DNA of 64,000 nucleotides, from IMG/VR virus record IMGVR_UViG_3300043399_001092, positions 15,320-79,319 of that record. One strand, 5' to 3'. Source of the DNA: a virus. Positions 1 to 64,000 of the stretch are shown in pieces. Both the position numbers and the translations under genes were made by a program. The notes under the pieces are model-generated. The model searched no databases. It worked only from the letters and a program-made list of their open reading frames with translations, and was not told the DNA's origin. How positions within the stretch are numbered: position 1 is the stretch's first letter; each line of letters starts with the position of its first letter.

Positions 1-2924
1 GCAGATAGTTCGCCGGTGGATGACCAAACGTTGAATCGCTTAAAGCTATCAGCACCATTCTTGTAAATCTTGGGATCACCGGTAAATATAAAAGACTGTT
101 CAATGTTTCCGGCCAACGTGTTAACCGAATACAATCGAGAAATTACTTTAATAGCTTCTTCATAAATTTGATCCTGTTGTGTTTTAGGATCAAACTTGTA
201 TTTTTCAATTACCTCTTTTTTTACATCGTTCCAAATAGCGTTACTAATACCGACCGGCATAGAAACACCTCCAACTTCTACTTTTCTGTATATACCTGAA
301 CTCTTTATGTACTCATGCTCATTTTCAAAATGCTTCATTGCGCCCTTGTACAACTTATCGAGTTCTTGTTTGAACTCTTTTGAGTTTTTGTCTACTACAC
401 GTCCGTCCTTTACCAGGTTATCGTAGTTTACAAAAGCTCCAAAAAGACTATCCTCGTTTAAGGCTGTACTCAAATACTGAATATCAGAAGGACGATAAGC
501 TAAACTTTTTGCTTCTTCATAAAGATAATCTGCAAAAAACGACTTGAAAGAACTTTCAAATTCTTTAAGGCCAATGTCTTCTATCATAAGGTTTTTAGAA
601 ATCTTTCCGGCGGCTTTAGGTATTTCAAGTTGCACGGAGTAAAGAACACTTCTATCAGAGTGCTTTACCGCTTGGTAGTGAGTTACACTTGAATTTAGCA
701 ACTGGTTGATATAAGTAGAAAACAGGGTTGTTTCTTCAACCTCCGAAAGATCCTGTGCTACTGACTTGTCTTTTGTTTGAATACCTTGGTTCACGTTCAA
801 ACGTATCTTTCCTCCAGTCTGTAACATTCTTTTAAGCCAAGAACTGTTTGTAAAACCCCAAGATTCTAAATGCGGAAGTTTAGCTTTTAGTAAATTGAAC
901 TTCTGCGACAAAGAAAGATTGGGAGTTTTGTTTATTTCTTCAACAGCGGAATTTAACTCATTGACCATTTGGGTCATGTAGTTGTTCAGAGCAATACCGT
1001 AAACCCGTTCTCCCCCGGCTGTTACCATGGAGCTTTCTGTAATAACCCCTGTAGACAATATCTGATCAGCAATAATTTTAGCCGCCTTGTCAATAGGGAA
1101 AGTATTAAAAGCTGCGTTTGAAAACATTTTCAACAAGTCAGCTTTTTTAGCAGGATCACCTCCTATTTCTTTTACAACAGCATCGTTTATTATCTTAAGC
1201 TGATCACGAAATCTTGTTTTTTCCTCATCGTTTTGCAATAGGTCATAAAAGCTTCTAAGGCCAAAAGCATCTACGTACTTTTCACCAACCACCTCCTTTG
1301 CGGTAGTAAATCCTTTCATTATCTTGAAGAACTCTTCAACGCCGCCTTTTTCGTTAATCGAGTTTATCAATCGGGTTGACATTTCAGCAGCCGACTTCTG
1401 CAACCTTGCATATTTAGAGGAATCAATAATTTTTACATATCCGCCTTCGTACTCTGTCACCAACATGTTGTACCTGGTATTGGTGTACTGTACAATAAAC
1501 TGAATACGGTTGTACATGGCAGCATCTTTTAGGTTGCTACCATCTTTTCCTCCAAGTACTTGAATCAACTTTGAAATAGCCGGGCCATAGGTTTTGTTAT
1601 TTGACAGTTCCTCCAGTTTATTAAACACCGCTTCATCTGTAGCCAGTGTACCGGCAAGATTCTCGTTCAAGAAGTTGGAAAGCTCTACCCAGTTAAAGCT
1701 CCGGGTCATTCCATATCTTGAAGTGTCGTTTGTGTTCTCAATAGCCGACAGGATAATCCTAACCGCTGTCTTTACACGGGAGTTGGGATCTATTTCAAAA
1801 GACGCTTTGTCAAAAGCAGCCCCTTCACTTTGTCCATCTGGTGTAGTTTCCTCTACTTCCTTGTTTTCATCCGCCGGTTTTGTCAAAGGTTGTCCATCTG
1901 TATCCAGAACATCATCTTCGTTTTCTTGCACTTGAACAAAGCTAAGTTGCTTACTCAACAGTTCAGCATGTTGCTTATACTTGGCAAGTATCTTGCTCTT
2001 TGACTTGTCCGGTTGCATCAAGTCATTTTTCAATGCCAAGTAAAACCAAGCCTTGTCCTTTTCAAAAGAAGTGAGTTCGTTATACGACTTTCTTTTTTCA
2101 AGGTAATCAGTCAAACCAAGTTGCTTTTCAATCTCCTTCAGCGTTTTATTGACAACAACTCCTTCGTTCATTTCTTTCTTACCTTCAAGAATATCTGACA
2201 AGTTACCACCTGTCATAATACCTTCAATGTAGTTACGATGCATCAGTTCAATAACCGGAGCAAAGTCATCATATAGTACATCAATAGACTGACCTTTGAA
2301 CTCCAGTTTGATACTCTTTGATTTTTGAAAAGCATTGGTGACTGGTCTTGAAACATACCCTCCCTTGTTCATCATGTCATAGATACGCTCAATCTCCGAC
2401 GGCTTAGCTCCGGTGATATACTTGAGCATCTTGGCCAGTTGATCAAACAGTTTCTGGAGGAACGTCCTGGGCTTAGGTTCACCCAGGACAAAGTTTGCAA
2501 ACTCATCCGCAAAGTACTCCTCGATCAACACGTCTTCGTTATTACCGTACTCTGCTCGGTACGGTTCAATCAACTGTTTCCAGTTCTTGTTGGTCTTGAG
2601 TTCCCTTACAGCAGCCTCTCGTTCTTGTGCCGTTAAAGCCCCCTGCCATACCCTGTGGAAGGTTTCGTGGTACACGGTGGAGGTAGTAGCCAGGTCGGAC
2701 AAAAGAATCGTTCCATCGGCATTTAATTGACCTATAGCCCTATCTTCTATTAGCCCTTTGACAAACCCTATCTGGGAATCCGTCATCCCGGTTATGCGCC
2801 GTAGTTCTTCTTTGGCAAACGATTGATCAACCACCTTAGCGGATGCTATCTTACCATCCTTGATGAGTTTGAGCATTTCTCCACGGGAGTATTCGTTGCC
2901 ATTATAAACGTATCTACAAGACAT
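1..2924 (-). CDS. Large virion protein with N-terminal zincin metalloprotease motif, probable crAss-like virion RNA polymerase (3'-partial, runs off window start; absent from ORF track)
   Basis: ATG at 2924 overlaps the stop of the upstream giant gene. Manual translation MSCRYVYNG...TVYHETFHRVW...LIEEYFADEF gives HExxH plus a downstream Glu. The same frame near position 1 reads EQSFIFTGDPKIYKNGADSFKR, resembling my recollection of a motif in crAss-like virion RNAPs. Only the two ends were translated; the catalytic motif lies outside the window. Confidence 0.75.
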   Translation of the reverse strand, partial: MSCRYVYNGNEYSRGEMLKLIKDGKIASAKVVDQSFAKEELRRITGMTDSQIGFVKGLIEDRAIGQLNADGTILLSDLATTSTVYHETFHRVWQGALTAQEREAAVRELKTNKNWKQLIEPYRAEYGNNEDVLIEEYFADEFANFVLGEPKPRTFLQKLFDQLAKMLKYITGAKPSEIERIYDMMNKGGYVSRPVTNAFQKSKSIKLEFKGQSIDVLYDDFAPVIELMHRNYIEGIMTGGNLSDILEGKKEMNEGVVVNKTLKEIEKQLGLTDYLEKRKSYNELTSFEKDKAWFYLALKNDLMQPDKSKSKILAKYKQHAELLSKQLSFVQVQENEDDVLDTDGQPLTKPADENKEVEETTPDGQSEGAAFDKASFEIDPNSRVKTAVRIILSAIENTNDTSRYGMTRSFNWVELSNFLNENLAGTLATDEAVFNKLEELSNNKTYGPAISKLIQVLGGKDGSNLKDAAMYNRIQFIVQYTNTRYNMLVTEYEGGYVKIIDSSKYARLQKSAAEMSTRLINSINEKGGVEEFFKIMKGFTTAKEVVGEKYVDAFGLRSFYDLLQNDEEKTRFRDQLKIINDAVVKEIGGDPAKKADLLKMFSNAAFNTFPIDKAAKIIADQILSTGVITESSMVTAGGERVYGIALNNYMTQMVNELNSAVEEINKTPNLSLSQKFNLLKAKLPHLESWGFTNSSWLKRMLQTGGKIRLNVNQGIQTKDKSVAQDLSEVEETTLFSTYINQLLNSSVTHYQAVKHSDRSVLYSVQLEIPKAAGKISKNLMIEDIGLKEFESSFKSFFADYLYEEAKSLAYRPSDIQYLSTALNEDSLFGAFVNYDNLVKDGRVVDKNSKEFKQELDKLYKGAMKHFENEHEYIKSSGIYRKVEVGGVSMPVGISNAIWNDVKKEVIEKYKFDPKTQQDQIYEEAIKVISRLYSVNTLAGNIEQSFIFTGDPKIYKNGADSFKRFNVWSSTGELS

Positions 2925-5900
2925 TAGAAACAGTTTTTGGTTACTTGATTGGTTTCCTCAAGGTTCTTGAGTATCGATCGAGCTTGATCAACATCAATAA
3001 TCTTATTTGACTTCTTGTTTGATTCTGAAGGCTTTTCGGAAACTCCTATATAAACACTTGTTTTGTTGGCATGGTTTGTTACATTGTTTAAATAAGAATT
3101 ATTTACCGACTCTCCATCAAAAACTTTTTCTGCATCATTTCTTTGATTTGAATATATTAAAGGAATAGCTTCCAAAAATCTTTCTTTTGATTTTTCCGGT
3201 ATTTCGTTGACATATATATTAAGCAGCAAAGACATTGTTGCTTGAGCCGATTTTTCTATATCCAGTAAATCTTTAGATTCATTAATGCCAAAAGTGTTTC
3301 TGGTTTTTTGATCTACTGAAGAAAGTCTTATTTGAGTTACTCCAATAGAAGGATTTCTATCAATACCCAGCTCTATTGCTCCTAATTGAGCAATGTCGGT
3401 AACTCTTCCAAATTGACCTCTGAGTCCTCCATAACTACCAAAAGAAGACTCTTGCCCAAATATACCATAAGCAACTTTTGCAATTTGATTATAAACATCG
3501 TTTGAAACAGTCGGATACAGTTTCATTAACGCAGGTTTACTTTCAGACAATGTTTGCAAATACTCTTTTCCTTTTTCGTTTACATTAGCCGCTTTAATTG
3601 TTATAGGTATTGGTTCGTAGTTAGTAATTGTTCTATTGACATCTTTATCACTTGACTTAAATCTAATTTCGCCATCTTCAATTACAAATTCATTATGAGG
3701 ATTATCTGGAAGAATATAGACAACGCCCTCTTCGGCAAAACCGCTTTCCCAAAGATTTTCTAAATCGTCCAAGTTAAAATTTAAACACCCGTTACTTAAA
3801 CGATTATTTGAATAATCTTTATCCGAAATTGCAGTTCTTCTTGCCGCGTTTGTAACTTTATGAATAGCCATAGGTACTGCAATACCTCTTTCATTCTTTA
3901 AATAAAAAGCTTTATCTCCATGATAAGTTCCTCTTTTACTAACTGTAAAAATACCGGCTCCTGTTTTTTTATTACCTTCCGTCCAATTTGTTTTTGAACT
4001 GTATCCTTTTTTAAGATAGCTTACTCCATCTTTTTGATAAGTGGCTTCGTTTGCAGAAACTTGTTTTCCGTTTTTGTCAAAAAAGATAGACTTTAAAACA
4101 GTTTGTTCGTCTCCAACGTTTTCTCCAACTCCTATTTCATAACTGGTTATCAAAGAATCTCCTTCATACAAATGAGCGATCCCTACAGACTTATCTACAA
4201 TAATGTACTTGCCGGACTTGTTCTTTTGATAATTAGTAATTGCGTTTACGTTGCCAAGTTTATTTATTTCTTCTTGGTCAAGAAGTGTTTTTTCAAAAGA
4301 CTTTAGATTTTCAATATTTGCGGTCCGGTATGTAAAAACATTTTCTCCAGAAGGAAACCTAAAGCTTCCCGCTGTAAATAATGTAGAAATAATGAAAATA
4401 TTAAGAAGCAAACTTTTTATTTTGGCTGCAACTTTTTGAAGCAGTGTTCTTTCTTTACCTTGTGATTTTTCTTTTAGCTGCCGCAAAACTTCTTTTTTTA
4501 TAGCTTCTTTTACATCTTCTTTTTTAATATTTTCAGAATCAGAAATTTGTTGTATTTCAGATTCAGAAACGTTTTCTTCTATAAGATTATCTATTCCGCT
4601 AACATCAACCTGTTCTTCTTTTTGATTAACGGGTTCAGCAGAAAGCCCTTCAGGTTGAGGTGCTACCGGCTGCTCTTCAACATCAAGGTCAGACAAAGGA
4701 TCTATTTCATCCCGTTCCATCTTTTTTTCCTCTTCGCTTTTTTTCTTTATTACAAACTCCTCTTCTTCTTCTTGAGGTTCTGCACTTGGAGCAACACTTT
4801 TTGAAATAGCTGCTGCTGCATTTTGAGCATTGATGTTGTTCTCATCAACATCGTCCGGTATATCACCAGGCTCATCTTGTGACTTACCTTCAGTTGAAGG
4901 TGCAGCTTCTGGTGCTGCCGGGGCAGCGGCCGGAGGAGTAGGTTTTGGTTGATTTTCTACTCTTTTTTTGTAAGCCTCTACAAACTTTGCCTTTCTTTCA
5001 TCTTTGTTTTTGTTCCATTCATTTTTAGATTCGTATGTAGAAATATTTGGATAAAAAGTGCCAATAAAATAAGTGTAATCTGTAAATGGAAAAAAACCAT
5101 TTGGGTCATATAACTCAGTTGTTTCATCGTCGACAACAAGTGCCAAGTTGTCATTATACACTCTTATTAAAGGTCTATTTTTTTCAATGAAAAATACATT
5201 AATGTAAAATGTTACTGTATTACCCCCCGCGTTTATTTCAAACTTTAAGCCTTCAAAATTATCTCCATCTTTAATGTTTTCAATTTCTTGTTGACTAAAG
5301 CCAAATCTTTTTAATAAAAATTTTACACTATTAAGATTTTTCAAAGCCTTTTCAGAGTATTCTTTAAAATATTCATCTCCGTATTTTTCAGAAGTTTTAG
5401 CCTGTTCATTATTAACCGATTGTTCATTTTGACTACCTGTGACAGTAGATGTAGAAACAGGCGGTGTTGTGGGCGAAGACTGACTTGAAGTTTCAGTTTT
5501 TTTAGATGACTTTCTTTTGTTTGCTCTTTCTTTAATTACGCTGGTTAAGTTGGAAGGATCAATGACTAAGTTAGATTGAACAAAAGGCTTGTCTTTCTGA
5601 ATACGAGCTTCCAAGACATCGTCAAGAAGTTGTTTCGAATAGTTAACGTCTTTACGCAACTTGATTATTCCTTTTTCAAGAAAAGGAATATCTACGTTTT
5701 TACCAAGAAGTTTTTTGTTTACATAGAAATACCTCTTTTGTAAATGCTCCTTAAAGTTCTCAACCGCTTTCTTTTCTACCTCGGTTCTTTCCTTTTCTGG
5801 TTTGCGAAGTACCTCTGCGGATATACTGGAGGGTTTCTTATTAGCACCCTCCTTGTAATAAATAGTATCTCCCTTTTTGTACAGCTCAAATACGTTAGAA

Positions 5901-8900
5901 GAACGCTTACCAACATTGATCAGTGTTGCAAGAAGTTCGGCAACCGGAACTTTTTCTATCTGCGTTTCTTCGGTTGACATTAAGTACATAACCGTTTCCG
6001 CCTCTTTTTCTGTCAACGTTCGTTGATGAAGAATAAGCGGAGGTGCGTTCTGAACAACGTAGTAAGGAGTGCCGGGTTTCATCTTGTATATTCTTCCGCC
6101 GACACTAACTTCACCTTCAGAAACTCCAAGGTTCTGTAAGTAAAACTCCTTGTTTTTATCGTTTTGATACCAAGCAAAAATATCCTTTACTCGATACCCT
6201 TTGCCTCCTTTTACACGATTATAGTGCTTTGATCCTATTGGATTATTTGCATCAAGAGATAGTACAAACTCTCCCTCGGCAGTTATTTTTTCTGTGATGG
6301 CATCTATGAAATCCGTATAGTTTTCAATAGCCTTTTGCAGCTCCTCTCCCTTAAGACCAATTTTGCTTTCAAGGTTCTTCGTAGAACGAAATGAAGTAAA
6401 AGCAATCTTGTTGCTACCAAGACCTCTGAACAGTTTACCGGTTTCTTTATTTCTGATGAACACATAAACACCTGTCATCTTTTCTTCTTCAGAAATAACA
6501 GCACCTCTTTTTCTATCAAAGTCAATGGAGCTATCAATAGCTTCCTTCATTTCATCTGTGGCAGTAGCATAGGTTACAGCAACATAATTGTTTGCACCCA
6601 AGTGACTCTGCATATCACCCTTGTTCTTTTTTGCAGCCGAGTTTACATAATCAAACCAAGCTTTGGAATAAAGGTTAGGATTCCTTACCAGGTTTCCATC
6701 CTTATCCCGTTTATCAACAGCTCTTCCATTGACCGTATCAAACTCAACGTCTCTACCAGTAAGCAAAAACGGATTGGTCGGTCTTGAGAACAAGTTGCTT
6801 ACAATTTCTTCATCGGCTTCTTTGGTAACTTCATCCTGTTCTTCCTCTTCGGCAAACTTATACATTTCTTCTTTAGCTGCATACAAAGACTCAAGTCTTA
6901 TTTTAGTAAGAATCTCGTTGTGCCTTTTGATTCTACCAAAGAGTTCACCAAAGGCAACAGCCTCTTCTTTTTTCAGCTCGTTTATCTCTTTGGCAATAGC
7001 ATCAAATTTTTCTTGAGCTTCCTTTTGTAGTCTTTTGTAGTAAGTTGACTTTCCGATTGCAGAACTCCTTTCCGCTTGAAGATCCCAAAGTTCTCCAACT
7101 TGTTCTTTGGTCCTTTCTTTGGGAGCAATAGAACGAAGTTCATTCAACCGCTGATTTATTTCCTCAACTCGCTTGGTTATCTCATCAACATTGTTGATAA
7201 TGGATTTCAATCGATCACCTTGTTCAGTAAGCTGTTTTTCAAGATCCTCCAGTTTACCTAAGGCATCGGTAAATATGTTGTAGTACTCTTGGTTTTCAAG
7301 AAGTATGTTTTGGTAAGTTATGTTTTTATTTATCTCAAGAGCCAACAGTTTCTTTATAGTATTTATTTTATTAACCTGGTCGTCCTCTACATTCATTGCT
7401 TCTCTTACTAAAGAAAGCATTAGTCGCTCTTGTTCTTCAGAAAGCTGTTTCTCGGCTTCTTGCTCCAAGCCTATTTCCAAAGCTTCTAATCGTTCTCGAT
7501 ACTTTTTTAGGAAGTTCAGCTCTCTTTCAGCTTGACCAAAGGATGACTTAAGAGTTCTCAGACTCTTGTTGTCTTCTTTTATTTCACTCAAAGCCTTATT
7601 GTAGGACTCGTATAAATCAGCCGCCGCTTTCCTTGCTTCAGAAAGTTTGTTTAGAATACGCTCTATCTTAGTGTTAGCCTTATCTATTCGAGTTTCTTTA
7701 TTCCGGGCAGTAAGATCATCCTCAAGCGTTTTCAAATCTTCGTTTGCTTTTTTAAGGCTATTCTCGATTTTTTGAATAGCCTCTTCTTTTCTGGACTTCT
7801 CTTTTTCAAATTTCTTTGTAAGAGCGTCAGTTGCCTTTTGAGCTTTATTAAGACTTAACTCAAGAGCATTCAGATTATCCTGTCTTTGCTCAATTTCGTT
7901 GTCTAACCTTATCATCATTTCTTTTCTCATCAGCTCCGCTTCACCCCTTATACGATCTTCTTTTAGCTTCTTAGACTCTTCCCTATCATAGATAGTAAAA
8001 GCATCAGGTCTCCTTTTAAACACCACCTCTATCGTTTCTGGTGACGTTTCAAAGTCCTCTATGTTCTTTCGAACAACGGTTTCTTTTCCTTTTGAGTCCT
8101 TTTCTTTGTAGAGAAGCGGTATTTGTTTTACAGACTTAGTGGCCGGATCCCAATTAAAAACGGCTGTCTTCCCTTCGTCTGTAAAGTACAGCTTACCATC
8201 TTTTCTCCAAAGAAGAAAGCGAACATCGTTGAAGTCAACATGAACTTCGTCAAAGTCTTCTTTGTAATCAATACCCTTTTTGTCAAACAACTTGTTGAGG
8301 TATTCTGGATCATCAACCGCTTGTCTAAGACGTTCCTCCTCAGACATCCCATATTTACCCTCGTTGTTCTTAAAGTCGTTGAACTCTTTCAACAACTTGT
8401 TGTTGTCAAACAGCTCATTGTAGCTTTTAACCGTTTCCTTGTACATATCGTCCAAGTGCTTCTTCCGATCTTTCTTTTCGGAAAGCTCTTGTTCCAGTTG
8501 AGGATTTACCCGGTTAGCTTCTTTGTTGCGCTCTACTTCAGCTTCGGTCCTTTTAATCTCATCATCAATGTTCTTGAGCGCATTGTCATAGTAGTCCATT
8601 TGTGCACCGACATTCATCTTGTCGGCCATCACCAAATGCCGGAACATCATCTTCTCATCTGCTGTTCCGGGTTCTTCATCCAAGAAAGACGTCGTACTAT
8701 GATTGGTATTTTCGATAATCCGCCGTTGCTTGGATAGTCTTTCAACCTTATCTATAAGGCGCATCTTCTCTTGAGTAAGAAAGAAGTTGTCCGCCTTTGT
8801 ATTCTCACTGTACATCTTTTCCACAATCTGATCGACGTGAGCTTTGAATATCTCTACGCCACCTTCAGTGCTGATGTACGGGGAAAGTAAGAACGCCTCC

Positions 8901-10813
8901 CGGTTGTTCTTTACACCCTCCAAATGAACTCTCTCTTCTTGGGTGATAGTACCGTTTGCTTCTTTTTCAGAAAGAAAAGCTTCAGCCAAAGCGTTCATCG
9001 ACATCATCTTTGTCAACTCTTCACTTGCTCCGGCTACCGCTTTTATTTTTTCTTGGTCCAGTACATACTGACCGTTTTCATCAAACTCAAAGTTTCCATT
9101 CTCGTCCTTCTTCAGCAGTTCACCATAAGGAATAGTGTTGGCCTTTACCATTTCAGTAAAGTAGTTCACCATACCCTTTGAAGGAGCTTTCTCTTTCCTC
9201 CCGGTAATACGATCAAGGGTTCTCCCGGCAAACTCACTACCAAGAAACTTACCTCTCTTTTGAGTACCAGGAGAACCGAACAGTGCCTCCTCTTCAGCCC
9301 TCAAATCTCCTCCAGTGCCTATTGCAGAAGCACCACCTCCAAGTATACCGCCCAAGGCAACTGCTTCGTAGAACTCACGAGAGGACTCCGTAGATTCAAG
9401 TTCAGTTAAGTTCTGCAAATACTTCTCTCCAACAGCAAACAAGTTACCCGGAATGTTCCAAGGGTTGTTCAGTTCGCCTTTCATAGCAGATTCTGTAAAG
9501 TACTGCTCTGTAGAAGTTTGCATACCTTCTTGAAAACCTTCAGAAATACCATTAATGGCAGCGTTCTTAGCGTAGATACCCAAGTTTTCCTTAAGGGTTC
9601 GTTTGGCAATACCTTTGGATGTACGTTCACCCTCACGTATTACGGTTGCCGCTAAATCATCGGCTGCTCCCCTTGCTACTCCTTCAGCAGTACCTTCAGC
9701 AACTTCTCCGGCGGCCCTCTGTTCAAGTTCTACACCCACTTGTTCAGCCGCTTCACCAACCGCTGCTCTTTCAACACCTTCAGCAGCTACACCCTCTGCA
9801 ACACCTTCTACAGCTTCTTTAGCTGCACCTTTAGCTCCGGCCGTTACCGGTGCATCATCAAAGAACTTTAGTCCAGACATCCGTCTGGATATATTAGCCT
9901 GGGTGTCAAAACCTCTAAAAACGTATTTCTCCATTATGGTATTGGACAAGGCCAATATACCCACGTTAGCACTAAATACGTTTGAGGCTGCGTTACCGGC
10001 TATCTTGTTTGCATCTTCCTCGGAGTAACCTTTATTGATCAACTCCTGTCTAAGGTTCATGTACGTGTTGTTGGCCTCGGCAGAAGATTCAATGATTGTA
10101 TTAGCAAATACGTTCATTATACTCTGTGCCCTATTAGCGGCCACTTGACTCTGACTGATGGTTTGCATCGTCCGAGCAAATTTACCCAGTCCAGAAGTCG
10201 ATAGACGAGATCCTGCGGCCAACATTTCAGCAGCTTGGGTAGTACCACCCAGTGCTTCTGCTCCCCGAGCAAGTGCTCCGGCAGTACCGGTAAGAAGTCT
10301 TCCGGCTTTTACGGTGTTCATTAAGAAACCGCCACCCATCATCCCTACCATGAAACCAATACCATCGGCACCGGTAGTACCCCACCAAGCCGAATCTGTT
10401 AGCTTACCTATGATACCACCTTCCTGTACGGCCGTGGAAACATAAGTAGGAAGGTACTCTTGGTTGATGTTGTTCATACCCTCTTGAATAGAGGATATCC
10501 AAGCGTTGTCCCAACCGTTACCGGTCATACCGGTACCCGCCGCAACCAGGTATCCGGGTGTGGATAGTACTTCTGCAACAGCTCTGGTTGCAACACGACC
10601 AACACCTTTAAGCAAATTACCTACCGCACTTTGGCTTTCGTAAGCTAATTGATTAAGGGTTTCTTGATCGTACGGAAGTGGATTTGTTGTACCAAGATAC
10701 TCCTGTATCTCCTTATAGTTTTCGGGAGCTACTGATTCAGCAATACCAGAAGCTTTGTAATAAGAAGATTGTACAGGTGTACCAGTACCGTAAATATTAT
10801 CATCACCAGGCAT
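2924..10813 (-). CDS. Giant virion cargo/ejection protein (2629 aa) with C-terminal L,D-transpeptidase-like and lysozyme/transglycosylase-like domains
   Basis: Gly/Ala-rich hydrophobic N-terminus, long coiled coil, hydrophobic segment LLLNIFIISTLFTAG, then YIIVDKS...MAIH...RLSNGCLNF (YkuD-like) and GQESSFG...SIGVTQIR (lysozyme-like). Confidence 0.8.
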   Translation of the reverse strand: MPGDDNIYGTGTPVQSSYYKASGIAESVAPENYKEIQEYLGTTNPLPYDQETLNQLAYESQSAVGNLLKGVGRVATRAVAEVLSTPGYLVAAGTGMTGNGWDNAWISSIQEGMNNINQEYLPTYVSTAVQEGGIIGKLTDSAWWGTTGADGIGFMVGMMGGGFLMNTVKAGRLLTGTAGALARGAEALGGTTQAAEMLAAGSRLSTSGLGKFARTMQTISQSQVAANRAQSIMNVFANTIIESSAEANNTYMNLRQELINKGYSEEDANKIAGNAASNVFSANVGILALSNTIMEKYVFRGFDTQANISRRMSGLKFFDDAPVTAGAKGAAKEAVEGVAEGVAAEGVERAAVGEAAEQVGVELEQRAAGEVAEGTAEGVARGAADDLAATVIREGERTSKGIAKRTLKENLGIYAKNAAINGISEGFQEGMQTSTEQYFTESAMKGELNNPWNIPGNLFAVGEKYLQNLTELESTESSREFYEAVALGGILGGGASAIGTGGDLRAEEEALFGSPGTQKRGKFLGSEFAGRTLDRITGRKEKAPSKGMVNYFTEMVKANTIPYGELLKKDENGNFEFDENGQYVLDQEKIKAVAGASEELTKMMSMNALAEAFLSEKEANGTITQEERVHLEGVKNNREAFLLSPYISTEGGVEIFKAHVDQIVEKMYSENTKADNFFLTQEKMRLIDKVERLSKQRRIIENTNHSTTSFLDEEPGTADEKMMFRHLVMADKMNVGAQMDYYDNALKNIDDEIKRTEAEVERNKEANRVNPQLEQELSEKKDRKKHLDDMYKETVKSYNELFDNNKLLKEFNDFKNNEGKYGMSEEERLRQAVDDPEYLNKLFDKKGIDYKEDFDEVHVDFNDVRFLLWRKDGKLYFTDEGKTAVFNWDPATKSVKQIPLLYKEKDSKGKETVVRKNIEDFETSPETIEVVFKRRPDAFTIYDREESKKLKEDRIRGEAELMRKEMMIRLDNEIEQRQDNLNALELSLNKAQKATDALTKKFEKEKSRKEEAIQKIENSLKKANEDLKTLEDDLTARNKETRIDKANTKIERILNKLSEARKAAADLYESYNKALSEIKEDNKSLRTLKSSFGQAERELNFLKKYRERLEALEIGLEQEAEKQLSEEQERLMLSLVREAMNVEDDQVNKINTIKKLLALEINKNITYQNILLENQEYYNIFTDALGKLEDLEKQLTEQGDRLKSIINNVDEITKRVEEINQRLNELRSIAPKERTKEQVGELWDLQAERSSAIGKSTYYKRLQKEAQEKFDAIAKEINELKKEEAVAFGELFGRIKRHNEILTKIRLESLYAAKEEMYKFAEEEEQDEVTKEADEEIVSNLFSRPTNPFLLTGRDVEFDTVNGRAVDKRDKDGNLVRNPNLYSKAWFDYVNSAAKKNKGDMQSHLGANNYVAVTYATATDEMKEAIDSSIDFDRKRGAVISEEEKMTGVYVFIRNKETGKLFRGLGSNKIAFTSFRSTKNLESKIGLKGEELQKAIENYTDFIDAITEKITAEGEFVLSLDANNPIGSKHYNRVKGGKGYRVKDIFAWYQNDKNKEFYLQNLGVSEGEVSVGGRIYKMKPGTPYYVVQNAPPLILHQRTLTEKEAETVMYLMSTEETQIEKVPVAELLATLINVGKRSSNVFELYKKGDTIYYKEGANKKPSSISAEVLRKPEKERTEVEKKAVENFKEHLQKRYFYVNKKLLGKNVDIPFLEKGIIKLRKDVNYSKQLLDDVLEARIQKDKPFVQSNLVIDPSNLTSVIKERANKRKSSKKTETSSQSSPTTPPVSTSTVTGSQNEQSVNNEQAKTSEKYGDEYFKEYSEKALKNLNSVKFLLKRFGFSQQEIENIKDGDNFEGLKFEINAGGNTVTFYINVFFIEKNRPLIRVYNDNLALVVDDETTELYDPNGFFPFTDYTYFIGTFYPNISTYESKNEWNKNKDERKAKFVEAYKKRVENQPKPTPPAAAPAAPEAAPSTEGKSQDEPGDIPDDVDENNINAQNAAAAISKSVAPSAEPQEEEEEFVIKKKSEEEKKMERDEIDPLSDLDVEEQPVAPQPEGLSAEPVNQKEEQVDVSGIDNLIEENVSESEIQQISDSENIKKEDVKEAIKKEVLRQLKEKSQGKERTLLQKVAAKIKSLLLNIFIISTLFTAGSFRFPSGENVFTYRTANIENLKSFEKTLLDQEEINKLGNVNAITNYQKNKSGKYIIVDKSVGIAHLYEGDSLITSYEIGVGENVGDEQTVLKSIFFDKNGKQVSANEATYQKDGVSYLKKGYSSKTNWTEGNKKTGAGIFTVSKRGTYHGDKAFYLKNERGIAVPMAIHKVTNAARRTAISDKDYSNNRLSNGCLNFNLDDLENLWESGFAEEGVVYILPDNPHNEFVIEDGEIRFKSSDKDVNRTITNYEPIPITIKAANVNEKGKEYLQTLSESKPALMKLYPTVSNDVYNQIAKVAYGIFGQESSFGSYGGLRGQFGRVTDIAQLGAIELGIDRNPSIGVTQIRLSSVDQKTRNTFGINESKDLLDIEKSAQATMSLLLNIYVNEIPEKSKERFLEAIPLIYSNQRNDAEKVFDGESVNNSYLNNVTNHANKTSVYIGVSEKPSESNKKSNKIIDVDQARSILKNLEETNQVTKNCF

Positions 10814-10816
10814 AGA

Positions 10817-13561
10817 TTATTTTTTTGGATTTACTGTAGCAGGTTTTCTTTTAATGTCCGAATATCTGTCTAACGATATTCTTACCTGTTCCACATATTC
10901 AGGCTTCATCATTGCATAACCCATGTAGGATTGAGTTGCTTCAATATTGTCATATCGAGAATTTTCTATGGTCACATATTTAGCACCATCCCATTTTTTG
11001 GCAACATAAGTAGTTTTACCAGATGGACCTTTTTCGGCAAAAAGCTTCCAATTAAATTTGATAAGATTTCCGCTTGCATCGGGAACTGTTTGACTAAAAG
11101 TAGAAAGTTCTTTTTGTCCTCTTTCTTTTAAACCCTTTGATTTTTGACTTGCTGTATTTTGCATAACCAACGGTTTTCCGGTTTGATAATAAAATGCAAG
11201 TCGTCCTGCATTAAACTTATCATCATCTGTTGCCACATAAGTTCGATTTTGATGAATATCCTGAAAAAACGGCTGTATGAATCCTTGCAATCCTCCTTGA
11301 TGAGTAACTGTAAGTTCACTCAAAGGAACATAAACAGGTTTGTCAAGTTTTATTTCTCCTCCATCCTTTGCAAAAAGTTTTATACCAACAACCGGAACAC
11401 CTCCGCTACCTATACCAATATCGTTTACAACAACATTAACGGTACCTCCTTCTATTTCATCGGCATAATTAGAAAGTGTTTTGTTTCCGGTTATCATAGA
11501 CCTGTTAATTCTAAAGTGTTCTTCGAGCACACCAAAACTTTCGGCCAATTCTCCTTTTACAGCAGTAGTGGTTATTATCTTTTGCATTGGAGAAGCCGCT
11601 TCTGGTTTTTTACTTATTGTAGCAGCAACTGCATCCCGGTGAGCTTTTTGATAATCGGTTAAGCTGTTGTAATCATCAGCAAAAAGAACTTCTGCGTCTG
11701 CTTTAGACATTACGTACTTTTCACCGTTAACGTTGTAAGAAAGTACGTTTTTATAATAATCAGGTGCTTTTTGATCACTAACATTGCCTATTGACCTATA
11801 AGTAGTATATGAACTTGATGTTTGAAGATTAAAAGGTTTTGCAGACGAATGTCCGATAGTTTCATTAAATGAAAAATCTTTATCCAAATTAATAACCGCC
11901 TTTTCCTCATAAGCAGCTCTGTAATTTTCTGCTTCTGCTCGGGCATCTTTCATGTCATTGTAAGCTGTTTGATACACGTTGCTTTTTAAATCATCAAATA
12001 ACGTATTAAGATTAGTGCTATTCAAAACAGCATCTGGAACACCTTGTTGTTTCAATTTTGCTCTTAACTCATCTGGGGTTTTTGCATCTTGAGATTTCAT
12101 AATAGCGTCTCCCAAAAAGTCAATTTGAGACTGTTGGGTTTTATATCCATTTTTAGCTAATGCTGCACTTGCAGCAACTGCTGTTCTTGGGTCTGTTGAT
12201 ATATAACTAAAATTTAATTTTGAGAAAGAATCTTCGGCATTTTTTAAACTTGCATCAAGCCCTTTCATTTGTTCAGCCGCGTTTTCTGGATCGGGTTCAA
12301 TATCTGTACCTCCCCAAAAAGTACCTATTTCGGGAAGTTTTGAATAGCTTTCTTTAAGATCTATTAAAGCTGCGTCCCATCCATACCTCTTTTGGGCAAG
12401 ATAAAAAGCGTCCCAGTTTTCAGCATATCCTCTTTCTTTTCCAAGAAGTCCTTTTGAAATATTTGTCATTCTTTCAGTATTGCTATAATCTAAATATTGT
12501 CCGAGATCAGTAAACTCGTTAAATCTACCTTCTCTAAAATTACTTAATCCGATATTTATTAGTTTGTTTATATCACCCTTAGCATTAATTCTTTCGTTTT
12601 CAGGAATAAATCCTTGAGAATCTAAAATTGCATAAACCAACTTTGTTTCATCTTCAGAGGGCTGCTGTTGATTATTTATTTTAGTTCTGTAATTAACAAC
12701 AGCATTGTCTAACTTCTTAAGATCTCTTATTTTATCATTTGCGTTGGCAAGTAATTCCTCTGGTTCAACTGCTAACGATTGAGCGGTAGTAAATTTTCTT
12801 GCCGCTAACTGTTGTGCAAACTGAGGGGAGTTTAAGAAATTGGTTATTTCTCGTTGTCTTTCAGGACTGACACTTTTACCCCATCGTTTTACTTCATACT
12901 CTCCATTTGGACCAATACCTACTTCTTGAACAGTACCTTCTTCAAAACCCATAGATTTGGTGTACTCGTTAAGAGTTTTTTGTACATCTAAAAACGGATA
13001 AATATTTGCTTTACCAATATACTTTCCTCGTTCTCCAGGCTTTAACTGACCAACCTGTTTTCTGTATCTGGACATTGCATAAGGAAGGTTTTCAGCACTA
13101 TACTGAATATCTTTACTTGCCGCTTCATTGATGGCTGCCAAGTTAGCCGTGTGTTCCTCAAGCCGTTTTTCCATAGTTTCAGCAGCTCCGCCAGGTGCCC
13201 AGTCTTTGTTTATATCCCTTTGCGCTTCCAACATTAAACGAGTGTATTCTTTCTTGTCACCTTTCAAGGCAGCTTCCGTAAGTTTACTTTTCCAATCTTC
13301 TATTTTTTGGACGTATGCTTCTTTTGCTTCTGTGTCACCAAAAACACCAGGTACCCATTCGCCAGTTATTGGGTCTCTTTCTTTATACTCCTGCGTCTCA
13401 ATATGCCGAGGCATTTTAGCCAACAGCGCATCCATTGCTTCATCTTCCTTTTGTTTCTTATCCAATACTCCTGCCCACATTTGCATGTTCGGAGTAAAGA
13501 ACTCCGGCATGTATCGGTCAAAGGAATAGTCGTACTGTCTTGGTTTATCGAACCGGTTCAT
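10817..13561 (-). CDS. Virion cargo/internal protein (914 aa)
   Basis: Long ORF co-oriented and tightly packed between cargo genes; function inferred from position only. Confidence 0.65.
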   Translation of the reverse strand: MNRFDKPRQYDYSFDRYMPEFFTPNMQMWAGVLDKKQKEDEAMDALLAKMPRHIETQEYKERDPITGEWVPGVFGDTEAKEAYVQKIEDWKSKLTEAALKGDKKEYTRLMLEAQRDINKDWAPGGAAETMEKRLEEHTANLAAINEAASKDIQYSAENLPYAMSRYRKQVGQLKPGERGKYIGKANIYPFLDVQKTLNEYTKSMGFEEGTVQEVGIGPNGEYEVKRWGKSVSPERQREITNFLNSPQFAQQLAARKFTTAQSLAVEPEELLANANDKIRDLKKLDNAVVNYRTKINNQQQPSEDETKLVYAILDSQGFIPENERINAKGDINKLINIGLSNFREGRFNEFTDLGQYLDYSNTERMTNISKGLLGKERGYAENWDAFYLAQKRYGWDAALIDLKESYSKLPEIGTFWGGTDIEPDPENAAEQMKGLDASLKNAEDSFSKLNFSYISTDPRTAVAASAALAKNGYKTQQSQIDFLGDAIMKSQDAKTPDELRAKLKQQGVPDAVLNSTNLNTLFDDLKSNVYQTAYNDMKDARAEAENYRAAYEEKAVINLDKDFSFNETIGHSSAKPFNLQTSSSYTTYRSIGNVSDQKAPDYYKNVLSYNVNGEKYVMSKADAEVLFADDYNSLTDYQKAHRDAVAATISKKPEAASPMQKIITTTAVKGELAESFGVLEEHFRINRSMITGNKTLSNYADEIEGGTVNVVVNDIGIGSGGVPVVGIKLFAKDGGEIKLDKPVYVPLSELTVTHQGGLQGFIQPFFQDIHQNRTYVATDDDKFNAGRLAFYYQTGKPLVMQNTASQKSKGLKERGQKELSTFSQTVPDASGNLIKFNWKLFAEKGPSGKTTYVAKKWDGAKYVTIENSRYDNIEATQSYMGYAMMKPEYVEQVRISLDRYSDIKRKPATVNPKK

Positions 13562-13594
13562 GTTGTTGATTTATTAGATTGTGATGTTGTTTAA

Positions 13595-16500
13595 TTACTT
13601 AGAAGCACCTTCCATGAACTTAATGGCTTGTGTAAAGTCATACTTTCCACTTTGCATTAGTTTCCAAGCTTCAGCAAGATTTTCATCATTGTAGCTCCAC
13701 TTACCGCCACTGGCTTCATTGATAGCTGCAACAGCTTCCTTAAATTTGCCGAAGCTCATATCTCTGGTGTTCTTGTACATATCCTTGTACATCTGCGCCT
13801 TGTACAACTGATTACCCACATTGGAAAGGTCACTGAAGAACTGTCTTCCAAAGTCACGTTGAGCAGCGTCATTCTGCGATTGGATGTTCTGACGACGGAT
13901 GCGTTCGGCAGCTTCCATAGCTCCCAAGTTCATCCTGGTATTGGCTTCTTCACCTCTAAGCGCATTGTTCATAGCTCTTTCCTCCAGTTTAGCTCTAATA
14001 GCATTTCTTTCAGCATTGGTGTACGTTTGCATATCCAAAGCTCTTTGAACGTTTGCACTCCGAGCTTGGTTCGATGCCAATGCAGCATTACGGTTGTACA
14101 TAGCTTCATTGAGAGCCGCAGCAAGGTTAACGTTTCTACCGGCCATCATGTTGTTGACCAACCCGGCTTCCCTGTTTAAACGCAACTGTTCCTTCTCTGC
14201 TGGTTGCAAAGCATCGTACAGGGATTTACCCAGGGCAAGACCTTTAAGTCCAATAGAGGCGTACTCAAGAGGTCGTAGGCGCAAAGGATCTTCACCGAGG
14301 TCTGTAAGTTGAGTACCGGAAACAGCAGAAGGTTGACCTGTAGGAGTTGTTGCTACAGGTTGATCTGGAGTAGGAGTATATTCAATTCCTTGTGCCGCTA
14401 AATAATCACTAAAGGATTGCGGTTGAGGTACAGGTATTCCATTTGCCTGAATATAATTTTCACTGTTAAACGTCGGAATAACTTCCCTGTCTGAAGTGTA
14501 AGAAACCGTCGGTAAATTATCTTGAGAAAAATTTTCATAATCTTGTTGTCTTTGTTCAAGCTGCTGTTTTGCATTTAATACAGATTGGGCAAATTGACCT
14601 AAATCTAAACCAAAAGGAAATGAATTATTTTTAGGTTTTTCTAAAGGAATTTGAACTTTAGCAGCTATCTCCTCCAAACTTTCTGTTGAAGGTTGAGGTA
14701 TTAATTTAGGAAAAGGGTTTGGTTCATCAAGGTCTGCAGGATTTTCGTTTAAATAATTTTGCCATTTTTCATAAGCAATTTTTTTTGCAATATTGGACAA
14801 ATCATTAATTGCAAAATTTGGTAAATTTCCGCCATTAGGATACTGCGTCATATACCCTCCGTTCTTCCACGTAGCCCTTGCATACGCACGGAAGTGAGGA
14901 TTACCTTCCAAGTTCTTCTTATGTCTTGCGTAGAACGCATCTTTAGCCTTCTCACTGGGGTTGTTCTTCAAGTCGGGATCACCAAAGAACTTTACCGTTC
15001 CATCTGGACCAGTAACCTTATGCGTCTTCCCTTTGCGCTCACTGCTACGAGTAACCGTGTAGCCACCGTCACCAAACTCCGGTAGCATACCGCCCATTTC
15101 ATAGTTAGCAAGATTTAGATCCGGCATAGAATCAATGAATCCACCATCCTCATGTTTCTTGGCCATAGCTTTAAACGTCTTAGCCAAGTTATACCGCTTA
15201 GAACCCGGAGGACAAGAAGGACCGCCGAACTTACTACCGGTACACACACCTTCGGTTCCCCGGCGTTTGATGGAAGCAGTAGCCTTTTGAATCCAACCAC
15301 CTTTCTTATATTCATCCAAAGGTGCTTCCGGTACTTGCAGCATACCGCCGTTTTGATACGGGTAGGTAGGAAAGTCAAGACCCCCTCCCCAACGGAACTC
15401 ACCGCCTTCTTGGGGCATCTGTTGTTCCATACCTTGTGGCATTGGTTGACCTTGACCTTGTTGCATCATCTGTTGCTGCATCATCATCTGCATCATCTGA
15501 TCTTGGGACATTTGAGGTTGTCCTTGTTGCATCGGCATTTGTTGTTGCATCATAGCCTCTTGCTCTTGCATCTGTTGCATCTGTGCCATTTCTTCTTGTT
15601 CTTTCTGAATCCGTGCAGCTTCGTTCTTTTGGATAAGCATCTTCATTTCCTTCTCCATTGTCTTCTTGGACAAAGGATCGCGTTTACCTTTGTACCGGTT
15701 GGCAATGGACTTGGAAATTTGAGCAAAGGTTCTACCGTTCTCTCCAAGAGTATCGGAGAACACATAGTTGTTCCAGGATGTTTCTTTCTTCTCGATTTCA
15801 CCAACGGCCTTTTTAGGGTTGGTAGTAGGATTACCGCGACCATCAATCATCTGACCGCCATCTTCGTGAGTAGGAGCGTTGTATTGTTTCAGCATACCGC
15901 CGTTTTCATGTTTGTAAAGTTGTTTGAAAGTAGGATTGTCGGTGTCTTCTCCCAACATCATTCTTTGTTCAAAAGGAAGAGCGTGTCTTGTTTCCCAAAT
16001 ATCTTGAGCAGTCTGAGGAAGGACTGGGAGCATACTTGTTTTTCCAAACGGTCCGGGAGAACGTTGTTGCATCTGAAGATTAAAGAGCGCATTTTCAATA
16101 GCTGTTTGTTTAGCTTGATCAACAACACCTTCTTTTCCGCTTAAAGAATATGCCTCAATAAAATCTAAACCTGGTTGAGCAACATCTACTACTCCTTTAG
16201 CCACTTTACCTATTCCGGGAATCCATTGACCTACTGCCATTGCAGCCTGACCTTTATCTTTCCAAGTAGGGTAGTTGTATTGCATCCAACTAACATCTTC
16301 AGGAAACACCATCCGCAATGTTTCCGGATCCGAGTTGTTGAAAATTATTTGTTTTTCGTAATCAGTAAACTGCGGTCTTATGGGATTCCCGTTATTGTTT
16401 GCGGCTTCTTCGGCAGAACGGTTTATTTTGTTGGCAATTAAGTTTTCAGCAACATATCGCATCTTTTCTTTTTCATAGGCTTCTTCTTTTTGCTTTTTGC

Positions 16501-17026
16501 TAAAACGAACACCCATTTGTTTTTTAGGATAGTTCTTTACAAAATCTTGTTTGGGATTCATTTGTTCATACTGCCTTGAAATCTGTAACCATTCAGGTAT
16601 TTGTCCTTTTACAGTTACACCTGGAAGTTCTCCTCCATAGTAGGGTTTTTCAGCAGCAGCTTTTTTTAGATTTTTTATAGCTGCCTTAGACTTAGGGTCT
16701 CCTCCACCCAAAGCTCCGCCATTTGCAAACTTCTTAGTATCCATCCCCGGAGTCATCTTTTCATTGGCCATCGTATTGCCACTGGACAAACCATAAGGGT
16801 TAGCATTTGCAGTAGCTCTTGCTTTATTGGACATCTGCATCGGAGGTTGTTGCATCATAGGATTTTTTCCATCTATAAAAGCTGAAAGCATGTTGGCTCC
16901 AGTAGAAATTGCTGTTCCGACACCTGGAGCAAAAGCATTAATTGCCATCGAAGCAACAGGGGATTTTGCAACATCAACTATTGCTTCAAGAGGATTGACA
17001 GACTGCCAAATTCGTTTCTTTCCCAT
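13595..17026 (-). CDS. Virion cargo polyprotein-like protein with repeated [FYWH]xxGG motifs and Gln/Met-rich tract
   Basis: Eleven aromatic/His-x-x-GG motifs separating short modules; follows the tail stabilisation gene as in crAss-like gene order. Confidence 0.7.
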   Translation of the reverse strand: MGKKRIWQSVNPLEAIVDVAKSPVASMAINAFAPGVGTAISTGANMLSAFIDGKNPMMQQPPMQMSNKARATANANPYGLSSGNTMANEKMTPGMDTKKFANGGALGGGDPKSKAAIKNLKKAAAEKPYYGGELPGVTVKGQIPEWLQISRQYEQMNPKQDFVKNYPKKQMGVRFSKKQKEEAYEKEKMRYVAENLIANKINRSAEEAANNNGNPIRPQFTDYEKQIIFNNSDPETLRMVFPEDVSWMQYNYPTWKDKGQAAMAVGQWIPGIGKVAKGVVDVAQPGLDFIEAYSLSGKEGVVDQAKQTAIENALFNLQMQQRSPGPFGKTSMLPVLPQTAQDIWETRHALPFEQRMMLGEDTDNPTFKQLYKHENGGMLKQYNAPTHEDGGQMIDGRGNPTTNPKKAVGEIEKKETSWNNYVFSDTLGENGRTFAQISKSIANRYKGKRDPLSKKTMEKEMKMLIQKNEAARIQKEQEEMAQMQQMQEQEAMMQQQMPMQQGQPQMSQDQMMQMMMQQQMMQQGQGQPMPQGMEQQMPQEGGEFRWGGGLDFPTYPYQNGGMLQVPEAPLDEYKKGGWIQKATASIKRRGTEGVCTGSKFGGPSCPPGSKRYNLAKTFKAMAKKHEDGGFIDSMPDLNLANYEMGGMLPEFGDGGYTVTRSSERKGKTHKVTGPDGTVKFFGDPDLKNNPSEKAKDAFYARHKKNLEGNPHFRAYARATWKNGGYMTQYPNGGNLPNFAINDLSNIAKKIAYEKWQNYLNENPADLDEPNPFPKLIPQPSTESLEEIAAKVQIPLEKPKNNSFPFGLDLGQFAQSVLNAKQQLEQRQQDYENFSQDNLPTVSYTSDREVIPTFNSENYIQANGIPVPQPQSFSDYLAAQGIEYTPTPDQPVATTPTGQPSAVSGTQLTDLGEDPLRLRPLEYASIGLKGLALGKSLYDALQPAEKEQLRLNREAGLVNNMMAGRNVNLAAALNEAMYNRNAALASNQARSANVQRALDMQTYTNAERNAIRAKLEERAMNNALRGEEANTRMNLGAMEAAERIRRQNIQSQNDAAQRDFGRQFFSDLSNVGNQLYKAQMYKDMYKNTRDMSFGKFKEAVAAINEASGGKWSYNDENLAEAWKLMQSGKYDFTQAIKFMEGASK

Positions 17027-20000
17027 TATCGAGGAGTTTTAATAGTTGTAACTGAATTGATGTTAATTGCTGTTCCATAACTGGGAGTTTCCGGTTCATA
17101 CCACAACCGGGTTGCAGCCCATTTACCCCGTACAAAGTCCATATTGAACGCTGACGCGGTTGTATCTATGTTGGTAGGTACTAAGTCCACCCAACCATTT
17201 CCGAAGCCGTCAGCGTCAAAATACGACTGTATATCGGCCCATCCACGGGATACTACGGGAATACCGGTTGCCAAGTTGTAAAAACCACTGGTACGGTACT
17301 CATCCGCTACCCTCATTACATTCTTTGTGGTAGCACTGTAACCAATGTTTCCCCACGGGTTGGAAATTTGGTTCTGCAAAGATATATCCACTTTGCCGCT
17401 ATTCTGCTCTTCGTTGTACACCATAGCCCCATCAATGGTTCCATAGTTGTTGTCTTCTACCCATTGCCGGGTAATACCGTCCCAGTACTTGGTGTGACCG
17501 ACCCACTTAAGGGAATCCACATTGAACGTCTGAAAGCTCTTGGTAACGGTTTCTACAAACGATGGCCACATAGAACCGTAGAAACTCAAGAACGTATCTG
17601 TTCCATGTTTCCAAGCGTAGTCGTTGTGACGATCGTTGAACGTGTAGAAGTACATGTTGTCACTGTAACTGTACGATGGCATATAAGAGTGCCACGATAC
17701 CCAGGACTTGTTGAGGAACGAGTAGGACATCGTCCAACATCGGCTGATAAAGTAGTCCTTGTTGTCGAATCCAATGTCTTCATAACTTTCCCCGTTCCAG
17801 TGCGCAAATACACACTTATCCACATCGTAGTACAAGTTGTCCTCGATTACTTCAGCCGGAGGTTCAGCAGGTTTATACCCCAAAAACGCAAACAGGTTAA
17901 GTATTTCAAAGTCACGCTTCATTACTATCAGCCGTCTGAACCGAGGATCGTACACACACCGTACTCCTACACCTTTGACCGAGTTGTTGTTGACGCAGCA
18001 ATAGTCGTTAATACCGAACAACTGTAACTGTTGCAGCAACTTCATGGGAAGGTTATCCCTAAACCAGTTCTTGGTTCCTTGTGCAGATATTTCCTGTACA
18101 CCCTCAAAGAACTGAAACACCCGGCCGTCTTTTGCATCTATCCAACAGTGACCAAAGGGAGTATCGCAGATAGACTGAGGTTCATCTGCACCGGCATAAC
18201 CAAAGTTCCTACGTTGTACAGCCTCCGGCGGAATGGACAAGAAGTCACCAGTGCCGATGTACAGGTTGGTCTGGTCCAGTTGCATCTGTTGTGGGTTGGG
18301 AGCCATAAACCAAGTAGTGTCCTGGGTATGTACCAACATCCGGTTTTTATCGAACCACAGACCGGTTATATCACCCGTAGTAGCATCCAGATCAAGATAG
18401 TCGTTTGCAGCATTGACTCTCCAGTTCTCGGATACAGATTCATCCTGGGACTTGGGCGACCAAATGATACGGGTAGGATAAAGACCGTAACAGTCGGAAC
18501 AGTAGTTGATGAACCGGTTGTAGTTTGTTCCCGTATCTACACGATTGACAAAAGCGTAGTCTTGGTTCAACCTAAACTCTTCTTCAGCAGCATTGTCGTA
18601 ACGAGAAAGTATTTCAAAAGTGTCAAGGAAAAATCCTTGCAGATAAGGTATATTATTATCCGATTGAAGGACAAAATTTACCATCCCTTGCAATCCCACA
18701 TAGTGATGTGGAAAGTAAAACGAGTTAGGAAATATAGTTCCGTGTCGCAATTCAGAGTTAATGTCGCTTTCAAATCCAGAAAACATTACACCTCTCATTT
18801 GAGCACCTACTCCATAAGCCAAACTACTCTGTCCTTTTGGAGCAAGTTTCTTAAAGCCAAAAAAGTTTATGAAGCAATCACCGTTAAAAAATGAGTAGCT
18901 TTTGTCGCCAGTAACTTTTTTTAGAAGTATTGTATCTGTATTAAAAAGATCCGAGTTTACGTTTGGATTAAATTTCTTTACTGCCACATAGTGACACTTT
19001 TGATCTTGGTAAACTTGAGGATTTCCGTTAAGTCCTGTTGTATCAAGTATTACACAAGAGGCATTTGTAAAGTAATCAATGTCAGCGTTCAGTTTTGAAA
19101 AAGTAGCTGAATGATAAACATTTGACATGTTTAACGGATAGATGTCCGTACCTATCAAAAACCCTTGTGCATCGTAACTTCGAGGAGATACATACTTTGA
19201 CTCTTCGATATTTCTGTTGTACCACTCCTCGAACAAGTCCGGCTGTGTCCATTTTTCTTGTCCGAGAAACAAAGTCCACATTCCATCAGGGTGTCCATTG
19301 TCGTTAAATCCAACATACGAATAGTATTTGGTTCCCTCTCTTCTATAATAATACCCGCTATGACTTGAAGGATAAAACTTTTGTCGAGGCGAGTGAAAAA
19401 TTGTAATATTGAATTCTTCTATTTGTGGTCTTCCCACTTGAACTATATTTAGTCCCTCGGTTACAAAATAGTCGTTTGATGCAGTAACCGGAATTGCGCT
19501 TGAATACAAAGCTCCACTTATCGGGTTTGAAGGATAGGTGAAATTTATACTTGCCGGAAACATTGGAAATGCATCAGAGTAATACGGGTACTTTCCGCTA
19601 TCTGCTTCGGCAGCACCGTTTGAATAAACAGGACTTGGGTTATACCTTATGGCATGATATAAGATTCCTTTGTCTATAACCGTTGAATTTTCTGGAGTTC
19701 TTTTGGTAATTCCTATTTCATAATACTCGACATCATTTGCGTATTGTGCTGGAAATTGTACATTAAACACACAAAGACTTATCTTTTTCTTTTCACCAAG
19801 CTGTGTGTTGAAATCAAGTTTCCAAAGGTAATCTACGCAACCAAGATCGGGTACACGATGATGTCTAATATATTCTCCGGTTAAAGCATTGCCCCAGTAA
19901 TCTTCGCCCCAATAATCCTGCCCATCGCAAGATTCAACTTCGGGATATTTTTCTTCGCATTGATAGTAGGCCATTACATTTAAGTAATCACCGTTTGTAA

Positions 20001-21642
20001 AATTATAGTTGATGCCAGTATTGAACAAAAGCCATCGAGGAATAAGTGTATTACCAACGGTTCCTTTTGCAGGGTCAGTATTTAACCCATATCCAATATC
20101 TGTTGTAACTGTCGTTACTCCAAACTGTTTTACCTCTTCAATATCAATCTGGTCGGATGTTCCTATACCGACACCTGTTTCAACAACTAAAGTGTAACTA
20201 TCCCATCCTTCTCCTGTTGGACACAAAGGTCTTGTGTAACTATAGGCATTTCCTGAAGACACCATCATCAAATTTGACAACGTGTTTATAGAAATGTCCG
20301 ATTGTTTAAAAACACCTGCTGCATCCATTGGCCTTCCAGGAACGTGAAACTGCGGTCCCGTAATTCCTCCTTTCATTACTGGACGAATCCAAATGGAGTA
20401 CACCTCGTCCGACATAAACGTTGTATGGTTTATGTAAAAGGATGCTGTGTTGTTTCTTGGAAGATTGTAAGGATAGGACTGACCTCTTGCAAAAACAGCC
20501 GCCGGGTTATTGTTTGACGGAAACTGAAAAGGAAAGTACAATACGTACGGAGGTGCATATTGAGCAATATCGTCTGAGTTTTGAGGAACTTCCTCTACTG
20601 TCCAGTTAACAAGAGCTTTTGAAATCTCTCTTTGGAAAATAGACCAATCGTATGTCTTCTCCTCAAGATTAGCTCTCACCAATCTCCCGGTTACAATCTC
20701 GTGGGTTTTGGACTTGGTGTAAAAGGAATTGGGTACAACCAACGGTTTAGCGTCCGCTCTGGTCACACTGGAAGCGTTTAGCGTAGAAAACTCCAAGTAC
20801 GTTACTGTGTCCGTTATCTGCCTCAAGTCGTTTGTGTAGAACGTCTCATACGTCAATCCGTCACCGGTACGATAGATATTGGCGTACAACCGTAGGTAGA
20901 TAACGTTCTCCGGAACGTTGGTCACAGAAAACCGCAAACGTTTATTGGTTAACGGAACACCACCGTCAGTAGCCGGTACTTGTTCGATATTAGCACCACC
21001 GTCACTGTTGTCAACAATGATAATCTGCGCCAACTCGTTACTTACACCGATACGGTTAAGGTCACGGTCAAGGCACTCCACAAAGAACGTGTACGATCCC
21101 AAAGGAAGTGCGCCACCAATCAACGTAGTTTCATAAGACAGAATCGGCTGCCGGGTAAAGAAAGCTAAATCTGCTTTGGTGCAGTCAAACTCTTCTCCTG
21201 TATAGTAATCCTGCAACCGGTCAATATTGAGGTACTTATCCGTATTCTTACCATCGTACAGCGTTATTACTCGCTCACAGCCGTTGATGATCTTGAACAC
21301 CCCTCGGATAGGGTAGCAAGGGTCAAAACCAAGACAATCGGTTGCCAATATCTGTTGGTAGGTACAGTCCATTGCTACACCCAAGTAAGACGTAGTACCG
21401 TCCGTAGAACACACCAACACTGAGTTGTTGTTCATTTCAACGTGACCAACAACCGTTTGTCCAGTACCTACCTGATAGCAGAATTGATTAGAAGCCTCGG
21501 ATACCAAGTTTCCATCAAACTCTGCATCGGAGACGTTCATGTTGAGGGCAGAACGCCAAGTACCCTCCGGTTGATCCAGAGGGTGCATATCGGTGATTAG
21601 ACCTTTTATAGGTTTGTCGGGTTTTTCTTCGATCAGGTCCAT
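17026..21642 (-). CDS. Tail stabilisation / muzzle protein
   Basis: 1538 aa; N-terminal KGLITDMHP..QPEGTWRSALN and C-terminal WTMSYSFLNKSWVSWHSY resemble crAss-like tail stabilisation proteins; position after ring proteins. Confidence 0.75.
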   Translation of the reverse strand: MDLIEEKPDKPIKGLITDMHPLDQPEGTWRSALNMNVSDAEFDGNLVSEASNQFCYQVGTGQTVVGHVEMNNNSVLVCSTDGTTSYLGVAMDCTYQQILATDCLGFDPCYPIRGVFKIINGCERVITLYDGKNTDKYLNIDRLQDYYTGEEFDCTKADLAFFTRQPILSYETTLIGGALPLGSYTFFVECLDRDLNRIGVSNELAQIIIVDNSDGGANIEQVPATDGGVPLTNKRLRFSVTNVPENVIYLRLYANIYRTGDGLTYETFYTNDLRQITDTVTYLEFSTLNASSVTRADAKPLVVPNSFYTKSKTHEIVTGRLVRANLEEKTYDWSIFQREISKALVNWTVEEVPQNSDDIAQYAPPYVLYFPFQFPSNNNPAAVFARGQSYPYNLPRNNTASFYINHTTFMSDEVYSIWIRPVMKGGITGPQFHVPGRPMDAAGVFKQSDISINTLSNLMMVSSGNAYSYTRPLCPTGEGWDSYTLVVETGVGIGTSDQIDIEEVKQFGVTTVTTDIGYGLNTDPAKGTVGNTLIPRWLLFNTGINYNFTNGDYLNVMAYYQCEEKYPEVESCDGQDYWGEDYWGNALTGEYIRHHRVPDLGCVDYLWKLDFNTQLGEKKKISLCVFNVQFPAQYANDVEYYEIGITKRTPENSTVIDKGILYHAIRYNPSPVYSNGAAEADSGKYPYYSDAFPMFPASINFTYPSNPISGALYSSAIPVTASNDYFVTEGLNIVQVGRPQIEEFNITIFHSPRQKFYPSSHSGYYYRREGTKYYSYVGFNDNGHPDGMWTLFLGQEKWTQPDLFEEWYNRNIEESKYVSPRSYDAQGFLIGTDIYPLNMSNVYHSATFSKLNADIDYFTNASCVILDTTGLNGNPQVYQDQKCHYVAVKKFNPNVNSDLFNTDTILLKKVTGDKSYSFFNGDCFINFFGFKKLAPKGQSSLAYGVGAQMRGVMFSGFESDINSELRHGTIFPNSFYFPHHYVGLQGMVNFVLQSDNNIPYLQGFFLDTFEILSRYDNAAEEEFRLNQDYAFVNRVDTGTNYNRFINYCSDCYGLYPTRIIWSPKSQDESVSENWRVNAANDYLDLDATTGDITGLWFDKNRMLVHTQDTTWFMAPNPQQMQLDQTNLYIGTGDFLSIPPEAVQRRNFGYAGADEPQSICDTPFGHCWIDAKDGRVFQFFEGVQEISAQGTKNWFRDNLPMKLLQQLQLFGINDYCCVNNNSVKGVGVRCVYDPRFRRLIVMKRDFEILNLFAFLGYKPAEPPAEVIEDNLYYDVDKCVFAHWNGESYEDIGFDNKDYFISRCWTMSYSFLNKSWVSWHSYMPSYSYSDNMYFYTFNDRHNDYAWKHGTDTFLSFYGSMWPSFVETVTKSFQTFNVDSLKWVGHTKYWDGITRQWVEDNNYGTIDGAMVYNEEQNSGKVDISLQNQISNPWGNIGYSATTKNVMRVADEYRTSGFYNLATGIPVVSRGWADIQSYFDADGFGNGWVDLVPTNIDTTASAFNMDFVRGKWAATRLWYEPETPSYGTAININSVTTIKTPR

Positions 21643-22451
21643 ACAGATTTGAATCTAAGGTAAACAAGGTTTCTTCCTTGGATGCTGTTGATCTTACGTC
21701 TATCCAATCCATGAGCAATAGCACGACCCCGGAATCTCTTCAGACGTATTTCAGCTTTCTGTAGAGCATCATCGGCAATCTTCATCATTGCCTCTTCTTT
21801 GGTCCACATTCTGTTCCTGGCTTCCATTGCTTCCGCATAAAAAGCCAATCCTTGTTTGAGGTCTTCATCATCCGGAATCATGGGAGTACCATCGTCACAG
21901 GTAACTTCACCGAGGTAGTCAAAACAAATCCATCCGGTTGCATGGTTATGGACTACCATGTTGCCATTGTGGTTGAGGGAGAAGTAGCTGCTACACGTCA
22001 GATTAGTCGGATTGGGACAGTCTTCACAGAATACGTTATTGGCCGTTCCCATGTAGATCAGTTCCTCACCGCGTTTGTACACCACCGAGTTTTCCCATAT
22101 GCGATAGAACACCGTGGTACAGGGAGGTCCAATGGTATCTGCAAGGGTACTTTCACCTTGAGGAGTAGTATCCTCCGCAGTAGCTGTAGAAGTGGAACAG
22201 AGGTCTTCCACGTCACTTTGACACGGCATATCCTCCCACCAGGTAACCCGGACTATCCGCTTCCAGTCACAGGGTAGTTCAACCCGGTTGTCTTTGACTT
22301 CCAGTACTTCAATCTTACGCTCAAAGCGGTTCGACAATTCCATCGTCCGATAAGCTTGGATAGCTAAATCAAGGATGGTATCATCATCGGTTTGTTTGCG
22401 CATGTTTTGGGAAACATACGACAGAACGGTTTTTATAGGGATGTATCTCAT
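21633..22451 (-). CDS. Tail ring / adaptor protein
   Basis: Motifs LPCD and DDGTPMIPDDEDLKQGL; position upstream of the muzzle gene. Confidence 0.6.
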   Translation of the reverse strand: MRYIPIKTVLSYVSQNMRKQTDDDTILDLAIQAYRTMELSNRFERKIEVLEVKDNRVELPCDWKRIVRVTWWEDMPCQSDVEDLCSTSTATAEDTTPQGESTLADTIGPPCTTVFYRIWENSVVYKRGEELIYMGTANNVFCEDCPNPTNLTCSSYFSLNHNGNMVVHNHATGWICFDYLGEVTCDDGTPMIPDDEDLKQGLAFYAEAMEARNRMWTKEEAMMKIADDALQKAEIRLKRFRGRAIAHGLDRRKINSIQGRNLVYLRFKSVWT

Positions 22452-22918
22452 GTTCGTCCAGAGAAATTAAAGAAATCAACTTTGTCGCACCGGTCGAGGA
22501 ACGTTTTTTTGGCAATAGTGAACTTGTACAGATCGGTAGCTCTATGGTTTCCCTTGCGCCAATCCACCAGTAACCCATAACCGTCGTTCATCGGCATCTT
22601 GTCTGTTATCCACAGACCCTTATCCCGGTGCGTATGTCCATATCTCTTGATGCTTTTGGCAAAGGATACCCTTGACCTTTTGTATTTCTTCAATCGAAGA
22701 ACTCCCAGTTTATAGGGCAGTTCAACCGGTAGGCCCTGGAACAAGGTATCCAGTAACCCATCAAAGTGCTTATACAGGATCTTCTTCCACTCTTCGAACG
22801 TCACCGAGTACTCATCATCGGTTCGTTCTTTCTTTGGAACATACGGCTTTGAGTTACCACACTGCTTCTTGTGTTCGTACATCATGTACAGCTCCATCAG
22901 ACCTACACGTTTTTTCAT
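22448..22918 (-). CDS. HU/IHF-like DNA-binding protein
   Basis: Basic 156 aa with VELPYKLGVLRLKK; crAss-like phages carry an IHF-like gene in the tail module. Confidence 0.55.
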   Translation of the reverse strand: MKKRVGLMELYMMYEHKKQCGNSKPYVPKKERTDDEYSVTFEEWKKILYKHFDGLLDTLFQGLPVELPYKLGVLRLKKYKRSRVSFAKSIKRYGHTHRDKGLWITDKMPMNDGYGLLVDWRKGNHRATDLYKFTIAKKTFLDRCDKVDFFNFSGRT

Positions 22919-23598
22919 TAGTTCGTTGGATTAGCGTTGTTCGTCATATCGTGGGGGAACTGCTCTTTGATACCCAAGAACTTCAGTACCCTTTCGTAGG
23001 CCATTAGTTCATAAGCACCTTTCATCTGAAGATCTACCAGGTACGGGTCAATACACGTTTCCCCGGTGTAGTTGCCGTTCTCATCACACTTGGGTATGGA
23101 AGCCAGTTCAACTACATCTTCGGGAACCATGTCCACCCGTACTACCCGAGGGCGTACGTTGTTGGTATCTGCGTTCCACAAGATAAGGTAGCGATCCCGG
23201 ATCTCCCAACCAATAGCGTTCTTTCTGAATTGCGACCACTTAAAAGACTCGGCTTGTTCTTTGGTCATGGGAACCAAACGTTGTTCACCGAGCGTATAAA
23301 CCTCCATACTATCCCGGACACGTTGCGTCAAAGATCGAGGAATCTGGAACTTAGACTTGAGTACCACGCATCCAACGGGTACACAGGAACAGTCGTGTGA
23401 TGTTGCCACACACATTGGTACACAGATAGAGTATCTGTCGAAGTTAGACTTGAACTCAAACTTGTTGTACTCCTTGTCCAGGATTTCTGCCCTGGCTTTA
23501 GCGAGTAGTTCGTAGAGCAACTCATCAGTGTAGGTATTGTCGTCACTGGTCTTGTTGATCAGCGACCTGATTATCGATATTCCTTCTTGTACGGTCAT
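22918..23598 (-). CDS. Tail ring / tubular protein
   Basis: 226 aa with Cys-rich C..VP.GC.VLKS..IP segment; tail module position. Confidence 0.6.
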   Translation of the reverse strand: MTVQEGISIIRSLINKTSDDNTYTDELLYELLAKARAEILDKEYNKFEFKSNFDRYSICVPMCVATSHDCSCVPVGCVVLKSKFQIPRSLTQRVRDSMEVYTLGEQRLVPMTKEQAESFKWSQFRKNAIGWEIRDRYLILWNADTNNVRPRVVRVDMVPEDVVELASIPKCDENGNYTGETCIDPYLVDLQMKGAYELMAYERVLKFLGIKEQFPHDMTNNANPTN

Positions 23599-24253
23599 CG
23601 TAGTATTGTTTTAAGGTTTCGGTAACGTCCGGTACAGGATAGACCTTGTAGTACTTGTTACCATCCTCCGTTAAGTGTATCAACCATCTTTCGTCTATGT
23701 CTATAACCTGCTCCAGAGCAAGTTCATAGTGTCCCAACTGCAACATGTACCGGTTGTGAGCATTGTTGATGTACTCCCCAAACGGTTCATACAAACTATC
23801 TCCATAGTCCTTGTGCAGCGTTTCATTGGTCTTCCAGTCAGCAAGGATGATCTTTCCATCAACCTTGAGCAACAGGTCGGCCGTACCAAAGTAGTTCAAG
23901 TCGTAGTGGTACAACCGCTGTTCTGTTTGCAGCACCTCCGGATTTACATCCATCAAGAATTGCACCACTCCAAGCTCTTTGTTGTTTCTGGGCTTACCAC
24001 AGTACTCAATGTAGTTCTCCGCAAACTCGTGTACCCTTGTACCGGCGGCTGCTGCTTTGTCACCCTTTTCCTTCCATTGTTTCCTCAAGTAGCTCGGAGC
24101 TTTGCTTCCGTCAAACTCCTTGTAGAATTTCTTTATCACGGAAGACACACTGGGTGCGGTCTTTCCGTTAAGAGTGTACCGATGAAGAGCTTCATCGAAC
24201 ACAATGTCACCAAACTTTTCAATAAGGCTTTCCGCCGAATACGATCTTTCCAT
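23543..24253 (-). CDS. PD-(D/E)XK exonuclease (Cas4/RecB-like)
   Basis: SVSSVI, GTRVH, E..L, GTADLL, DWKT and Q...Y motifs. Confidence 0.85.
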   Translation of the reverse strand: MERSYSAESLIEKFGDIVFDEALHRYTLNGKTAPSVSSVIKKFYKEFDGSKAPSYLRKQWKEKGDKAAAAGTRVHEFAENYIEYCGKPRNNKELGVVQFLMDVNPEVLQTEQRLYHYDLNYFGTADLLLKVDGKIILADWKTNETLHKDYGDSLYEPFGEYINNAHNRYMLQLGHYELALEQVIDIDERWLIHLTEDGNKYYKVYPVPDVTETLKQYYDDRTRRNIDNQVADQQDQ

Positions 24254-25109
24254 GTTTATAGCGTATGGTTTCTACAAATGACTTCCCGTTAATAACAGTT
24301 ACAACAGCTAAACCGTTGCACCAAACCTGTTTTTGTACTTTGGAAGCATAAGCAAAAACCGGAGCCGTGTGATCAGCCGCCGATCCTATTGCATAAGCCT
24401 CTACTTCTCTTTCGTGAAAAGACTGCTGCCGGTGTACATGTCCAAACATAACCGACTTCTTGATCTTCTGAAGATCGTTGTAAGCACAATGCTGATTGAA
24501 AGACTCTCCGTGGTATATCTTTAGATCACCCAAGATAAACTCATCCGCCGGATAACTTTCGTACACTTCGTAACCGCGTTGTATCAAACTCAGTGCTTCC
24601 ATTGGACTCTTTATGGCATCCCGGATTTTGGAGTTGTCTGAGTCTTTAATGTACCGGTTGTGGCGATGTTCATGGTTTCCCCACATGTACACTTTACGTT
24701 TGAACGGGTAGGATTCCAGAACATCCAAAACGCTGTTTCCCTCGGCGTACTCTTTTCCCAAAGTCAATCCGGGAATGGGTACTTTTCCACGATCGTGTGC
24801 AGAAAGAGAATTGAGGTCCAAGAAGTCACCGCCCAAAACAAGTCCAAAAGGTCTAATGGACTGTATCAAGTTGTTGATGCTCTCGAACATCTTACGGTTA
24901 TGAAACGGTACGTGAGCATCAAATATGCACACCCAGGTTCCATCCTGTTGAGTCTTTTCACCGTTACCGGACTTGGAGCTTTTCCAGTTCTTATAACGCT
25001 TTCTAAGAGCATTACCGCTCATGTCAAAACTCAAAGCTGCCTTTTGCCAAGTGACACTTTTGCCACCAGATTCAACACTTCTGAAAAACCTTTCAAGTTC
25101 GTGTTTCAT
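24219..25109 (-). CDS. Calcineurin-like metallophosphoesterase with N-terminal HTH-like segment
   Basis: DAH.P, GGDFLD, GNHE, HG and GHVH motifs; start moved to ATG 25109 just downstream of TATATTTG. Confidence 0.85.
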   Translation of the reverse strand: MKHELERFFRSVESGGKSVTWQKAALSFDMSGNALRKRYKNWKSSKSGNGEKTQQDGTWVCIFDAHVPFHNRKMFESINNLIQSIRPFGLVLGGDFLDLNSLSAHDRGKVPIPGLTLGKEYAEGNSVLDVLESYPFKRKVYMWGNHEHRHNRYIKDSDNSKIRDAIKSPMEALSLIQRGYEVYESYPADEFILGDLKIYHGESFNQHCAYNDLQKIKKSVMFGHVHRQQSFHEREVEAYAIGSAADHTAPVFAYASKVQKQVWCNGLAVVTVINGKSFVETIRYKHGKIVFGGKPY

Positions 25110-25117
25110 ACAGACTG

Positions 25118-25125
25118 CAAATATA
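25118..25125 (-). promoter_or_regulatory. Bacteroidota sigma-A -7 element (TATATTTG)
   Basis: Matches TAnnTTTG, 8 nt upstream of the phosphoesterase ATG; no clear -33 element. Confidence 0.55.
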
Positions 25126-25179
25126 GTACACAAATAACTGTTTTTTCGTTCCTGTCACAACAAAATAAAACAAGGGAGT

Positions 25180-25395
25180 TTACACCCCCTTGTTTTTGAT
25201 GTTGATTTTCTCGGCACTTCTGCTGATACCATAAATGCCCAAGTCTGCGAATATCAAAAGTTGTAGCTCCGTTCCAATGTGGACCACCTGAAAACAGCTT
25301 AGTGCAACAAGGATTATCCACACAAATGATCGAAACGGACGGTTGTACGCAGCAAGTGTTTCCGGGTTTACGGCAAGTTTTTTGAGTATTTCCAT
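25180..25395 (-). CDS. Small membrane protein, holin-like
   Basis: 71 aa with two hydrophobic segments and a basic C-terminus. Confidence 0.55.
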   Translation of the reverse strand: MEILKKLAVNPETLAAYNRPFRSFVWIILVALSCFQVVHIGTELQLLIFADLGIYGISRSAEKINIKNKGV

Positions 25396-25697
25396 TACGC
25401 CGTTTCTTTGTGTTTGTTTTCTACCCGGGCTTCCAGTCTGGCTATCTTTACACTGTGTTCATTTACGGTAACAGCCAAACTTTCTGTTCTTGCCGACAGA
25501 TTGGTGTAGTTGTTTTTGATGTTCACCATATCCGTTTCTATGCGCACCAATGAACTCTTGATTTCGTCTTGACCGTCGCCGAGAAACTCTACCTTCTCAA
25601 TCATCTGCTTGAGGTAGTATATGATAATACCTACCAGCGCAGAGAATAAAAAACTGATGGCATACATCATCAATTTAAACAGTTCTTCGTATGGCAT
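25395..25697 (-). CDS. Membrane-anchored coiled-coil protein (holin/XhlA-like)
   Basis: N-terminal TM helix followed by heptad-rich coil. Confidence 0.55.
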   Translation of the reverse strand: MPYEELFKLMMYAISFLFSALVGIIIYYLKQMIEKVEFLGDGQDEIKSSLVRIETDMVNIKNNYTNLSARTESLAVTVNEHSVKIARLEARVENKHKETA

Positions 25698-25720
25698 AGT
25701 GATGTTGATTAAACAAGAAA

Positions 25721-25748
25721 GCAGTCCGGTGAGGGTACACCGGACTGC
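25721..25748 (-). terminator. Intrinsic terminator
   Basis: 11-bp perfect hairpin gcagtccggtg/caccggactgc followed on the minus strand by tttcttgttt. Confidence 0.7.
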
Positions 25749-25759
25749 ATCCTGTTAGA

Positions 25760-26566
25760 TTAAGCAAACGTGTTGATTTTGTACAGCAGCTCTACCGTAA
25801 CCGTGCTATCTCCCAAAGTGGGGTTTGCACCGGCACAAGAAATGGTAACGTCCTTAAACTCCTCCATTCCAATAGCATCGGTAATAACGCGAGGGAAAGC
25901 AAAAGAAGTTGTAGTTCCCGAGTTAAGAGGGTTAAGACTCGTATCTTGGAAGAACAAACTCGATCCAACGTTAAGATCAATGCTCGTAACTCCCGTTACA
26001 TCATACGCAGTGGTGTTGTAAAAGATTTTCCAGCTCAAGGCCAAAGGTTCAAAAGCAACACCAAGGGTGGCCGGAAGCAACACAATCGGCGTAGTTTTCA
26101 TTGCCAGAATATCAGCAACCTTGAGTTCGATAACCGCATTGCGAACTACGTTTTGATACTGAGGGATCATAACCCATTCTCCGGCATCATTTCTTACAAA
26201 ACGAACACAAGTGTTTGCCGGAACAGTAGCTTGAGTACCAATAAGGTTGCCGAGATAGTTGATCTGACCAGAAGGACTGGTAATGGTTGCCGCTTCGTTG
26301 GTAAAATTGGAAATGGTAATATCGGCCCAAGACTGAGCATCCTGGGGAAGATAGAAGTTACCGCTGCCCAACGAAATAAGGTTTACCAACTCATTCTGGT
26401 TGGTCATGTAGTAATCCCCGGTCCAAGAATTTACAAATTGGTTGTACACTTGGACAGCTTCATTAGCCAAAGGAGAAAAGGGAATACCGTTGCCAAATCC
26501 GAGAATAGTACCGGTAGGAGAATTTACGAACACCGACGAAGCGATGTATTTTTCACTGTAAGCCAT
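25760..26566 (-). CDS. Putative structural (fibre/decoration) protein
   Basis: Beta-rich Thr/Asn/Gly composition within the fibre cluster. Confidence 0.55.
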   Translation of the reverse strand: MAYSEKYIASSVFVNSPTGTILGFGNGIPFSPLANEAVQVYNQFVNSWTGDYYMTNQNELVNLISLGSGNFYLPQDAQSWADITISNFTNEAATITSPSGQINYLGNLIGTQATVPANTCVRFVRNDAGEWVMIPQYQNVVRNAVIELKVADILAMKTTPIVLLPATLGVAFEPLALSWKIFYNTTAYDVTGVTSIDLNVGSSLFFQDTSLNPLNSGTTTSFAFPRVITDAIGMEEFKDVTISCAGANPTLGDSTVTVELLYKINTFA

Positions 26567-26576
26567 AATGGTTGAT

Positions 26577-26726
26577 TTAAGAAGGTTGTTTTAGATTGTT
26601 TATGTACTCTTTACACTCTTGGATGCTGTCAAATAAAATCAGCACCGATCCGTCAAAGTAACTTGGTTTTTGCGGAACCACCGGAGTTACCGGAGATCCG
26701 TCGGAATTGCAAGGAACTATTGTCAT
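26577..26726 (-). CDS. Small fibre-associated protein/chaperone, copy 2 (49 aa, not in ORF track)
   Basis: MTIVPCNSDGSPVTPVVPQKPSYFDGSVLILFDSIQE...; paralogous to 27361-27540; overlaps the stop of the upstream gene. Confidence 0.75.
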   Translation of the reverse strand: MTIVPCNSDGSPVTPVVPQKPSYFDGSVLILFDSIQECKEYINNLKQPS

Positions 26727-27364
26727 TGTTTGTAGTATTTGATGAACGTGAGTTGAGATTCCAATAAGTCAAGAACGTTTCCTACTCCTCCGGCCGTAAT
26801 AATATATTGATCAACCGTCCAATCTATTCCAACATAATTGGGCATATAATCAGCTCGGTGTTCAAGAATACTGTCTTCATTTACTGGAAAAACTATGGTT
26901 CCGTTTGCAGAATCAATATAGTGCAATGTTCTTACTAGTTGAATATATTTGATCGGAGAAACCATAGAAGCTTTTGCCAAAAGCTGTGCCCCCAAAAGAG
27001 ATGGAGCCGTATTGACATAAACATTTACATACGCATCCGCAAGAGAGTCAATATTGGTAAACCGCATCAATACTTCTGCTATTGTTCCGTTTTCAAACGT
27101 GTTTGCAGGAACAAGGGTGTACTGCAACAGGGTTTCCGATACACTTGTCGTGTATGCGGGGTTTTCGTTTGTGATAAACGAAGAAGTTGTATTAGCAGCA
27201 TTGTAAGCAGCCATAAACTGCCTCAAGTATTCCGTGAGGTCAAACTGACCCTCGAACGCAAGAGATCCCAGTTGTTGGATAAACTGGTTTGGTCCGTGCA
27301 TAAACTGGTTGGAGTTTATGACCGACGATCGAATTTTGATAGGTTGTATATCCATAGTTGTCAA
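26723..27364 (-). CDS. Short fibre/receptor-binding protein, paralog of the C-terminal domain of 27537-29483
   Basis: Shares LxPANT and IDWTVDQYI motifs with the upstream fibre tip. Confidence 0.7.
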   Translation of the reverse strand: MTTMDIQPIKIRSSVINSNQFMHGPNQFIQQLGSLAFEGQFDLTEYLRQFMAAYNAANTTSSFITNENPAYTTSVSETLLQYTLVPANTFENGTIAEVLMRFTNIDSLADAYVNVYVNTAPSLLGAQLLAKASMVSPIKYIQLVRTLHYIDSANGTIVFPVNEDSILEHRADYMPNYVGIDWTVDQYIITAGGVGNVLDLLESQLTFIKYYKQ

Positions 27365-27540
27365 AGTTGTTCTTCTGGTTGTTCAATGTTCTCTACAGGA
27401 GGATACTTTGTATTCCACCACACCGAAAATTCCTCTTCGCTGTCAAATACCCAAAGCGTTGTACCGTCATAAATGGTAGGCATTGGGGGAACAATAGGTT
27501 CCAAAGGTTGTCCGTTTGGTCCACTGGGTACAGCTCTCAT
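27361..27540 (-). CDS. Small fibre-associated protein/chaperone, copy 1 (59 aa, not in ORF track)
   Basis: MRAVPSGPNGQPLEPIVPPMPTIYDGTTLWVFDSEEE...; ATGA overlap with the fibre gene stop. Confidence 0.75.
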   Translation of the reverse strand: MRAVPSGPNGQPLEPIVPPMPTIYDGTTLWVFDSEEEFSVWWNTKYPPVENIEQPEEQL

Positions 27541-29483
27541 CGTTTGGTAAGATGTATAAAGTTAGAAGTTACCGTATCCGCTGCACTACCCAAAGTAGCA
27601 ACCGTAAAAATATACTGGTCCACGGTCCAGTCAATATTGAGAGAAGTAACGGCCGTTGCACTGTTTTGGCTATCGGTAGCCAAAGCTGAAGCTGCACCAA
27701 ACAGTTGAGTATTGGTAGCACTGATAATATTCAGTGTTCTTTCAACTTGGAGGAATGTACCTGCCGCAGCTAAAGTTTGACCGGTAATGGTAAGCATTCC
27801 GGTTGTAGAAACACTGGTGTTTATATGCAGCCTTACCAACGCAGTACTGTTTGTTCCCGATTTAACGCACCGGTACATAATAGCTATTACATCACCAGAG
27901 GTATAAGTATTTGCCGGTATCAAAATAGACTGCAAAATGGTAGCCGTGGTAGTACCGGTTACACTTTGTAGCACACTGTTCTTGAGGTAACTTGGATATG
28001 GAGGAGTTACAAACTCACCGTATCCACCACTTAACCACGTCATCACTTGACCGGTTGTTTCAGTACCGGTTTGATTCATGTTGTGGAGATCGTCAAAACC
28101 AATAGCTTCTCCAGGACGAACATAAATCTTGCCGTGATTAATGTGAGAATATTCTACATAACCCACAGATACTTTAAAATCAGGAGCCGTAGGTCTTACG
28201 TTGGTTAAACCACCCGGAGTTGTAGGAGATAACCACAATTCATCACCATCAACCCAAGTTTCACCTTGTAAAGAACCGGTAGTATTAATTTCCCGCACTT
28301 GTCCCAAAATGGTAATAAACCCTTCTTGGTTAACGGCAATATCTTCGGTAACAATACCCAAAGTTCCTTTTGCATTGGTTGCCGTATCTGCTTGAGCAAA
28401 GTCAACCGCTAATCGTTGTCCTTGAGCATCATCTACTCGAACAACCGCATAAGCAGCTTCGGTCAAGTTAGTACCGGTCTTGTTGACTACTCTTGCTACC
28501 ATTTCTTGACCTACCTGTAAAGTTACATTACCACCCTTAAGACCTACATCCAACGTTCCATCAACATCGTTCCACTGCATCCTGGCTGTTGCACCAGTAT
28601 TGGCCGGGGTAATATCAAAGTCAATAGAACCAACGTTGGTCAAATCGTTCTGGTTGAGGTCTATATCTAAACACGCTGTGTTTCCAACGGTAAGCACCGA
28701 ACACAAATCCGGTGTAGATGAAGAACCGGATGGAAGAAACTCCGCTCTGGAGTTGGCAGATACCCACGTAAGCACATCATTGTTGCTTGGAGTAGTAGGT
28801 ACATACACGTCTTGAATATCAGCCAATCCGTAACCGTAATTTGGTTTGACATAAATCTTACCCAAAGTAGCATGGGTGTATTCAACGTAACCTACAATGA
28901 CGCGGTAATTCGGGGAGGTGGGTTTAACGTTGGTAAGTCCTCCGGCAACCGTTGGGGACAGGTAAAGAATATCTCCGTCCATCCATATTTCCCCTTGAGG
29001 AACACCGGTAGTGTCTATGTTTGCAACTTCACCCAGTGTACACACGAAACCTTCCCCTAAAACCGCTATATCTTCGACTACAAGCCCTAAAACATCTTTG
29101 GTGGCAGTAGCATCCGCTCTTGCTAAACGAACGCTTACACGTTCACTAAATGCGTCATAGGGGTAAACTACTTTGTAGTCCGACTTGAGTAGTATTGCTG
29201 AGGTATCATTGATAACCCTGGTCATGTTCTGTTGCCCTACTTGTAGTACAACATCACCGCCACCAAGACCAAGATCAAGAGTTCCGTTGTCGCTGTTCCA
29301 CACTAAAGTACCTTCCGTTGGTGTTCCGGTTGGAGTAGTGTCGAAAGTAATGTGATCAACATTGTCCAAAGCCGTACCGATCAAACCGTTGATGTATCCG
29401 GTAAGATCAAAAGCGTATTTCTCCGGCAGCATAGACACCGGAACACCCAAACGGTCAGTAAATATCTTTAGGGTTACGTACAT
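27537..29483 (-). CDS. Tail/capsid fibre protein with internal duplication
   Basis: Two copies of a ~200-aa unit (WN..DGTLD.GL.GG.V.LQVGQ...LSPT..GGLTNV.PT.P...VGYVEY.H...GKIYV). Confidence 0.75.
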   Translation of the reverse strand: MYVTLKIFTDRLGVPVSMLPEKYAFDLTGYINGLIGTALDNVDHITFDTTPTGTPTEGTLVWNSDNGTLDLGLGGGDVVLQVGQQNMTRVINDTSAILLKSDYKVVYPYDAFSERVSVRLARADATATKDVLGLVVEDIAVLGEGFVCTLGEVANIDTTGVPQGEIWMDGDILYLSPTVAGGLTNVKPTSPNYRVIVGYVEYTHATLGKIYVKPNYGYGLADIQDVYVPTTPSNNDVLTWVSANSRAEFLPSGSSSTPDLCSVLTVGNTACLDIDLNQNDLTNVGSIDFDITPANTGATARMQWNDVDGTLDVGLKGGNVTLQVGQEMVARVVNKTGTNLTEAAYAVVRVDDAQGQRLAVDFAQADTATNAKGTLGIVTEDIAVNQEGFITILGQVREINTTGSLQGETWVDGDELWLSPTTPGGLTNVRPTAPDFKVSVGYVEYSHINHGKIYVRPGEAIGFDDLHNMNQTGTETTGQVMTWLSGGYGEFVTPPYPSYLKNSVLQSVTGTTTATILQSILIPANTYTSGDVIAIMYRCVKSGTNSTALVRLHINTSVSTTGMLTITGQTLAAAGTFLQVERTLNIISATNTQLFGAASALATDSQNSATAVTSLNIDWTVDQYIFTVATLGSAADTVTSNFIHLTKR

Positions 29484-29734
29484 TCAAGACAGGTAGTATT
29501 GCCGAAATTGGTACACAGACGCTTTTGAAGAGCAACAAAATCTTGCCACAGGGACAATTTGAAATTGCACCCTTGTTGTATTAGGAACAACACCCGGCGT
29601 ATTTTCCGAGCATCTTCCATGAGGTAGTCATTGCAGTCAATCAAATACTTTTTGCCCTCCACATACTGATATACGCGACGGACATATTCGCATTTAAGAC
29701 ACTGTTCCGCATCCGCATCCAGTACTGGGTACAT
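29474..29734 (-). CDS. Small Cys-containing hypothetical protein
   Basis: Co-oriented ORF overlapping its neighbours. Confidence 0.55.
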   Translation of the reverse strand: MYPVLDADAEQCLKCEYVRRVYQYVEGKKYLIDCNDYLMEDARKIRRVLFLIQQGCNFKLSLWQDFVALQKRLCTNFGNTTCLECT

Positions 29735-30554
29735 TGCCGTTGGTTTTGGTCAGTGAACGAAGGTGGGTATAGATAGCTACCATCTGGTTGCAATCAACAC
29801 ACGTGGATCCTTGAGCATGTAACTCATTCAGATAAACCAGTGCTTGGTAAACATCCAAGGTTTCGGTCAGGTCTTTGAGTTCAAATGCAGAAGTCGCAAG
29901 ACAAACGTATTCGCAACAGACAAAAATACAAGAGGTCTCCGATTCAATGGCCATGTTGTACACACTGCACGGAAGAGCCAAAGTAGAATCACAAGGTGCG
30001 CCAAAAAAGAATCCGTAGGTGAACGTCATCGTTTCCGATTCGGAGTCATACGCAACACCGCAGGGAAGATCCGGGTATGTTACATCTACACTATCGATAA
30101 AAATATCTCCACACTTAAGCGGTTCTTGAATATCAATGGTGTAAACGATAGTATATTCATTTCCATTGGTGTCTTTGATCTTAAAAGTTATTTGAGGATT
30201 GCCGGTGCTAAATTGAGCGGCAGTAATGTTCAACAAATAGCTTAGTTGAGAAACACCTGATACGGAACTAATATCGGTTGAGGACTCAACGGTAATCAAA
30301 GAAACATAAGAAACAGTAATTCCGGTTATGTTCAATCTAAAGGTGTAACCGTTTTCACTACTGAAAGAACAATTACTAATTGTTCCGTCAAAGTCGTAAC
30401 GGTTTGGAAGTCGAACGGTTGTGTTGGTGCAATCGTTAATTGCCCAAGTAAAATCAACGTCCAGTTCTTGACCACTGTACCACAATCCAAGAAGATCGGA
30501 ATCTGGAGTAGTCGCCGTAATTTGATTACAGCTTTCGTTTGTTGCAAGAGTCAT
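29694..30554 (-). CDS. Cys-rich structural protein (fibre hub/attachment-like)
   Basis: Start moved to ATG 30554 below the terminator; ends in GCGCG; position in the structural block. Confidence 0.6.
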   Translation of the reverse strand: MTLATNESCNQITATTPDSDLLGLWYSGQELDVDFTWAINDCTNTTVRLPNRYDFDGTISNCSFSSENGYTFRLNITGITVSYVSLITVESSTDISSVSGVSQLSYLLNITAAQFSTGNPQITFKIKDTNGNEYTIVYTIDIQEPLKCGDIFIDSVDVTYPDLPCGVAYDSESETMTFTYGFFFGAPCDSTLALPCSVYNMAIESETSCIFVCCEYVCLATSAFELKDLTETLDVYQALVYLNELHAQGSTCVDCNQMVAIYTHLRSLTKTNGNVPSTGCGCGTVS

Positions 30555-30567
30555 AGACAAAAAAATA

Positions 30568-30594
30568 GGGGGAGAGGATAACCTCCCCTCCCCC
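30568..30594 (-). terminator. Intrinsic terminator
   Basis: G/C-rich hairpin followed on the minus strand by tatttttt. Confidence 0.65.
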
Positions 30595-30609
30595 AGTACA
30601 AACAATCTC

Positions 30610-32073
30610 TTAGAAGAACAGGTTCGTGGACGTACACAGACCGTGCAGCGTAAAGTTGCTGTAGTTGTACGCACTACGCAGCCAATCGCCGAGAATAGTC
30701 TCCGTTTGACCAATCAAAACGTTGTTGACAGTGTCATACGTGTAATCTACAGCACCTGCAGCCAAAGTACCAGCATCAGCCGTCGGGTTAGTAGCAGCAG
30801 CAGGGAACAACATCACCACCGACTTCTCAAAGATCTGATGGCTGTTCATCGGCTCCAGATCATCGAAGTACTTGATTTCCGTGACCGTGTACAGGGCCGA
30901 GTACTCATTGGTGAAGTACAGGGGAACGGTCGGGAAGAAGTCACCGTGCGGTTGGTTCTGTTGCGAGTTCTGGATAGCAGCATTAGCTCTCCAACGCATC
31001 CACAGAAGACGACCAACGTTCAGCGGCTCACGGCTTTCCGAACCTTCTTGGATAACCGGAAGAGCAGCACGGAATCCACCTTCGACACCCAGGATGACGC
31101 GCTCACGCATCGTCGGAATATCGGTGAAAGCAATGGGCAGCGTTTCATCCAACGCACAGACAATGAATCCGTCGATGATGTTGGCGGCAGCAATCGGGTT
31201 GACCGTGTTAATGGGAACAATCTCCGAGGTAGCCGTCAAAGCCGTGTTCGCAATAAGAGCGGAGACGGTTTGAACAAAAGCATAGTCGGCAGTAAACGTC
31301 AAGGACGTACCGTTGACCGTAGCCCACGTAAACGAACCGCCGTTGACAATAGTACCCAAAGGTTGACCAGTGGAAGTACCGGCCAGGTTGATACCAAACA
31401 CCACAAAGTTCTTACGACCGCGCTGACGACCGGGAGCATTGGACCACAGCTTGGAGAACGTTGCCAGTTTACCGGCAACATTGTGAAGCATGTGGCTACG
31501 CGATTGAGTAGCCGTGTAACCCAGAGCCGTGTAGTCGGGAGTTACAAACGAAGCATACTGACGATCATCAAGCACTTGACCATAGTAGGTGTGCTGACGG
31601 CTTCCACGCATCACCACCGAAGCGGCGTAATTGGTGTTGGACGTGGGAGTAGCCACGGAAGTCACCGAAACAGCGTTGTAGGAACCGTAGTTCGGGAAGG
31701 TCGTGGACACACTCCGAATACGATCACCAACAATGGAATCGGACTTTACCACCGGCTGATCACCGAAACCAAAGCGACCGGCAAGAGCCAAGTTAGCAGA
31801 AGCCGGAGTTCCTTGAACGATATAAATCGAAGGAACGCCAGGATAAACATCGTTAGCGGTGTTTTGAAGGTGTTCGTAATAATCACGAACCGTGCTGTCC
31901 GAAGAGGAACAAACGGCGGAAATATAACCGTTTGGCAGATTCAACGCCGTACCCGTTCCAACAAGGTTGTTGTCAGGGAAAGAGGGCGAAGCAACAGGAA
32001 ATGCAGTTTGGGTGTTACCCGCCACAATAAAGCAATCCTTTTGCAGAAAAGTGGTTTTCTTAGTAGTTGGCAT
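30610..32073 (-). CDS. Abundant structural protein (auxiliary capsid protein-like)
   Basis: 487 aa; strong codon bias like the MCP (yields a long antisense shadow ORF); followed by a terminator. Confidence 0.65.
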   Translation of the reverse strand: MPTTKKTTFLQKDCFIVAGNTQTAFPVASPSFPDNNLVGTGTALNLPNGYISAVCSSSDSTVRDYYEHLQNTANDVYPGVPSIYIVQGTPASANLALAGRFGFGDQPVVKSDSIVGDRIRSVSTTFPNYGSYNAVSVTSVATPTSNTNYAASVVMRGSRQHTYYGQVLDDRQYASFVTPDYTALGYTATQSRSHMLHNVAGKLATFSKLWSNAPGRQRGRKNFVVFGINLAGTSTGQPLGTIVNGGSFTWATVNGTSLTFTADYAFVQTVSALIANTALTATSEIVPINTVNPIAAANIIDGFIVCALDETLPIAFTDIPTMRERVILGVEGGFRAALPVIQEGSESREPLNVGRLLWMRWRANAAIQNSQQNQPHGDFFPTVPLYFTNEYSALYTVTEIKYFDDLEPMNSHQIFEKSVVMLFPAAATNPTADAGTLAAGAVDYTYDTVNNVLIGQTETILGDWLRSAYNYSNFTLHGLCTSTNLFF

Positions 32074-32076
32074 AAG

Positions 32077-32814
32077 TTACTGTTTTTGATTGATAGCCAC
32101 TCCTTGTGGCACCAACAAAGTACGATAAAGGTTTTGCACCGTCATATCCACAAGCAGCGAGTGATATTGCTCGGGAAGATCGGAATTTACTTGAGGGTCC
32201 CCGGTTGTGTACAGTCCATCCAACGAATCATATCCGCCAAAATAGACAACAACAGGTTTTTTGATATACTCGATACGAACGGAGTTCACTGCAAACTGTC
32301 CGTCCGTGTACACATACAAAGAGCTTTCTCCAGTACCATTGTTCGTTTTTCCTATGGCACCGATGCACCGTCTCCATTTCAACGACGGTTTTCTCAGCGG
32401 ATCGATAAGTACTACGTTTAAGTCATCGTGTTGTACCAGTTGCAAATTGGTCAAAGACCAACCTGAACAATCCGTGAATACATAAGCTCTCAATATATGG
32501 ACATAATCAAACGCAAGAGAAGAGAACGGAACCTCATAGACGTTGAGCGTCGAATCAAAGTTAATGGGTGCAACATCTGGTTGTTCGGGATTCTTGACCA
32601 CCAAGGTCGAGAGCATATCCGTTCTCTGCTGCGTTACTTCAAATCCAAGATCGTAAGCCATTGACATCTTACCAGAGTAAAAGCCCTCCACGTAGTCCGT
32701 GGTTGCAGCATTTATAGCTCTGTCGATATGCGCCGGAGGTAAGTCCCGCAACACATTAGTATCAAGCTTATTGGCTCGAAACTTTACCTCAAAGTGCATT
32801 TCGTTGATGTTCAC
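32077..32814 (-). CDS. Head-tail ring/adaptor protein
   Basis: N-terminal M...EM..E.K....KLD, GFE..QQRTD.LS.LV and YIKKP motifs typical of crAss-like ring proteins. Confidence 0.7.
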   Translation of the reverse strand: MNINEMHFEVKFRANKLDTNVLRDLPPAHIDRAINAATTDYVEGFYSGKMSMAYDLGFEVTQQRTDMLSTLVVKNPEQPDVAPINFDSTLNVYEVPFSSLAFDYVHILRAYVFTDCSGWSLTNLQLVQHDDLNVVLIDPLRKPSLKWRRCIGAIGKTNNGTGESSLYVYTDGQFAVNSVRIEYIKKPVVVYFGGYDSLDGLYTTGDPQVNSDLPEQYHSLLVDMTVQNLYRTLLVPQGVAINQKQ

Positions 32815-33947
32815 TACGCGATCTCAATTTTTTTGTTGAGGAGTTCTTCTTTGAGTTCTTTCCAAGCGTTGGAAGGTCCATCGGGTTTTTTGGGATTAAA
32901 GGCTTCGTACTCACTGGTCAAGAACGAAATTACATCTTGCTCTTGTCCAAGTTTGTGCCATTGGGGAAGATCGGACTTCGACGGCCACCAGATAAACCCT
33001 TTATCCGCACGGAACACACCGGTGTTCAAAGCTTGTTTGAGTGCATACATAGCTTCAAAACGAGGACGAGGAGCGGCGGTAGTAGCCATTTCAGCGATAC
33101 TGTTGTAGCGACGTATGTTTTCAGACTGCTCTTTCTTGGTAGAATTGATGAACGCTCTTACTGCACCATAGACAGCTTCATTGGAAACTTCTCCGGACAC
33201 CAGAGACGCACCCGTGGTGCGATGGGTAAGAACAACCGCAATCTTGTACAAGTCGCGACCTTTGTTCTTCTTGGCAATACCGGTCAACGATGCAATAGCT
33301 TCATCCACCAACTGTTCTTTGCGGAACTTCTCTTCCAACTCTTCGTTCTCCAGAGCGATATACGCTTTCGACGTACCAGGACGGATTTCGTCTTTCGACC
33401 GAGCTACCAGTTTACTGTTTTCACAAAGCTGAATGGCCAATGCTCCTCTCAGAGAATCATCCTTAAACACGTTCAGTTTTCCAGGATAGATAAACAGCTC
33501 AAAGCTTTCAATGATCGTCGGCTGACGGGTTTTGTAAGCGTTGATCGAATCACGGAGACTTTGGGTCAACAGGTCCGATTTGAGAGATCCGGGCACTTGG
33601 TCAAACTTTACTTCGAGCCACAGTTGCTTAGTAATGGTCTGTCGTTTGCTGATAGAAGCCAACTGTTCATCCGTCCAGTTGTTCTTACCGCTCAAGTAAC
33701 TCTTTCCGTTCTCATTGTACCACGGGTTGCTGATTTCTTCTTCCAGACCAGTGATGTACTTACCCTTGTTGTGGTTAGGGGAAAACTGAAGGACAATAGC
33801 TTGTCCACGGGTATCCCGGATAATGTCAAGAGGGTGACGTACATCGTTTCCGAAAGAGTCCTTGTAGGTCATGGTAAAAGAACCGCGACCTTGGGGATCA
33901 GAAGTCCGAGGAGCAATAGATACGTGAATGGTTTTCGTTGGATTCAT
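32814..33947 (-). CDS. Conserved crAss-like protein downstream of MCP
   Basis: Start moved to ATG 33947 below the hairpin; position. Confidence 0.65.
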   Translation of the reverse strand: MNPTKTIHVSIAPRTSDPQGRGSFTMTYKDSFGNDVRHPLDIIRDTRGQAIVLQFSPNHNKGKYITGLEEEISNPWYNENGKSYLSGKNNWTDEQLASISKRQTITKQLWLEVKFDQVPGSLKSDLLTQSLRDSINAYKTRQPTIIESFELFIYPGKLNVFKDDSLRGALAIQLCENSKLVARSKDEIRPGTSKAYIALENEELEEKFRKEQLVDEAIASLTGIAKKNKGRDLYKIAVVLTHRTTGASLVSGEVSNEAVYGAVRAFINSTKKEQSENIRRYNSIAEMATTAAPRPRFEAMYALKQALNTGVFRADKGFIWWPSKSDLPQWHKLGQEQDVISFLTSEYEAFNPKKPDGPSNAWKELKEELLNKKIEIA

Positions 33948-33978
33948 TTTGGTTTGCGTTTTCTTGCGTTCAAAAATT

Positions 33979-34005
33979 GGAGGGGGCAGATTCACCACCC
34001 CCTCC
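33979..34005 (-). terminator. Hairpin/terminator after MCP
   Basis: ggaggggg...ccccctcc inverted repeat followed on the minus strand by aattttt. Confidence 0.6.
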
Positions 34006-34015
34006 GAGGATTCAA

Positions 34016-35599
34016 TTAGTAGGAGGTATCGGGGACGTATTCAATACGACCAATACGCGAGGTATCCCACACACAAAGCGAACCGGACATTTCACGAACA
34101 ATTTTCGCTTTCTTGTTTTCAGCGTACACGTTGCCGCCGGACTTTTCAGCACCGGTTTCAAAGTCGTACACGTTGGACACCGTGTAGTAGCTCTCCACAC
34201 CGTCCTGCATCACCATGGTGATGTTCTCATCGCGAGTGGAACCCGAAGCCTTCTGGTCCGTCTTACCGAAGTCGAAGATGTCCATGCAGAACGATTCGAT
34301 GGGGTAGTTGGAACCGGGGGCCAGTTGAGGGAAGATGGCTTTGTTGTCCTTGATGGGATCGTACACCAGTTCAACCACGATGCCGTTGGGAGCCAACCAC
34401 TTCGTGAACTGACGACCGACTTCCATCGAGTTGCTGTGGAACTCCGACTTGGTCTTGTTGATCAACATGGTGTCAACCGTCAGCACCGAGCCGTATTCAT
34501 TTTGCAACAGACGAGCCAAGAGAAGAGCACCGGCGGAACCCGTAGCGATACGGATGTGACGATCCGAGAACATCGTACGACCGAAGAAGATCGTGTCGAG
34601 GTACTGGAAGATGCTATCGAGGGACAGCGAACCGTTGTGCATCATGTAGTGACCATCCTGGACAATCTGCCTCCAACCCGGAGCAACCTTCAGCGAGGTT
34701 CCCGTATCGGGGTCAATAGTGTTCTGGGTACGACCAAATTCCATCAGCATTTCACGGTCACGTTCCACCAGGTTCAGAAGACGAGCTTCCGCTTGGGAAA
34801 TAAACACACCCTGTTGGACTTTTTGAGCCGTCTTGGGATTGATGAAGTCCTGGTTGAAGACATAACCCACACCAACGCCGTCATAACCCGTGGGACCGGC
34901 AAACTTACCGGACTTCTTACGAGCAGCAATTTCAGCGCGGATGGTCTTATCGTCCACTTCAAGTTTACGAGCAACGTTACCCACCTGGGAGCGCAGTTTG
35001 AACATTTGCGCATATTGGTCACCACCGGCTTTGTAGTTCAGGTTGTCGCTGACAGCGGTAGCCACATCGAACATCACACGGCCGGGTTGCAGAACGTCCG
35101 GGGAAATGTAATCCAAGGGATCCGAGGTTTGCAGTTCTACTTCGTATTCCCACGACATGTTGCCGAGGGGACGCGAGTGACCAATGATGCGGAGAAGGGG
35201 AGCATTGGCATCTTCCGTCTTCAGAAGGACGGGTTCGTGGTACCACGGTTTGTCCAGAGCAATTTTGAAACGGCTGTTGCCTTTACCCGGCTGAGTGTTT
35301 GTACCCAACAGGTCTTGAGTAATGGTCGCGGGAACATAAGCGTTACCCACCATTTCCCATTCGTACTCATCTTTGCCACCGTCGATCACATACACGTTGC
35401 CTTGGGCAATCGTCATGTACGTGAACTTTTTGTTCACAATTTCGGAGGCGGGGTCGGAGGAGAACAGTTGAGCGGTTTTGACACCGAACTTAAAGGGTTC
35501 GTAGGTCTTGAACATATTTGCATATTGCACATAGTCCCAAGAACTTCCCCCGTACGGGCCGCGGTCAACAGTCACCAAAGCGGTCAATCTGTTAGTCAT
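34016..35599 (-). CDS. Major capsid protein (crAss-like, HK97 fold)
   Basis: 527 aa, strongly biased codons, order terminase-portal-scaffold-MCP; motifs EYEW, E...MEFGR and APGWRQ. Confidence 0.88.
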   Translation of the reverse strand: MTNRLTALVTVDRGPYGGSSWDYVQYANMFKTYEPFKFGVKTAQLFSSDPASEIVNKKFTYMTIAQGNVYVIDGGKDEYEWEMVGNAYVPATITQDLLGTNTQPGKGNSRFKIALDKPWYHEPVLLKTEDANAPLLRIIGHSRPLGNMSWEYEVELQTSDPLDYISPDVLQPGRVMFDVATAVSDNLNYKAGGDQYAQMFKLRSQVGNVARKLEVDDKTIRAEIAARKKSGKFAGPTGYDGVGVGYVFNQDFINPKTAQKVQQGVFISQAEARLLNLVERDREMLMEFGRTQNTIDPDTGTSLKVAPGWRQIVQDGHYMMHNGSLSLDSIFQYLDTIFFGRTMFSDRHIRIATGSAGALLLARLLQNEYGSVLTVDTMLINKTKSEFHSNSMEVGRQFTKWLAPNGIVVELVYDPIKDNKAIFPQLAPGSNYPIESFCMDIFDFGKTDQKASGSTRDENITMVMQDGVESYYTVSNVYDFETGAEKSGGNVYAENKKAKIVREMSGSLCVWDTSRIGRIEYVPDTSY

Positions 35600-35614
35600 A
35601 GTAGATTAAAAGGT

Positions 35615-36610
35615 TTAAACTGGAATAAAATCTTTGAGCAAAGTTTCACCGACAGTACCAGGTCGCTTATCGGTGGTTTTGTTTCTGAATGAGCTTTTGA
35701 CGATATTGTCCTTGAACTGTTGCACCTGTTTAGAAGCCGCTTGTTTAGAGTATGCTTCAATATCAAATGCCCCGTTTTTATAGTACGATAAGAAGTCCGC
35801 AAATTGAGCAACCGCTTTAGGACTACTGCTAACCTTGGCCATGATGTCTTTTGTCTGTGCCAAAGTTTGTTTTACCGCAGTAATACGAGTGGGTGCCCAA
35901 CCGCTTTCTTGAAACTCTTTTTCGAGGTGCTGCATAAAAATTGCTCTCTTCTGTTCCACCTCGTTATATTGTTTTTCCTGTTCTTCCAACAGTTCTCGTT
36001 GACGAAGTTGTTTGCGTTCTTCCAATTCACGTTTGGCTTCCGCCATCAGTTCATCGTCCAGTTCGAGTTCATCGAGTTGTGCTTTGATAGCCGCTTTGCG
36101 CATACCCTTTTCCAAGTAAATCTTTTCAAGGTAATCCCGCGCATCCTCTTCATCCCGAATGGTATCGCTCTTAGAATCTTCTTTGAACGCATCCACAAAC
36201 TTTTGCAGTTTATCCACCGCAATCTCACCTTCGTTGTCATCCAGTTCGTTGTACACTAACTGCAACAACATCCGGTATTTCTCCGGGGCTTGGTCAATAA
36301 AAGCCGTAGCTACTTCTGCCGTACGGTTTTTCTCCCGTTCCTCCAGTGCCGTTTGAATAGACTCGAAAGTACCATCAAAGTTTTCATCGTCAATTACACC
36401 CAGACGCTTGAAAGTTTCAAAAGCAGCTTGAGCATCCGGCTCAAATTCAGCTTCCTCTTGTTGAACAGGTACATTTACCAGTTCATCTTCTTTCTCCTCC
36501 GCCGGTTGCGACGGTTCTTGTACAGGTTGTTCCTCTTTCGGTTCTACCAGCGAATTGTCCAGTGCCGAATCCTCTGGAACAAAGTCTTCCAAGTTGAAAT
36601 TAATCTCCAT
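35615..36610 (-). CDS. Capsid scaffolding protein
   Basis: Highly acidic helical 331 aa between portal and MCP. Confidence 0.7.
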   Translation of the reverse strand: MEINFNLEDFVPEDSALDNSLVEPKEEQPVQEPSQPAEEKEDELVNVPVQQEEAEFEPDAQAAFETFKRLGVIDDENFDGTFESIQTALEEREKNRTAEVATAFIDQAPEKYRMLLQLVYNELDDNEGEIAVDKLQKFVDAFKEDSKSDTIRDEEDARDYLEKIYLEKGMRKAAIKAQLDELELDDELMAEAKRELEERKQLRQRELLEEQEKQYNEVEQKRAIFMQHLEKEFQESGWAPTRITAVKQTLAQTKDIMAKVSSSPKAVAQFADFLSYYKNGAFDIEAYSKQAASKQVQQFKDNIVKSSFRNKTTDKRPGTVGETLLKDFIPV

Positions 36611-36638
36611 TTTCGTTGGTTTCGTTTAGTAATGAATG

Positions 36639-36646
36639 CAAAATTA
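36639..36646 (-). promoter_or_regulatory. Bacteroidota -7 element (TAATTTTG) upstream of scaffold/MCP
   Basis: TAnnTTTG 28 nt upstream of the scaffold ATG; inverted repeat gtgttttgcg/cgcaaaacac at 36662-36717 just upstream. Confidence 0.55.
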
Positions 36647-36731
36647 AGCTATCTATTAACCGTGTTTTGCGCAAATACAGCTTGTTATATGGCTTTTTGT
36701 GTAGTTACGCAAAACACAGCAATTTTGACTT

Positions 36732-39308
36732 TTACTTTTTCTTATCCTTGTTCAACATTTTGTGAATCTTCTCTCTTTCGATTTCGAGTTTTTTATCCAC
36801 CTGATCAAGTTTGCGTTTGTCGTTCTCCATTTGCTGGTAAATCTTCAACGCTTCTAGTTGATCGGGAACTCCGTCCTTGTCCATGTTCAAATCCTGTTGG
36901 AACTTGTACGTATCCAACACCTTGATTTCCATTTCCCGGTCTTTACGCAGTTGCTCCTGGATGATAATCTTATCGATTTCATGCTTCTGTTGATCCTCCC
37001 TGGATTCAATCTGCATCTGAACCATTTTCTCTTGGGATTCCATTTGAGCCTTCTGCATTTCTTCTTGACGCTTCTGTTGCTTCTCTTCCAAAAGCAACAG
37101 CTTACGATGGATTACATCCGGGCTTTCTCCCTCGGTAATCATCTTGATCAACTCACTAACCATAGAAGCCCCTTGTCCGGCGTTTTGCGCAATGGAAAAC
37201 ACCGACTGCACCATCATCTGCCGGTACTCCTGTTCAGAAGAACCTGTCTTCACGTACAGACCAATACCTTCATGGTCAAGGTTTTCGGGAGTAACCTCAA
37301 AGAGTTCCACCGTTCCATCAGGAAGAACATACGACAGCCACTGGTCTTGGGACATATCCTCGTTCATCTTCTGCCGGTAGTAGTACCTAAAGTTGTTCAA
37401 GAACGAATTGAGAACATGGGTCCACACTTCTTCGTGTTGATCGTAGAAGTATTCGGTAATAGCATAAGAAGCGGCCAGGTTTCTCTCGTTGTCTGTTGCC
37501 GTCAACTGAGAATTGGCTTGTGCTTCACGCTGGGGAGAAATACCCATAGCCAACGAAATCTCGGTGTTTACATAGTCCAACAACCGTTTGAGTGCAAACA
37601 GTTGATCGGCACTACCCAAGAAGTAACCATTGCTACCCGGTGAACGGGTGGACGGAGGAAGCGCACCAAAAGAGTTCTGAGAACCAGAGTAGAAGTTGTA
37701 ACCTTCTTTCTTAAGATACGTAAGCCACACCGAGAACTTATCCCGGATCTGGTTTCCTTCCATGTCCTGACCAAGACCGTCGGGAATCTGATCAACGTCA
37801 ATATCTTGAACAAATCCTTTGTACTTAGCCAATTCCTTGTTGATGACGTGGTTGATGTAGAAAGCCTGGAACTGGTAAGGAATAGCTCTCTCAACAAGAG
37901 AAACGCTTTCGGAGTTACGGTCACTAAACACCCGGCCTTTGTAAGACAGTTCAAACTTTCCGTAAGGATCGTTTACATCCACCGTTTGATTGGGAACCTC
38001 TCTACAGTTGACGTACACGTCACCCATCAAACGAGTAAGCTCATACTTCCAAGGAATCCACAGACGCTCCAAGACAAACGCCGTTTCTCCTTCCATCCAT
38101 TCCCAAACCTCAATCTCTTCACCGTGCTTAATAGCCGTAGACTTGGTAGCATCTTTGGGAACCTTGAAGTCCTCCGACAACACCTCGGTAATAGTCTTAC
38201 CGTACTCATCAATGTAGTTAAGGAAACAGACCTCTCGGAAAGCCTTAAACTCAATGTGGGTACACCAGATCAACGAACGATACCGGTCGCGGATGGTACC
38301 TGCTTGGGTCATGTGCGTACCTACAAACTTGGAAGCATTAGCTTCCCCTGGCCAATTTTCCCGGTACAACAGCTCATCCCAGTCGCTTCTAACGGGAACC
38401 GCGTTACCTCCACGAACATCAAACCGAGGGTCAGCAATAGTCGGTCCATTGGCATAAAGACCAAGACGCTGCATTTCCTCATCCGTCAGTTTATCACCGT
38501 ACTCCGTGATTACATCCACAGCGGTAATGGACCGGGTCGTGTAAACATAGTCACCCTTCTGGATCCACTTCTGGTTAGGGCTTTTGTGGAAACCGGTGAA
38601 CAAAGGGTTGCAAACTTCAATAACCGGTTTATCGCCTCTCCAACCTACGTAGATGATACACCGGTCGGCAATAACGATGTCATCCATCGTTTCCACTTTT
38701 TTGTCTTTGATCTCCATCGTCAACTCCGCCCACTTGAGTACCCGTTCATAGAAACGTTCCCACTCCGTACGGAAATTGGTGATGCCAAAACCCTCCGGTA
38801 AGTTCTGAGCCAAGAACTCCTGTTTAGCTTGTTCCTGTTGCTCCGGCGGCATTTTAGCTATATCCATCATTTGTGCCATCTGTTGCAACACTTTCTCCTG
38901 TACGTGTTTCTTGTACTCCTCCGTTTTAGACTTGATGTCATCGCTGCTAATGGGAACCACATGATGTCGCGGACGACGTTTGATAGCTCCATCCCGGAAG
39001 ATGTTGACCTTGTTGTGGATCATGTTGAAGGGAAGTATCTCCTCTTCAATAGCCACTGCATCCAGTTCACCAAGGGGATCACAGAAGCGTTTGAACTCTT
39101 CCTTGAATCCGTTGATGTTGTTGTTCACCAGGTCATAGCACCGCTTCAGTTTTTCGTACTCACGAATGATAAACGTCAGCGTAGGTACGGTATATCGAAC
39201 ATACCGTTTAAACCACTCCGCGTTATTATCGTATTTCTCTTTTTCCGAAACCTTTAGGCTTAATGCTGTAACCGGACGGGTGTCCGTGTTGTTTGAAAAT
39301 CCTACCAT
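36732..39308 (-). CDS. Portal protein
   Basis: 858 aa downstream of TerL; SLVER..PYQ and GISPQRE motifs and C-terminal D.DKDGVPD as in crAss-like portals. Confidence 0.88.
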   Translation of the reverse strand: MVGFSNNTDTRPVTALSLKVSEKEKYDNNAEWFKRYVRYTVPTLTFIIREYEKLKRCYDLVNNNINGFKEEFKRFCDPLGELDAVAIEEEILPFNMIHNKVNIFRDGAIKRRPRHHVVPISSDDIKSKTEEYKKHVQEKVLQQMAQMMDIAKMPPEQQEQAKQEFLAQNLPEGFGITNFRTEWERFYERVLKWAELTMEIKDKKVETMDDIVIADRCIIYVGWRGDKPVIEVCNPLFTGFHKSPNQKWIQKGDYVYTTRSITAVDVITEYGDKLTDEEMQRLGLYANGPTIADPRFDVRGGNAVPVRSDWDELLYRENWPGEANASKFVGTHMTQAGTIRDRYRSLIWCTHIEFKAFREVCFLNYIDEYGKTITEVLSEDFKVPKDATKSTAIKHGEEIEVWEWMEGETAFVLERLWIPWKYELTRLMGDVYVNCREVPNQTVDVNDPYGKFELSYKGRVFSDRNSESVSLVERAIPYQFQAFYINHVINKELAKYKGFVQDIDVDQIPDGLGQDMEGNQIRDKFSVWLTYLKKEGYNFYSGSQNSFGALPPSTRSPGSNGYFLGSADQLFALKRLLDYVNTEISLAMGISPQREAQANSQLTATDNERNLAASYAITEYFYDQHEEVWTHVLNSFLNNFRYYYRQKMNEDMSQDQWLSYVLPDGTVELFEVTPENLDHEGIGLYVKTGSSEQEYRQMMVQSVFSIAQNAGQGASMVSELIKMITEGESPDVIHRKLLLLEEKQQKRQEEMQKAQMESQEKMVQMQIESREDQQKHEIDKIIIQEQLRKDREMEIKVLDTYKFQQDLNMDKDGVPDQLEALKIYQQMENDKRKLDQVDKKLEIEREKIHKMLNKDKKK

Positions 39309-41589
39309 TGTTGGATAAAAAAGTTAAAGGGTTTTTTTTGTTTGCATCTTTCTCTATGATTACCTCTTGCTCTTTAAGAGCCAACGGCAATCCCATTAGT
39401 GCTGACACCCCGTCGTAGTTTTCGTCGTCGTTGATGTCAAACATAGCTATCTGCCTTACCGTGTACAAACACGGAAGCCGCTCAATATTCCTCTTTTTTC
39501 CGTCCGGCAACTCTGTTTCATCCAGTAACCAGTCGTTCAAGTATTGCACCAAATTCAACTTGGCTGTTTTGTTGCCCACCAAATACCCATGCTCTGAAGT
39601 CTTGGCTTCGTAAATCCTGGATCCCTTAATAGTCATCGGCCTCACCGACAACACATATTGCTTGTTCTTCTTGATAAACCAGTGCCTTACGTTTTCACCA
39701 CGGTTTGCTTCGTACCACAATCCACCCATAGGGTTTCCATAGTACTGCACCAGTTTCTCCAAGTTCTCGTTGTACTTATCCAAAGTCTCCGGCTTACCGA
39801 TATACGTAGCCATCAGCATATTCCCAGGATGCCCCTCCGGTAAGTACTTGGGATTGGCAAATACATAGGTTGCTCCCAATGATTCACCGCCCAAATTGGA
39901 TACATAGGGGTCATGTACAATAAAGTACAGGTCTTTCTTCTTCGGGTCAAAGAACTCCGGTTCGTTATAGATAACTACACAACCTTCACGTTTGTCCAGT
40001 TTATCGCTACCATCTACAAAGGGAGAGGTGATCGGTGTAAGCGTAAAGTCCGGGTTAGCTACAACACCACGGGGTGCATTGGGATCCCACACCAGTCTTA
40101 CCGTTTTACCCAAGTCCCTCCAGACATTCCGCTTCAACAACTCTTTCTCCCGTGCCCTTGCTTCTTCCCTCGGCAAGAAATTACCACCAGAGGTAATCCA
40201 CATGTGACTAATTAGCAACGGTGAGTGCATACAAGCTGCCCTATATCCCACAGGGTTGTCCTTCAGCTTATCCAATTTATCCCAAGCGTTCTTCTTTGCA
40301 GCTTCCAAGTCAGTGTTGCCGTTCTTATCCTTGAACGCCATGTCAATCATATAAGCCGGTAAGAACAACCCCGTGCGTCCCATTTGTCCCGTGTTCTCCA
40401 GTACATCCGGGTATGACACCAAGTCGTAGTCCATTGGATGTAAGAAAATCTGCTTGGCACCTTCTACCTTTTCAATATCACCAGACGTACCAAGACCTAC
40501 CAGTGTACCGGTTTTCCTTGCACCACGCTTAACCGTAAATTCGTTGGACGACCAAGCCACCGGTGCTTCTTCCAACAAACCAATTTCTTCGATGATGTTG
40601 TAGTTGTAACGACCAGAAGCAGCGGCTTCAGCATCGTCTTTGTAGTTTACGTGTTTGGCAAAAGACCCGGAACCAATATTTACGTCAATACCGTTGGAAC
40701 CTTTGACCAGCACCTGTTCCCTCCACGGGGATTTAGCGTTGTTCGGTTTTGTTTCCCCGGCCATGTTGCGGAAAAACGGACATGGTTCATAGTCATCCTC
40801 ACCCACTTTGCCCCATACCCCTAACTCCGGGTTGATAGCAAACTGTCGCATTTGTTCTTCCATGTACTTAAAGAACTGCGAAGACTTACCGGTGTTTGAT
40901 GCACCAATACAAATACCGGCTTCTTCTTGGTTCTGGTTGCGTTTCTTAGCCAAGTACTCATCATAGTTGGTTTCACCACAAAACAGTATCTCATGTAACG
41001 CAAAAGCAGACACCGTATAAGTCTTACCGGATGAACGCGCACCGAACAACATCGCGTTCTTAGGGGGATTCAAGTACAGCGGCCTACCGTAGTTCTTATC
41101 ATGTAGCCTCTTACAGTACTCCAAAGGATCCTCCCAACGCTTTAGCTCACCGTTGAGCTTAATACATGAAGTATGCAACTTGTCTTTGGGAAACTCCCCT
41201 TTCCAGGCTTTCTGTAACTCAAGGCTGCAGTTGGTTTCATCGTCATCAGCAAACCCGGAAAACCCTTTTGCCACCAAAAACATGTACGCTATCTCCCAGT
41301 CAACGTCACGAAGCATAGGTTTAGCTTTGGTAGAAACTTTCTCCCCGTCATCCCGGACCATTATCCAGAAGTTGATGTAGAAAAACAGCTTTGGCGGCAT
41401 AAACCTCCACAACCCAAAGTCGTTGTTCCAGAATCCCTCGATGCACCACCGGGAGTACTGCTGCCACAGATTGATGTACTTAGGTGACGATGGATGGATA
41501 CGGGGAATCTCTGGTACTTTCCAGTTGTCCGCGTTCTCGATCCGCGTCCACATCCGCTTCTCAGCATCCAATACAGTCCACTTTTCCAT
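39226..41589 (-). CDS. terL: Terminase large subunit
   Basis: Walker A-like GARSSGKT, Walker B IIEEIG, coupling motif GTSG, RNase H-like HDPY and YDGVSA. Confidence 0.92.
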   Translation of the reverse strand: MEKWTVLDAEKRMWTRIENADNWKVPEIPRIHPSSPKYINLWQQYSRWCIEGFWNNDFGLWRFMPPKLFFYINFWIMVRDDGEKVSTKAKPMLRDVDWEIAYMFLVAKGFSGFADDDETNCSLELQKAWKGEFPKDKLHTSCIKLNGELKRWEDPLEYCKRLHDKNYGRPLYLNPPKNAMLFGARSSGKTYTVSAFALHEILFCGETNYDEYLAKKRNQNQEEAGICIGASNTGKSSQFFKYMEEQMRQFAINPELGVWGKVGEDDYEPCPFFRNMAGETKPNNAKSPWREQVLVKGSNGIDVNIGSGSFAKHVNYKDDAEAAASGRYNYNIIEEIGLLEEAPVAWSSNEFTVKRGARKTGTLVGLGTSGDIEKVEGAKQIFLHPMDYDLVSYPDVLENTGQMGRTGLFLPAYMIDMAFKDKNGNTDLEAAKKNAWDKLDKLKDNPVGYRAACMHSPLLISHMWITSGGNFLPREEARAREKELLKRNVWRDLGKTVRLVWDPNAPRGVVANPDFTLTPITSPFVDGSDKLDKREGCVVIYNEPEFFDPKKKDLYFIVHDPYVSNLGGESLGATYVFANPKYLPEGHPGNMLMATYIGKPETLDKYNENLEKLVQYYGNPMGGLWYEANRGENVRHWFIKKNKQYVLSVRPMTIKGSRIYEAKTSEHGYLVGNKTAKLNLVQYLNDWLLDETELPDGKKRNIERLPCLYTVRQIAMFDINDDENYDGVSALMGLPLALKEQEVIIEKDANKKNPLTFLSNNGRIFKQHGHPSGYSIKPKGFGKREIR

Positions 41590-42125
41590 CAGATAATTGC
41601 TTTTTCAGATACCGTCATCTTCCTCTGACCTTTACCCACCAACCGGTTCTCCTCTTGCAACATTTCGTCCCTGGCAGATTTGTAAGCGTCCCAAAGTTTT
41701 TTGGTATTGCTCAACATTTTATCCAACGCATCACCGTTCTCAAGGTCGTAAGGTTGAGAAGCAAGAAACTTATCCCGTTCAACCAGTTTATCCCTCCAAC
41801 CCTTGAAGTTCCGCTCCGTGTCCGTCAAACATTTCTCTTCCCAAGCTTTCATACATTCGACAATCAGCTTGTTGTCCCAGTCAATAGGGTAAAAGTTTTC
41901 TTTGACTTGTTCCCTTCGATCGTCAACATTTAAGTTGTATAACGGATTCTTGGACGGATGCGGATCTTGACAAAGAAAGATGCACCACATCTCTTTGGAC
42001 GAGTTCACCGCACCCTTCGACTTGTCCTTCTTGAACAATTCGCAAAACGGCGACAATACCTTCATATGAGGGTTCAGCTCCCAGAAGTTGTTGTCAATGT
42101 CGAATATCTTGGATACGTTGATCAT
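41589..42125 (-). CDS. Probable terminase small subunit
   Basis: 178-aa helical protein immediately upstream of terL. Confidence 0.5.
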   Translation of the reverse strand: MINVSKIFDIDNNFWELNPHMKVLSPFCELFKKDKSKGAVNSSKEMWCIFLCQDPHPSKNPLYNLNVDDRREQVKENFYPIDWDNKLIVECMKAWEEKCLTDTERNFKGWRDKLVERDKFLASQPYDLENGDALDKMLSNTKKLWDAYKSARDEMLQEENRLVGKGQRKMTVSEKAII

Positions 42126-42592
42126 GGATTTACTACCAGTAGTTTACTCAAACCGGTCGGTCGGCAGTCCAAATGGTTCCAACCTTTGGTGTACTCTACG
42201 TTCTCCACCGTGGTCAGACCTTTGGCCATCAACCGTTGTTCGTTAGCAAAAATGATTCGGTTGACCTCTTTGCTATCCAGTTGAGAACGGTCTTTGGAAT
42301 TGCCGACAAATACCTGGATGTCCACAGCTCTACCAAATTTATGCTGAGAGAACTTGGCACCCATTGTTTCAGTAGGAAGCCGGAATCCAGACTTGGAACG
42401 ATTACCTCCCACATGCCAGTTGTTTATTACAATAGACACCTGCTTAGGATAGATCTCTTCAAAAATATCCCGTAGCTCTTGCAAAAAAGCAATGGTTCGA
42501 GGGTCAATAAACCACACCGAACGTTCACCGTAAGCATCCCAAATAGCCTCCGGTACCAGTTCCCGGATGTCAAAGTTGTTACTTACTTTCAT
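42122..42592 (-). CDS. Peptidase M15 family endolysin
   Basis: SGFR, SQHKFGRAVD and WNHLD zinc-peptidase motifs. Confidence 0.88.
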   Translation of the reverse strand: MKVSNNFDIRELVPEAIWDAYGERSVWFIDPRTIAFLQELRDIFEEIYPKQVSIVINNWHVGGNRSKSGFRLPTETMGAKFSQHKFGRAVDIQVFVGNSKDRSQLDSKEVNRIIFANEQRLMAKGLTTVENVEYTKGWNHLDCRPTGLSKLLVVNP

Positions 42593-42860
42593 TGATGCGG
42601 ATGTTTATCGTTACCGTTTTTTTACCCGTCTTGTCCGTAATACGAATAGTCCGGGTACTGTTCATATGCCCCTCATACAAAGGGTACTTCTTGGTAGCAT
42701 CCTCAATACGAGGAGCTTTATAGGAAAACACTACGTTTCCGCTGTTGATGTTGATGATTTCCATACATCCACAACCCACTTCTGCCTTTAGAACATCTTG
42801 ATCGTGTTCATAGACGTGGATTGTCTTGGTTTTTTCCGTAACCTGAATGTCCATTTCCAT
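42579..42860 (-). CDS. Hypothetical protein (Ig-like, GCGC)
   Basis: Co-oriented ORF in the operon. Confidence 0.55.
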   Translation of the reverse strand: MEMDIQVTEKTKTIHVYEHDQDVLKAEVGCGCMEIININSGNVVFSYKAPRIEDATKKYPLYEGHMNSTRTIRITDKTGKKTVTINIRINESK

Positions 42861-42866
42861 AGCACC

Positions 42867-43097
42867 TTAGTTGAAGCAACCGCTTTCGCACGGTTTGGAT
42901 GAATAAAAAAGATGGGGCGTTTTGCATCCGCAGTTGATGCAGCTCTTTTGAGTCAGACAAAAGGGAGATTTCTTCTCTACCTTCAGTGCCTTTTCCATTG
43001 CTCTCTTTCTCCTTTTTGGGAAAAACGCTCTGAAAGTATAAAAGAAATGCCCTTCCAAGTACCATACTACCTTTTGAAGACTGGAGTAACTAAACAT
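42867..43097 (-). CDS. Small Cys-rich protein
   Basis: C..C.NCGC...C...C cluster; start uncertain. Confidence 0.5.
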   Translation of the reverse strand: MFSYSSLQKVVWYLEGHFFYTFRAFFPKRRKRAMEKALKVEKKSPFCLTQKSCINCGCKTPHLFYSSKPCESGCFN

Positions 43098-43621
43098 AAT
43101 TCAAACTTTTCCGGTGACAAAAAACTCTTTTGGGCCAACAGCATACTTCCGCTTTTAAACTGCCAACCCGCTACACCGCTTATATTCAGCGGATAACCTA
43201 TTGCGGCACCAAGATACAAACCTTTTCTGTATTCCGATACCTTCTTCGTTCTGTTGATTGTCACCGTGTTCGTTATTACCCTCTCCGGTACAGTAACCAA
43301 GTACTGAATATTAGACTCATACACCCGGCCGCCGGCTACAATAACGTTCTCAATACTTACCAAACTGTCTTCGATGTTCTGTACATACCGATACACCGTA
43401 TCCCTGTACACCGTGTCCCAGTACACCACCGGCACACTGTCAACCAACACCGACTTAATAGTATCTCTACGAACCCGGTTTATCAACACCGTGTCCGATA
43501 CCTGTACCGTATCTATTACAACCTCTCTGTCAACCCGTATCGAACGATCACAGGAACGAAAGGTCATAAATACTAAAGCCGCCACAAGGACGGCTATGAT
43601 TATCAATTTTCGATCAAGCAT
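43067..43621 (-). CDS. Membrane-anchored lysis accessory (spanin-like) protein
   Basis: Start moved to ATG 43621; N-terminal TM, DTV repeats, beta-rich C-terminus; near the endolysin. Confidence 0.55.
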   Translation of the reverse strand: MLDRKLIIIAVLVAALVFMTFRSCDRSIRVDREVVIDTVQVSDTVLINRVRRDTIKSVLVDSVPVVYWDTVYRDTVYRYVQNIEDSLVSIENVIVAGGRVYESNIQYLVTVPERVITNTVTINRTKKVSEYRKGLYLGAAIGYPLNISGVAGWQFKSGSMLLAQKSFLSPEKFELCLVTPVFKR

Positions 43622-44220
43622 TGGATAAGGTGCGGAGGAACCAAGAAATATCCAAAATGCGGATTGGTGTAACTCTTCGGCGGAACATCGTCCGTGGACC
43701 AATGCGTAAACCCATGCTCCAAGTAAAAAGCATCAGCCGCTGCCAAATACCTCGGTGTAATAACCACCGGGGACAACTGAACCAACGAACCCTGGGGAAT
43801 ACTGTTTACGTTGGAAGCCACTACAAAAGCCTTCCGGGTAAACTTGTCGTAGTCGTTGTCAACAGCCTTAGTACCAACCCCGGCTTTGGTATCACTCACA
43901 ATCTTCTTGGCTCCGTTCATCAGCAGAAGAGAACCTTCTTTGATCTCAGGTACTTCGTGGGTAAACACTCTTACCAATACCCCGTTAAGAGGCTTTAGGC
44001 TGCCATACAACGGGTCAATCGTCGTTACCGACTCATTGTACTGCCGGGTAGCTTCAACCTCCTTGTCGTGGTTCTCACGAAGCTCCTTGAGGCGCATAGA
44101 CTCCTTTTCTTCAGCAGACAACAATAGCCCACCTTCGGTACGCTCAATGCTCTTAGACACCGAGGGATAAGACACAATCTCCCTCTTATAAGGGTCTTTG
44201 ACAAAATCGTTAAAAGTCAT
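43603..44220 (-). CDS. GroES-like co-chaperonin domain protein
   Basis: LKPLNGVLVR...EGSLLL...KAFVVAS...IPQGSLVQL parallels the GroES pattern LKPL.DRVLV...GGI.L...VVAVG...VKVGD.V. Confidence 0.5.
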   Translation of the reverse strand: MTFNDFVKDPYKREIVSYPSVSKSIERTEGGLLLSAEEKESMRLKELRENHDKEVEATRQYNESVTTIDPLYGSLKPLNGVLVRVFTHEVPEIKEGSLLLMNGAKKIVSDTKAGVGTKAVDNDYDKFTRKAFVVASNVNSIPQGSLVQLSPVVITPRYLAAADAFYLEHGFTHWSTDDVPPKSYTNPHFGYFLVPPHLIQCLIEN

Positions 44221-44587
44221 GGTTGCGGTTTTTCGTTCGTTTCACTGTTCTTTCATACTTGCCGTCTGGATTACATATCCATCCATCCAGACTTCCATAT
44301 TCTGCAAGTACATCCTCTCTGTCCCGTATTTCAACCTGTTGCTTTACAGGACGCTTTCTCTGACTCTTGATAACCGATTCTTCCCAATCAGCTAAAAAAG
44401 TCCTATATGCTTCCGATTTATGAGGGTTGTTCTTCCTGGCAATAATCCCCGATTCATTCGGCTGAATACTGCAAAAATGCGGTATTACAATACCACCACT
44501 AACTGCAAACCGATCCCTCATCAATAAGTACATCGACTTCCAGAACTGCTGAACAACCTCCTCCTCAACCGTTCTCTTTTTTCTCAT
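44210..44587 (-). CDS. Hypothetical, possibly HU/IHF-like protein
   Basis: Helix followed by IVIPHFCSI, resembling the HU V.I..FG.F segment. Confidence 0.45.
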   Translation of the reverse strand: MRKKRTVEEEVVQQFWKSMYLLMRDRFAVSGGIVIPHFCSIQPNESGIIARKNNPHKSEAYRTFLADWEESVIKSQRKRPVKQQVEIRDREDVLAEYGSLDGWICNPDGKYERTVKRTKNRNHDF

Positions 44588-44988
44588 TGCTTGTTCAACT
44601 TAAAGCAAACAGCAAACTCTACTTCCTCGTGCCGCAGAATACCCTTGGCAAATATCTTCCACTTCTCATTCAATCCCATTGCTCCCGTAGCACTGTCGTA
44701 CCACACAACATCCTCCTTGACCAAATCACCCTTAGTGATGTAGATCAAACTCTTCTTACACTCCATTTCTTTGCAGAAATACTCCATGTCACTCTCCGAT
44801 GATGTACTCCATACCCGGTCCGGGTACTCCATCATCAACGACAACATCTTTATCTCCCGGTCACGAAGACCAGTCTTCAACATGTCCAATAGACAATAAA
44901 AAGCATCCGAAGGCTTCACCTCCAAAAACTTCTTATTAACTACTATACTGCTTATTCCTTCAGTTACGTTTAAGTACATCATATTCAA
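44584..44988 (-). CDS. Hypothetical, possible winged-helix DNA-binding protein
   Basis: LRDREIKML...FCKEMEC....IY..K..LVKE pattern. Confidence 0.5.
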   Translation of the reverse strand: MNMMYLNVTEGISSIVVNKKFLEVKPSDAFYCLLDMLKTGLRDREIKMLSLMMEYPDRVWSTSSESDMEYFCKEMECKKSLIYITKGDLVKEDVVWYDSATGAMGLNEKWKIFAKGILRHEEVEFAVCFKLNKQ

Positions 44989-45333
44989 AGTAGTTAATTA
45001 CCGTTTCTTCAGAGATGCTCTCTCCCCCTGGCCGCGATTAGGTTTTAACCTCTTCGCAACTTGGAGGACCTTACATCCCCGGATGACCAACAAGTTTCAT
45101 CTACGCCGTACGTTCGTCTCTCGACCTCACCTCCAGGAGAACTCCAAAAGCTAAAATATCCCCAATAGCACATGTTCTCCCCCGTAGAATCCCCTCCATG
45201 TTGATCTCACAGCCTCCCGTTCATTATGTTTCTCCTAAGAGCATGAACATCTTGCTGCCGAGAGCCAAGGTCTTTACTGCATTTCGAATGGTATGTATCC
45301 CTGGCGAGTCGGATCGCTATCTTCATAGCAACG

Positions 45334-45341
45334 CAAATATA
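45334..45341 (-). promoter_or_regulatory. Bacteroidota -7 element (TATATTTG) heading the minus-strand operon
   Basis: Exact TAnnTTTG at the divergence point. Confidence 0.55.
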
Positions 45342-45510
45342 CAACCACTTTACTCTGTTTTTAGTTCCTGCACTCAAAAAAATTTTTCTGGAAATTTTTG
45401 GAATCCTACAAAAAATTTTTATGGTGAGTTGTGGATGGGGGTTTCCCCCACCATACCCCGGTATTAACGACAGGGGCGATATTGCCCCCGTCATTCAAAA
45501 TAACTTCGTT

Positions 45511-45948
45511 ATGGAGAACATTTTTCTTGGGTTTGAACCCGAAATCAACGAAGTGACCGGTGCCCTCGAGTGGCACGGTCGTGCTACAGTAGTAAGCGTT
45601 GACGACGAGGTCGTCGAACGCACAGCCAAAGACAATAGCGTAAAACGCTATCGTCGAATGACAATCTCTCTCCGCAACTTTGCGGGAGAGACCGTCCTTT
45701 CACCGTGCAACACGCCGGTGAAAGACACCGTGACCGAACCAAAGGTCGGTCAGGTGATCGACGTGCGGTATTCCTACCGCAACGGTCGGACCGATTTCAA
45801 TCGGTCCTTCCCGAAAGGCTCATCGTCTCGGTTAACCGAGAACGATATGCGCCAAGACCTTGCTAATCAGCATTTCGCTGATAAGCTCAAGGCCTTGAAA
45901 AACTTCACGGCGGCCGTCAAGGTTGAACCCACCGGAGCTACTGAATAG
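45511..45948 (+). CDS. First early gene; possible OB-fold ssDNA-binding protein
   Basis: ATG 45511; beta-rich with KVGQVIDVRY; biased codons; followed by a terminator. The product call is a guess. Confidence 0.6.
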   Translation: MENIFLGFEPEINEVTGALEWHGRATVVSVDDEVVERTAKDNSVKRYRRMTISLRNFAGETVLSPCNTPVKDTVTEPKVGQVIDVRYSYRNGRTDFNRSFPKGSSSRLTENDMRQDLANQHFADKLKALKNFTAAVKVEPTGATE

Positions 45949-45973
45949 TAGCTCTGGGGGTTCACCCCTTTTT
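45932..45973 (+). terminator. Tandem hairpins / terminator
   Basis: ccggagctact/agtagctctgg then gggg-ttca-cccc-ttttt. Confidence 0.65.
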
Positions 45974-45983
45974 ACCTTTTGAC

Positions 45984-46375
45984 GATAAGGGTGGTACCAA
46001 CCACGCACACCGTCAAACGTTGATGCAGTTACGTAAAAACTGCAAACCACCCACGCAAACTTCCCCGCAGGGGGTAAACATACACCTCTTCATTATGAAT
46101 TGTTGTGTGGAGTTTGCATAAGAAGAGTGAGAGAAAAATCACTATAATATAACCGGTTACTGCCCTTACACATGGCGCCGCAGTAAGTAATGTGTAACTG
46201 ACCGAATCAATAGTGTAGTGTTGCTTTAAATATGTATCTTTGGTCGCAAGACACTGGTACATAGCACTATTGATCGTAATGATTTACTGTTGGGTTAGCG
46301 ACCGACAGTTAGTATACCGTTTCGCTAACGGTGCGTGGCTTATCCTACTTAAACGGCCCAGAAAACGATAGTAGG
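45984..46375 (+). ncRNA. Large multi-pseudoknot structured RNA (unassigned family)
   Basis: No credible + strand ORF; closing helix gataag/cttatc plus about five crossing stem pairs (see findings). Confidence 0.7.
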
Positions 46376-46378
46376 CGG

Positions 46379-46446
46379 GAAACATTCGTCCAGTGGTAGG
46401 ACACCTGATTCTTCAGGAGGCAAGGGTTCGATTCCCTTATGTTTCG
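46379..46446 (+). tRNA. tRNA-like RNA (Glu-type D arm) with collapsed 4-nt anticodon loop
   Basis: Acceptor GAAACAT/ATGTTTC, D arm GTCC-AGTGGTA-GGAC, CCTGA-TTCT-TCAGG, T arm AAGGG-TTCGATT-CCCTT. Confidence 0.75.
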
Positions 46447-46478
46447 CATTTCTTTCACCATTTAATTCTTTTTCTGTC

Positions 46479-46697
46479 ATGGAAACAGTTTATGTTCAGA
46501 TAGATGCGACTGTCTCCTCCGATGAGCGTGGGGAGAAAGTCCATGCTATTATCACCTCTATGTCTGGAGAGGTGATAGTGGATGCGGTGTTTGGGGATTG
46601 TTTCTCCGCACCGACACCAGACGCTTCGGGTAAACCGAAGCAAGTCCGTCGTAGAGAGATCTACGAAGACTGGATTCAACGTTACGGAAAGCGTTGA
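46479..46697 (+). CDS. Hypothetical early protein
   Basis: ORF with pyrimidine/A-rich leader. Confidence 0.65.
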   Translation: METVYVQIDATVSSDERGEKVHAIITSMSGEVIVDAVFGDCFSAPTPDASGKPKQVRRREIYEDWIQRYGKR

Positions 46698-46700
46698 GTC

Positions 46701-46732
46701 CAAGGGGGCGCAGCATCCCTTTATCACACTGC
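46701..46732 (+). repeat. Intergenic repeat copy 1 (CAAGGGGG..GCAGCATCCCTTTA..ACTGC), small pseudoknot
   Basis: Near-identical to 47024-47058. Confidence 0.65.
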
Positions 46733-46762
46733 ATTTCTTTTCATCCTTAATACTTTTTTATC

Positions 46763-47014
46763 ATGAAACTGTTTATCGAAGTGGCCAATGGCCAACTCAT
46801 TCTTTCCTCCGAAGACGGAAATTCCGTTCACTTCCCCAGCAAAGGGGAAGATTCCCCCAAGAGGGAGATTTCTGTTTCCGAGTATCGGGAACAGATGAAC
46901 AAGTGTATCCGCAGAATCAGCGGCCCCGAAGGGGGCTGCTATGATGTGGAAACACAACAAGCCTTTGTGTACGGCTTTATAGCCGGACTCAAGGCTGCGG
47001 GTAAATTTGTTTAA
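46763..47014 (+). CDS. Hypothetical early protein
   Basis: ORF with typical leader. Confidence 0.65.
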   Translation: MKLFIEVANGQLILSSEDGNSVHFPSKGEDSPKREISVSEYREQMNKCIRRISGPEGGCYDVETQQAFVYGFIAGLKAAGKFV

Positions 47015-47023
47015 GTTTACCTG

Positions 47024-47058
47024 CAAGGGGGAAGGCAGCATCCCTTTAAGTAACTGCC
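47024..47058 (+). repeat. Intergenic repeat copy 2, small pseudoknot
   Basis: Near-identical to 46701-46732. Confidence 0.65.
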
Positions 47059-47079
47059 ATTTTTTATCATTCATAAAAT

Positions 47080-47370
47080 ATGCACACTATGGCATTTTTG
47101 ATGAATGCGTTCTCGTTGCAGATGGTCACGGAGTTTCCGTGTACTATCAGCATCGAGGAGGTCAACCAGCTCCCAGAGGGACTTGAGTCGGCCATTGGAC
47201 ATCAAGACACGGCTAACGTGTTGGGTGTTCCAATGAACCGGGTCAACGTGTCTCTGTCGAAGGGTGACGTTGCTTATGTAGCTCAGCTACAAGGCGGTCG
47301 TCTTCCTGAGGGGAGTACTACCTTACCTGAAGGCTTCTCTTTGAAGTTTTTCAAGGTAACGGTAGGTTGA
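47080..47370 (+). CDS. acrIII-1: AcrIII-1 / DUF1874 (STIV B116-like) cA4 ring nuclease
   Basis: NAFSLQM, SAIGHQDTA (catalytic His), NRVNVSL..GD and RLPEG motifs in family order. Confidence 0.85.
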   Translation: MHTMAFLMNAFSLQMVTEFPCTISIEEVNQLPEGLESAIGHQDTANVLGVPMNRVNVSLSKGDVAYVAQLQGGRLPEGSTTLPEGFSLKFFKVTVG

Positions 47371-47546
47371 CTACGCGAACGTGGTAGGAGGCATCCTTTG
47401 ACCACAGTGAAGGACAGGTTTTCGGTTATCTGTCGAAGTATGCAAAAGCCGAATAAATCCCAGTACACAGGTATCTAATAAATACTTGTGTACTGGTTGG
47501 GTCACAGCCACTATGTGGTGCTCTGGAAGACAAATCCGAACAGAGT
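47371..47546 (+). ncRNA. Structured intergenic RNA with pseudoknot and 15-bp hairpin
   Basis: gacagg/tctgtc crossing ttcggtt/agccgaa; ccagtacacaggtat/atacttgtgtactgg; tgacc/ggtca closure. Confidence 0.5.
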
Positions 47547-47593
47547 TAAATGTGATTGAGGTAGTATCTTTTCACCACCCAAATTTTAGATCC

Positions 47594-47989
47594 ATGAAAA
47601 AAGTAGCTGTTTCCTTTTCGGTATGGAGCCATCCGGACCTTGCCGTTCCGTGTTTGGAGTTTATGGGGATTGAAATTCCCCAAAACTTAAGTGACACCTA
47701 TGATCTCTACCACTTTGCATGGGATCATATTGACGCAAAGGAAGCCGACGATCCTCAGATTGTTGCCTTCCTTGAGGAGTGGATTAAAACCCACCCTGAA
47801 GATGCTCGGCTTCTGGAAGAAGTCGAAGATGGACTCTCTTGGAACATCCAGGAAAGTGACGGATACCTGTTCCTCAACAAATTTTTGGAGGTTTCCTCCG
47901 AGGAGTTGTTGGAGGGACTTTCTCAAGAGAAGGTTGATCTTCTGAAACACTGCCACGGAAAAGTGGTGGTTAAGGAGTTTCAACCTTAG
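47594..47989 (+). CDS. Hypothetical acidic protein
   Basis: Start moved to ATG 47594 after a typical leader. Confidence 0.7.
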   Translation: MKKVAVSFSVWSHPDLAVPCLEFMGIEIPQNLSDTYDLYHFAWDHIDAKEADDPQIVAFLEEWIKTHPEDARLLEEVEDGLSWNIQESDGYLFLNKFLEVSSEELLEGLSQEKVDLLKHCHGKVVVKEFQP

Positions 47990-48102
47990 CTGCATCACCA
48001 CGAGGACTGAAACCGGTCCTTGTGGTGAAAAGAGAACCTGAATTAACAGGTGCAAGGGTAGTTGGTACTATCCATTTTTATTCATTCCTCAATCTATTCT
48101 AT

Positions 48103-48219
48103 ATGGATCAGTTGTCTTATTTCATCGTTTCCACATCGGTTTTTGTAGCTTTTGTGGGAACAGTATGTTTCATTGCAGTTGTGATTGCCAAGGTATTTGA
48201 GTACCTTAGCAACCGATAA
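48103..48219 (+). CDS. Single-TM peptide (38 aa)
   Basis: MDQLSYFIVSTSVFVAFVGTVCFIAVVIAKVFEYLSNR after a typical leader. Confidence 0.55.
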   Translation: MDQLSYFIVSTSVFVAFVGTVCFIAVVIAKVFEYLSNR

Positions 48220-48235
48220 TTGTCCCCACGGTTTT

Positions 48236-48273
48236 TGTGCATTTCTCCGTTTACCCAGAAATGCACATTTTTT
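48236..48273 (+). terminator. Intrinsic terminator
   Basis: tgtgcatttct/agaaatgcaca followed by a T run. Confidence 0.6.
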
Positions 48274-48297
48274 ACTAACCCATAATTCCACCAAAAT

Positions 48298-48540
48298 ATG
48301 GATTTTTGTGACGCATTGAAACAATGGTCTGCAATGGGCCACACAACCTCCCGTAAGACAGAAGAGGACGGCACATACACCGTTTTCTTCCTCAAAGACG
48401 GAGTACAGGTAGGATACTTCAAAGCAGTTCCCGGTTTCGGGTCCTACTGGGAGTATCCTGATGAACTAATTAAAACCACGGAAGAAACCGAACTGACAGC
48501 GGAAGACTGTTGGGACGGTGATGATTCCTATTGTGAATAA
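48298..48540 (+). CDS. Hypothetical acidic protein
   Basis: ORF with typical leader. Confidence 0.65.
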   Translation: MDFCDALKQWSAMGHTTSRKTEEDGTYTVFFLKDGVQVGYFKAVPGFGSYWEYPDELIKTTEETELTAEDCWDGDDSYCE

Positions 48541-48557
48541 TTTAAACCCCTTTCACC

Positions 48558-48788
48558 ATGAAACAGTACACCTGGACGACCCGTGACGGTCGCAAACTGG
48601 ATGTTGACACCATTACGGATGTTCAACATCTCCGCAACATTATCAAGATGATGATGCGGAATGAACAACGGCTCTTAAATGCCGTCAACAAATCCAACGG
48701 TAAATCTTTTTCTCTTAACGGAGACATGGCTCAATTCTCGATCGACCAGATCGAGGATGATCGCATGGATCCTCAAACTTCTTTCTAA
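48558..48788 (+). CDS. Hypothetical protein
   Basis: WTTRDG.....I...HLRNI motif common in small phage proteins. Confidence 0.7.
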   Translation: MKQYTWTTRDGRKLDVDTITDVQHLRNIIKMMMRNEQRLLNAVNKSNGKSFSLNGDMAQFSIDQIEDDRMDPQTSF

Positions 48789-49132
48789 TGACAAGAATTA
48801 TTGCACCGGTAACAACTCTGGTTATCGGTTTTTCTGCTTTGGTTCTCGGTATCTACATAGGTGCCGAGAACTTTAATCGGGACCGCTGCATCCCGGTTAA
48901 ATCACAATCGCAGCGTACTGTAAACAAAGGGACGGAGAAGGTATCCTTCACCAGTCTCTTTGCAGACACCGAGGAAGAGTTCCAAGCTCTTCTTCGGGAG
49001 TACAAAGAAGAAGGCTACGTGGTAGCCAACCAAGTGAAAGACCCGGTGACAAACCGGAAGTTTGCTCACTTGGTGCTACCCGACGGCAGTTACCTGTACC
49101 TTCACGGGTACATCCATCAACCTAAACACTAA
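48788..49132 (+). CDS. Membrane-anchored hypothetical protein
   Basis: N-terminal TM helix; coupled to the upstream stop. Confidence 0.65.
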   Translation: MTRIIAPVTTLVIGFSALVLGIYIGAENFNRDRCIPVKSQSQRTVNKGTEKVSFTSLFADTEEEFQALLREYKEEGYVVANQVKDPVTNRKFAHLVLPDGSYLYLHGYIHQPKH

Positions 49133-49152
49133 CCTCAATCCCTCTTTCAACC

Positions 49153-49722
49153 ATGAAACAGTTTTTCTTCTTCCTCACGGTCTTTTGCGCAACCGTTACC
49201 AATGCGCAAACCTCGTTCTTTGTTTCTGTTGATCAACCGGTAAACGGTTTCAACGACAGTACTGAAACCAGGGTTGCCCTGGAAATCTCCCAATATGAGT
49301 TGGGGGCAATGACAATGGTACTTACCCCGGCAGAGGTAAGACTGTCGCAGAAGGATGTATGTATCTTAGCCAAAGTCGGTGGCCGTGTAGGTCACACCTT
49401 TGGTGACTTAAACTACAACCCCAGAGCCATGTGGCTTTCGATCTACGGATCGTTCCATTGGGGTATTGGATACCAAGAGAGCTTTGATGTGGAGAATCCC
49501 ACAAAGAAGTTCCAAGTGGCTATTGATGGCAATATTGGTGCATCCATTCGTCTTTGGGACAATGGGTACAACAAGGGAGCTATCAAGATTGAGTACGGTG
49601 GACGCTTTAGATTCTTCAACGACCAGTTCGGGGAAGACTTCAAAGTGTTCCCTACTGTTGGTCTTCAAGTAGGATTCTCCGGTAATGGCAACATGCCGGA
49701 AATCCCGTGCTATACGTTTTGA
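49153..49722 (+). CDS. Secreted protein, probable small outer-membrane beta-barrel
   Basis: Signal peptide ending TNA-Q; alternating amphipathic Gly/aromatic strands ending VFPTVGLQVGF. Confidence 0.6.
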   Translation: MKQFFFFLTVFCATVTNAQTSFFVSVDQPVNGFNDSTETRVALEISQYELGAMTMVLTPAEVRLSQKDVCILAKVGGRVGHTFGDLNYNPRAMWLSIYGSFHWGIGYQESFDVENPTKKFQVAIDGNIGASIRLWDNGYNKGAIKIEYGGRFRFFNDQFGEDFKVFPTVGLQVGFSGNGNMPEIPCYTF

Positions 49723-49728
49723 TCACCG

Positions 49729-49756
49729 GGGCCGTGTAACAGCGGCCCTTTTCTTT
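49729..49756 (+). terminator. Intrinsic terminator
   Basis: gggccg/cggccc followed by ttttcttt. Confidence 0.6.
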
Positions 49757-49774
49757 CACCTTTAATCTACAAGT

Positions 49775-50416
49775 ATGAACAAATGTACCATCAACCCTCT
49801 TGTTGACGCTCTTCTTGGGACAGGGATGTCCTTGGATGAAGCGTTGAGAACCTTTGACCGGTGGAAAGACACCGATGAGTTTTTCTTCACCGAAGAACAA
49901 GTGGATACCAGTGACGCGGAAGTCCTGGATAACTATCCGCTTATTTACAAAGTTCCCTACAATGGAGAGCATTTTTATGTTGAAGGTGAACACGTACCTC
50001 AAGGAACGTTTGTGTTTCGAGATAGGGAGTACGGGTTTGTCGTTGGTGTGAAAAGAGAGATAGTGTTTAAGCACTATCGTGGTTACGAAGTAACCGCCGT
50101 TCAAGTCGGTGACAATTTGTTCTTTGAAAGCGTTTCTCCTTCAACCCGTGAACGGTTGGAGTTTGAAACGTATGCCGAAGCACACGGAAACGCAAGAATA
50201 ACTGACGGAATTGGTAATTTGCTGTCAATGTACGGAAACTACCAAGACAAAAAAACTGGTTTGTACTTCCAAGTACATCCAGTGTTCATTGTCAACGACT
50301 TATTTTTCACGGTGGTTTACAAAGAAGACATCAACGATGAAGTGTTTACTAAAATCAAAGAATGGGACGAAAACCCATTTAAACTGATTGACAAGATTAT
50401 TCAACAACATTCCTAA
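49775..50416 (+). CDS. Hypothetical protein, paralog of 50437-51072
   Basis: Shared N-terminus INP.V..LL..G....EA...F..WK. Confidence 0.75.
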   Translation: MNKCTINPLVDALLGTGMSLDEALRTFDRWKDTDEFFFTEEQVDTSDAEVLDNYPLIYKVPYNGEHFYVEGEHVPQGTFVFRDREYGFVVGVKREIVFKHYRGYEVTAVQVGDNLFFESVSPSTRERLEFETYAEAHGNARITDGIGNLLSMYGNYQDKKTGLYFQVHPVFIVNDLFFTVVYKEDINDEVFTKIKEWDENPFKLIDKIIQQHS

Positions 50417-50436
50417 CCTTTCAAATCTTTTCTACG

Positions 50437-51072
50437 ATGAGAAATGCAAAGATTAATCCTTTTGTAAAAGACCTTCTTGACTTGGGTAAAACCATTCAGG
50501 AGGCCGTCAAGATTTTCCACACCTGGAAGAACATCCCGGTGTTCTACACCAATGAACCTCAAGAGGGTGAACCGGTTGCCGTCATTGACGATGAACCAAT
50601 TTACCCGGCCACCGATGGACATTTTCTTGTCTATTTTAACAACAACCGCCGGAAGATCTTTCTCAAGGATGGTCGGGAAGCAACAGAGATTGATGAGAAT
50701 CAACTGGTCTTTGTTTCCAATATGGCAGCAGAAATTATTGCCGAAAAAAGAACTTGGGGTGATAAGATGTTTGTGTACTGGAGCAAGAAAAAACCAGAAT
50801 ACGACTATGAAAGCTTTGCAGCTTGTGCTTTTGTACACACCCTTGGTCTTACAGCTGTCATATCGTATGTAGCTACGTATTTTAGCACTGAATTTCAGTG
50901 TACTGTTGTCATCAATCCAATGCTGATAAGCCAAAACGATCGACATCAAGTGTTCTTCTGCGCTTCTATCCACGTGGGTAGCGAGTGCAAAGAGGTCAAC
51001 GAGTTTTTCAACAACCCCTTCGAGTGTATCTCGGAGGAGTTCTTCAACAAACACTTATTGAACAATGTCTAA
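50437..51072 (+). CDS. Hypothetical protein, paralog of 49775-50416
   Basis: Shared N-terminus as above. Confidence 0.75.
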   Translation: MRNAKINPFVKDLLDLGKTIQEAVKIFHTWKNIPVFYTNEPQEGEPVAVIDDEPIYPATDGHFLVYFNNNRRKIFLKDGREATEIDENQLVFVSNMAAEIIAEKRTWGDKMFVYWSKKKPEYDYESFAACAFVHTLGLTAVISYVATYFSTEFQCTVVINPMLISQNDRHQVFFCASIHVGSECKEVNEFFNNPFECISEEFFNKHLLNNV

Positions 51073-51400
51073 CCCGGCACTTACGTTTGTGAACATCACT
51101 GGTGATACCATTGATGTTTACAAGGACGAACATGGTCGTACTGTTTACCGAATCCTCGGTAAGGAGTACACCAACCTGGAAGACTTCTGTAACCAGGGTG
51201 GTCACGTACACAACTTTGGTTGTTCGTTCAAAACAGAACGAGGAGCTGCGTGTTCCATTACTGTTCATCAACTTCCGAGTAACCGGATTATCTTTGTGCT
51301 GAGTAGTAACAGACCGGATTACACCCGTCCTTCAGTACTTCGAGATCCCCTTGAGTTAATCGAGGGCCTTGGTCAAATTACACTGTCCAATGAACATTGA
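51065..51400 (+). CDS. Hypothetical protein
   Basis: Overlapping operon ORF. Confidence 0.65.
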   Translation: MSNPALTFVNITGDTIDVYKDEHGRTVYRILGKEYTNLEDFCNQGGHVHNFGCSFKTERGAACSITVHQLPSNRIIFVLSSNRPDYTRPSVLRDPLELIEGLGQITLSNEH

Positions 51401-51638
51401 CCCCAACGCAGTAGCTAATAGTTTGGACGTAAATCAATGCCAAAAGGTAATTGATGAATGTACCGAGCACCTCAAATATCTTTCCTTAGATGCCAATCCA
51501 GAGGTCTTCTGGAGGCAACAGAGGATAAGGTCTTTGAAGACGTTAGCTGAGAATCGCCTTCAATGGTTAACACAACAAGACCAGAAGCTCAAAGAGCAAC
51601 TGGTTCAACTTTCATCTATTAAATTCCCCAAAGTATGA
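51390..51638 (+). CDS. Hypothetical helical protein
   Basis: ATG 51390; operon packing. Confidence 0.6.
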   Translation: MNIDPNAVANSLDVNQCQKVIDECTEHLKYLSLDANPEVFWRQQRIRSLKTLAENRLQWLTQQDQKLKEQLVQLSSIKFPKV

Positions 51639-51976
51639 AGAAAATCATTTTCCTTTTTAGCTTTGTAGCGTTGTTCTTTGACATCAACGCACAAGTCACT
51701 CGTAACCACCAGTACGACGGTGACTGCCACCAGATTCAAGATTCCTTCCGTATTCGGATTGTGACTTTGAGCACACCGGATCCTTGGGAACCGATTGATG
51801 TTCCCTATGTTGTGGAGAAAGAAGGCGACCTGTACGCTTTCTTCACCAAAGTACATGGAACGTACTGCGAAATGTTGTTCTTACAGTCAACTATTACGCG
51901 GTACATGACAAAGATTGTCCGCGTCCGACAGAAGTTGGATGCTGCAAATAAGAAGAAGGTTAAGAAGCAAAAGTAG
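51635..51976 (+). CDS. Secreted hypothetical protein
   Basis: Signal peptide MKKIIFLFSFVALFFDINA-Q. Confidence 0.65.
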   Translation: MKKIIFLFSFVALFFDINAQVTRNHQYDGDCHQIQDSFRIRIVTLSTPDPWEPIDVPYVVEKEGDLYAFFTKVHGTYCEMLFLQSTITRYMTKIVRVRQKLDAANKKKVKKQK

Positions 51977-51991
51977 ATAAGGGATACGTAA

Positions 51992-52024
51992 AAGCCGTTG
52001 CAGCAATGTAGCGGCTTATTTTTT
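51992..52024 (+). terminator. Intrinsic terminator
   Basis: aagccgttgca/tgtagcggctt followed by a T run. Confidence 0.7.
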
Positions 52025-52043
52025 CACCTCAAAATCAATTCTT

Positions 52044-52463
52044 ATGAGTTATCACACTTATTTTACCTGTAACGTGTACGGGGATATTAAAAACCGTAAG
52101 CGTATTGCGGAATTGGAAGAGGCTTTGGAAAAAGCCAAAGCTGAAGGTGGTGTTTTAGCTGAAGTAACTATTCCTCTGATTGAAAATGAATTGGAATGGG
52201 AGTTAGATTACGACATTGAAAATGAGATAGAAAATATAAGAAGTGAAAATGACGATGCCGCACTAAATGAATTTTGCGAATGGAAATATCACGAGGACGA
52301 CATGAAAGAAATTTCTCTCAAGCACCCAAATGTTCTCTTTGAATTAAGGGGATACGGAGATTCTCCTTGGGATGTGTGGGTCAAATACTTTTGCGACGGA
52401 ATGATGCAGGTGGCCAAAGTAACCATTACTGCTGAATCTGTTGATAAGAGCAAGTTTGTTTAA
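52044..52463 (+). CDS. Hypothetical acidic phage protein
   Basis: W...EDDM..IS..HP.VLF.L.G.G...D.W..YF..G pattern. Confidence 0.7.
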   Translation: MSYHTYFTCNVYGDIKNRKRIAELEEALEKAKAEGGVLAEVTIPLIENELEWELDYDIENEIENIRSENDDAALNEFCEWKYHEDDMKEISLKHPNVLFELRGYGDSPWDVWVKYFCDGMMQVAKVTITAESVDKSKFV

Positions 52464-52549
52464 TTTCAAAATCTATAAACGGATTGGCCCCGTAACTCAA
52501 TAGGATAGAGTAACTGCCTTCAAATTAGGAGCACTTTGGTAGTAATACC

Positions 52550-53074
52550 TTATGTGAATTTCGGCTGATCAGGAAAGACTAAAGTTACTAAACCATTATC
52601 AAATTCCCAATGGCAATTTGGACAAAGTTGAACAACGTTGCTTTCAGCGTTTACTTCTTTTAATTTTGCTGTTGGCTCAAAGGAGCTTAAAGGTTTTATG
52701 TGCGCTAACTCAACATGCTTTGAATATCCGCATATATGACAAGGCAAAGAAAGTTTATCTTTATGCCAACTTCTACAAAGACCTCTAATGTGAGCAAATT
52801 TACTTGACGCATGAAGTCTTTTGATACAATTCCGATTGGTATAATCTGCAAGGGTTAATTCGAGTAAACTTCTTTTTCTTCCTTTTAAGTAATCTTGAAA
52901 ATGGTATTCACAAAGTTTGCTTTTGTAATTTCGAACAACTGATTCGCACTGAGAACATTTTTTAGAAATCTTTCTTTTTGGAATCTTGTTGCTTTGTTTT
53001 GCAGCACAACTTTTTGAGCAAAACTTTGGATTTGAGGTTTCAATACCGCAATGAAAACAGTTTTTAGTAATCAT
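52550..53074 (-). CDS. HNH homing endonuclease with N-terminal Cys zinc-binding motifs, antisense within the intron
   Basis: CHICG...ELAHIKP...N...NVVQLCPNCHWEFD; N-terminal CxxC...CSKSC. Confidence 0.88.
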   Translation of the reverse strand: MITKNCFHCGIETSNPKFCSKSCAAKQSNKIPKRKISKKCSQCESVVRNYKSKLCEYHFQDYLKGRKRSLLELTLADYTNRNCIKRLHASSKFAHIRGLCRSWHKDKLSLPCHICGYSKHVELAHIKPLSSFEPTAKLKEVNAESNVVQLCPNCHWEFDNGLVTLVFPDQPKFT

Positions 53075-53172
53075 GTTAATCGTGAGTTGATTTAAGAAAT
53101 TAAGTTAACGCAGAGACTGTACGCCGAACACCCTACCGAATAATGTCGAGGGTGAAGAGACAGTCCAGACCA

Positions 53173-53180
53173 CAAATATA
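53173..53180 (-). promoter_or_regulatory. Candidate -7 promoter element (TATATTTG) for the antisense HNH gene
   Basis: Exact TAnnTTTG about 100 nt upstream of the HNH ATG, inside the intron 3' region. Confidence 0.55.
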
Positions 53181-53324
53181 CGAAACTTTTTCGAAAAACA
53201 CCTTTTTTCCGAAAATAAAATTTAGTTCGTATAGCGGTGAAAACCGTAGTTGGTAAGCTAAGCAGTAAGTTACTGGTTCGAGCCCAGTCGGGGTCACATT
53301 TATTCACACTTAAACACTATTTGT

Positions 53325-53954
53325 ATGCTACAAAAAGAATTTGTGCCAAAGGAATTGGCGATTAAACTCAGAGATCTGGATTTTAACGAACCTTGTTTGT
53401 TTGTTTATCGTATGGAATCCCTGTACACACCAATAGTTTCCAATTTCTTAGATAACTTGAAAGAGGAAATTGAGTGTTACCGTAACACTAAAATGGTTAA
53501 TTGGGTTTCTGCCCCAAGCTACTCACAAGCGTTTCGGTGGTTCCGGGAGGTGCATGGATTGGTTGTTGAAATCACAACAGGTGGTCGTCCAAAAGAATAC
53601 TATGTGTTCGTTGATGGTTATATCTACGATGAGTACGATACAAACAACCAAAAAAGTTTCTCTTATGACGATGCCCAAGAAGCGGCTTTGAAGCGGCTTA
53701 TTGAGCTTGTCGAAGAAAGACAGAAGCAACCTAAACCGGTTCCGGTTGAAAAGACGTTGCATACCCTGTCTATTTACGCAACCATTAACGAGAAGCTCCA
53801 GGAGGAAGGCTATGAGCCGATTACCTTCCAGAGGGCTGTTGAGTTAGGGTTGAACGAGAAAACTCAAGAGAGCGACGTTGAGAGCTTTGTAGAGTACTTC
53901 TACACGAAAGAAGATCAAGAGATGAACAACAAGGATGAAACATTGCCTTGTTGA
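53325..53954 (+). CDS. Conserved Bacteroidota-phage hypothetical protein
   Basis: FV..ELA.KL....FNEPC and SAP...QAFRWFRE..GL motifs. Confidence 0.75.
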   Translation: MLQKEFVPKELAIKLRDLDFNEPCLFVYRMESLYTPIVSNFLDNLKEEIECYRNTKMVNWVSAPSYSQAFRWFREVHGLVVEITTGGRPKEYYVFVDGYIYDEYDTNNQKSFSYDDAQEAALKRLIELVEERQKQPKPVPVEKTLHTLSIYATINEKLQEEGYEPITFQRAVELGLNEKTQESDVESFVEYFYTKEDQEMNNKDETLPC

Positions 53955-53976
53955 GGTAGTGAACTCCCCAAAACAT

Positions 53977-54007
53977 TTTGATATGTCGAGGGGAGTTCTT
54001 ATCTTTG
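53977..54007 (+). promoter_or_regulatory. Bacteroidota sigma-A promoter (TTTG-N19-TATCTTTG)
   Basis: Full -33/-7 consensus with 19-nt spacer, overlapping the inverted repeat gaactcccc/ggggagttc; upstream of the tRNA-like cluster. Confidence 0.75.
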
Positions 54008-54038
54008 TACAAGTTCTTTAACCAACAACCAATGTCTT

Positions 54039-54227
54039 ATGGCAAAAAGTAAAAAAAAGGACTTTCAGATGGTGATAAGAAAAATCGACAACGACGGTTT
54101 CGATTATTGCTTTGCCGAGTACAATGAATTTGAGGAAATCAAAGACAAGAAGTTTCACGAGCTGCGTAAAGCATACGTGAAAGCTAAAGAAGAACTCGAG
54201 CTTTACGTTTACGAGAAAGCTGAATAG
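54039..54227 (+). CDS. Hypothetical protein
   Basis: ORF directly below the promoter. Confidence 0.7.
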   Translation: MAKSKKKDFQMVIRKIDNDGFDYCFAEYNEFEEIKDKKFHELRKAYVKAKEELELYVYEKAE

Positions 54228-54237
54228 TAAAAGGTTT

Positions 54238-54311
54238 GGCCGGGTGGTGAAATGGTATGACGAGACTGCTTAACAGCGGTAGAGTTGTAGGTTCGAGACC
54301 TGCCCCAACCA
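54238..54311 (+). tRNA. Degenerate tRNA-like RNA with 4-nt loop in the anticodon arm
   Basis: T arm GTAGG-TTCGAGA-CCTGC, D-like GTGAAATGGTATGAC, ACTGCT-TAAC-AGCGGT; acceptor has two C/A mismatches. Confidence 0.6.
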
Positions 54312-54342
54312 CATTATTTAAATAACCTAAATTTTATTAATC

Positions 54343-54588
54343 ATGAAAATTACAGTAATTCACAGGCCAGACGAAGAAGATTTTGGAAAATACGAAGAGG
54401 TAACAACCAAAATCGAAACCCAAGAAGGTGAGAAGTCGGTATCTTTTTCAGGTGGTGAACCCGAAGATATGACAATTTCACGAGACCTGAGTGACGCTTG
54501 GCTTATTGAAAGTCTTCTTGTTATGGCGTACAACGCTGGAAAAAATGGGGAAGAACTCCAATTTGAAGAAATAACAGATGAAGATTAA
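54343..54588 (+). CDS. Hypothetical acidic protein
   Basis: ORF with typical leader. Confidence 0.7.
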   Translation: MKITVIHRPDEEDFGKYEEVTTKIETQEGEKSVSFSGGEPEDMTISRDLSDAWLIESLLVMAYNAGKNGEELQFEEITDED

Positions 54589-54657
54589 AGGCTGTTTGCT
54601 ACAATAAGTTCTGGTCATTATCCCGATCACTATTATTCACACTTTAAATCTTTTACC

Positions 54658-54828
54658 ATGACAGTTAGAGAAACTCTCAAGAAGTTTATTACTGCGCCGA
54701 ACTACAACGAAGTGCGTAAAAGTGTTGATGACAGTTTCATTGAACTTGTCAAAGAGATGTTGCCAAGTGACTACGAGTACATCGAGGAGAAAGAAAAGGC
54801 TTACCAAGAGTCTTTGAAACAACAGTAA
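54658..54828 (+). CDS. Hypothetical protein (56 aa, not in ORF track)
   Basis: MTVRETLKKF...QESLKQQ after a typical leader. Confidence 0.65.
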   Translation: MTVRETLKKFITAPNYNEVRKSVDDSFIELVKEMLPSDYEYIEEKEKAYQESLKQQ

Positions 54829-54838
54829 GATAGGGTTT

Positions 54839-54938
54839 GGCCGGGTGGCAAAGTGGTTAAGCACTGGTAGCAGATTCAAGAGATAGCATCAAATGTGTAA
54901 CTCCCAGAAGGACACTGGTTCGATTCCAGTCCCGGCCA
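54839..54938 (+). tRNA. tRNA-like RNA with 36-nt insert replacing the anticodon loop
   Basis: Perfect acceptor GGCCGGG/CCCGGCC, T arm ACTGG-TTCGATT-CCAGT, D loop with GG, CTGG/CCAG enclosing 54868-54903. Confidence 0.75.
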
Positions 54939-54942
54939 CAAA

Positions 54943-55073
54943 TGGTTATAGTCCCTAAGAGTTGTGGCAATTAAAACGATGTTGCCATTATCGAAAGATA
55001 CCTCATCATAAAACTCTGGGCAAAATCCTCTAACGGGAAACCGGAACAGGTTGACAGCTTGGAAAGACAAGCA
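54943..55073 (+). ncRNA. Structured RNA between two tRNA-like elements
   Basis: ccc..agagtt/aactct.ggg, tggcaa/ttgcca, two GAAA tetraloop hairpins, terminal gcttg-gaaaga-caagc. Confidence 0.55.
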
Positions 55074-55081
55074 CTTTTTTT

Positions 55082-55207
55082 GGTCGGGTGGCGGAATTGG
55101 TAGACGCAGTTCGTAAGTGAGTAATAGAGTAAGCGTGGAAAATAGCACTACTCGGCTTATCGCCTCACAACGGGCTCCAATCACAGGTTCGAATCCTGTC
55201 CTGACCA
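55082..55207 (+). tRNA. tRNA-like RNA (Leu-type D arm) with ~55-nt structured extension of the anticodon arm
   Basis: Acceptor GGTCGGG/CCTGACC, D arm GCG-GAATTGGTAGA-CGC, T arm ACAGG-TTCGAAT-CCTGT; GTTCGT/ACGGGC, GTGAG/CTCAC and GAGTA/TACTC nested stems. Confidence 0.78.
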
Positions 55208-55234
55208 CATTATTTCACAACCAAATTTATTCAC

Positions 55235-55573
55235 ATGAAGAACAAACTTACAGTAGGTCAAAAGCTCTGGTTGTCTTTGTATAGAAACAATCGCAGAGAA
55301 GAGCTGAAAGAAGTTACGGTAGAAACCGTGGGTAAGAAATACTTTACTCTTGAAGAATTGCCGTGGGATAAGTTTACAGTTGAAGACTTATACCTTGTTT
55401 ATAATGGAAAAGGCTCAAAATATGATCGTTGCTACTTATCAAAGCAGGATTATGAAAATCAAGAAGAGGTTGATAGCATAAATCGGTTTTTGATAAAATA
55501 TTTTGATTATGGCCACAAGAACAATCTTACCCTTGATCAACTACGGCGTATCAAAGCCATCACTGAAGAGTAA
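55235..55573 (+). CDS. Hypothetical beta-barrel-like phage protein
   Basis: L.VGQKL...VTV..VG.KYF pattern. Confidence 0.7.
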   Translation: MKNKLTVGQKLWLSLYRNNRREELKEVTVETVGKKYFTLEELPWDKFTVEDLYLVYNGKGSKYDRCYLSKQDYENQEEVDSINRFLIKYFDYGHKNNLTLDQLRRIKAITEE

Positions 55574-55602
55574 CCAGTTTCATCAACCTTTAATTTATTA
55601 TT

Positions 55603-56217
55603 ATGTCAGAGAAACACGTGCGTCTTGAAAAGAATGGGCGCAAACTCAACATGTTTATCTATTCTGAGGGTAAAGTGTCTTCGTTGTACGAAGAAACCTT
55701 TGACAACCCGGAGTACAAAGCTATCGGTCAAGTACCGTATTCCGATCTGAAGGGAGTCAAAGACTTCTTAACAAGTCTGGACAATCCTACGGCAATTGAG
55801 GGAATTATGGATACCGTTAGTTGCATTTTCTCTTCTCCGATGTGTTGGGGTAACAAGCGGTTGATTTCCTTTAGAGTTTTTGAAGACAAAAGCTTTTCGT
55901 ATTCCGAAACACTTGGAGGCGATAGTGTTACTCTCTGCTTAAATGAAAAAGGTCAGATTGTAGAAAAAACGATCAACCGCCACGTTGAAAGCTTTATCTA
56001 TGATGATCGTGGCAACATCACGTTCCAGAAAGAACAGTGTAAGAACGGATATATTACGTTCAAAAACATGTTCTACGACAAACGCAACCGGTTGATCTTT
56101 GAAGGAAGATCTGATGGAAAATGGTCAGCGTGGGTGTACAACGAAGACGGAACCGTTGATTACTACGACGAGTCCGGGGATGTTGAAACCATCCACAACT
56201 GCCCTGGTCACAACTAA
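55603..56217 (+). CDS. Hypothetical protein with YD-like repeats
   Basis: YDDRGNI, YDKRNRL and YNEDGTV repeats. Confidence 0.7.
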   Translation: MSEKHVRLEKNGRKLNMFIYSEGKVSSLYEETFDNPEYKAIGQVPYSDLKGVKDFLTSLDNPTAIEGIMDTVSCIFSSPMCWGNKRLISFRVFEDKSFSYSETLGGDSVTLCLNEKGQIVEKTINRHVESFIYDDRGNITFQKEQCKNGYITFKNMFYDKRNRLIFEGRSDGKWSAWVYNEDGTVDYYDESGDVETIHNCPGHN

Positions 56218-56222
56218 CAAAA

Positions 56223-56330
56223 AAGGTGCTTCATTATAGGGTTAAGCCCTATAGAATAGGGTTCGAATCCCGCTTCTCCGCATGGGGGAGTGTACGTGAA
56301 GTTAAATGGGTCCACTTGGAAAACAGCCTT
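56223..56330 (+). ncRNA. Permuted tRNA-like / Y-RNA-like element
   Basis: T-loop hairpin GGG-TTCGAAT-CCC followed by a closed acceptor-like hairpin; flanks pair (gcttcat/gtgaagt). Confidence 0.45.
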
Positions 56331-56358
56331 TATTTTTTCACTTTCAAAACCATTTCAC

Positions 56359-56793
56359 ATGAGAGATTTAATCCTACAAGAATTGAACAATCTTGCTGAG
56401 GCGTTAAAAAAAGAAGTGCCTCAAACAAAGAAGATAACTGAATCTAAAAGCATAATTGAAGTTAAGCCAATAGAACTTTTGGATTTTATGAAGGATAATG
56501 ACATTCCGGACAATGCCGAGTTTGCATTTGATGAAGAAGATGTTTATTTGTGCTGGGATGTAGAAGTACCTATGACCAGCGCGGATAAAATAGAGTGGCT
56601 CAAAGAAATGTTCGAGGCTTACGCTTTTACTTATGTAAGAAAAGTACTGACTAAAAACGGATATAAAAGAGTCGGTGTTTATAGTAGCCAATTTGTAAAA
56701 TTTGACGACCAAACTCCTTTTGACCTGTACGCAAAAGGGGAATTTGACCGTCTTGTAGATTTCTACACTATGTACTTTGCACCTATTTCTTAA
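56359..56793 (+). CDS. Hypothetical protein
   Basis: Start moved to ATG 56359 after a typical leader. Confidence 0.7.
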   Translation: MRDLILQELNNLAEALKKEVPQTKKITESKSIIEVKPIELLDFMKDNDIPDNAEFAFDEEDVYLCWDVEVPMTSADKIEWLKEMFEAYAFTYVRKVLTKNGYKRVGVYSSQFVKFDDQTPFDLYAKGEFDRLVDFYTMYFAPIS

Positions 56794-56813
56794 CCTATTT
56801 CAAACCACATTGT

Positions 56814-57326
56814 ATGAAGCACAATTTGCTTAAGACCGAACAGTATTTACTGGTAGTGGATAATTCGGAAATCAAGGAAGGGGATTGGTTTTTGTCCAAA
56901 GAAAATGTTGTACATAATAACTTTGGATGGAATTTTGGCGATAGAAAAGTAATCGCTCACCTGCCCCTAAACGATGCACCTGATCTCAAAGGTGTGGACT
57001 TGTTGCCACCTTTGCCGACCGAAAGCGATGTGATGGATAAAATGCTTGATTCCCTTTTCGGGGAGGTCAATGGCTCCAATATCCATATTAGGGAGGTATT
57101 CATGACGGGTTACAAGAAAGCCAAAGAGAATTATAAGTACACGGAGGAGGATATGAGGAAGGCTATTGCATTTGGCGTAAGTGTAAGAGACCAAGGATTG
57201 CACTTAGACCAATTCATATATGACAAGTTCTTCCAACAGCTCAAACTACCAGAAATACCTGTTGCTTTTGAGTGTGTATCCAGACAACCGTACTACAAAG
57301 TGTGGGCAGGTAACTACATTTACTAA
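56814..57326 (+). CDS. Hypothetical Bacteroidota-phage protein
   Basis: EIKEGDW, KVIAHLPL and KYTEEDM motifs. Confidence 0.7.
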   Translation: MKHNLLKTEQYLLVVDNSEIKEGDWFLSKENVVHNNFGWNFGDRKVIAHLPLNDAPDLKGVDLLPPLPTESDVMDKMLDSLFGEVNGSNIHIREVFMTGYKKAKENYKYTEEDMRKAIAFGVSVRDQGLHLDQFIYDKFFQQLKLPEIPVAFECVSRQPYYKVWAGNYIY

Positions 57327-57343
57327 CGTTCAAATTTTCTACT

Positions 57344-57610
57344 ATGGTTAGAAATGCAAAACTCAGACTGAAGTTCGATACAACGCTTCCAGATGGCCGA
57401 CCCATTGCCGCTGAAATGATTGTACACGGACGATGGTACAGTGGCTGTATGGCCACATTAGAACAACCTGCCGAGGATCCAGAGATTGACTATGTTCGTG
57501 TTGAAGCTGTCAATTTTGATCAGCACTACGCCGAACAAGTGTTGGACCAATGGCAGAACGAACACGGAATTGTTGAGGAACACCCGGGTTGGGAAATTGA
57601 TTACGACTGA
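57344..57610 (+). CDS. Hypothetical protein
   Basis: Operon packing. Confidence 0.65.
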   Translation: MVRNAKLRLKFDTTLPDGRPIAAEMIVHGRWYSGCMATLEQPAEDPEIDYVRVEAVNFDQHYAEQVLDQWQNEHGIVEEHPGWEIDYD

Positions 57611-58272
57611 TGAAGATCACCGTAAATAAATCCTTTCGCGGTATCCCGGAAGGACGGGTGTACGACTTTACGCTGCTGAGTACTTTTGGCTACATCATCA
57701 TTGTTGGTGAAAACGGTTGTGGTAAGAGTTCCATATTCCAAGCGTTGAGAGGTACTATACCCAATTCCACAAATTCCTTGAGGAAACATGATTTTGAAGA
57801 GATACGTGACAACATCACTGTTGAACACGACTTTGAGAAGATCTTTTTCCTTGATGCGGTTATGGATAACGGTAATGACTTCATGGTTGCTTTCGATGCT
57901 TCCCACTACATAGATTCCGGCGGTTACGCCAAGAAGAATCTATCACATGGTCAAGGTGCGCTCAGTGATCTAAACTTGTTCATCAACAGAATCAAAGACC
58001 AGATTGTACCTGGTAAGACACTGGTTGTACTGGACGAAGTAGATCACGGGTTGTCTTTGGTTAATCAAACTAAGTTTGTCAATGCTGTTGACTATTTGCT
58101 TCAACTTGGATGTAATGTCATTGCCATTAGCCATAATCCGTTTTTGATGATTCAGTGCAGTATTGTGTACAACTTTGCCGATTGCGACTTTGAAGCATCA
58201 GATAAGTACATTCAACGGACCGTGTCTTTTGACATCAAGAAGCACCGTCCCGATTCCGAACCTCAAACCTAA
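57610..58272 (+). CDS. Stand-alone ABC-type/AAA ATPase
   Basis: Walker A GENGCGKS, signature-like SHGQ, Walker B VVLDE, H-loop SHN. Confidence 0.85.
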   Translation: MKITVNKSFRGIPEGRVYDFTLLSTFGYIIIVGENGCGKSSIFQALRGTIPNSTNSLRKHDFEEIRDNITVEHDFEKIFFLDAVMDNGNDFMVAFDASHYIDSGGYAKKNLSHGQGALSDLNLFINRIKDQIVPGKTLVVLDEVDHGLSLVNQTKFVNAVDYLLQLGCNVIAISHNPFLMIQCSIVYNFADCDFEASDKYIQRTVSFDIKKHRPDSEPQT

Positions 58273-58277
58273 TTTGT

Positions 58278-58784
58278 ATGTCAGGAGGACACTTTCATTA
58301 CTATCAGCATCGCATAACAGAGATTGCGGATAGCATACAGGAGCTTATCGACACCAACGGTAAAGCACCACCGCAAACGGAAATGCAAAAGCTGCGCGAT
58401 GAAGAACCGTTCTATCGCGATTATCCTCAAGAGATTATCGAGGAGTTCAAGAAGACCGTCAGATTGCTCCGTGAAGGGTTTATTCGCGCTCACAGGATAG
58501 ATTACTTGGTCAGCGGTGATGATGGCGAGGATACCTTTGTAGAGAGCCTCAGAGAGCAATTATCGGAGCTGCCACCTGTTACACCGGACTACCGGTTGAG
58601 GGTGTTTTACGATGATGGTTCACTGGACGGTGACTATGCTGTCAACAAGGTATTTGTTGGTGACAGCGGTGAGATCAAAGCGGTTGCCGTAAACTGGTAT
58701 GATGACGAAACTTGGTTCTTCAATACACCGGGCGGTTACAAAAACAAGTACGGTAACTTGACAGCCAAGTTGTACCAGTTCTAA
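58278..58784 (+). CDS. Hypothetical protein
   Basis: MSGGHF.Y...IDYL.SGD.GE motif common in phage proteins. Confidence 0.7.
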   Translation: MSGGHFHYYQHRITEIADSIQELIDTNGKAPPQTEMQKLRDEEPFYRDYPQEIIEEFKKTVRLLREGFIRAHRIDYLVSGDDGEDTFVESLREQLSELPPVTPDYRLRVFYDDGSLDGDYAVNKVFVGDSGEIKAVAVNWYDDETWFFNTPGGYKNKYGNLTAKLYQF

Positions 58785-58818
58785 AAAAGTATTTTCCTAA
58801 CTTTCAAAAACCACTTTT

Positions 58819-59097
58819 ATGAAATTTATCAAAGGTCTTGACTTTAGAGGTGTTGGTACTATTGACGGAACCATATTTAAAGCCGAACCGTGTTCTTGGA
58901 GGTTTGAAATCCTCAAGCAAGATGGTAAGTTTGAGGCTTTTTATTACGAAAGCAAAGATGACATGGAGCCTCTTAGCTTAGGAGAATATGATACTGTTTC
59001 GGAAGCAATGGTATATTGCGCAAAGCACCATGAGGAAAAGGTGCTTAAGTTGTTGGACGACGACTTTGTAGAATTTGCAGAACAGTTCTTCTCTTAG
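58819..59097 (+). CDS. Hypothetical protein, paralog of 62838-63155
   Basis: Shared LG...T..EA...C.K.H....LKLL motif. Confidence 0.7.
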   Translation: MKFIKGLDFRGVGTIDGTIFKAEPCSWRFEILKQDGKFEAFYYESKDDMEPLSLGEYDTVSEAMVYCAKHHEEKVLKLLDDDFVEFAEQFFS

Positions 59098-59115
59098 AAC
59101 TCGTTAGCGTTGACA

Positions 59116-59149
59116 AAGGCCGTGTCTTAGGATGCGGCCTTATCTTTTT
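59116..59149 (+). terminator. Intrinsic terminator
   Basis: aaggccgtgtc/gatgcggcctt followed by atcttttt. Confidence 0.65.
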
Positions 59150-59167
59150 ACCTATCAACTATCAATC

Positions 59168-59497
59168 ATGGAAAGTTTAATTATTTACCAGGTTTACAAG
59201 AAGATTCAAATTGAAAATGAGGGAGAACCTTTGGGTATTCGTTACGAACATCAAGATTCTTTTAGGACTGAAGAGGGTGCTCAACGGTTTATCGAAAGAG
59301 AATTGGCAGAACTGGTAGAGAGTAAGAAAAGAATCTTTTCCGCTTTTGAAAATACCGAATTGTACAACGAAGAACAGCGGATAAACGATTCTTATGAAAT
59401 TCTCATGTTGAAGAAGAATCAGCAGTTCTTGGTCGAAGGTTCCATCAAACATGTAGCTTCCATATTTTACGTAGAACCTTATCGGTTGTCGGATTAA
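59168..59497 (+). CDS. Hypothetical protein
   Basis: ATG 59168 after a typical leader. Confidence 0.65.
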   Translation: MESLIIYQVYKKIQIENEGEPLGIRYEHQDSFRTEEGAQRFIERELAELVESKKRIFSAFENTELYNEEQRINDSYEILMLKKNQQFLVEGSIKHVASIFYVEPYRLSD

Positions 59498-59536
59498 TTG
59501 TCAGACACATTATCTTTAACTTCAAAATTTACTATC

Positions 59537-59902
59537 ATGGGTCAACACACTTTCTTTTACAAGGATGCCAACACTCTCCGGAATAAAGCAAAACTGGAGA
59601 AAATCCTCAACGGTCTTATAGAACGCTATGGTGTTCTTGATCCTCCCAAGGAAGTTGAATCCGTAATAAAACGTGTTTCAGATGAAATTGACGAACTGGA
59701 CGAGGACGAGGAATTGACTCGTGACTTGTTCAGAACCGGTAAACGTAACCCGGACGGTACTTACTACGAGAAGGATCTTCTGTCAAAGGAAGAAGTGCTT
59801 CAGTTCATAGAAGAGAACAAGGAGACTATCTTCTACTTTGACAAAGAAGGCTTTGATGAGTTTTGGGAGAAACATCCCAACGGAGCTGTACGTCTTCAGT
59901 AA
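59537..59902 (+). CDS. Hypothetical acidic protein
   Basis: ATG 59537 after a typical leader. Confidence 0.65.
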   Translation: MGQHTFFYKDANTLRNKAKLEKILNGLIERYGVLDPPKEVESVIKRVSDEIDELDEDEELTRDLFRTGKRNPDGTYYEKDLLSKEEVLQFIEENKETIFYFDKEGFDEFWEKHPNGAVRLQ

Positions 59903-59926
59903 TTTCATCACACTAAAATTTATCTT

Positions 59927-60574
59927 ATGGAAAAGGAGTTTAATTATTATCGTATCCGTGATAAATACCCAGAAAAATCATTTATGGGCATTCGTGACGG
60001 TAAAAGGATGTACCTTATTCAGCCTTCATGGTATTGCGATTGGTACTGGGGCTTTGGGTATTTGCAAAGTGCTGAAGAGCATAGACATGTAAGTAGCATA
60101 GTCAAAGAAAGCGGAAAGAACTTTCGTGATGCTCTTGTAGATTACTTTGGGGACAGTTTTGCCATACGTACATCCGATATCTGGAAGTTTGCGGAACTGT
60201 TCAAAACGTTTTATGCGCTCAAAGAAACAGCAGAGGTATTGGGTCGCGGTGGATCGCATCTTACAACCAATCCTTGTGCGGAGATCATCAAGAACCCGGA
60301 CGAGGTAACTCGTATCAACCAAGTTGTGATACCGGCTATCTTTGAGGCTATCTATGAGATCATAGAGCGCAACAAGGACAATAAGAAGAAGTTCAATAGG
60401 ATTGTGGAGTTGGCTGTTGAAGGTGATACTCTTGAGATTGTAAAGTTTATGATGAAACACTGGATTGCTCCGATGGACATCAACGGTATGGAAGGTATCA
60501 CCAAACATGACTATAACGTTATTCACTCAAAGTACTACGAGGTGTTTCATAGCCAGGGTATCATAGAGGAATAA
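59927..60574 (+). CDS. Hypothetical phage protein
   Basis: PSW.CDWYWGFGY motif; long ORF. Confidence 0.7.
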   Translation: MEKEFNYYRIRDKYPEKSFMGIRDGKRMYLIQPSWYCDWYWGFGYLQSAEEHRHVSSIVKESGKNFRDALVDYFGDSFAIRTSDIWKFAELFKTFYALKETAEVLGRGGSHLTTNPCAEIIKNPDEVTRINQVVIPAIFEAIYEIIERNKDNKKKFNRIVELAVEGDTLEIVKFMMKHWIAPMDINGMEGITKHDYNVIHSKYYEVFHSQGIIEE

Positions 60575-60670
60575 CTGAATGGTCAGAACAAATTTTCAAT
60601 TTTTGGGTTATTATTACGTGCGTTGGTGCATCCCCAGCACCATAGTACATGTGTGTTTATTTTATTTTCG

Positions 60671-60705
60671 AACGGTGTCGCAGAAATGTGGCACCGTTTA
60701 CTTTT
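60671..60705 (+). terminator. Hairpin/terminator
   Basis: aacggtgtcgca/tgtggcaccgtt followed by tactttt. Confidence 0.55.
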
Positions 60706-60731
60706 AGTATCAATCAATTACGAAACAAATC

Positions 60732-60760
60732 TGTCGCAAAAATTGGATATATTTGCGACA
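60732..60760 (+). promoter_or_regulatory. nrdB promoter -7 element (TATATTTG, 60748-60755) overlapped by an inverted repeat
   Basis: tgtcgcaaa-N11-tttgcgaca perfect 9-bp inverted repeat. Confidence 0.6.
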
Positions 60761-60799
60761 AAATCATATCAACCTATTTCATCATCTTAAACTTTATTC

Positions 60800-62764
60800 A
60801 TGGAAGTTCTACTTACACCCAATCCCAAACGTTTTGTCCTTCTTCCCATTCAACATGATGCTGTCTGGGAAATGTACAAAAAGGCTCAAGCATCCTTCTG
60901 GACAGCCGAGGAGATAGACCTCGGTGATGATCTTGCTCACTGGAACAAGTTGACAGATGATGAGAAGCATTTTGTCAAACACATTTTGGCGTTTTTTGCT
61001 GCATCCGACGGTATTGTCAATGAGAATTTGGCCATCAACATGTTGGAAACGGTACAGATTCCAGAAGCAAGGTGCTTCTATGGATTCCAGATTGCTATCG
61101 AGAACATTCATTGCGTTTCTCCGGACACAGTTATATTGACCGACAAGGGTTACGAAAGAATAGAAAACCTGAAAGATAAGTCGGTTCGAGTATGGAACGG
61201 CAAAGAGTTTAGTGCAACAACTGTTGTACAAACATCAGAGTCTTCTGCTCTATTTAGAGTTACCCTTGACAACGGAATGTATCTTGATTGTACGGATGGA
61301 CACAAATGGTTAATCAGAAAAGGTAATCCGTTGCATCCAGAACTTTGCAAAGAAGTTCGAACAGAAACCAAAGACCTTAAGGTTGGTGATATTTTAATGA
61401 ATTGGGATACAACTGTAGTTAATGTAGAAAATCCTGATTACTTTAAGAATCCTTATACTCACGGTTTTTTCTGCGGTGACGGCACTTTTACAAACAATTA
61501 TCCTTTTGTAAAACTGTATTCCAAAGGAAAAAAAGATTTGTTGCTTGAGCACTTGGCCGTTTCTTCTTCAAGAGTGGTTAAGGATGGTATTTGTTGCTAT
61601 TTGACAGATTGTTTGAACAAAGAGAAATTCTTTGTGCCAATAAATTACAGTGTAGAAACAAAGCTGCGTTGGTTGGAAGGATATGTTGATGCTGATGGCT
61701 GTGTAAAAAGAAGTTTGAAGAATGAAGATACTGCTATTCAAATTTCTTCTGTCAATTATCAATTTATCAAAGATGTTCAACTTATGCTTACTACTCTCGG
61801 AGTTGTTTCTTCAGTAAAACTGGTACGAGAAAAAGGAAAGTATCTTCTTCCTGACGGCAAAGGTAGCAACAAAGAATACGAGTGCGAAGAGGCATCTGTT
61901 TTGTATATCACTTGTTCGTCTGTGCAAAAGCTCAGGTCTTTGGGTTTTGCTCCAAAAAGATTAGAGCTTAGCGAAAAAGCTGTTTCTGAAAAACGAAAAC
62001 TTGTTCGTGTAAAATCCATTGAACAAGTAAGTTCAGACAGCCCTACCTATTGTTTTAACGAACCTCTTGAGCACAAAGGTGTCTTTAACGGAATACTTAC
62101 TGGTCAAAGTGAAACCTACAGTCTGCTGATTGATACCTACATCAAAGACCCGGCGGAAAAGGAACACCTGTTCAATGCCATTGAGACCATTCCCTGTGTA
62201 CAAGAGAAAGCAAAGTGGGCACTCAAGTGGATTGAGAACGCTCCGTCCTTTGCACACCGTCTTATTGCCTTTGCCGCTGTCGAGGGTATCTTCTTCTCCG
62301 GTTCCTTCTGCGCTATCTTCTGGTTGAAGAAGCGTGGATTGATGCCAGGGCTTACGTTCTCCAACGAACTCATCAGCCGGGATGAAGGTATGCACACCGA
62401 TTTCGCGTGTCTCATGTTCTCCATGCTGAACGAAAAACCTGACAAAGCAGAGATTACGTCTATCATTGCTGAAGCCGTGGAGTACGAAGTACAGTTTGTA
62501 TCTGAAGCACTACCGGTGTCCCTCATCGGTATGAACGCGGATATGATGACTGACTACATCTACTTTGTTGCAGACCGGTTGTTGGTATCCTTGGGTTGCG
62601 AAAAGATCTACGATGTTCAGAATCCGTTTCCGTGGATGGAAATGATTTCGTTGCAAGGTAAGACCAACTTCTTTGAGAAAAGGGTTGGTGAATACCAGAA
62701 GGCCAACGTAATGAACAACAATGACCCGGAGAGCAAAAAGATTACTTTTGATACGGAGTTCTAA
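60800..62764 (+). CDS. nrdB: Class Ia ribonucleotide reductase beta subunit, intein-containing
   Basis: [24 protein letters not shown]^[21 protein letters not shown] and NFFEKRV motifs; 322 aa after intein removal. Confidence 0.95.
61112..62107 (+). mobile_element. Intein (332 aa) with LAGLIDADG endonuclease, C-terminal Gln
   Basis: Starts CVSPDT; block B CTDGHKW; GFFCGDG and LEGYVDADG motifs; ends NGILTGQ followed by Ser. Confidence 0.92.
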
Positions 62765-62837
62765 TTAAAACCTGTAACTTTGAAAGGGGGATGGAAACGT
62801 CTCCCTTTTGTATTTTATCACTTTTCAATCTTTCGTT

Positions 62838-63155
62838 ATGAGCATCACTAAAAACATTACTGCTTGTATCAAACCGTTGGTGTTTAACAGAGAAAATATT
62901 GCGCTTGGTATAAACCGGTATGTAATCAAACAAATACCCGTATATCATTCGGAAAAAGACCATGTTGTACTTTGGACAGCCGTTAAACATTCATTGAATC
63001 CAAACTACGACGCAAACCTAAATAAGGATTTAGGATTATTTGAAACCAAGCAAGAAGCGGTTGCAGCTTGTCAAAAGGAACACCGTTCGGACTTTCTGAA
63101 ACTGCTGAACGAAGATGGAAAAAGTCTTTTCAAACAGAATATAACCTTTTACTAA
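62838..63155 (+). CDS. Hypothetical protein, paralog of 58819-59097
   Basis: ATG 62838; shared C-terminal motif. Confidence 0.65.
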   Translation: MSITKNITACIKPLVFNRENIALGINRYVIKQIPVYHSEKDHVVLWTAVKHSLNPNYDANLNKDLGLFETKQEAVAACQKEHRSDFLKLLNEDGKSLFKQNITFY

Positions 63156-63164
63156 AACTGGAAT

Positions 63165-64000
63165 ATGATCCAGAAGCGTAACCTAAAGTCAATGGAAATC
63201 AAACCTTCCGGTAGATCTACGGATTATCTGTCACCGAGTTTTATCTTCGGCTGCGGATTCAACTGTAGTTATTGTACTTGCAAAAGGCATATACCGGAAG
63301 GGGTGGTTTACCATGAGAACGTGTCTGAGATGCTTACCGCTATCAACTGCCACTCTTGGTTTGCGGATGTACAGAAGCCGAATCAGACCGACCCACACTA
63401 CGTTACCTACGACATTGGATGCAACACCGACATTGGTTTACACGCATCCAAGATACCCTTACAGACCATCTTTGACTTCTTTGTGAGTCATCCGATTGCA
63501 AAAGCTTCTTTTGCTACCAAGTACGTAAACGACAAACTGCTTCAGTACAACCCCAAAGGTAAAGTACGGATACGGTTTAGTCTGATGCCGATCAAGTACT
63601 CGAACATCCTTGAACCCAATACTTCATCCATCGAATCCAGGATAGACGCTATTGACAGATTCGTGGATGCCGGGTATGAGGTACACATCAACTTCTCACC
63701 GGTCATTGTTGAGGACGGTTGGTTGAAGGAGTATGAGGAACTCTTCCGTATGGTTGACAGAATCACCCATAAGAGCGGCGTAAAAGCCGAGGTGATATTC
63801 TTGACCCATAATGAGAAGAAACACGCTTACAATGTATCCCAGGGCCTTCCAGGGGAGGATTTACTTTGGAAACCCGATATTCAGGAGGACAAAGTATCTC
63901 AACACGGAGGGAAGAACATCCGGTACAACCGTTTTGTCAAGTCCAAGTTTGTGCAGCAGTTCACGGGGCTGCATGGAGGTATCATTCCGTGGAACACCAT
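63165..64000 (+). CDS. Spore photoproduct lyase-like radical SAM protein (3'-partial; not in ORF track)
   Basis: MIQKRNLKSMEIKPSGRSTDYLSPSFIFGCGFNCSYCTCKRH (CxxxCxxC); later YDIGCNTD, FATKYVN, RIRFSLMP and VHINFSPVI match the SplB-family layout. Confidence 0.85.
   Translation, partial: MIQKRNLKSMEIKPSGRSTDYLSPSFIFGCGFNCSYCTCKRHIPEGVVYHENVSEMLTAINCHSWFADVQKPNQTDPHYVTYDIGCNTDIGLHASKIPLQTIFDFFVSHPIAKASFATKYVNDKLLQYNPKGKVRIRFSLMPIKYSNILEPNTSSIESRIDAIDRFVDAGYEVHINFSPVIVEDGWLKEYEELFRMVDRITHKSGVKAEVIFLTHNEKKHAYNVSQGLPGEDLLWKPDIQEDKVSQHGGKNIRYNRFVKSKFVQQFTGLHGGIIPWNT

Follow-up and report, generated by a model that had tools for sequence, protein, structure and literature searches.

The 530-base gap that separates the first two rightward open reading frames (ORFs) of a crAss-like phage from the environment (freshwater) is a genuine modular region of structured RNA, matched by no catalogued family, and carries a tRNA mimic that cannot decode. 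This gap (45949-46478 of the window, by which we mean the whole 64 kb stretch analyzed, itself part of the 79-kb IMG/VR virus record IMGVR_UViG_3300043399_001092) is non-coding, holds a local excess of helices with a strand bias, and is built of modules that are distributed as a mosaic among relatives; some of the modules are conserved above the neighboring gene, and small hairpins vary in ways which preserve pairing. The reading we prefer, and in which our confidence is about even, is that the gap comprises a chain of small, independently evolving folded RNA modules which ends in a non-decoding tRNA shape, and not one ornate RNA.

Few known viruses are as abundant as the crAss-like phages, whose early program is poorly understood. 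The locus provides a case from freshwater where conservation is higher in small folded modules than in the neighboring protein gene and a non-decoding tRNA shape lies exactly at the boundary with the next message, and it raises the idea that tRNA-type punctuation of early phage transcripts may release stable structured RNAs. It also corrects an over-reading, in that the large five-pseudoknot RNA proposed in an earlier note on this DNA is unsupported by the evidence.

The large terminase (39226-41589, minus strand) and the portal match crAss-type families. By terminase, the closest GenBank relative is Cellulophaga phage phi14:2 (28% identity, 94% coverage), followed by gut crAss-like and Flavobacterium phages. 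Structural genes are read leftward, and a long run of small genes is read rightward from ~45.4 kb. The features in and around the gap are as follows.

45511..45948, + strand: first rightward (early) ORF, ~145 aa, start placed by alignment A1
45956..45974, + strand: intrinsic-terminator-like hairpin GGGGG-TTCA-CCCC plus T run, from a terminator scan, 8 nt past the stop codon
45984-89/46339-44 and 46001-08/46331-38, + strand: proposed closing helix, present in the sequence, unsupported as significant
45984..46127, + strand: module A, local hairpins and two long competing helices, fold z -3.0
46127..46150, + strand: conserved box, 5-bp hairpin AGTGA/TCACT and then ATAATA, in the window, G002, X4 and X5
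46154..46197, + strand: module C, stem TTACTGC/GCAGTAA crossed by TTACACAT/ATGTGTAA, loops of 2, 6 and 3 nt
46204..46276, + strand: module D, long hairpin, fold z -3.7
46286..46333, + strand: module E, 8-bp hairpin 46286-93/46302-09, fold z -1.9
46345..46378, + strand: weak linker hairpin CCTACT/AGTAGG, fold z 0.03, equal to the shuffle level
46379..46446, + strand: tRNA-shaped element, Rfam tRNA 60.1 bits, ARAGORN tRNA-???
46449..46481, + strand: G-poor leader TTTCTTTCACCATTTAATTCTTTTT..ATG of the next gene, a motif found before most early ORFs of the window and G002
46479-46697, + strand: second rightward ORF (the next gene), preceded by the G-poor leader
47080-47370, + strand: AcrIII-1-like ORF, 96 aa, PF08960 (STIV_B116-like), 34.6 bits

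The true start of the first rightward ORF is probably M31 of a 175-aa ORF beginning at 45421, since all three metagenomic homologs (P0001-P0003, alignment A1) start at that Met; the ORF so defined has no family match in Pfam or PHROG. The terminator-like hairpin separates this upstream gene from the RNA region, and the changes listed for it in two relatives (X4 and X5, described below) fall in the loop, the 5' flank and the T run, which is lengthened, with none in the stem. Coding within the gap is excluded on both strands, because single-base insertions in relatives break the frames; in addition to these insertions, the relatives show a replacement of 61 nt by 24 nt (a 37-base indel). A 77-aa minus-strand ORF (46029-46262) was rejected on these grounds, as indels in both X4 and X5 break its frame, and no ORF inside the gap carries the leader motif of the early genes. 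Further downstream, PF08960 is the AcrIII-1 ring-nuclease family, which places an anti-CRISPR-type gene ~630 nt from the RNA region.

Local helices and pseudoknot geometry

All of the complementary segments from which the earlier note assembled its structure are present in the sequence, each in its place. Within 45984-46344 there are 8 stems of at least 8 bp as compared with 1.69 ± 1.33 in 300 dinucleotide shuffles (p < 0.004), an excess where the earlier note had said that equal stem density in shuffled sequence would count against any structure, and 16 stems of at least 7 bp as compared with 6.25 ± 2.5. Compact crossing stem pairs number 2 versus 0.06 in shuffles. The stem density of the region lies in the top ~1% among 1061 sliding 361-nt windows of the 64 kb, although a few coding stretches equal it; the direct repeats CCACGCA and GCAAAC, both contained in module A, inflate the stem counts and give alternative pairings.

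These properties also differ between the strands. The minimum free energy of the + strand (-110.5 kcal/mol, z -3.6) is better by 9 kcal/mol than that of the - strand (-101.6 kcal/mol, z -2.2), and stems containing G-U pairs number 18 on the + strand (11.6 in shuffles) versus 4 on the - strand (11.5 in shuffles), a difference that is ~2.3 sd from the genome-wide spread (sd 6) and is supportive only, because that spread is wide. Taken with its non-coding nature, the data support a region whose + strand is rich in RNA-type helices beyond chance.

Module A contains local hairpins at 46011-16/46020-25, 46024-30/46038-44 and 46062-66/46070-74, together with the competing long helices 46055-63/46109-17 and 46086-97/46117-27. 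It is followed by the box, AGTGAGA-loop-TCACTATAATA, whose hairpin has a variable loop of 7-9 nt that begins with GA. Module D consists of an 11-bp base (46206-16/46264-74) and an inner 8-bp stem (46231-38/46256-63), and its crossing stem (46217-22/46250-55) leaves a 0-nt loop. In module E the entire hairpin loop could pair with 46322-29, again with 0-nt loops, and an alternative hairpin exists at 46315-21/46327-33. The linker hairpin that follows would be the 5' leader of the tRNA-like element.

The earlier note had read these crossing segments as five tandem pseudoknots. Their loop lengths (first/second/third) are 3/0/3 for knot A, as read from the sequence, and 22/11/0, 2/6/3, 8/11/0 and 0/0/12 for knots B, C, D and E, as obtained from a geometry computation; an H-type pseudoknot was taken to need a minimum of 1-2 nt in its first and in its third loop, so that each can span a groove. 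The third loop of knots B and D and the first and second loops of knot E have zero length, so these three are predicted to be unable to form in full, since the first and third loops of a classical H-type knot must each cross a groove, and their stem pairs look like mutually exclusive alternative pairings. The 4-bp stem of knot A competes with the hairpin 46011-16/46020-25, which is the pairing backed by variation in a relative. An H-type fold is plausible, on this modeling, only for knot C, whose loops could permit it, and for a trimmed knot E.

Variation and distribution of the modules

Terminase-anchored scans of IMG/VR and of metagenomes identified five viral and two metagenome loci, among which only one, G002, reached the early arm. 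Its terminase is 91% identical to that of the window, and synteny extends to ~45.5 kb and then breaks down. Across the gap only 74 nt can be aligned with G002 (46126-46197, 83% identity), an island that consists of the box plus module C and sits there in another context, behind a 27-aa hydrophobic ORF; no tRNA gene was called in the G002 loci. In the G002 copy of module C the terminal pair of the second stem, T46173-A46190, is lost by deletion of both partners and one inner pair is mismatched.

Further relatives were obtained by aligning Logan contigs of four sequencing runs to the region. The X4 contig is near-identical to the window over 46075-46132 and 46194-46271, and the intervening 61 nt are replaced by 24 nt that retain the box (TACTTACTCACTATAATAAATAGG) and lack module C, which is precisely absent. 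An X5 contig is ~89% identical over 45915-46121 (module A), and its upstream ORF is of the P0003 type, with ~47-50% protein identity; for module C, no change is listed in X5. Another X5 contig holds module A, the box and module C and then runs into unrelated sequence, and a second X5 strain holds module D after a joint that skips 46122-46198, with unrelated sequence past 46290. Thus the modules occur in at least four combinations: A, box and D in X4; A, box, C and other sequence in X5; D and other sequence in the second X5 strain; and other sequence, box, C and other sequence in G002. The box (L007 ~1500-1525 in G002) is the sole piece present in all four variants, module D is carried by X3, X4 and the second X5 strain, and module E was seen in part (46286-46320) in the near-identical strain X3. 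Modules A and box plus C are conserved above the neighboring gene and the flanks. The tRNA-like element was seen adjoining the modules in no relative, a result to be read with the coverage of X4 and X5, which omits 46339-46405 (most of the element) and so says nothing on its absence there; in one X4 contig a matching leader motif is preceded by sequence other than the tRNA-like element.

Substitutions among these relatives come from two or three short metagenomic contigs with differences listed in part, and 20 are listed for X5 within 45984-46344: seven lie in local stems, all of them pair-preserving, seven in loops or linkers and four in a strand of the closing helix. For example, the hairpin at 46011-25 carries three transitions in X5 with pairing kept through G-U, the CCCC-GCA-GGGG hairpin shows a double compensatory change (C46065>G plus G46071>C) that is shared by X4, and G46074>A, also shared by X4, converts a U-G pair to U-A. 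In the second X5 strain, A46232>G keeps a module D pair as G-U. Changes in the long module A helix of X5 go both ways, as one pair survives C46056>U whereas another is disrupted by A46057>U. This pattern points to selection that would act on local RNA hairpins and not on a global fold.

Searches beyond these relatives gave little. A blastn search of GenBank phages with the region had no match, nor did IMG/VR scans with the flanking ORF, its alignment, a T-arm 28-mer, or module A and D words; pattern scans with module C plus the box returned G002 and chance matches only, and scans of genome collections found no homolog. No RNA run was among the sequencing runs listed for the stretch, and the sole run labeled RNA-Seq covers only 45219-45358 and is probably DNA.

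Several side observations concern the same relatives. Between the two arms of the genome, a divergent region (45094-45312 and 45377-45435) is 77% identical to G002, above the adjacent early genes, and holds two direct A6T5-type repeats (AAAAAATTTTT.TGGA); it is a candidate early-promoter or origin region. G002 itself contains a T-arm plus acceptor 'minihelix' ending in CCA after the terminator of its first early gene, a DUF805b motif (RF02914, 37.3 bits versus 35.6) in the gap behind module C, and a further ~760 nt stretch without an obvious gene (coordinates of these features: L007 ~1080-1170 and 1255-1337; L003 4787-4818, minus strand; L003 reverse strand ~18640-19400).

Alternative explanations can be weighed against this record. 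The earlier note proposed one ornate RNA of ~360-460 nt, with a closing helix around about five pseudoknots, that is released by RNase P and acts on the ribosome or as a defense decoy. All of its helices exist, a helix joining the ends is typical of stable RNAs, the excess of compact crossing pairs and the z of -3.6 for the global fold are in its favor, an AcrIII-1-like gene lies 630 nt downstream, and the equivalent gap of phi14:2 contains a tmRNA, an RNA with a ring of pseudoknots. However, the closing helix is at chance level, since its duplex energy of -24.6 kcal/mol compares with -23.5 ± 3.3 for the best long-range duplex in shuffles and is matched by 37% of them; in X5 its outer 5' strand is changed at four of six positions, and the 3' partner was seen in no relative. 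Knots B, D and E have 0-nt loops, knot C is missing from the near-identical X4, the modules recur in other contexts and combinations, and the whole unit was found in no relative seen. A single ~360-nt RNA whose pieces are shuffled, lost or replaced independently is therefore an improbable account. The mosaic could instead be that of a functionless spacer, in which recombination scars and decaying fragments accumulate in a fast-evolving mosaic early region and the helices are by-products of internal repeats and palindromes; module gain and loss between close relatives, the repeats that inflate the stem counts and the existence of some coding windows with similar stem density would all be accommodated, but better conservation of module A and of box plus C than of their flanks, substitutions that spare stems and include a double compensatory change, and the stem excess over dinucleotide shuffles make this the least probable of the explanations considered.

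The conservation of the box admits a further reading, which we regard as unlikely though worth keeping in mind, in which the region controls transcription and the box AGTGAGA-N-TCACTATAATA is a promoter or other RNA-polymerase signal, recognized either by a phage polymerase or in the form of a DNA hairpin. The layout would then be the 3' trailer of the first gene followed by a unit from ~46155 that contains module C, the tRNA-like element and the downstream genes. The box alone is kept in four of four variants with a freely variable loop, a strong hairpin stands before it in the window and likewise in G002, the region comes after a terminator, and TATAAT is present in the box without mismatch. 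Three of the four variants (window 46134-46148; L007 1505-1524 in G002) have a box that reads ACTCACTATA, identical to positions -10 to -1 of the T7 class III promoter, a likeness that serves as a lead only. On the other hand, the box occurs once per genome, which is unlike a promoter used repeatedly, the promoter scan of the region yielded no sigma-70-type site, and no host-type promoter was recognized for the gap. Nor does the box fit the Bacteroidota-type TTG-N20-TAnnTTTG promoters that can be read by eye upstream of phi14:2 g070, g075 and g108, three genes given as middle genes whose promoters have been mapped (Drobysheva et al., bioRxiv 10.1101/2020.03.07.982082). The window shows no enrichment of TAnnTTTG, and the copy at 46235 has no correctly spaced -33 TTG. 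A T7-like RNA polymerase (PF00940) was not found in the 79-kb record, which is perhaps incomplete, in a search that matched no control genome either. The pair-preserving G-U changes, in addition, favor structure at the RNA level over structure at the DNA level. The box could be a polymerase signal or a processing site.

The tRNA-shaped element and the next message

The tRNA with a collapsed anticodon described in the earlier note is real. The element at 46379-46446 scores 60.1 bits against the Rfam tRNA family (RF00005, threshold 29), its cloverleaf has a minimum free energy z of -2.8, and it has tRNA-like parts that include a 7-bp acceptor stem, a D arm and a T arm with a TTCGA loop. The anticodon arm, CCUGA-UUCU-UCAGG, has 14 nt instead of 17 and forms either a 4-nt loop closed by 5 bp or a 6-nt loop closed by 4 bp, and ARAGORN reports 'tRNA-???' with a two-letter anticodon (tc). 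The element is unable to decode, because it lacks a 7-nt anticodon loop with a 3-nt anticodon. Its acceptor stem (GAAACAU/AUGUUUC) has an A3-U70 pair, and neither G3-U70 nor an encoded CCA is present.

The leader of the next ORF (46479-46697) starts 3 nt past the discriminator base of this element. Nearly all of the small early genes have a leader of the form TTTCTTTCACC.TTTAAT....ATG and lack a Shine-Dalgarno sequence, which is what a Bacteroidota host would lead one to expect, and the G-poor leader is probably a translation-initiation signature of the phage and its host. Leaders of the form TTTC(T)TCAC(C).TTTAA(T)....ATG are found at 46449-46478, 46731-46762, 49750-49774, 53294-53324, 54627-54657, 55578-55602 and 59903-59926, among others.

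Downstream lie four further tRNA-shaped elements (53224-53296, 54238-54311, 54839-54938 and 55082-55207), whose anticodon arms are abnormal or interrupted; three of them have Rfam scores of 22.9-41.6 bits. The next gene's leader motif comes directly after each of the elements ending at 46446, 53296, 54311 and 55207; the one at 54839-54938 has no leader directly after it, and a 131-nt gap separates it from the next tRNA-like element. The long-armed members recall the YrlA architecture, but the 79-kb record has no Ro/TROVE protein. A low-scoring Group I intron match (53052-53184, 17.5 bits, E 0.23) upstream of the tRNA 3' half at 53224-53296 is compatible with the intron-split tRNA-Arg that the earlier note had suggested.

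In our preferred reading, that of a chain of small modules, the gap would be the non-coding part of an early rightward transcript, and the modules would be hairpins, the AGTGAGA-loop-TCACTATAATA box and the small pseudoknot C. Host tRNA-processing enzymes would cut at the tRNA-shaped element, with RNase P acting at its 5' end and RNase Z, or an equivalent, immediately 3' of the discriminator base. Cleavage would free the structured upstream RNA as one or several stable species, as well as a downstream message that starts exactly at its ribosome-loading motif. We infer this tRNA punctuation from the 3-nt distance between the element and the next leader and from the same arrangement at 53296, 54311 and 55207, and RNase P release at the tRNA-like tail, which the earlier note had proposed, is plausible by analogy. 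Transcription, cleavage and stability are likewise inferred, and the RNA may have a downstream role, such as that of a decoy, a regulator or an mRNA stabilizer. In a more ambitious version, to which we assign a low probability, 45975-46446 would be one abundant early precursor in which the tRNA mimic recruits RNase P to free a stable multi-domain non-coding RNA with an anti-host role, for example as a decoy near the AcrIII-1-like gene. If true, this would be a phage counterpart of MALAT1-mascRNA processing.

Known RNAs and the early RNAs of phi14:2

The earlier note could place the region in no known large RNA family, and this holds: a cmscan of 45700-46700 with all 4227 families of Rfam 15 and permissive filters gave the tRNA match and otherwise only chance-level matches. 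GOLLD, ROOL, HEARO, OLE, raiA, ribozymes, CRISPR repeats and Y-RNA-like families were considered and had no Rfam match. tmRNA (RF00023 and permuted forms) was also rejected, as none was found by Rfam in 45700-46700 (E values to 10) or across 44-64 kb (E values to 1), and none by ARAGORN, although the same tools find the tmRNA of phi14:2, which served as a positive control (Rfam 46 bits versus a cut-off of 47, E 7e-16; ARAGORN tag GSSVQKLAMVA*).

The window does share with tmRNA a tRNA-like part beside a pseudoknot-rich RNA in a phage early region. However, its tRNA-like part is contiguous at 46379-46446 and lies outside the proposed ring, it has A3-U70 and not the G3-U70 alanine identity of tmRNA, and no tag frame is kept in the variants, because loop variants at the box change its length (6, 7 and 7 nt, and others). 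Comparison with mascRNA-menRNA (RF01684) gave 26.3 bits versus a cut-off of 42.5, so the element is not a member, and by analogy the resemblance would be one of function (an anticodon-poor tRNA shape). A non-decoding tRNA shape 3' of a non-coding RNA is likewise a feature of MALAT1/MEN-beta-mascRNA, mitochondrial tRNA punctuation and plant t-elements; these systems are eukaryotic or organellar, whereas the window is from a phage, where cleavage by RNase P and RNase Z, which would set the 3' end of the RNA before the element and the 5' end of the one after it, is proposed by analogy only.

Other viruses provide related arrangements. The 3' UTRs of tobamoviruses and tymoviruses combine an upstream pseudoknot domain with a tRNA-like structure, in the RNA genomes of plant viruses with aminoacylatable 3' ends. 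The window resembles them in that small pseudoknots or hairpins stand in series immediately 5' of a tRNA-like structure, but its element is internal to a DNA-phage transcript and lacks CCA, and most of its knots are doubtful. The tRNA cluster of phage T4 includes the stable non-tRNA species 1 and 2 (rnaC/rnaD), which lie among functional tRNAs. As is proposed for the window region, these small structured phage RNAs are transcribed together with tRNA-type substrates and matured alongside them; a relation in sequence is not expected.

The closest parallel by position is in phi14:2. Early long non-coding RNAs are made from its g004-g005 and g005-g006 gaps, which are transcribed rightward from the earliest time point and at levels above most genes, and whose function is unknown (Drobysheva et al., bioRxiv 10.1101/2020.03.07.982082). 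The window gap follows the first rightward ORF as these ORF-free gaps lie in the phi14:2 early arm, so by position the locus adds a further case to the early non-coding RNAs known from crAss-like phages. Comparison of the window with phi14:2 1201-4700 by blastn (word size 7) and nhmmer gave chance matches only. The two differ in that a phi14:2 gap is partly a detectable tmRNA, whereas the window gap contains none.

Two observations concern phi14:2 itself. Its tmRNA gene (L014 4031-4502, NC_021806.1) lies in the g005-g006 gap, for which the literature reports no more than an early 'long non-coding RNA' of high abundance (Drobysheva et al., bioRxiv 10.1101/2020.03.07.982082). In addition, its other early gap shares ~100 nt, at ~75% identity, with an intergenic stretch of 143 nt in the Cellulophaga phages phi4:1 and phi17:2 (Lightbulbvirus), at L014 3256-3364, L019 601-700 and L020 601-698, and this looks like a small RNA module shared between unrelated phage families on Cellulophaga baltica.

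What the first reader, a model, noticed from the sequence alone, without database searches (positions are those of the whole stretch)
52550..53180. Homing endonuclease encoded antisense, overlapping the ribozyme core, with a promoter hidden in the intron
Seen: the HNH ORF runs opposite to the tRNA; its last codons overlap the P3 5' strand (52560-65), its leader is the antisense of the catalytic core, and TATATTTG lies at 53173-80. The same bases therefore encode ribozyme, protein and promoter. Inference: this solves expression from an untranslated host gene, and the antisense mRNA could also regulate splicing.
Basis: partly seen in the sequence, partly recalled or inferred. Interest (0 to 1): 0.7.

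Follow-up and report, generated by a model that had tools for sequence, protein, structure and literature searches.

The report
Phage tRNA-Arg intron, backwards nuclease gene
A phage arginine-tRNA gene is split by a self-splicing-type (group I) intron that carries an intact DNA-cutting "homing" enzyme gene on the opposite strand. The layout is real and recurs in other uncultured phages, but the proposed hidden promoter is unproven and looks like ordinary intron sequence.

Summary
A tRNA-Arg(UCU) gene (52486-53296, +) is split between anticodon positions 34 and 35 by a 737-nt group I intron of the bacterial tRNA (IC3-like) type. The spliced exons give a canonical 74-nt tRNA. A 174-aa HNH endonuclease ORF (53074 to 52550, minus strand) fills the loop of an extended P5 helix.

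Its first four codons and its last 13 codons plus the stop codon run through ribozyme strands, from the P5 extension to P2, including P3 at 52560-65. Helices P2, P3, P5ext, P6, P7, P8 and P9 all show compensatory changes in related introns.

The antisense layout recurs in at least six IMG/VR lineages with three unrelated HNH families. Sense-strand ORFs occur in sister introns. This HNH family is mostly free-standing beside tRNA(UCU) genes, and the intron-borne copies are not one exclusive clade.

TATATTTG is at 53180-53173 (minus), but it is made of the conserved J7/9 CACAAA plus the AU-rich base of P9. The same octamer sits at the same place in ORF-less introns. It is the only canonical Bacteroidota -7 box available to the ORF, yet nothing here shows that it works as a promoter. 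No RNA data exist.

This scan has already noted similar antisense endonuclease genes in phage tRNA-Leu and tmRNA introns. Verdict: a new variant of a known kind, of moderate interest.

The parts
52486..52520 (+). tRNA-Arg(UCU) 5' exon (acceptor, D arm, anticodon stem, C32 U33 U34)
   Evidence: ARAGORN with introns allowed finds the split gene. The joined exons fold as a canonical tRNA-Arg(tct).
52521..53257 (+). Group I intron, 737 nt, IC3-like tRNA type. It is inserted between positions 34 and 35, which would be 'Arg.3Ug' in Williams' naming.
   Evidence: U52520 pairs with G52529 as the wobble pair, and the intron ends in omega-G 53257. Rfam Intron_gpI gives a partial hit at 53052-53184 (17.5 bits). 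The ORF-less relative L081 passes the Rfam cut-off at 63.9 bits.
52525..52531 (+). Internal guide sequence UUAGGAG. GAG plus G52528 pair with C52518-C52521 (exon CUU plus the first intron base) to form P1. UUAG can pair with the 3' exon CUAA to form P10.
   Evidence: Read directly from the sequence. AGGAG is conserved in all related introns.
52532..52556 (+). P2 hairpin with a GUAA loop. The ORF's stop codon (52550-52) lies in its 3' strand.
   Evidence: P2 differs in sequence but stays paired in L088, L007, L070 and L089.
52560..52565 (+). P3 5' strand UUCGGC
   Evidence: Pairs with 53123-28. Eight different, fully paired P3 versions occur across the nine related introns compared.
52569..52573 (+). 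P4 5' strand UCAGG, followed by J4/5 AAA (52574-76)
   Evidence: Placed by comparison with L081, L083, L084 and L162. It pairs with 53080-85, with a G-G mismatch or bulged G53082.
52584..52592 (+). 5' strand of the P5 extension that closes the ORF-bearing loop
   Evidence: Nine base pairs with 53063-71. The equivalent helix has a different sequence in L088, L007, L070 and L162.
52550..53074 (-). HNH homing-endonuclease ORF, 174 aa (two CxxC zinc knuckles plus an HNH_2 domain)
   Evidence: There are 72 relatives in IMG/VR.
53063..53071 (+). 3' strand of the P5 extension, which is also codons 2-4 of the ORF on the other strand. The start codon (53072-74) sits in the internal loop next to P5 (53075-77).
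53080..53085 (+). P4 3' strand, inside the 12-nt block GUUAAUCGUGAG that is invariant among the window, L007 and L070
53086..53109 (+). P6 hairpin, 10 bp with a GAAA loop
53115..53120 (+). P7 5' strand
   Evidence: Pairs with 53160-65. The G-C pair changes to A-U or U-A in relatives. Aligned by Rfam.
53123..53128 (+). P3 3' strand GCCGAA
53129..53154 (+). P8 hairpin
53155..53165 (+). J8/7 (53155-59) and the P7 3' strand (53160-65)
   Evidence: The 19-nt block is conserved in 16 IMG/VR stretches.
53173..53180 (-). TATATTTG, a match to the Bacteroidota -7 box. On the + strand it is CAAA of J7/9 plus UAUA, the base of P9.
   Evidence: The same octamer occurs in ORF-less introns. Function is not shown.
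53177..53233 (+). P9 stem-loop (UAUACGAA paired with UUCGUAUA)
53234..53257 (+). P9a hairpin (GAAA loop), the UGGU strand that pairs with ACCA 53169-72, and omega-G
53258..53296 (+). tRNA-Arg(UCU) 3' exon. CCA is not encoded.

Best explanation
This is a composite mobile element in an uncultured freshwater phage, probably one that infects Bacteroidota. It consists of a self-splicing-type group I intron in the anticodon loop of the phage's tRNA-Arg(UCU) gene, with an HNH homing-endonuclease gene lodged on the opposite strand.

Shown here:
- the intron architecture;
- an intact HNH ORF inside the loop of the extended P5 helix;
- overlap between ORF and ribozyme at both ends of the ORF ('core creep');
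- the same layout in other phages;
- membership of the nuclease in a family that otherwise sits free-standing beside tRNA(UCU) genes.

Inferred:
- The + strand precursor splices itself to give tRNA-Arg(UCU).
- The nuclease is made from a separate minus-strand transcript that starts in or beyond the 3' half of the intron, so its leader is complementary to the catalytic core.
- The nuclease cuts or nicks intron-less tRNA-Arg(UCU) alleles of co-infecting phages, and repair copies the intron and the nuclease gene into them.
- The intron interrupts the tRNA gene's anticodon-loop sequence, which would protect the carrier if the nuclease recognises the insertion site.

The antisense orientation most likely reflects capture of a self-sufficient free-standing nuclease gene in either orientation, not a need to escape an untranslated host gene. 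TATATTTG at 53180-53173 is the only canonical host-type -7 box available to the ORF. I give it about 40% odds of being the working promoter. If it is, it is pre-existing intron sequence put to a second use.
For: Intron:
- The -1 U is paired with G, the intron ends in omega-G, and the guide sequence is present.
- Rfam aligns P7/P3'/P8/P7', and the ORF-less relative L081 scores 63.9 bits against a cut-off of 50.
- P2, P3, P5ext, P6, P7, P8 and P9 keep pairing through different sequences in up to nine related introns.
- The spliced product is a canonical tRNA.

Nuclease:
- Pfam HNH_2 at 7e-10 and phrog_1271.
- The zinc cysteines and the His/Asn/His positions align with the TagI HNH domain.
- Intact homologues at 43-61% identity occur in dozens of contigs.

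Recurrence of the antisense layout:
- L007, L070, L088 and L162 carry the same HNH family.
- L089 carries an unrelated HNH (phrog_2255, 3e-27) in the same intron lineage, with its stop codon inside P4.
- L131 and L238 carry a third family in P6.

Link to tRNA(UCU):
- 37 of 72 family loci have a strict UCU anticodon arm within 200 nt of the ORF, against 6 such arms in the remaining 364 kb. ARAGORN also calls tRNA-Arg(tct) within 0-30 nt in many loci.
- In the tree, the intron-borne copies lie in one well-supported 13-row clade with free-standing copies. The window's protein is sister to free-standing L001, and at least two changes of state are forced.
- Free-standing relatives lack the CTCACGATTAAC leader, so that leader is intron core.

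Other:
- Empty target sites exist: more than 120 viral stretches carry an intron-less tRNA with the identical 18-nt anticodon arm.
- Host type: the RNR gene is closest to Tenacibaculum phages, and no Shine-Dalgarno sequence precedes the genes read.
- 53180 is the only minus-strand TAnnTTTG between 53075 and 55228.
- The 35 nt before the AUG are predicted to be unstructured.
Against: - No splicing, transcription or cleavage data exist.
- P4 in the window's lineage has a G-G mismatch or a bulged G (CAGG against CGUG), where L162, L081, L083 and L084 pair perfectly. Ribozyme activity is therefore inferred from conservation only.
- The window's intron itself does not reach the Rfam cut-off (17.5 bits against 50), presumably because about 470 nt are inserted in P5.
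- Promoter: the octamer is ancestral intron sequence that is also present in ORF-less introns. There is no -33 TTTG at 19-21 nt. Lineages L007/L070 and L162 lack it at this site. Genome-wide, the motif is barely above shuffled expectation.
- Target: free-standing relatives sit next to intact tRNA(UCU) genes, so the recognition site need not be the anticodon loop.
Confidence: 0.8

Rival explanations
1. TATATTTG at 53180-53173 is a dedicated promoter that evolved inside the ribozyme so that the nuclease can be expressed from an untranslated tRNA gene, and the resulting antisense RNA also controls splicing.
For: - It is an exact match to the Bacteroidota -7 consensus and the only one on that strand within 2 kb upstream of the ORF.
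- The same octamer stands in front of the RNR gene (60748, 44 nt before the ATG) and at two other likely promoters (25125 and 45341, minus strand).
- The motif is kept in L088 and L089 even though their cargo ORFs differ.
- L162 has TATATTTG, with TTTG 19 nt upstream of it, 33 nt before its antisense ATG, in an expanded P6.
Against: - The identical octamer sits at the same place in ORF-less tRNA-Arg introns, and TAnnTTTG is there in 77 stretches, most of them ORF-less. Its presence is therefore explained by intron structure (CACAAA plus the AU-rich base of P9).
- Among ORF-bearing introns the motif does not track orientation: about 5 antisense and 3 sense with it, and about 2-3 antisense and 3-4 sense without it.
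- There is no -33 element.
- Sense ORFs in sister introns show that antisense placement is not needed.
- Nothing supports regulation of splicing.
Confidence: 0.3
2. The nuclease gene is transcribed from some other start: a non-consensus host promoter, a phage-specific promoter or phage RNA polymerase, or antisense read-through from further downstream. The octamer is coincidental.
For: - Two minus-strand sites (25125 and 45341) share a roughly 40-nt extended element upstream of TATATTTGC that the intron site lacks, which suggests phage-specific promoter classes.
- L007/L070 keep an intact antisense ORF with no TAnnTTTG anywhere upstream.
- The giant virion ORFs are compatible with a crAss-like phage that may bring its own polymerase.
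Against: No alternative motif was found. The sigma-70-type scan gave one weak site at 53407-53380, below shuffled expectation.
Confidence: 0.4
3. The ORF is a silent passenger on its way to decay, or the intron is a dead insertion that has inactivated the tRNA gene.
For: No expression data exist. P4 has a mismatch. There is no Shine-Dalgarno sequence and no clear terminator for the antisense unit.
Against: - The ORF is full-length, and all zinc and catalytic positions align.
- Homologues in the same layout have diverged to about 55% identity yet remain open.
- Ribozyme helices show compensatory changes.
- Both splice sites are exact, and the spliced tRNA is canonical.
Confidence: 0.08

Closest known systems
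Bacterial tRNA group I introns (subgroup IC3): Anabaena/Nostoc tRNA-Leu(UAA) 'Leu.3Ug', Agrobacterium tRNA-Arg(CCU) 'Arg.5Ug', Azoarcus tRNA-Ile. Catalogued in 21 settings by Williams 2020 (bioRxiv 10.1101/2020.01.27.920355).
   Same: The intron lies in the anticodon loop, with a short P1 next to the anticodon stem. The core has J3/4 and J4/5 adenines, and J8/7-P7 reads GAAGAGAcAGUCC. It has U at -1 and G at omega. The insertion position, after nucleotide 34, is the same as in the tRNA-Leu intron.
   Different: The host gene is a phage tRNA-Arg(UCU), whereas the classical Arg intron is in tRNA-Arg(CCU) after position 36. The intron carries a 174-codon ORF on the opposite strand in an extended P5. 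A 2014 review stated that all phage group I introns then known were in protein genes (PMC3984707). I could not read Williams' table, so I cannot say whether 'Arg.3Ug' is among his 17 new bacterial classes.
I-DirII, an antisense homing-endonuclease gene in a Didymium iridis rDNA group I intron (described in PMC3073962, citing Johansen et al. 2006)
   Same: The endonuclease gene lies on the strand opposite a non-coding host RNA gene, and it is expressed from its own promoter inside or next to the intron.
   Different: I-DirII is eukaryotic, with a Pol II promoter, a spliceosomal intron and a poly(A) tail. It is a His-Cys box enzyme and its host gene is rRNA. In the window no promoter has been demonstrated.
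I-Ssp6803I in the Synechocystis tRNA-fMet group I intron (Bonocora and Shub 2001, listed in PMC3984707)
   Same: An intron-encoded endonuclease associated with the anticodon region of a tRNA gene.
   Different: The enzyme family is different. As far as I recall, its gene is on the sense strand; I did not check this here.
Free-standing homing endonucleases in phage tRNA clusters, e.g. T4 SegB (PMC2330249), and 'collaborative homing' of a free-standing nuclease with an ORF-less intron (F-CphI with the cyanophage psbA intron; from my own knowledge)
   Same: Most members of the window's HNH family sit within 0-30 nt of phage tRNA genes, in either orientation. The tree mixes free-standing and intron-borne copies.
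   Different: In the window the nuclease gene lies inside the intron, not beside the gene. SegB is a GIY-YIG enzyme, not an HNH enzyme.
'Core creep' of intron ORFs into ribozyme sequence (PMC3073962)
   Same: The ORF ends extend into structural helices. The 13-residue C-terminal tail is not conserved in homologues (matches stop at residues 160-165) and is dictated by P5ext-P4-P3-P2.
   Different: The overlap is on the antisense strand, so the protein reads the complement of the ribozyme strands.

Membership tests
Group I intron (Rfam RF00028; tRNA-type, IC3-like) | Conserved core helices P3-P8 with the P3/P7 pseudoknot, and the J8/7 and J4/5 joining segments | tested here: met
   All helices were located, and all but P4 show compensatory changes in relatives. 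Rfam aligns P7/P3'/P8/J8/7/P7'. P4 has one G-G mismatch or bulge.
Group I intron (Rfam RF00028; tRNA-type, IC3-like) | U at -1 in a G-U wobble pair in P1, and G at the last intron position | tested here: met
   U52520 pairs with G52529, and the last intron base is G53257. Removing exactly 52521-53257 gives a canonical tRNA.
Group I intron (Rfam RF00028; tRNA-type, IC3-like) | Score at or above the family's gathering cut-off | tested here: not met
   The window scores 17.5 bits against 50; the model is split by the insert of about 470 nt in P5. The ORF-less homologue L081 scores 63.9 bits.
Group I intron (Rfam RF00028; tRNA-type, IC3-like) | Guanosine-dependent self-splicing | not testable with these tools
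   Needs an in-vitro splicing assay or RNA reads across the ligated exons. No RNA run is listed.
HNH homing endonuclease (Pfam PF13391 HNH_2) | Domain match above the curated cut-off | tested here: met
   39 bits against a cut-off of 21, E 7e-10, residues 112-165. phrog_1271 at 7.5e-11.
HNH homing endonuclease (Pfam PF13391 HNH_2) | Beta-beta-alpha-metal motif: catalytic His, Asn and His, and CxxC...CxxC zinc ligands | tested here: met
   CHIC...AHIKP...ESNVVQLCPNCH aligns with the TagI and McrA HNH domains.
HNH homing endonuclease (Pfam PF13391 HNH_2) | Site-specific cleavage of the allele that lacks the element, followed by gene conversion | not testable with these tools
   Only context is available: the ORF lies in an intron, its relatives lie beside tRNA(UCU) genes, and intron-less alleles exist.
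Bacteroidota primary-sigma promoter (-7 TAnnTTTG, -33 TTTG) | -7 box | tested here: met
   TATATTTG at 53180-53173 on the minus strand.
Bacteroidota primary-sigma promoter (-7 TAnnTTTG, -33 TTTG) | -33 TTTG about 19-21 nt upstream | tested here: not met
   At that spacing the sequence reads GGTG. The -33 region is also not conserved in L088 or L089.
Bacteroidota primary-sigma promoter (-7 TAnnTTTG, -33 TTTG) | Presence explained by selection for transcription, i.e. specific to introns with an antisense ORF | tested here: not met
   The same octamer is at the same site in ORF-less introns, and 77 stretches carry TAnnTTTG there, most of them ORF-less.
Bacteroidota primary-sigma promoter (-7 TAnnTTTG, -33 TTTG) | A mapped transcription start a few bases downstream | not testable with these tools
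   No RNA holder is listed.
Antisense intron-encoded endonuclease gene with its own promoter (I-DirII type) | ORF on the strand opposite the host RNA gene, inside the intron | tested here: met
Antisense intron-encoded endonuclease gene with its own promoter (I-DirII type) | Independent transcription unit demonstrated | not testable with these tools
   No RNA data.

The most novel reading that the evidence does not exclude
A lineage of phage HNH endonucleases tied to tRNA(UCU) genes moves repeatedly between free-standing sites beside the tRNA and antisense residence in the P5 loop of the tRNA-Arg(UCU) group I intron. In the intron it is transcribed from a structural piece of the ribozyme (J7/9 plus the base of P9) that doubles as a host -7 promoter. 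The resulting mRNA, whose roughly 90-nt leader is perfectly complementary to P4'-P7', would pair with the pre-tRNA and so couple nuclease expression to splicing and to the supply of tRNA-Arg.
Probability: 0.1. Interest if true: 0.75.

Novelty: new variant of a known kind. Interest (0 to 1): 0.5.

Why it matters
Group I introns with homing endonucleases are textbook mobile elements. Three aspects here are not textbook.

- The host gene is a phage tRNA gene. A 2014 review found no phage introns outside protein genes.
- The nuclease gene is on the antisense strand, and its ends read through the complement of ribozyme helices.
- The nuclease family otherwise lives free-standing beside the same kind of tRNA gene.

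Together these give a natural series (free-standing, antisense-intronic and sense-intronic, with three unrelated HNH families) for testing how nucleases and introns merge, and how a nuclease gene is expressed without disturbing a ribozyme. In practical terms, such split tRNA genes are missed by default tRNA and Rfam scans, so phage tRNA repertoires are under-called.

Tried and rejected
- Default ARAGORN and the Rfam gathering-threshold scan do not call this tRNA or intron.
- blastn of 52400-53400 against cultured phages found nothing. tblastn of the HNH protein found only three weak records.
- Sequencing runs: no RNA holder is listed. The only full holders are the probable source freshwater metagenome, so expression could not be examined.
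- The sigma-70-type scan gave one weak minus-strand site inside the next gene, below shuffled expectation. Two + strand terminator-like hairpins inside the ORF are not significant.
- I first thought the -7 box was enriched in introns with an antisense ORF (4 of 6 lineages, against about 6% of 75 other introns). A targeted scan overturned this: the motif is common in ORF-less introns.
- I looked for a shared extended promoter element between the intron site and the 25125/45341 sites. The only similarity is of low complexity, so I rejected it.
- I tested whether the conserved CTCACGATTAAC leader came in with the nuclease gene. Free-standing relatives lack it, and it matches P4'/J5/4 of ORF-less introns, so it is intron sequence.
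- ARAGORN labels this gene tRNA-SeC(tca) with a 721-nt intron at position 39. I rejected that in favour of CTT|...G|CTAA, which obeys the group I rules and gives a canonical tRNA.
- L121 was a chance match of the 15-mer inside a coding region.
- Literature searches found no description of antisense HNH genes in phage or bacterial tRNA introns. The library is incomplete, so this is not proof of absence.
Full report
SETTING. The window is bases 15320-79319 of a single 79,319-bp viral contig that is held by a freshwater metagenome. Genes up to 44982 are on the minus strand and include several giant ORFs. From 45198 onward almost every gene is on the plus strand. The ribonucleotide reductase beta gene is closest to those of Tenacibaculum phages, and the genes around the finding lack Shine-Dalgarno sequences. 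A Bacteroidota host is therefore a reasonable assumption. The ORF in question is the one clear minus-strand gene inside the plus-strand block.

OBSERVATION. The gene is missed by default tools. ARAGORN with introns allowed finds a split tRNA at 52486-53297. Group I rules require U before the 5' splice site and G as the last intron base. They place the intron at 52521-53257, between CTT and CTAA of the anticodon loop. The joined exons fold as a canonical 74-nt tRNA-Arg(UCU).

Rfam at a relaxed threshold aligns P7, P3', P8, J8/7 and P7' at 53052-53184 (17.5 bits). The score is low because about 470 nt are inserted in P5. A 258-nt ORF-less homologue in another viral contig (L081) scores 63.9 bits, above the cut-off of 50.

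The minus-strand ORF 53074 to 52550 encodes 174 aa with two CxxC knuckles and an HNH_2 domain (Pfam 7e-10; phrog_1271). Its zinc and catalytic positions align with the TagI and McrA HNH domains.

ANATOMY. I compared the intron with ORF-less relatives (L081, L084) and with other ORF-bearing relatives. The window's intron reads as follows.
- P1: exon CUU plus C52521, paired with G52528-G52531.
- P2: 52532-56.
- P3: 52560-65 with 53123-28.
- P4: 52569-73 with 53080-85.
- J4/5: AAA.
- P5: 52577-79 with 53075-77.
- An internal loop, then a 9-bp P5 extension, 52584-92 with 53063-71, that closes the ORF-bearing loop.
- P6: 53086-109.
- P7: 53115-20 with 53160-65.
- P8: 53129-54.
- ACCA 53169-72 paired with UGGU 53251-54.
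- P9: 53177-233.
- A GAAA hairpin at 53234-47.

P3 occurs in eight different, fully paired versions across the nine introns compared. P2, the P5 extension, P6, P7, P8 and P9 also change while keeping their pairing. P4 is the exception: in the window, L088, L007, L070 and L089 it is CAGG against CGUG (a G-G mismatch or a bulged G), whereas L162, L081, L083 and L084 pair perfectly.

The ORF's start codon (53072-74) lies in the internal loop next to P5, and codons 2-4 are the complement of the P5-extension 3' strand. The last 13 codons run through the complement of the P5 extension, P5, J4/5, P4, J3/4, P3 and J2/3, and the stop codon lies in P2. That tail is not conserved in homologues, whose matches end at residues 160-165. 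It is therefore sequence dictated by the ribozyme, the antisense form of what reviews call 'core creep' (PMC3073962).

THE LAYOUT RECURS. The same HNH family lies antisense in a tRNA-Arg(UCU) intron at the same splice position in L007, L070, L088 and L162. L089 has the same intron lineage but a different, unrelated HNH (phrog_2255 at 3e-27, with no similarity to the window's protein). That ORF is also antisense in the P5 loop, and its stop codon lies inside P4. L131 and L238 carry a third HNH family antisense in P6.

Sense-strand HNH ORFs occur in sister tRNA introns: L083 (HNH_3, preceded by the guide sequence AGGAG acting as a ribosome-binding site), L107/L152, L111, L150, L226, L235 and L251. 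Both orientations are thus common.

Group I introns in phage tRNA genes are themselves abundant. A 15-nt core motif hits at least 120 viral stretches, mostly introns of about 200 nt in anticodon loops.

WHERE THE NUCLEASE COMES FROM. Of the 72 IMG/VR loci encoding relatives, most have the gene free-standing within 0-30 nt of a tRNA gene, in either orientation. The commonest neighbour is tRNA-Arg(UCU). A strict search for a UCU anticodon arm finds one within 200 nt of the ORF in 37 of 72 loci, against six in the remaining 364 kb.

In a maximum-likelihood tree the intron-borne proteins fall in one well-supported 13-member clade together with free-standing ones. The window's protein is sister to free-standing L001, and well-supported branches force at least two changes of state. 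Free-standing relatives do not carry the CTCACGATTAAC leader found before the intronic start codons, so that leader is the complement of P4'/J5/4. Intron-less tRNA-Arg(UCU) genes with the identical 18-nt anticodon arm are very common in viral contigs, so empty sites exist.

This fits the known picture in which free-standing nucleases and ORF-less introns that share a target merge. It also explains an arbitrary orientation without any special need.

THE PROMOTER. TATATTTG is present on the minus strand at 53180-53173 and matches the Bacteroidota -7 consensus. Points in its favour:
- It is the only such motif on that strand between 53075 and 55228.
- The same octamer precedes the RNR gene by 44 nt and stands at two other plausible promoters.
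- L088 and L089 keep it.
- L162 has the octamer, with TTTG 19 nt upstream of it, 33 nt before its antisense start codon in an enlarged P6.
- The predicted leader is unstructured for about 35 nt before the AUG.

Points against:
- TAnnTTTG is only marginally more frequent in this genome than in shuffles, and one hit in 250 nt has roughly a 13% chance.
- There is no -33 TTTG.
- CAAA belongs to the CACAAA segment conserved in over a hundred introns, and UAUA is the base of the P9 stem.
- A targeted scan found TAnnTTTG at exactly this place in 77 viral stretches, most of them ORF-less. These include the exact octamer in ORF-less 359-nt tRNA-Arg(UCU) introns.
- Among ORF-bearing introns the motif does not follow ORF orientation.
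- L007 and L070 have the antisense ORF with no such motif.

The octamer's presence is therefore explained by ribozyme sequence. It may still be used as a promoter, which I put at about 40%, but nothing here shows that. No RNA data are available.

COMPARISON WITH WHAT IS KNOWN. The intron belongs with the bacterial tRNA (IC3) introns. In Williams' naming it would be 'Arg.3Ug', unlike the classical Arg.5Ug of tRNA-Arg(CCU). His table was not readable, so I cannot say whether this class is listed for bacteria.

A 2014 review states that all phage group I introns known then were in protein-coding genes (PMC3984707). The closest precedent for an antisense intron-borne endonuclease gene with its own promoter is I-DirII of Didymium rDNA (PMC3073962).

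Earlier follow-ups in this scan reported antisense HNH or LAGLIDADG genes in phage tRNA-Leu and tmRNA introns. The theme is therefore recurrent in this data set, though I found no published description.

VERDICT. It is a new variant of a known kind of mobile element, of moderate interest.

Noticed in passing
window 60800-62764 (+): This 654-aa ribonucleotide reductase beta ORF matches phage RNR-beta genes in two pieces that cover only about half of it. It probably holds an intein or another large insertion.
   Followed up: no
window 46379-46447, 54238-54312, 54839-54939, 55082-55208 (+): Four tRNA-shaped genes have abnormal anticodon arms. ARAGORN reports 2-nt 'anticodons' or 29-50 nt inserts. 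Rfam calls two of them tRNA. They are not group I introns.
   Followed up: no
window 25085-25132 and 45301-45348 (minus strand): Two sites share an element of about 40 nt (TTTT..TG.CAGGAAC.AAAAACAG...) directly upstream of TATATTTGC. This may be a phage-specific promoter class for the minus-strand (structural) block.
   Followed up: partly
L011:2931-3595, L008, L002, L005, L012, L013 (strand opposite the HNH gene): In the closest free-standing relatives, the HNH gene and a UCU-anticodon tRNA-like gene with a reduced D arm and a long variable arm lie between what look like the 5' and 3' halves of another tRNA. This may be a nuclease-plus-tRNA cassette inserted into a tRNA gene without any group I core.
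   Followed up: partly
L089:1467-1970 (+), i.e. G001:C1:42532-45550: The same tRNA-Arg(UCU) intron lineage carries an unrelated HNH (phrog_2255, no Pfam hit), also antisense. Its stop codon TGA is the complement of the P4 strand UCAGG.
   Followed up: yes
window 52570-52573 and 53081-53084; same positions in L088, L007, L070, L089: P4 has a conserved G-G mismatch or bulged G (CAGG against CGUG) in five antisense-HNH introns, while L162 and three other relatives (ORF-less L081 and L084, sense-ORF L083) pair perfectly. The 12-nt block GUUAAUCGUGAG is invariant among the window, L007 and L070. That may reflect a double constraint from the ribozyme and the translation-start region.
   Followed up: partly
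L090-L169, L210-L277 (IMG/VR): Group I introns in phage tRNA genes (Leu, Arg, Met, Lys and others by ARAGORN's rough labels) are abundant in viral contigs. Most are about 200 nt and ORF-less. Some with the same core motif sit in protein-coding genes (L221, L237, L266, L271).
   Followed up: partly
window 52634-52661 and 52987-53016 (+): Two terminator-like hairpins with T runs lie on the tRNA strand inside the ORF-bearing loop. This is not significant against shuffles, but they could attenuate the precursor transcript.
   Followed up: no
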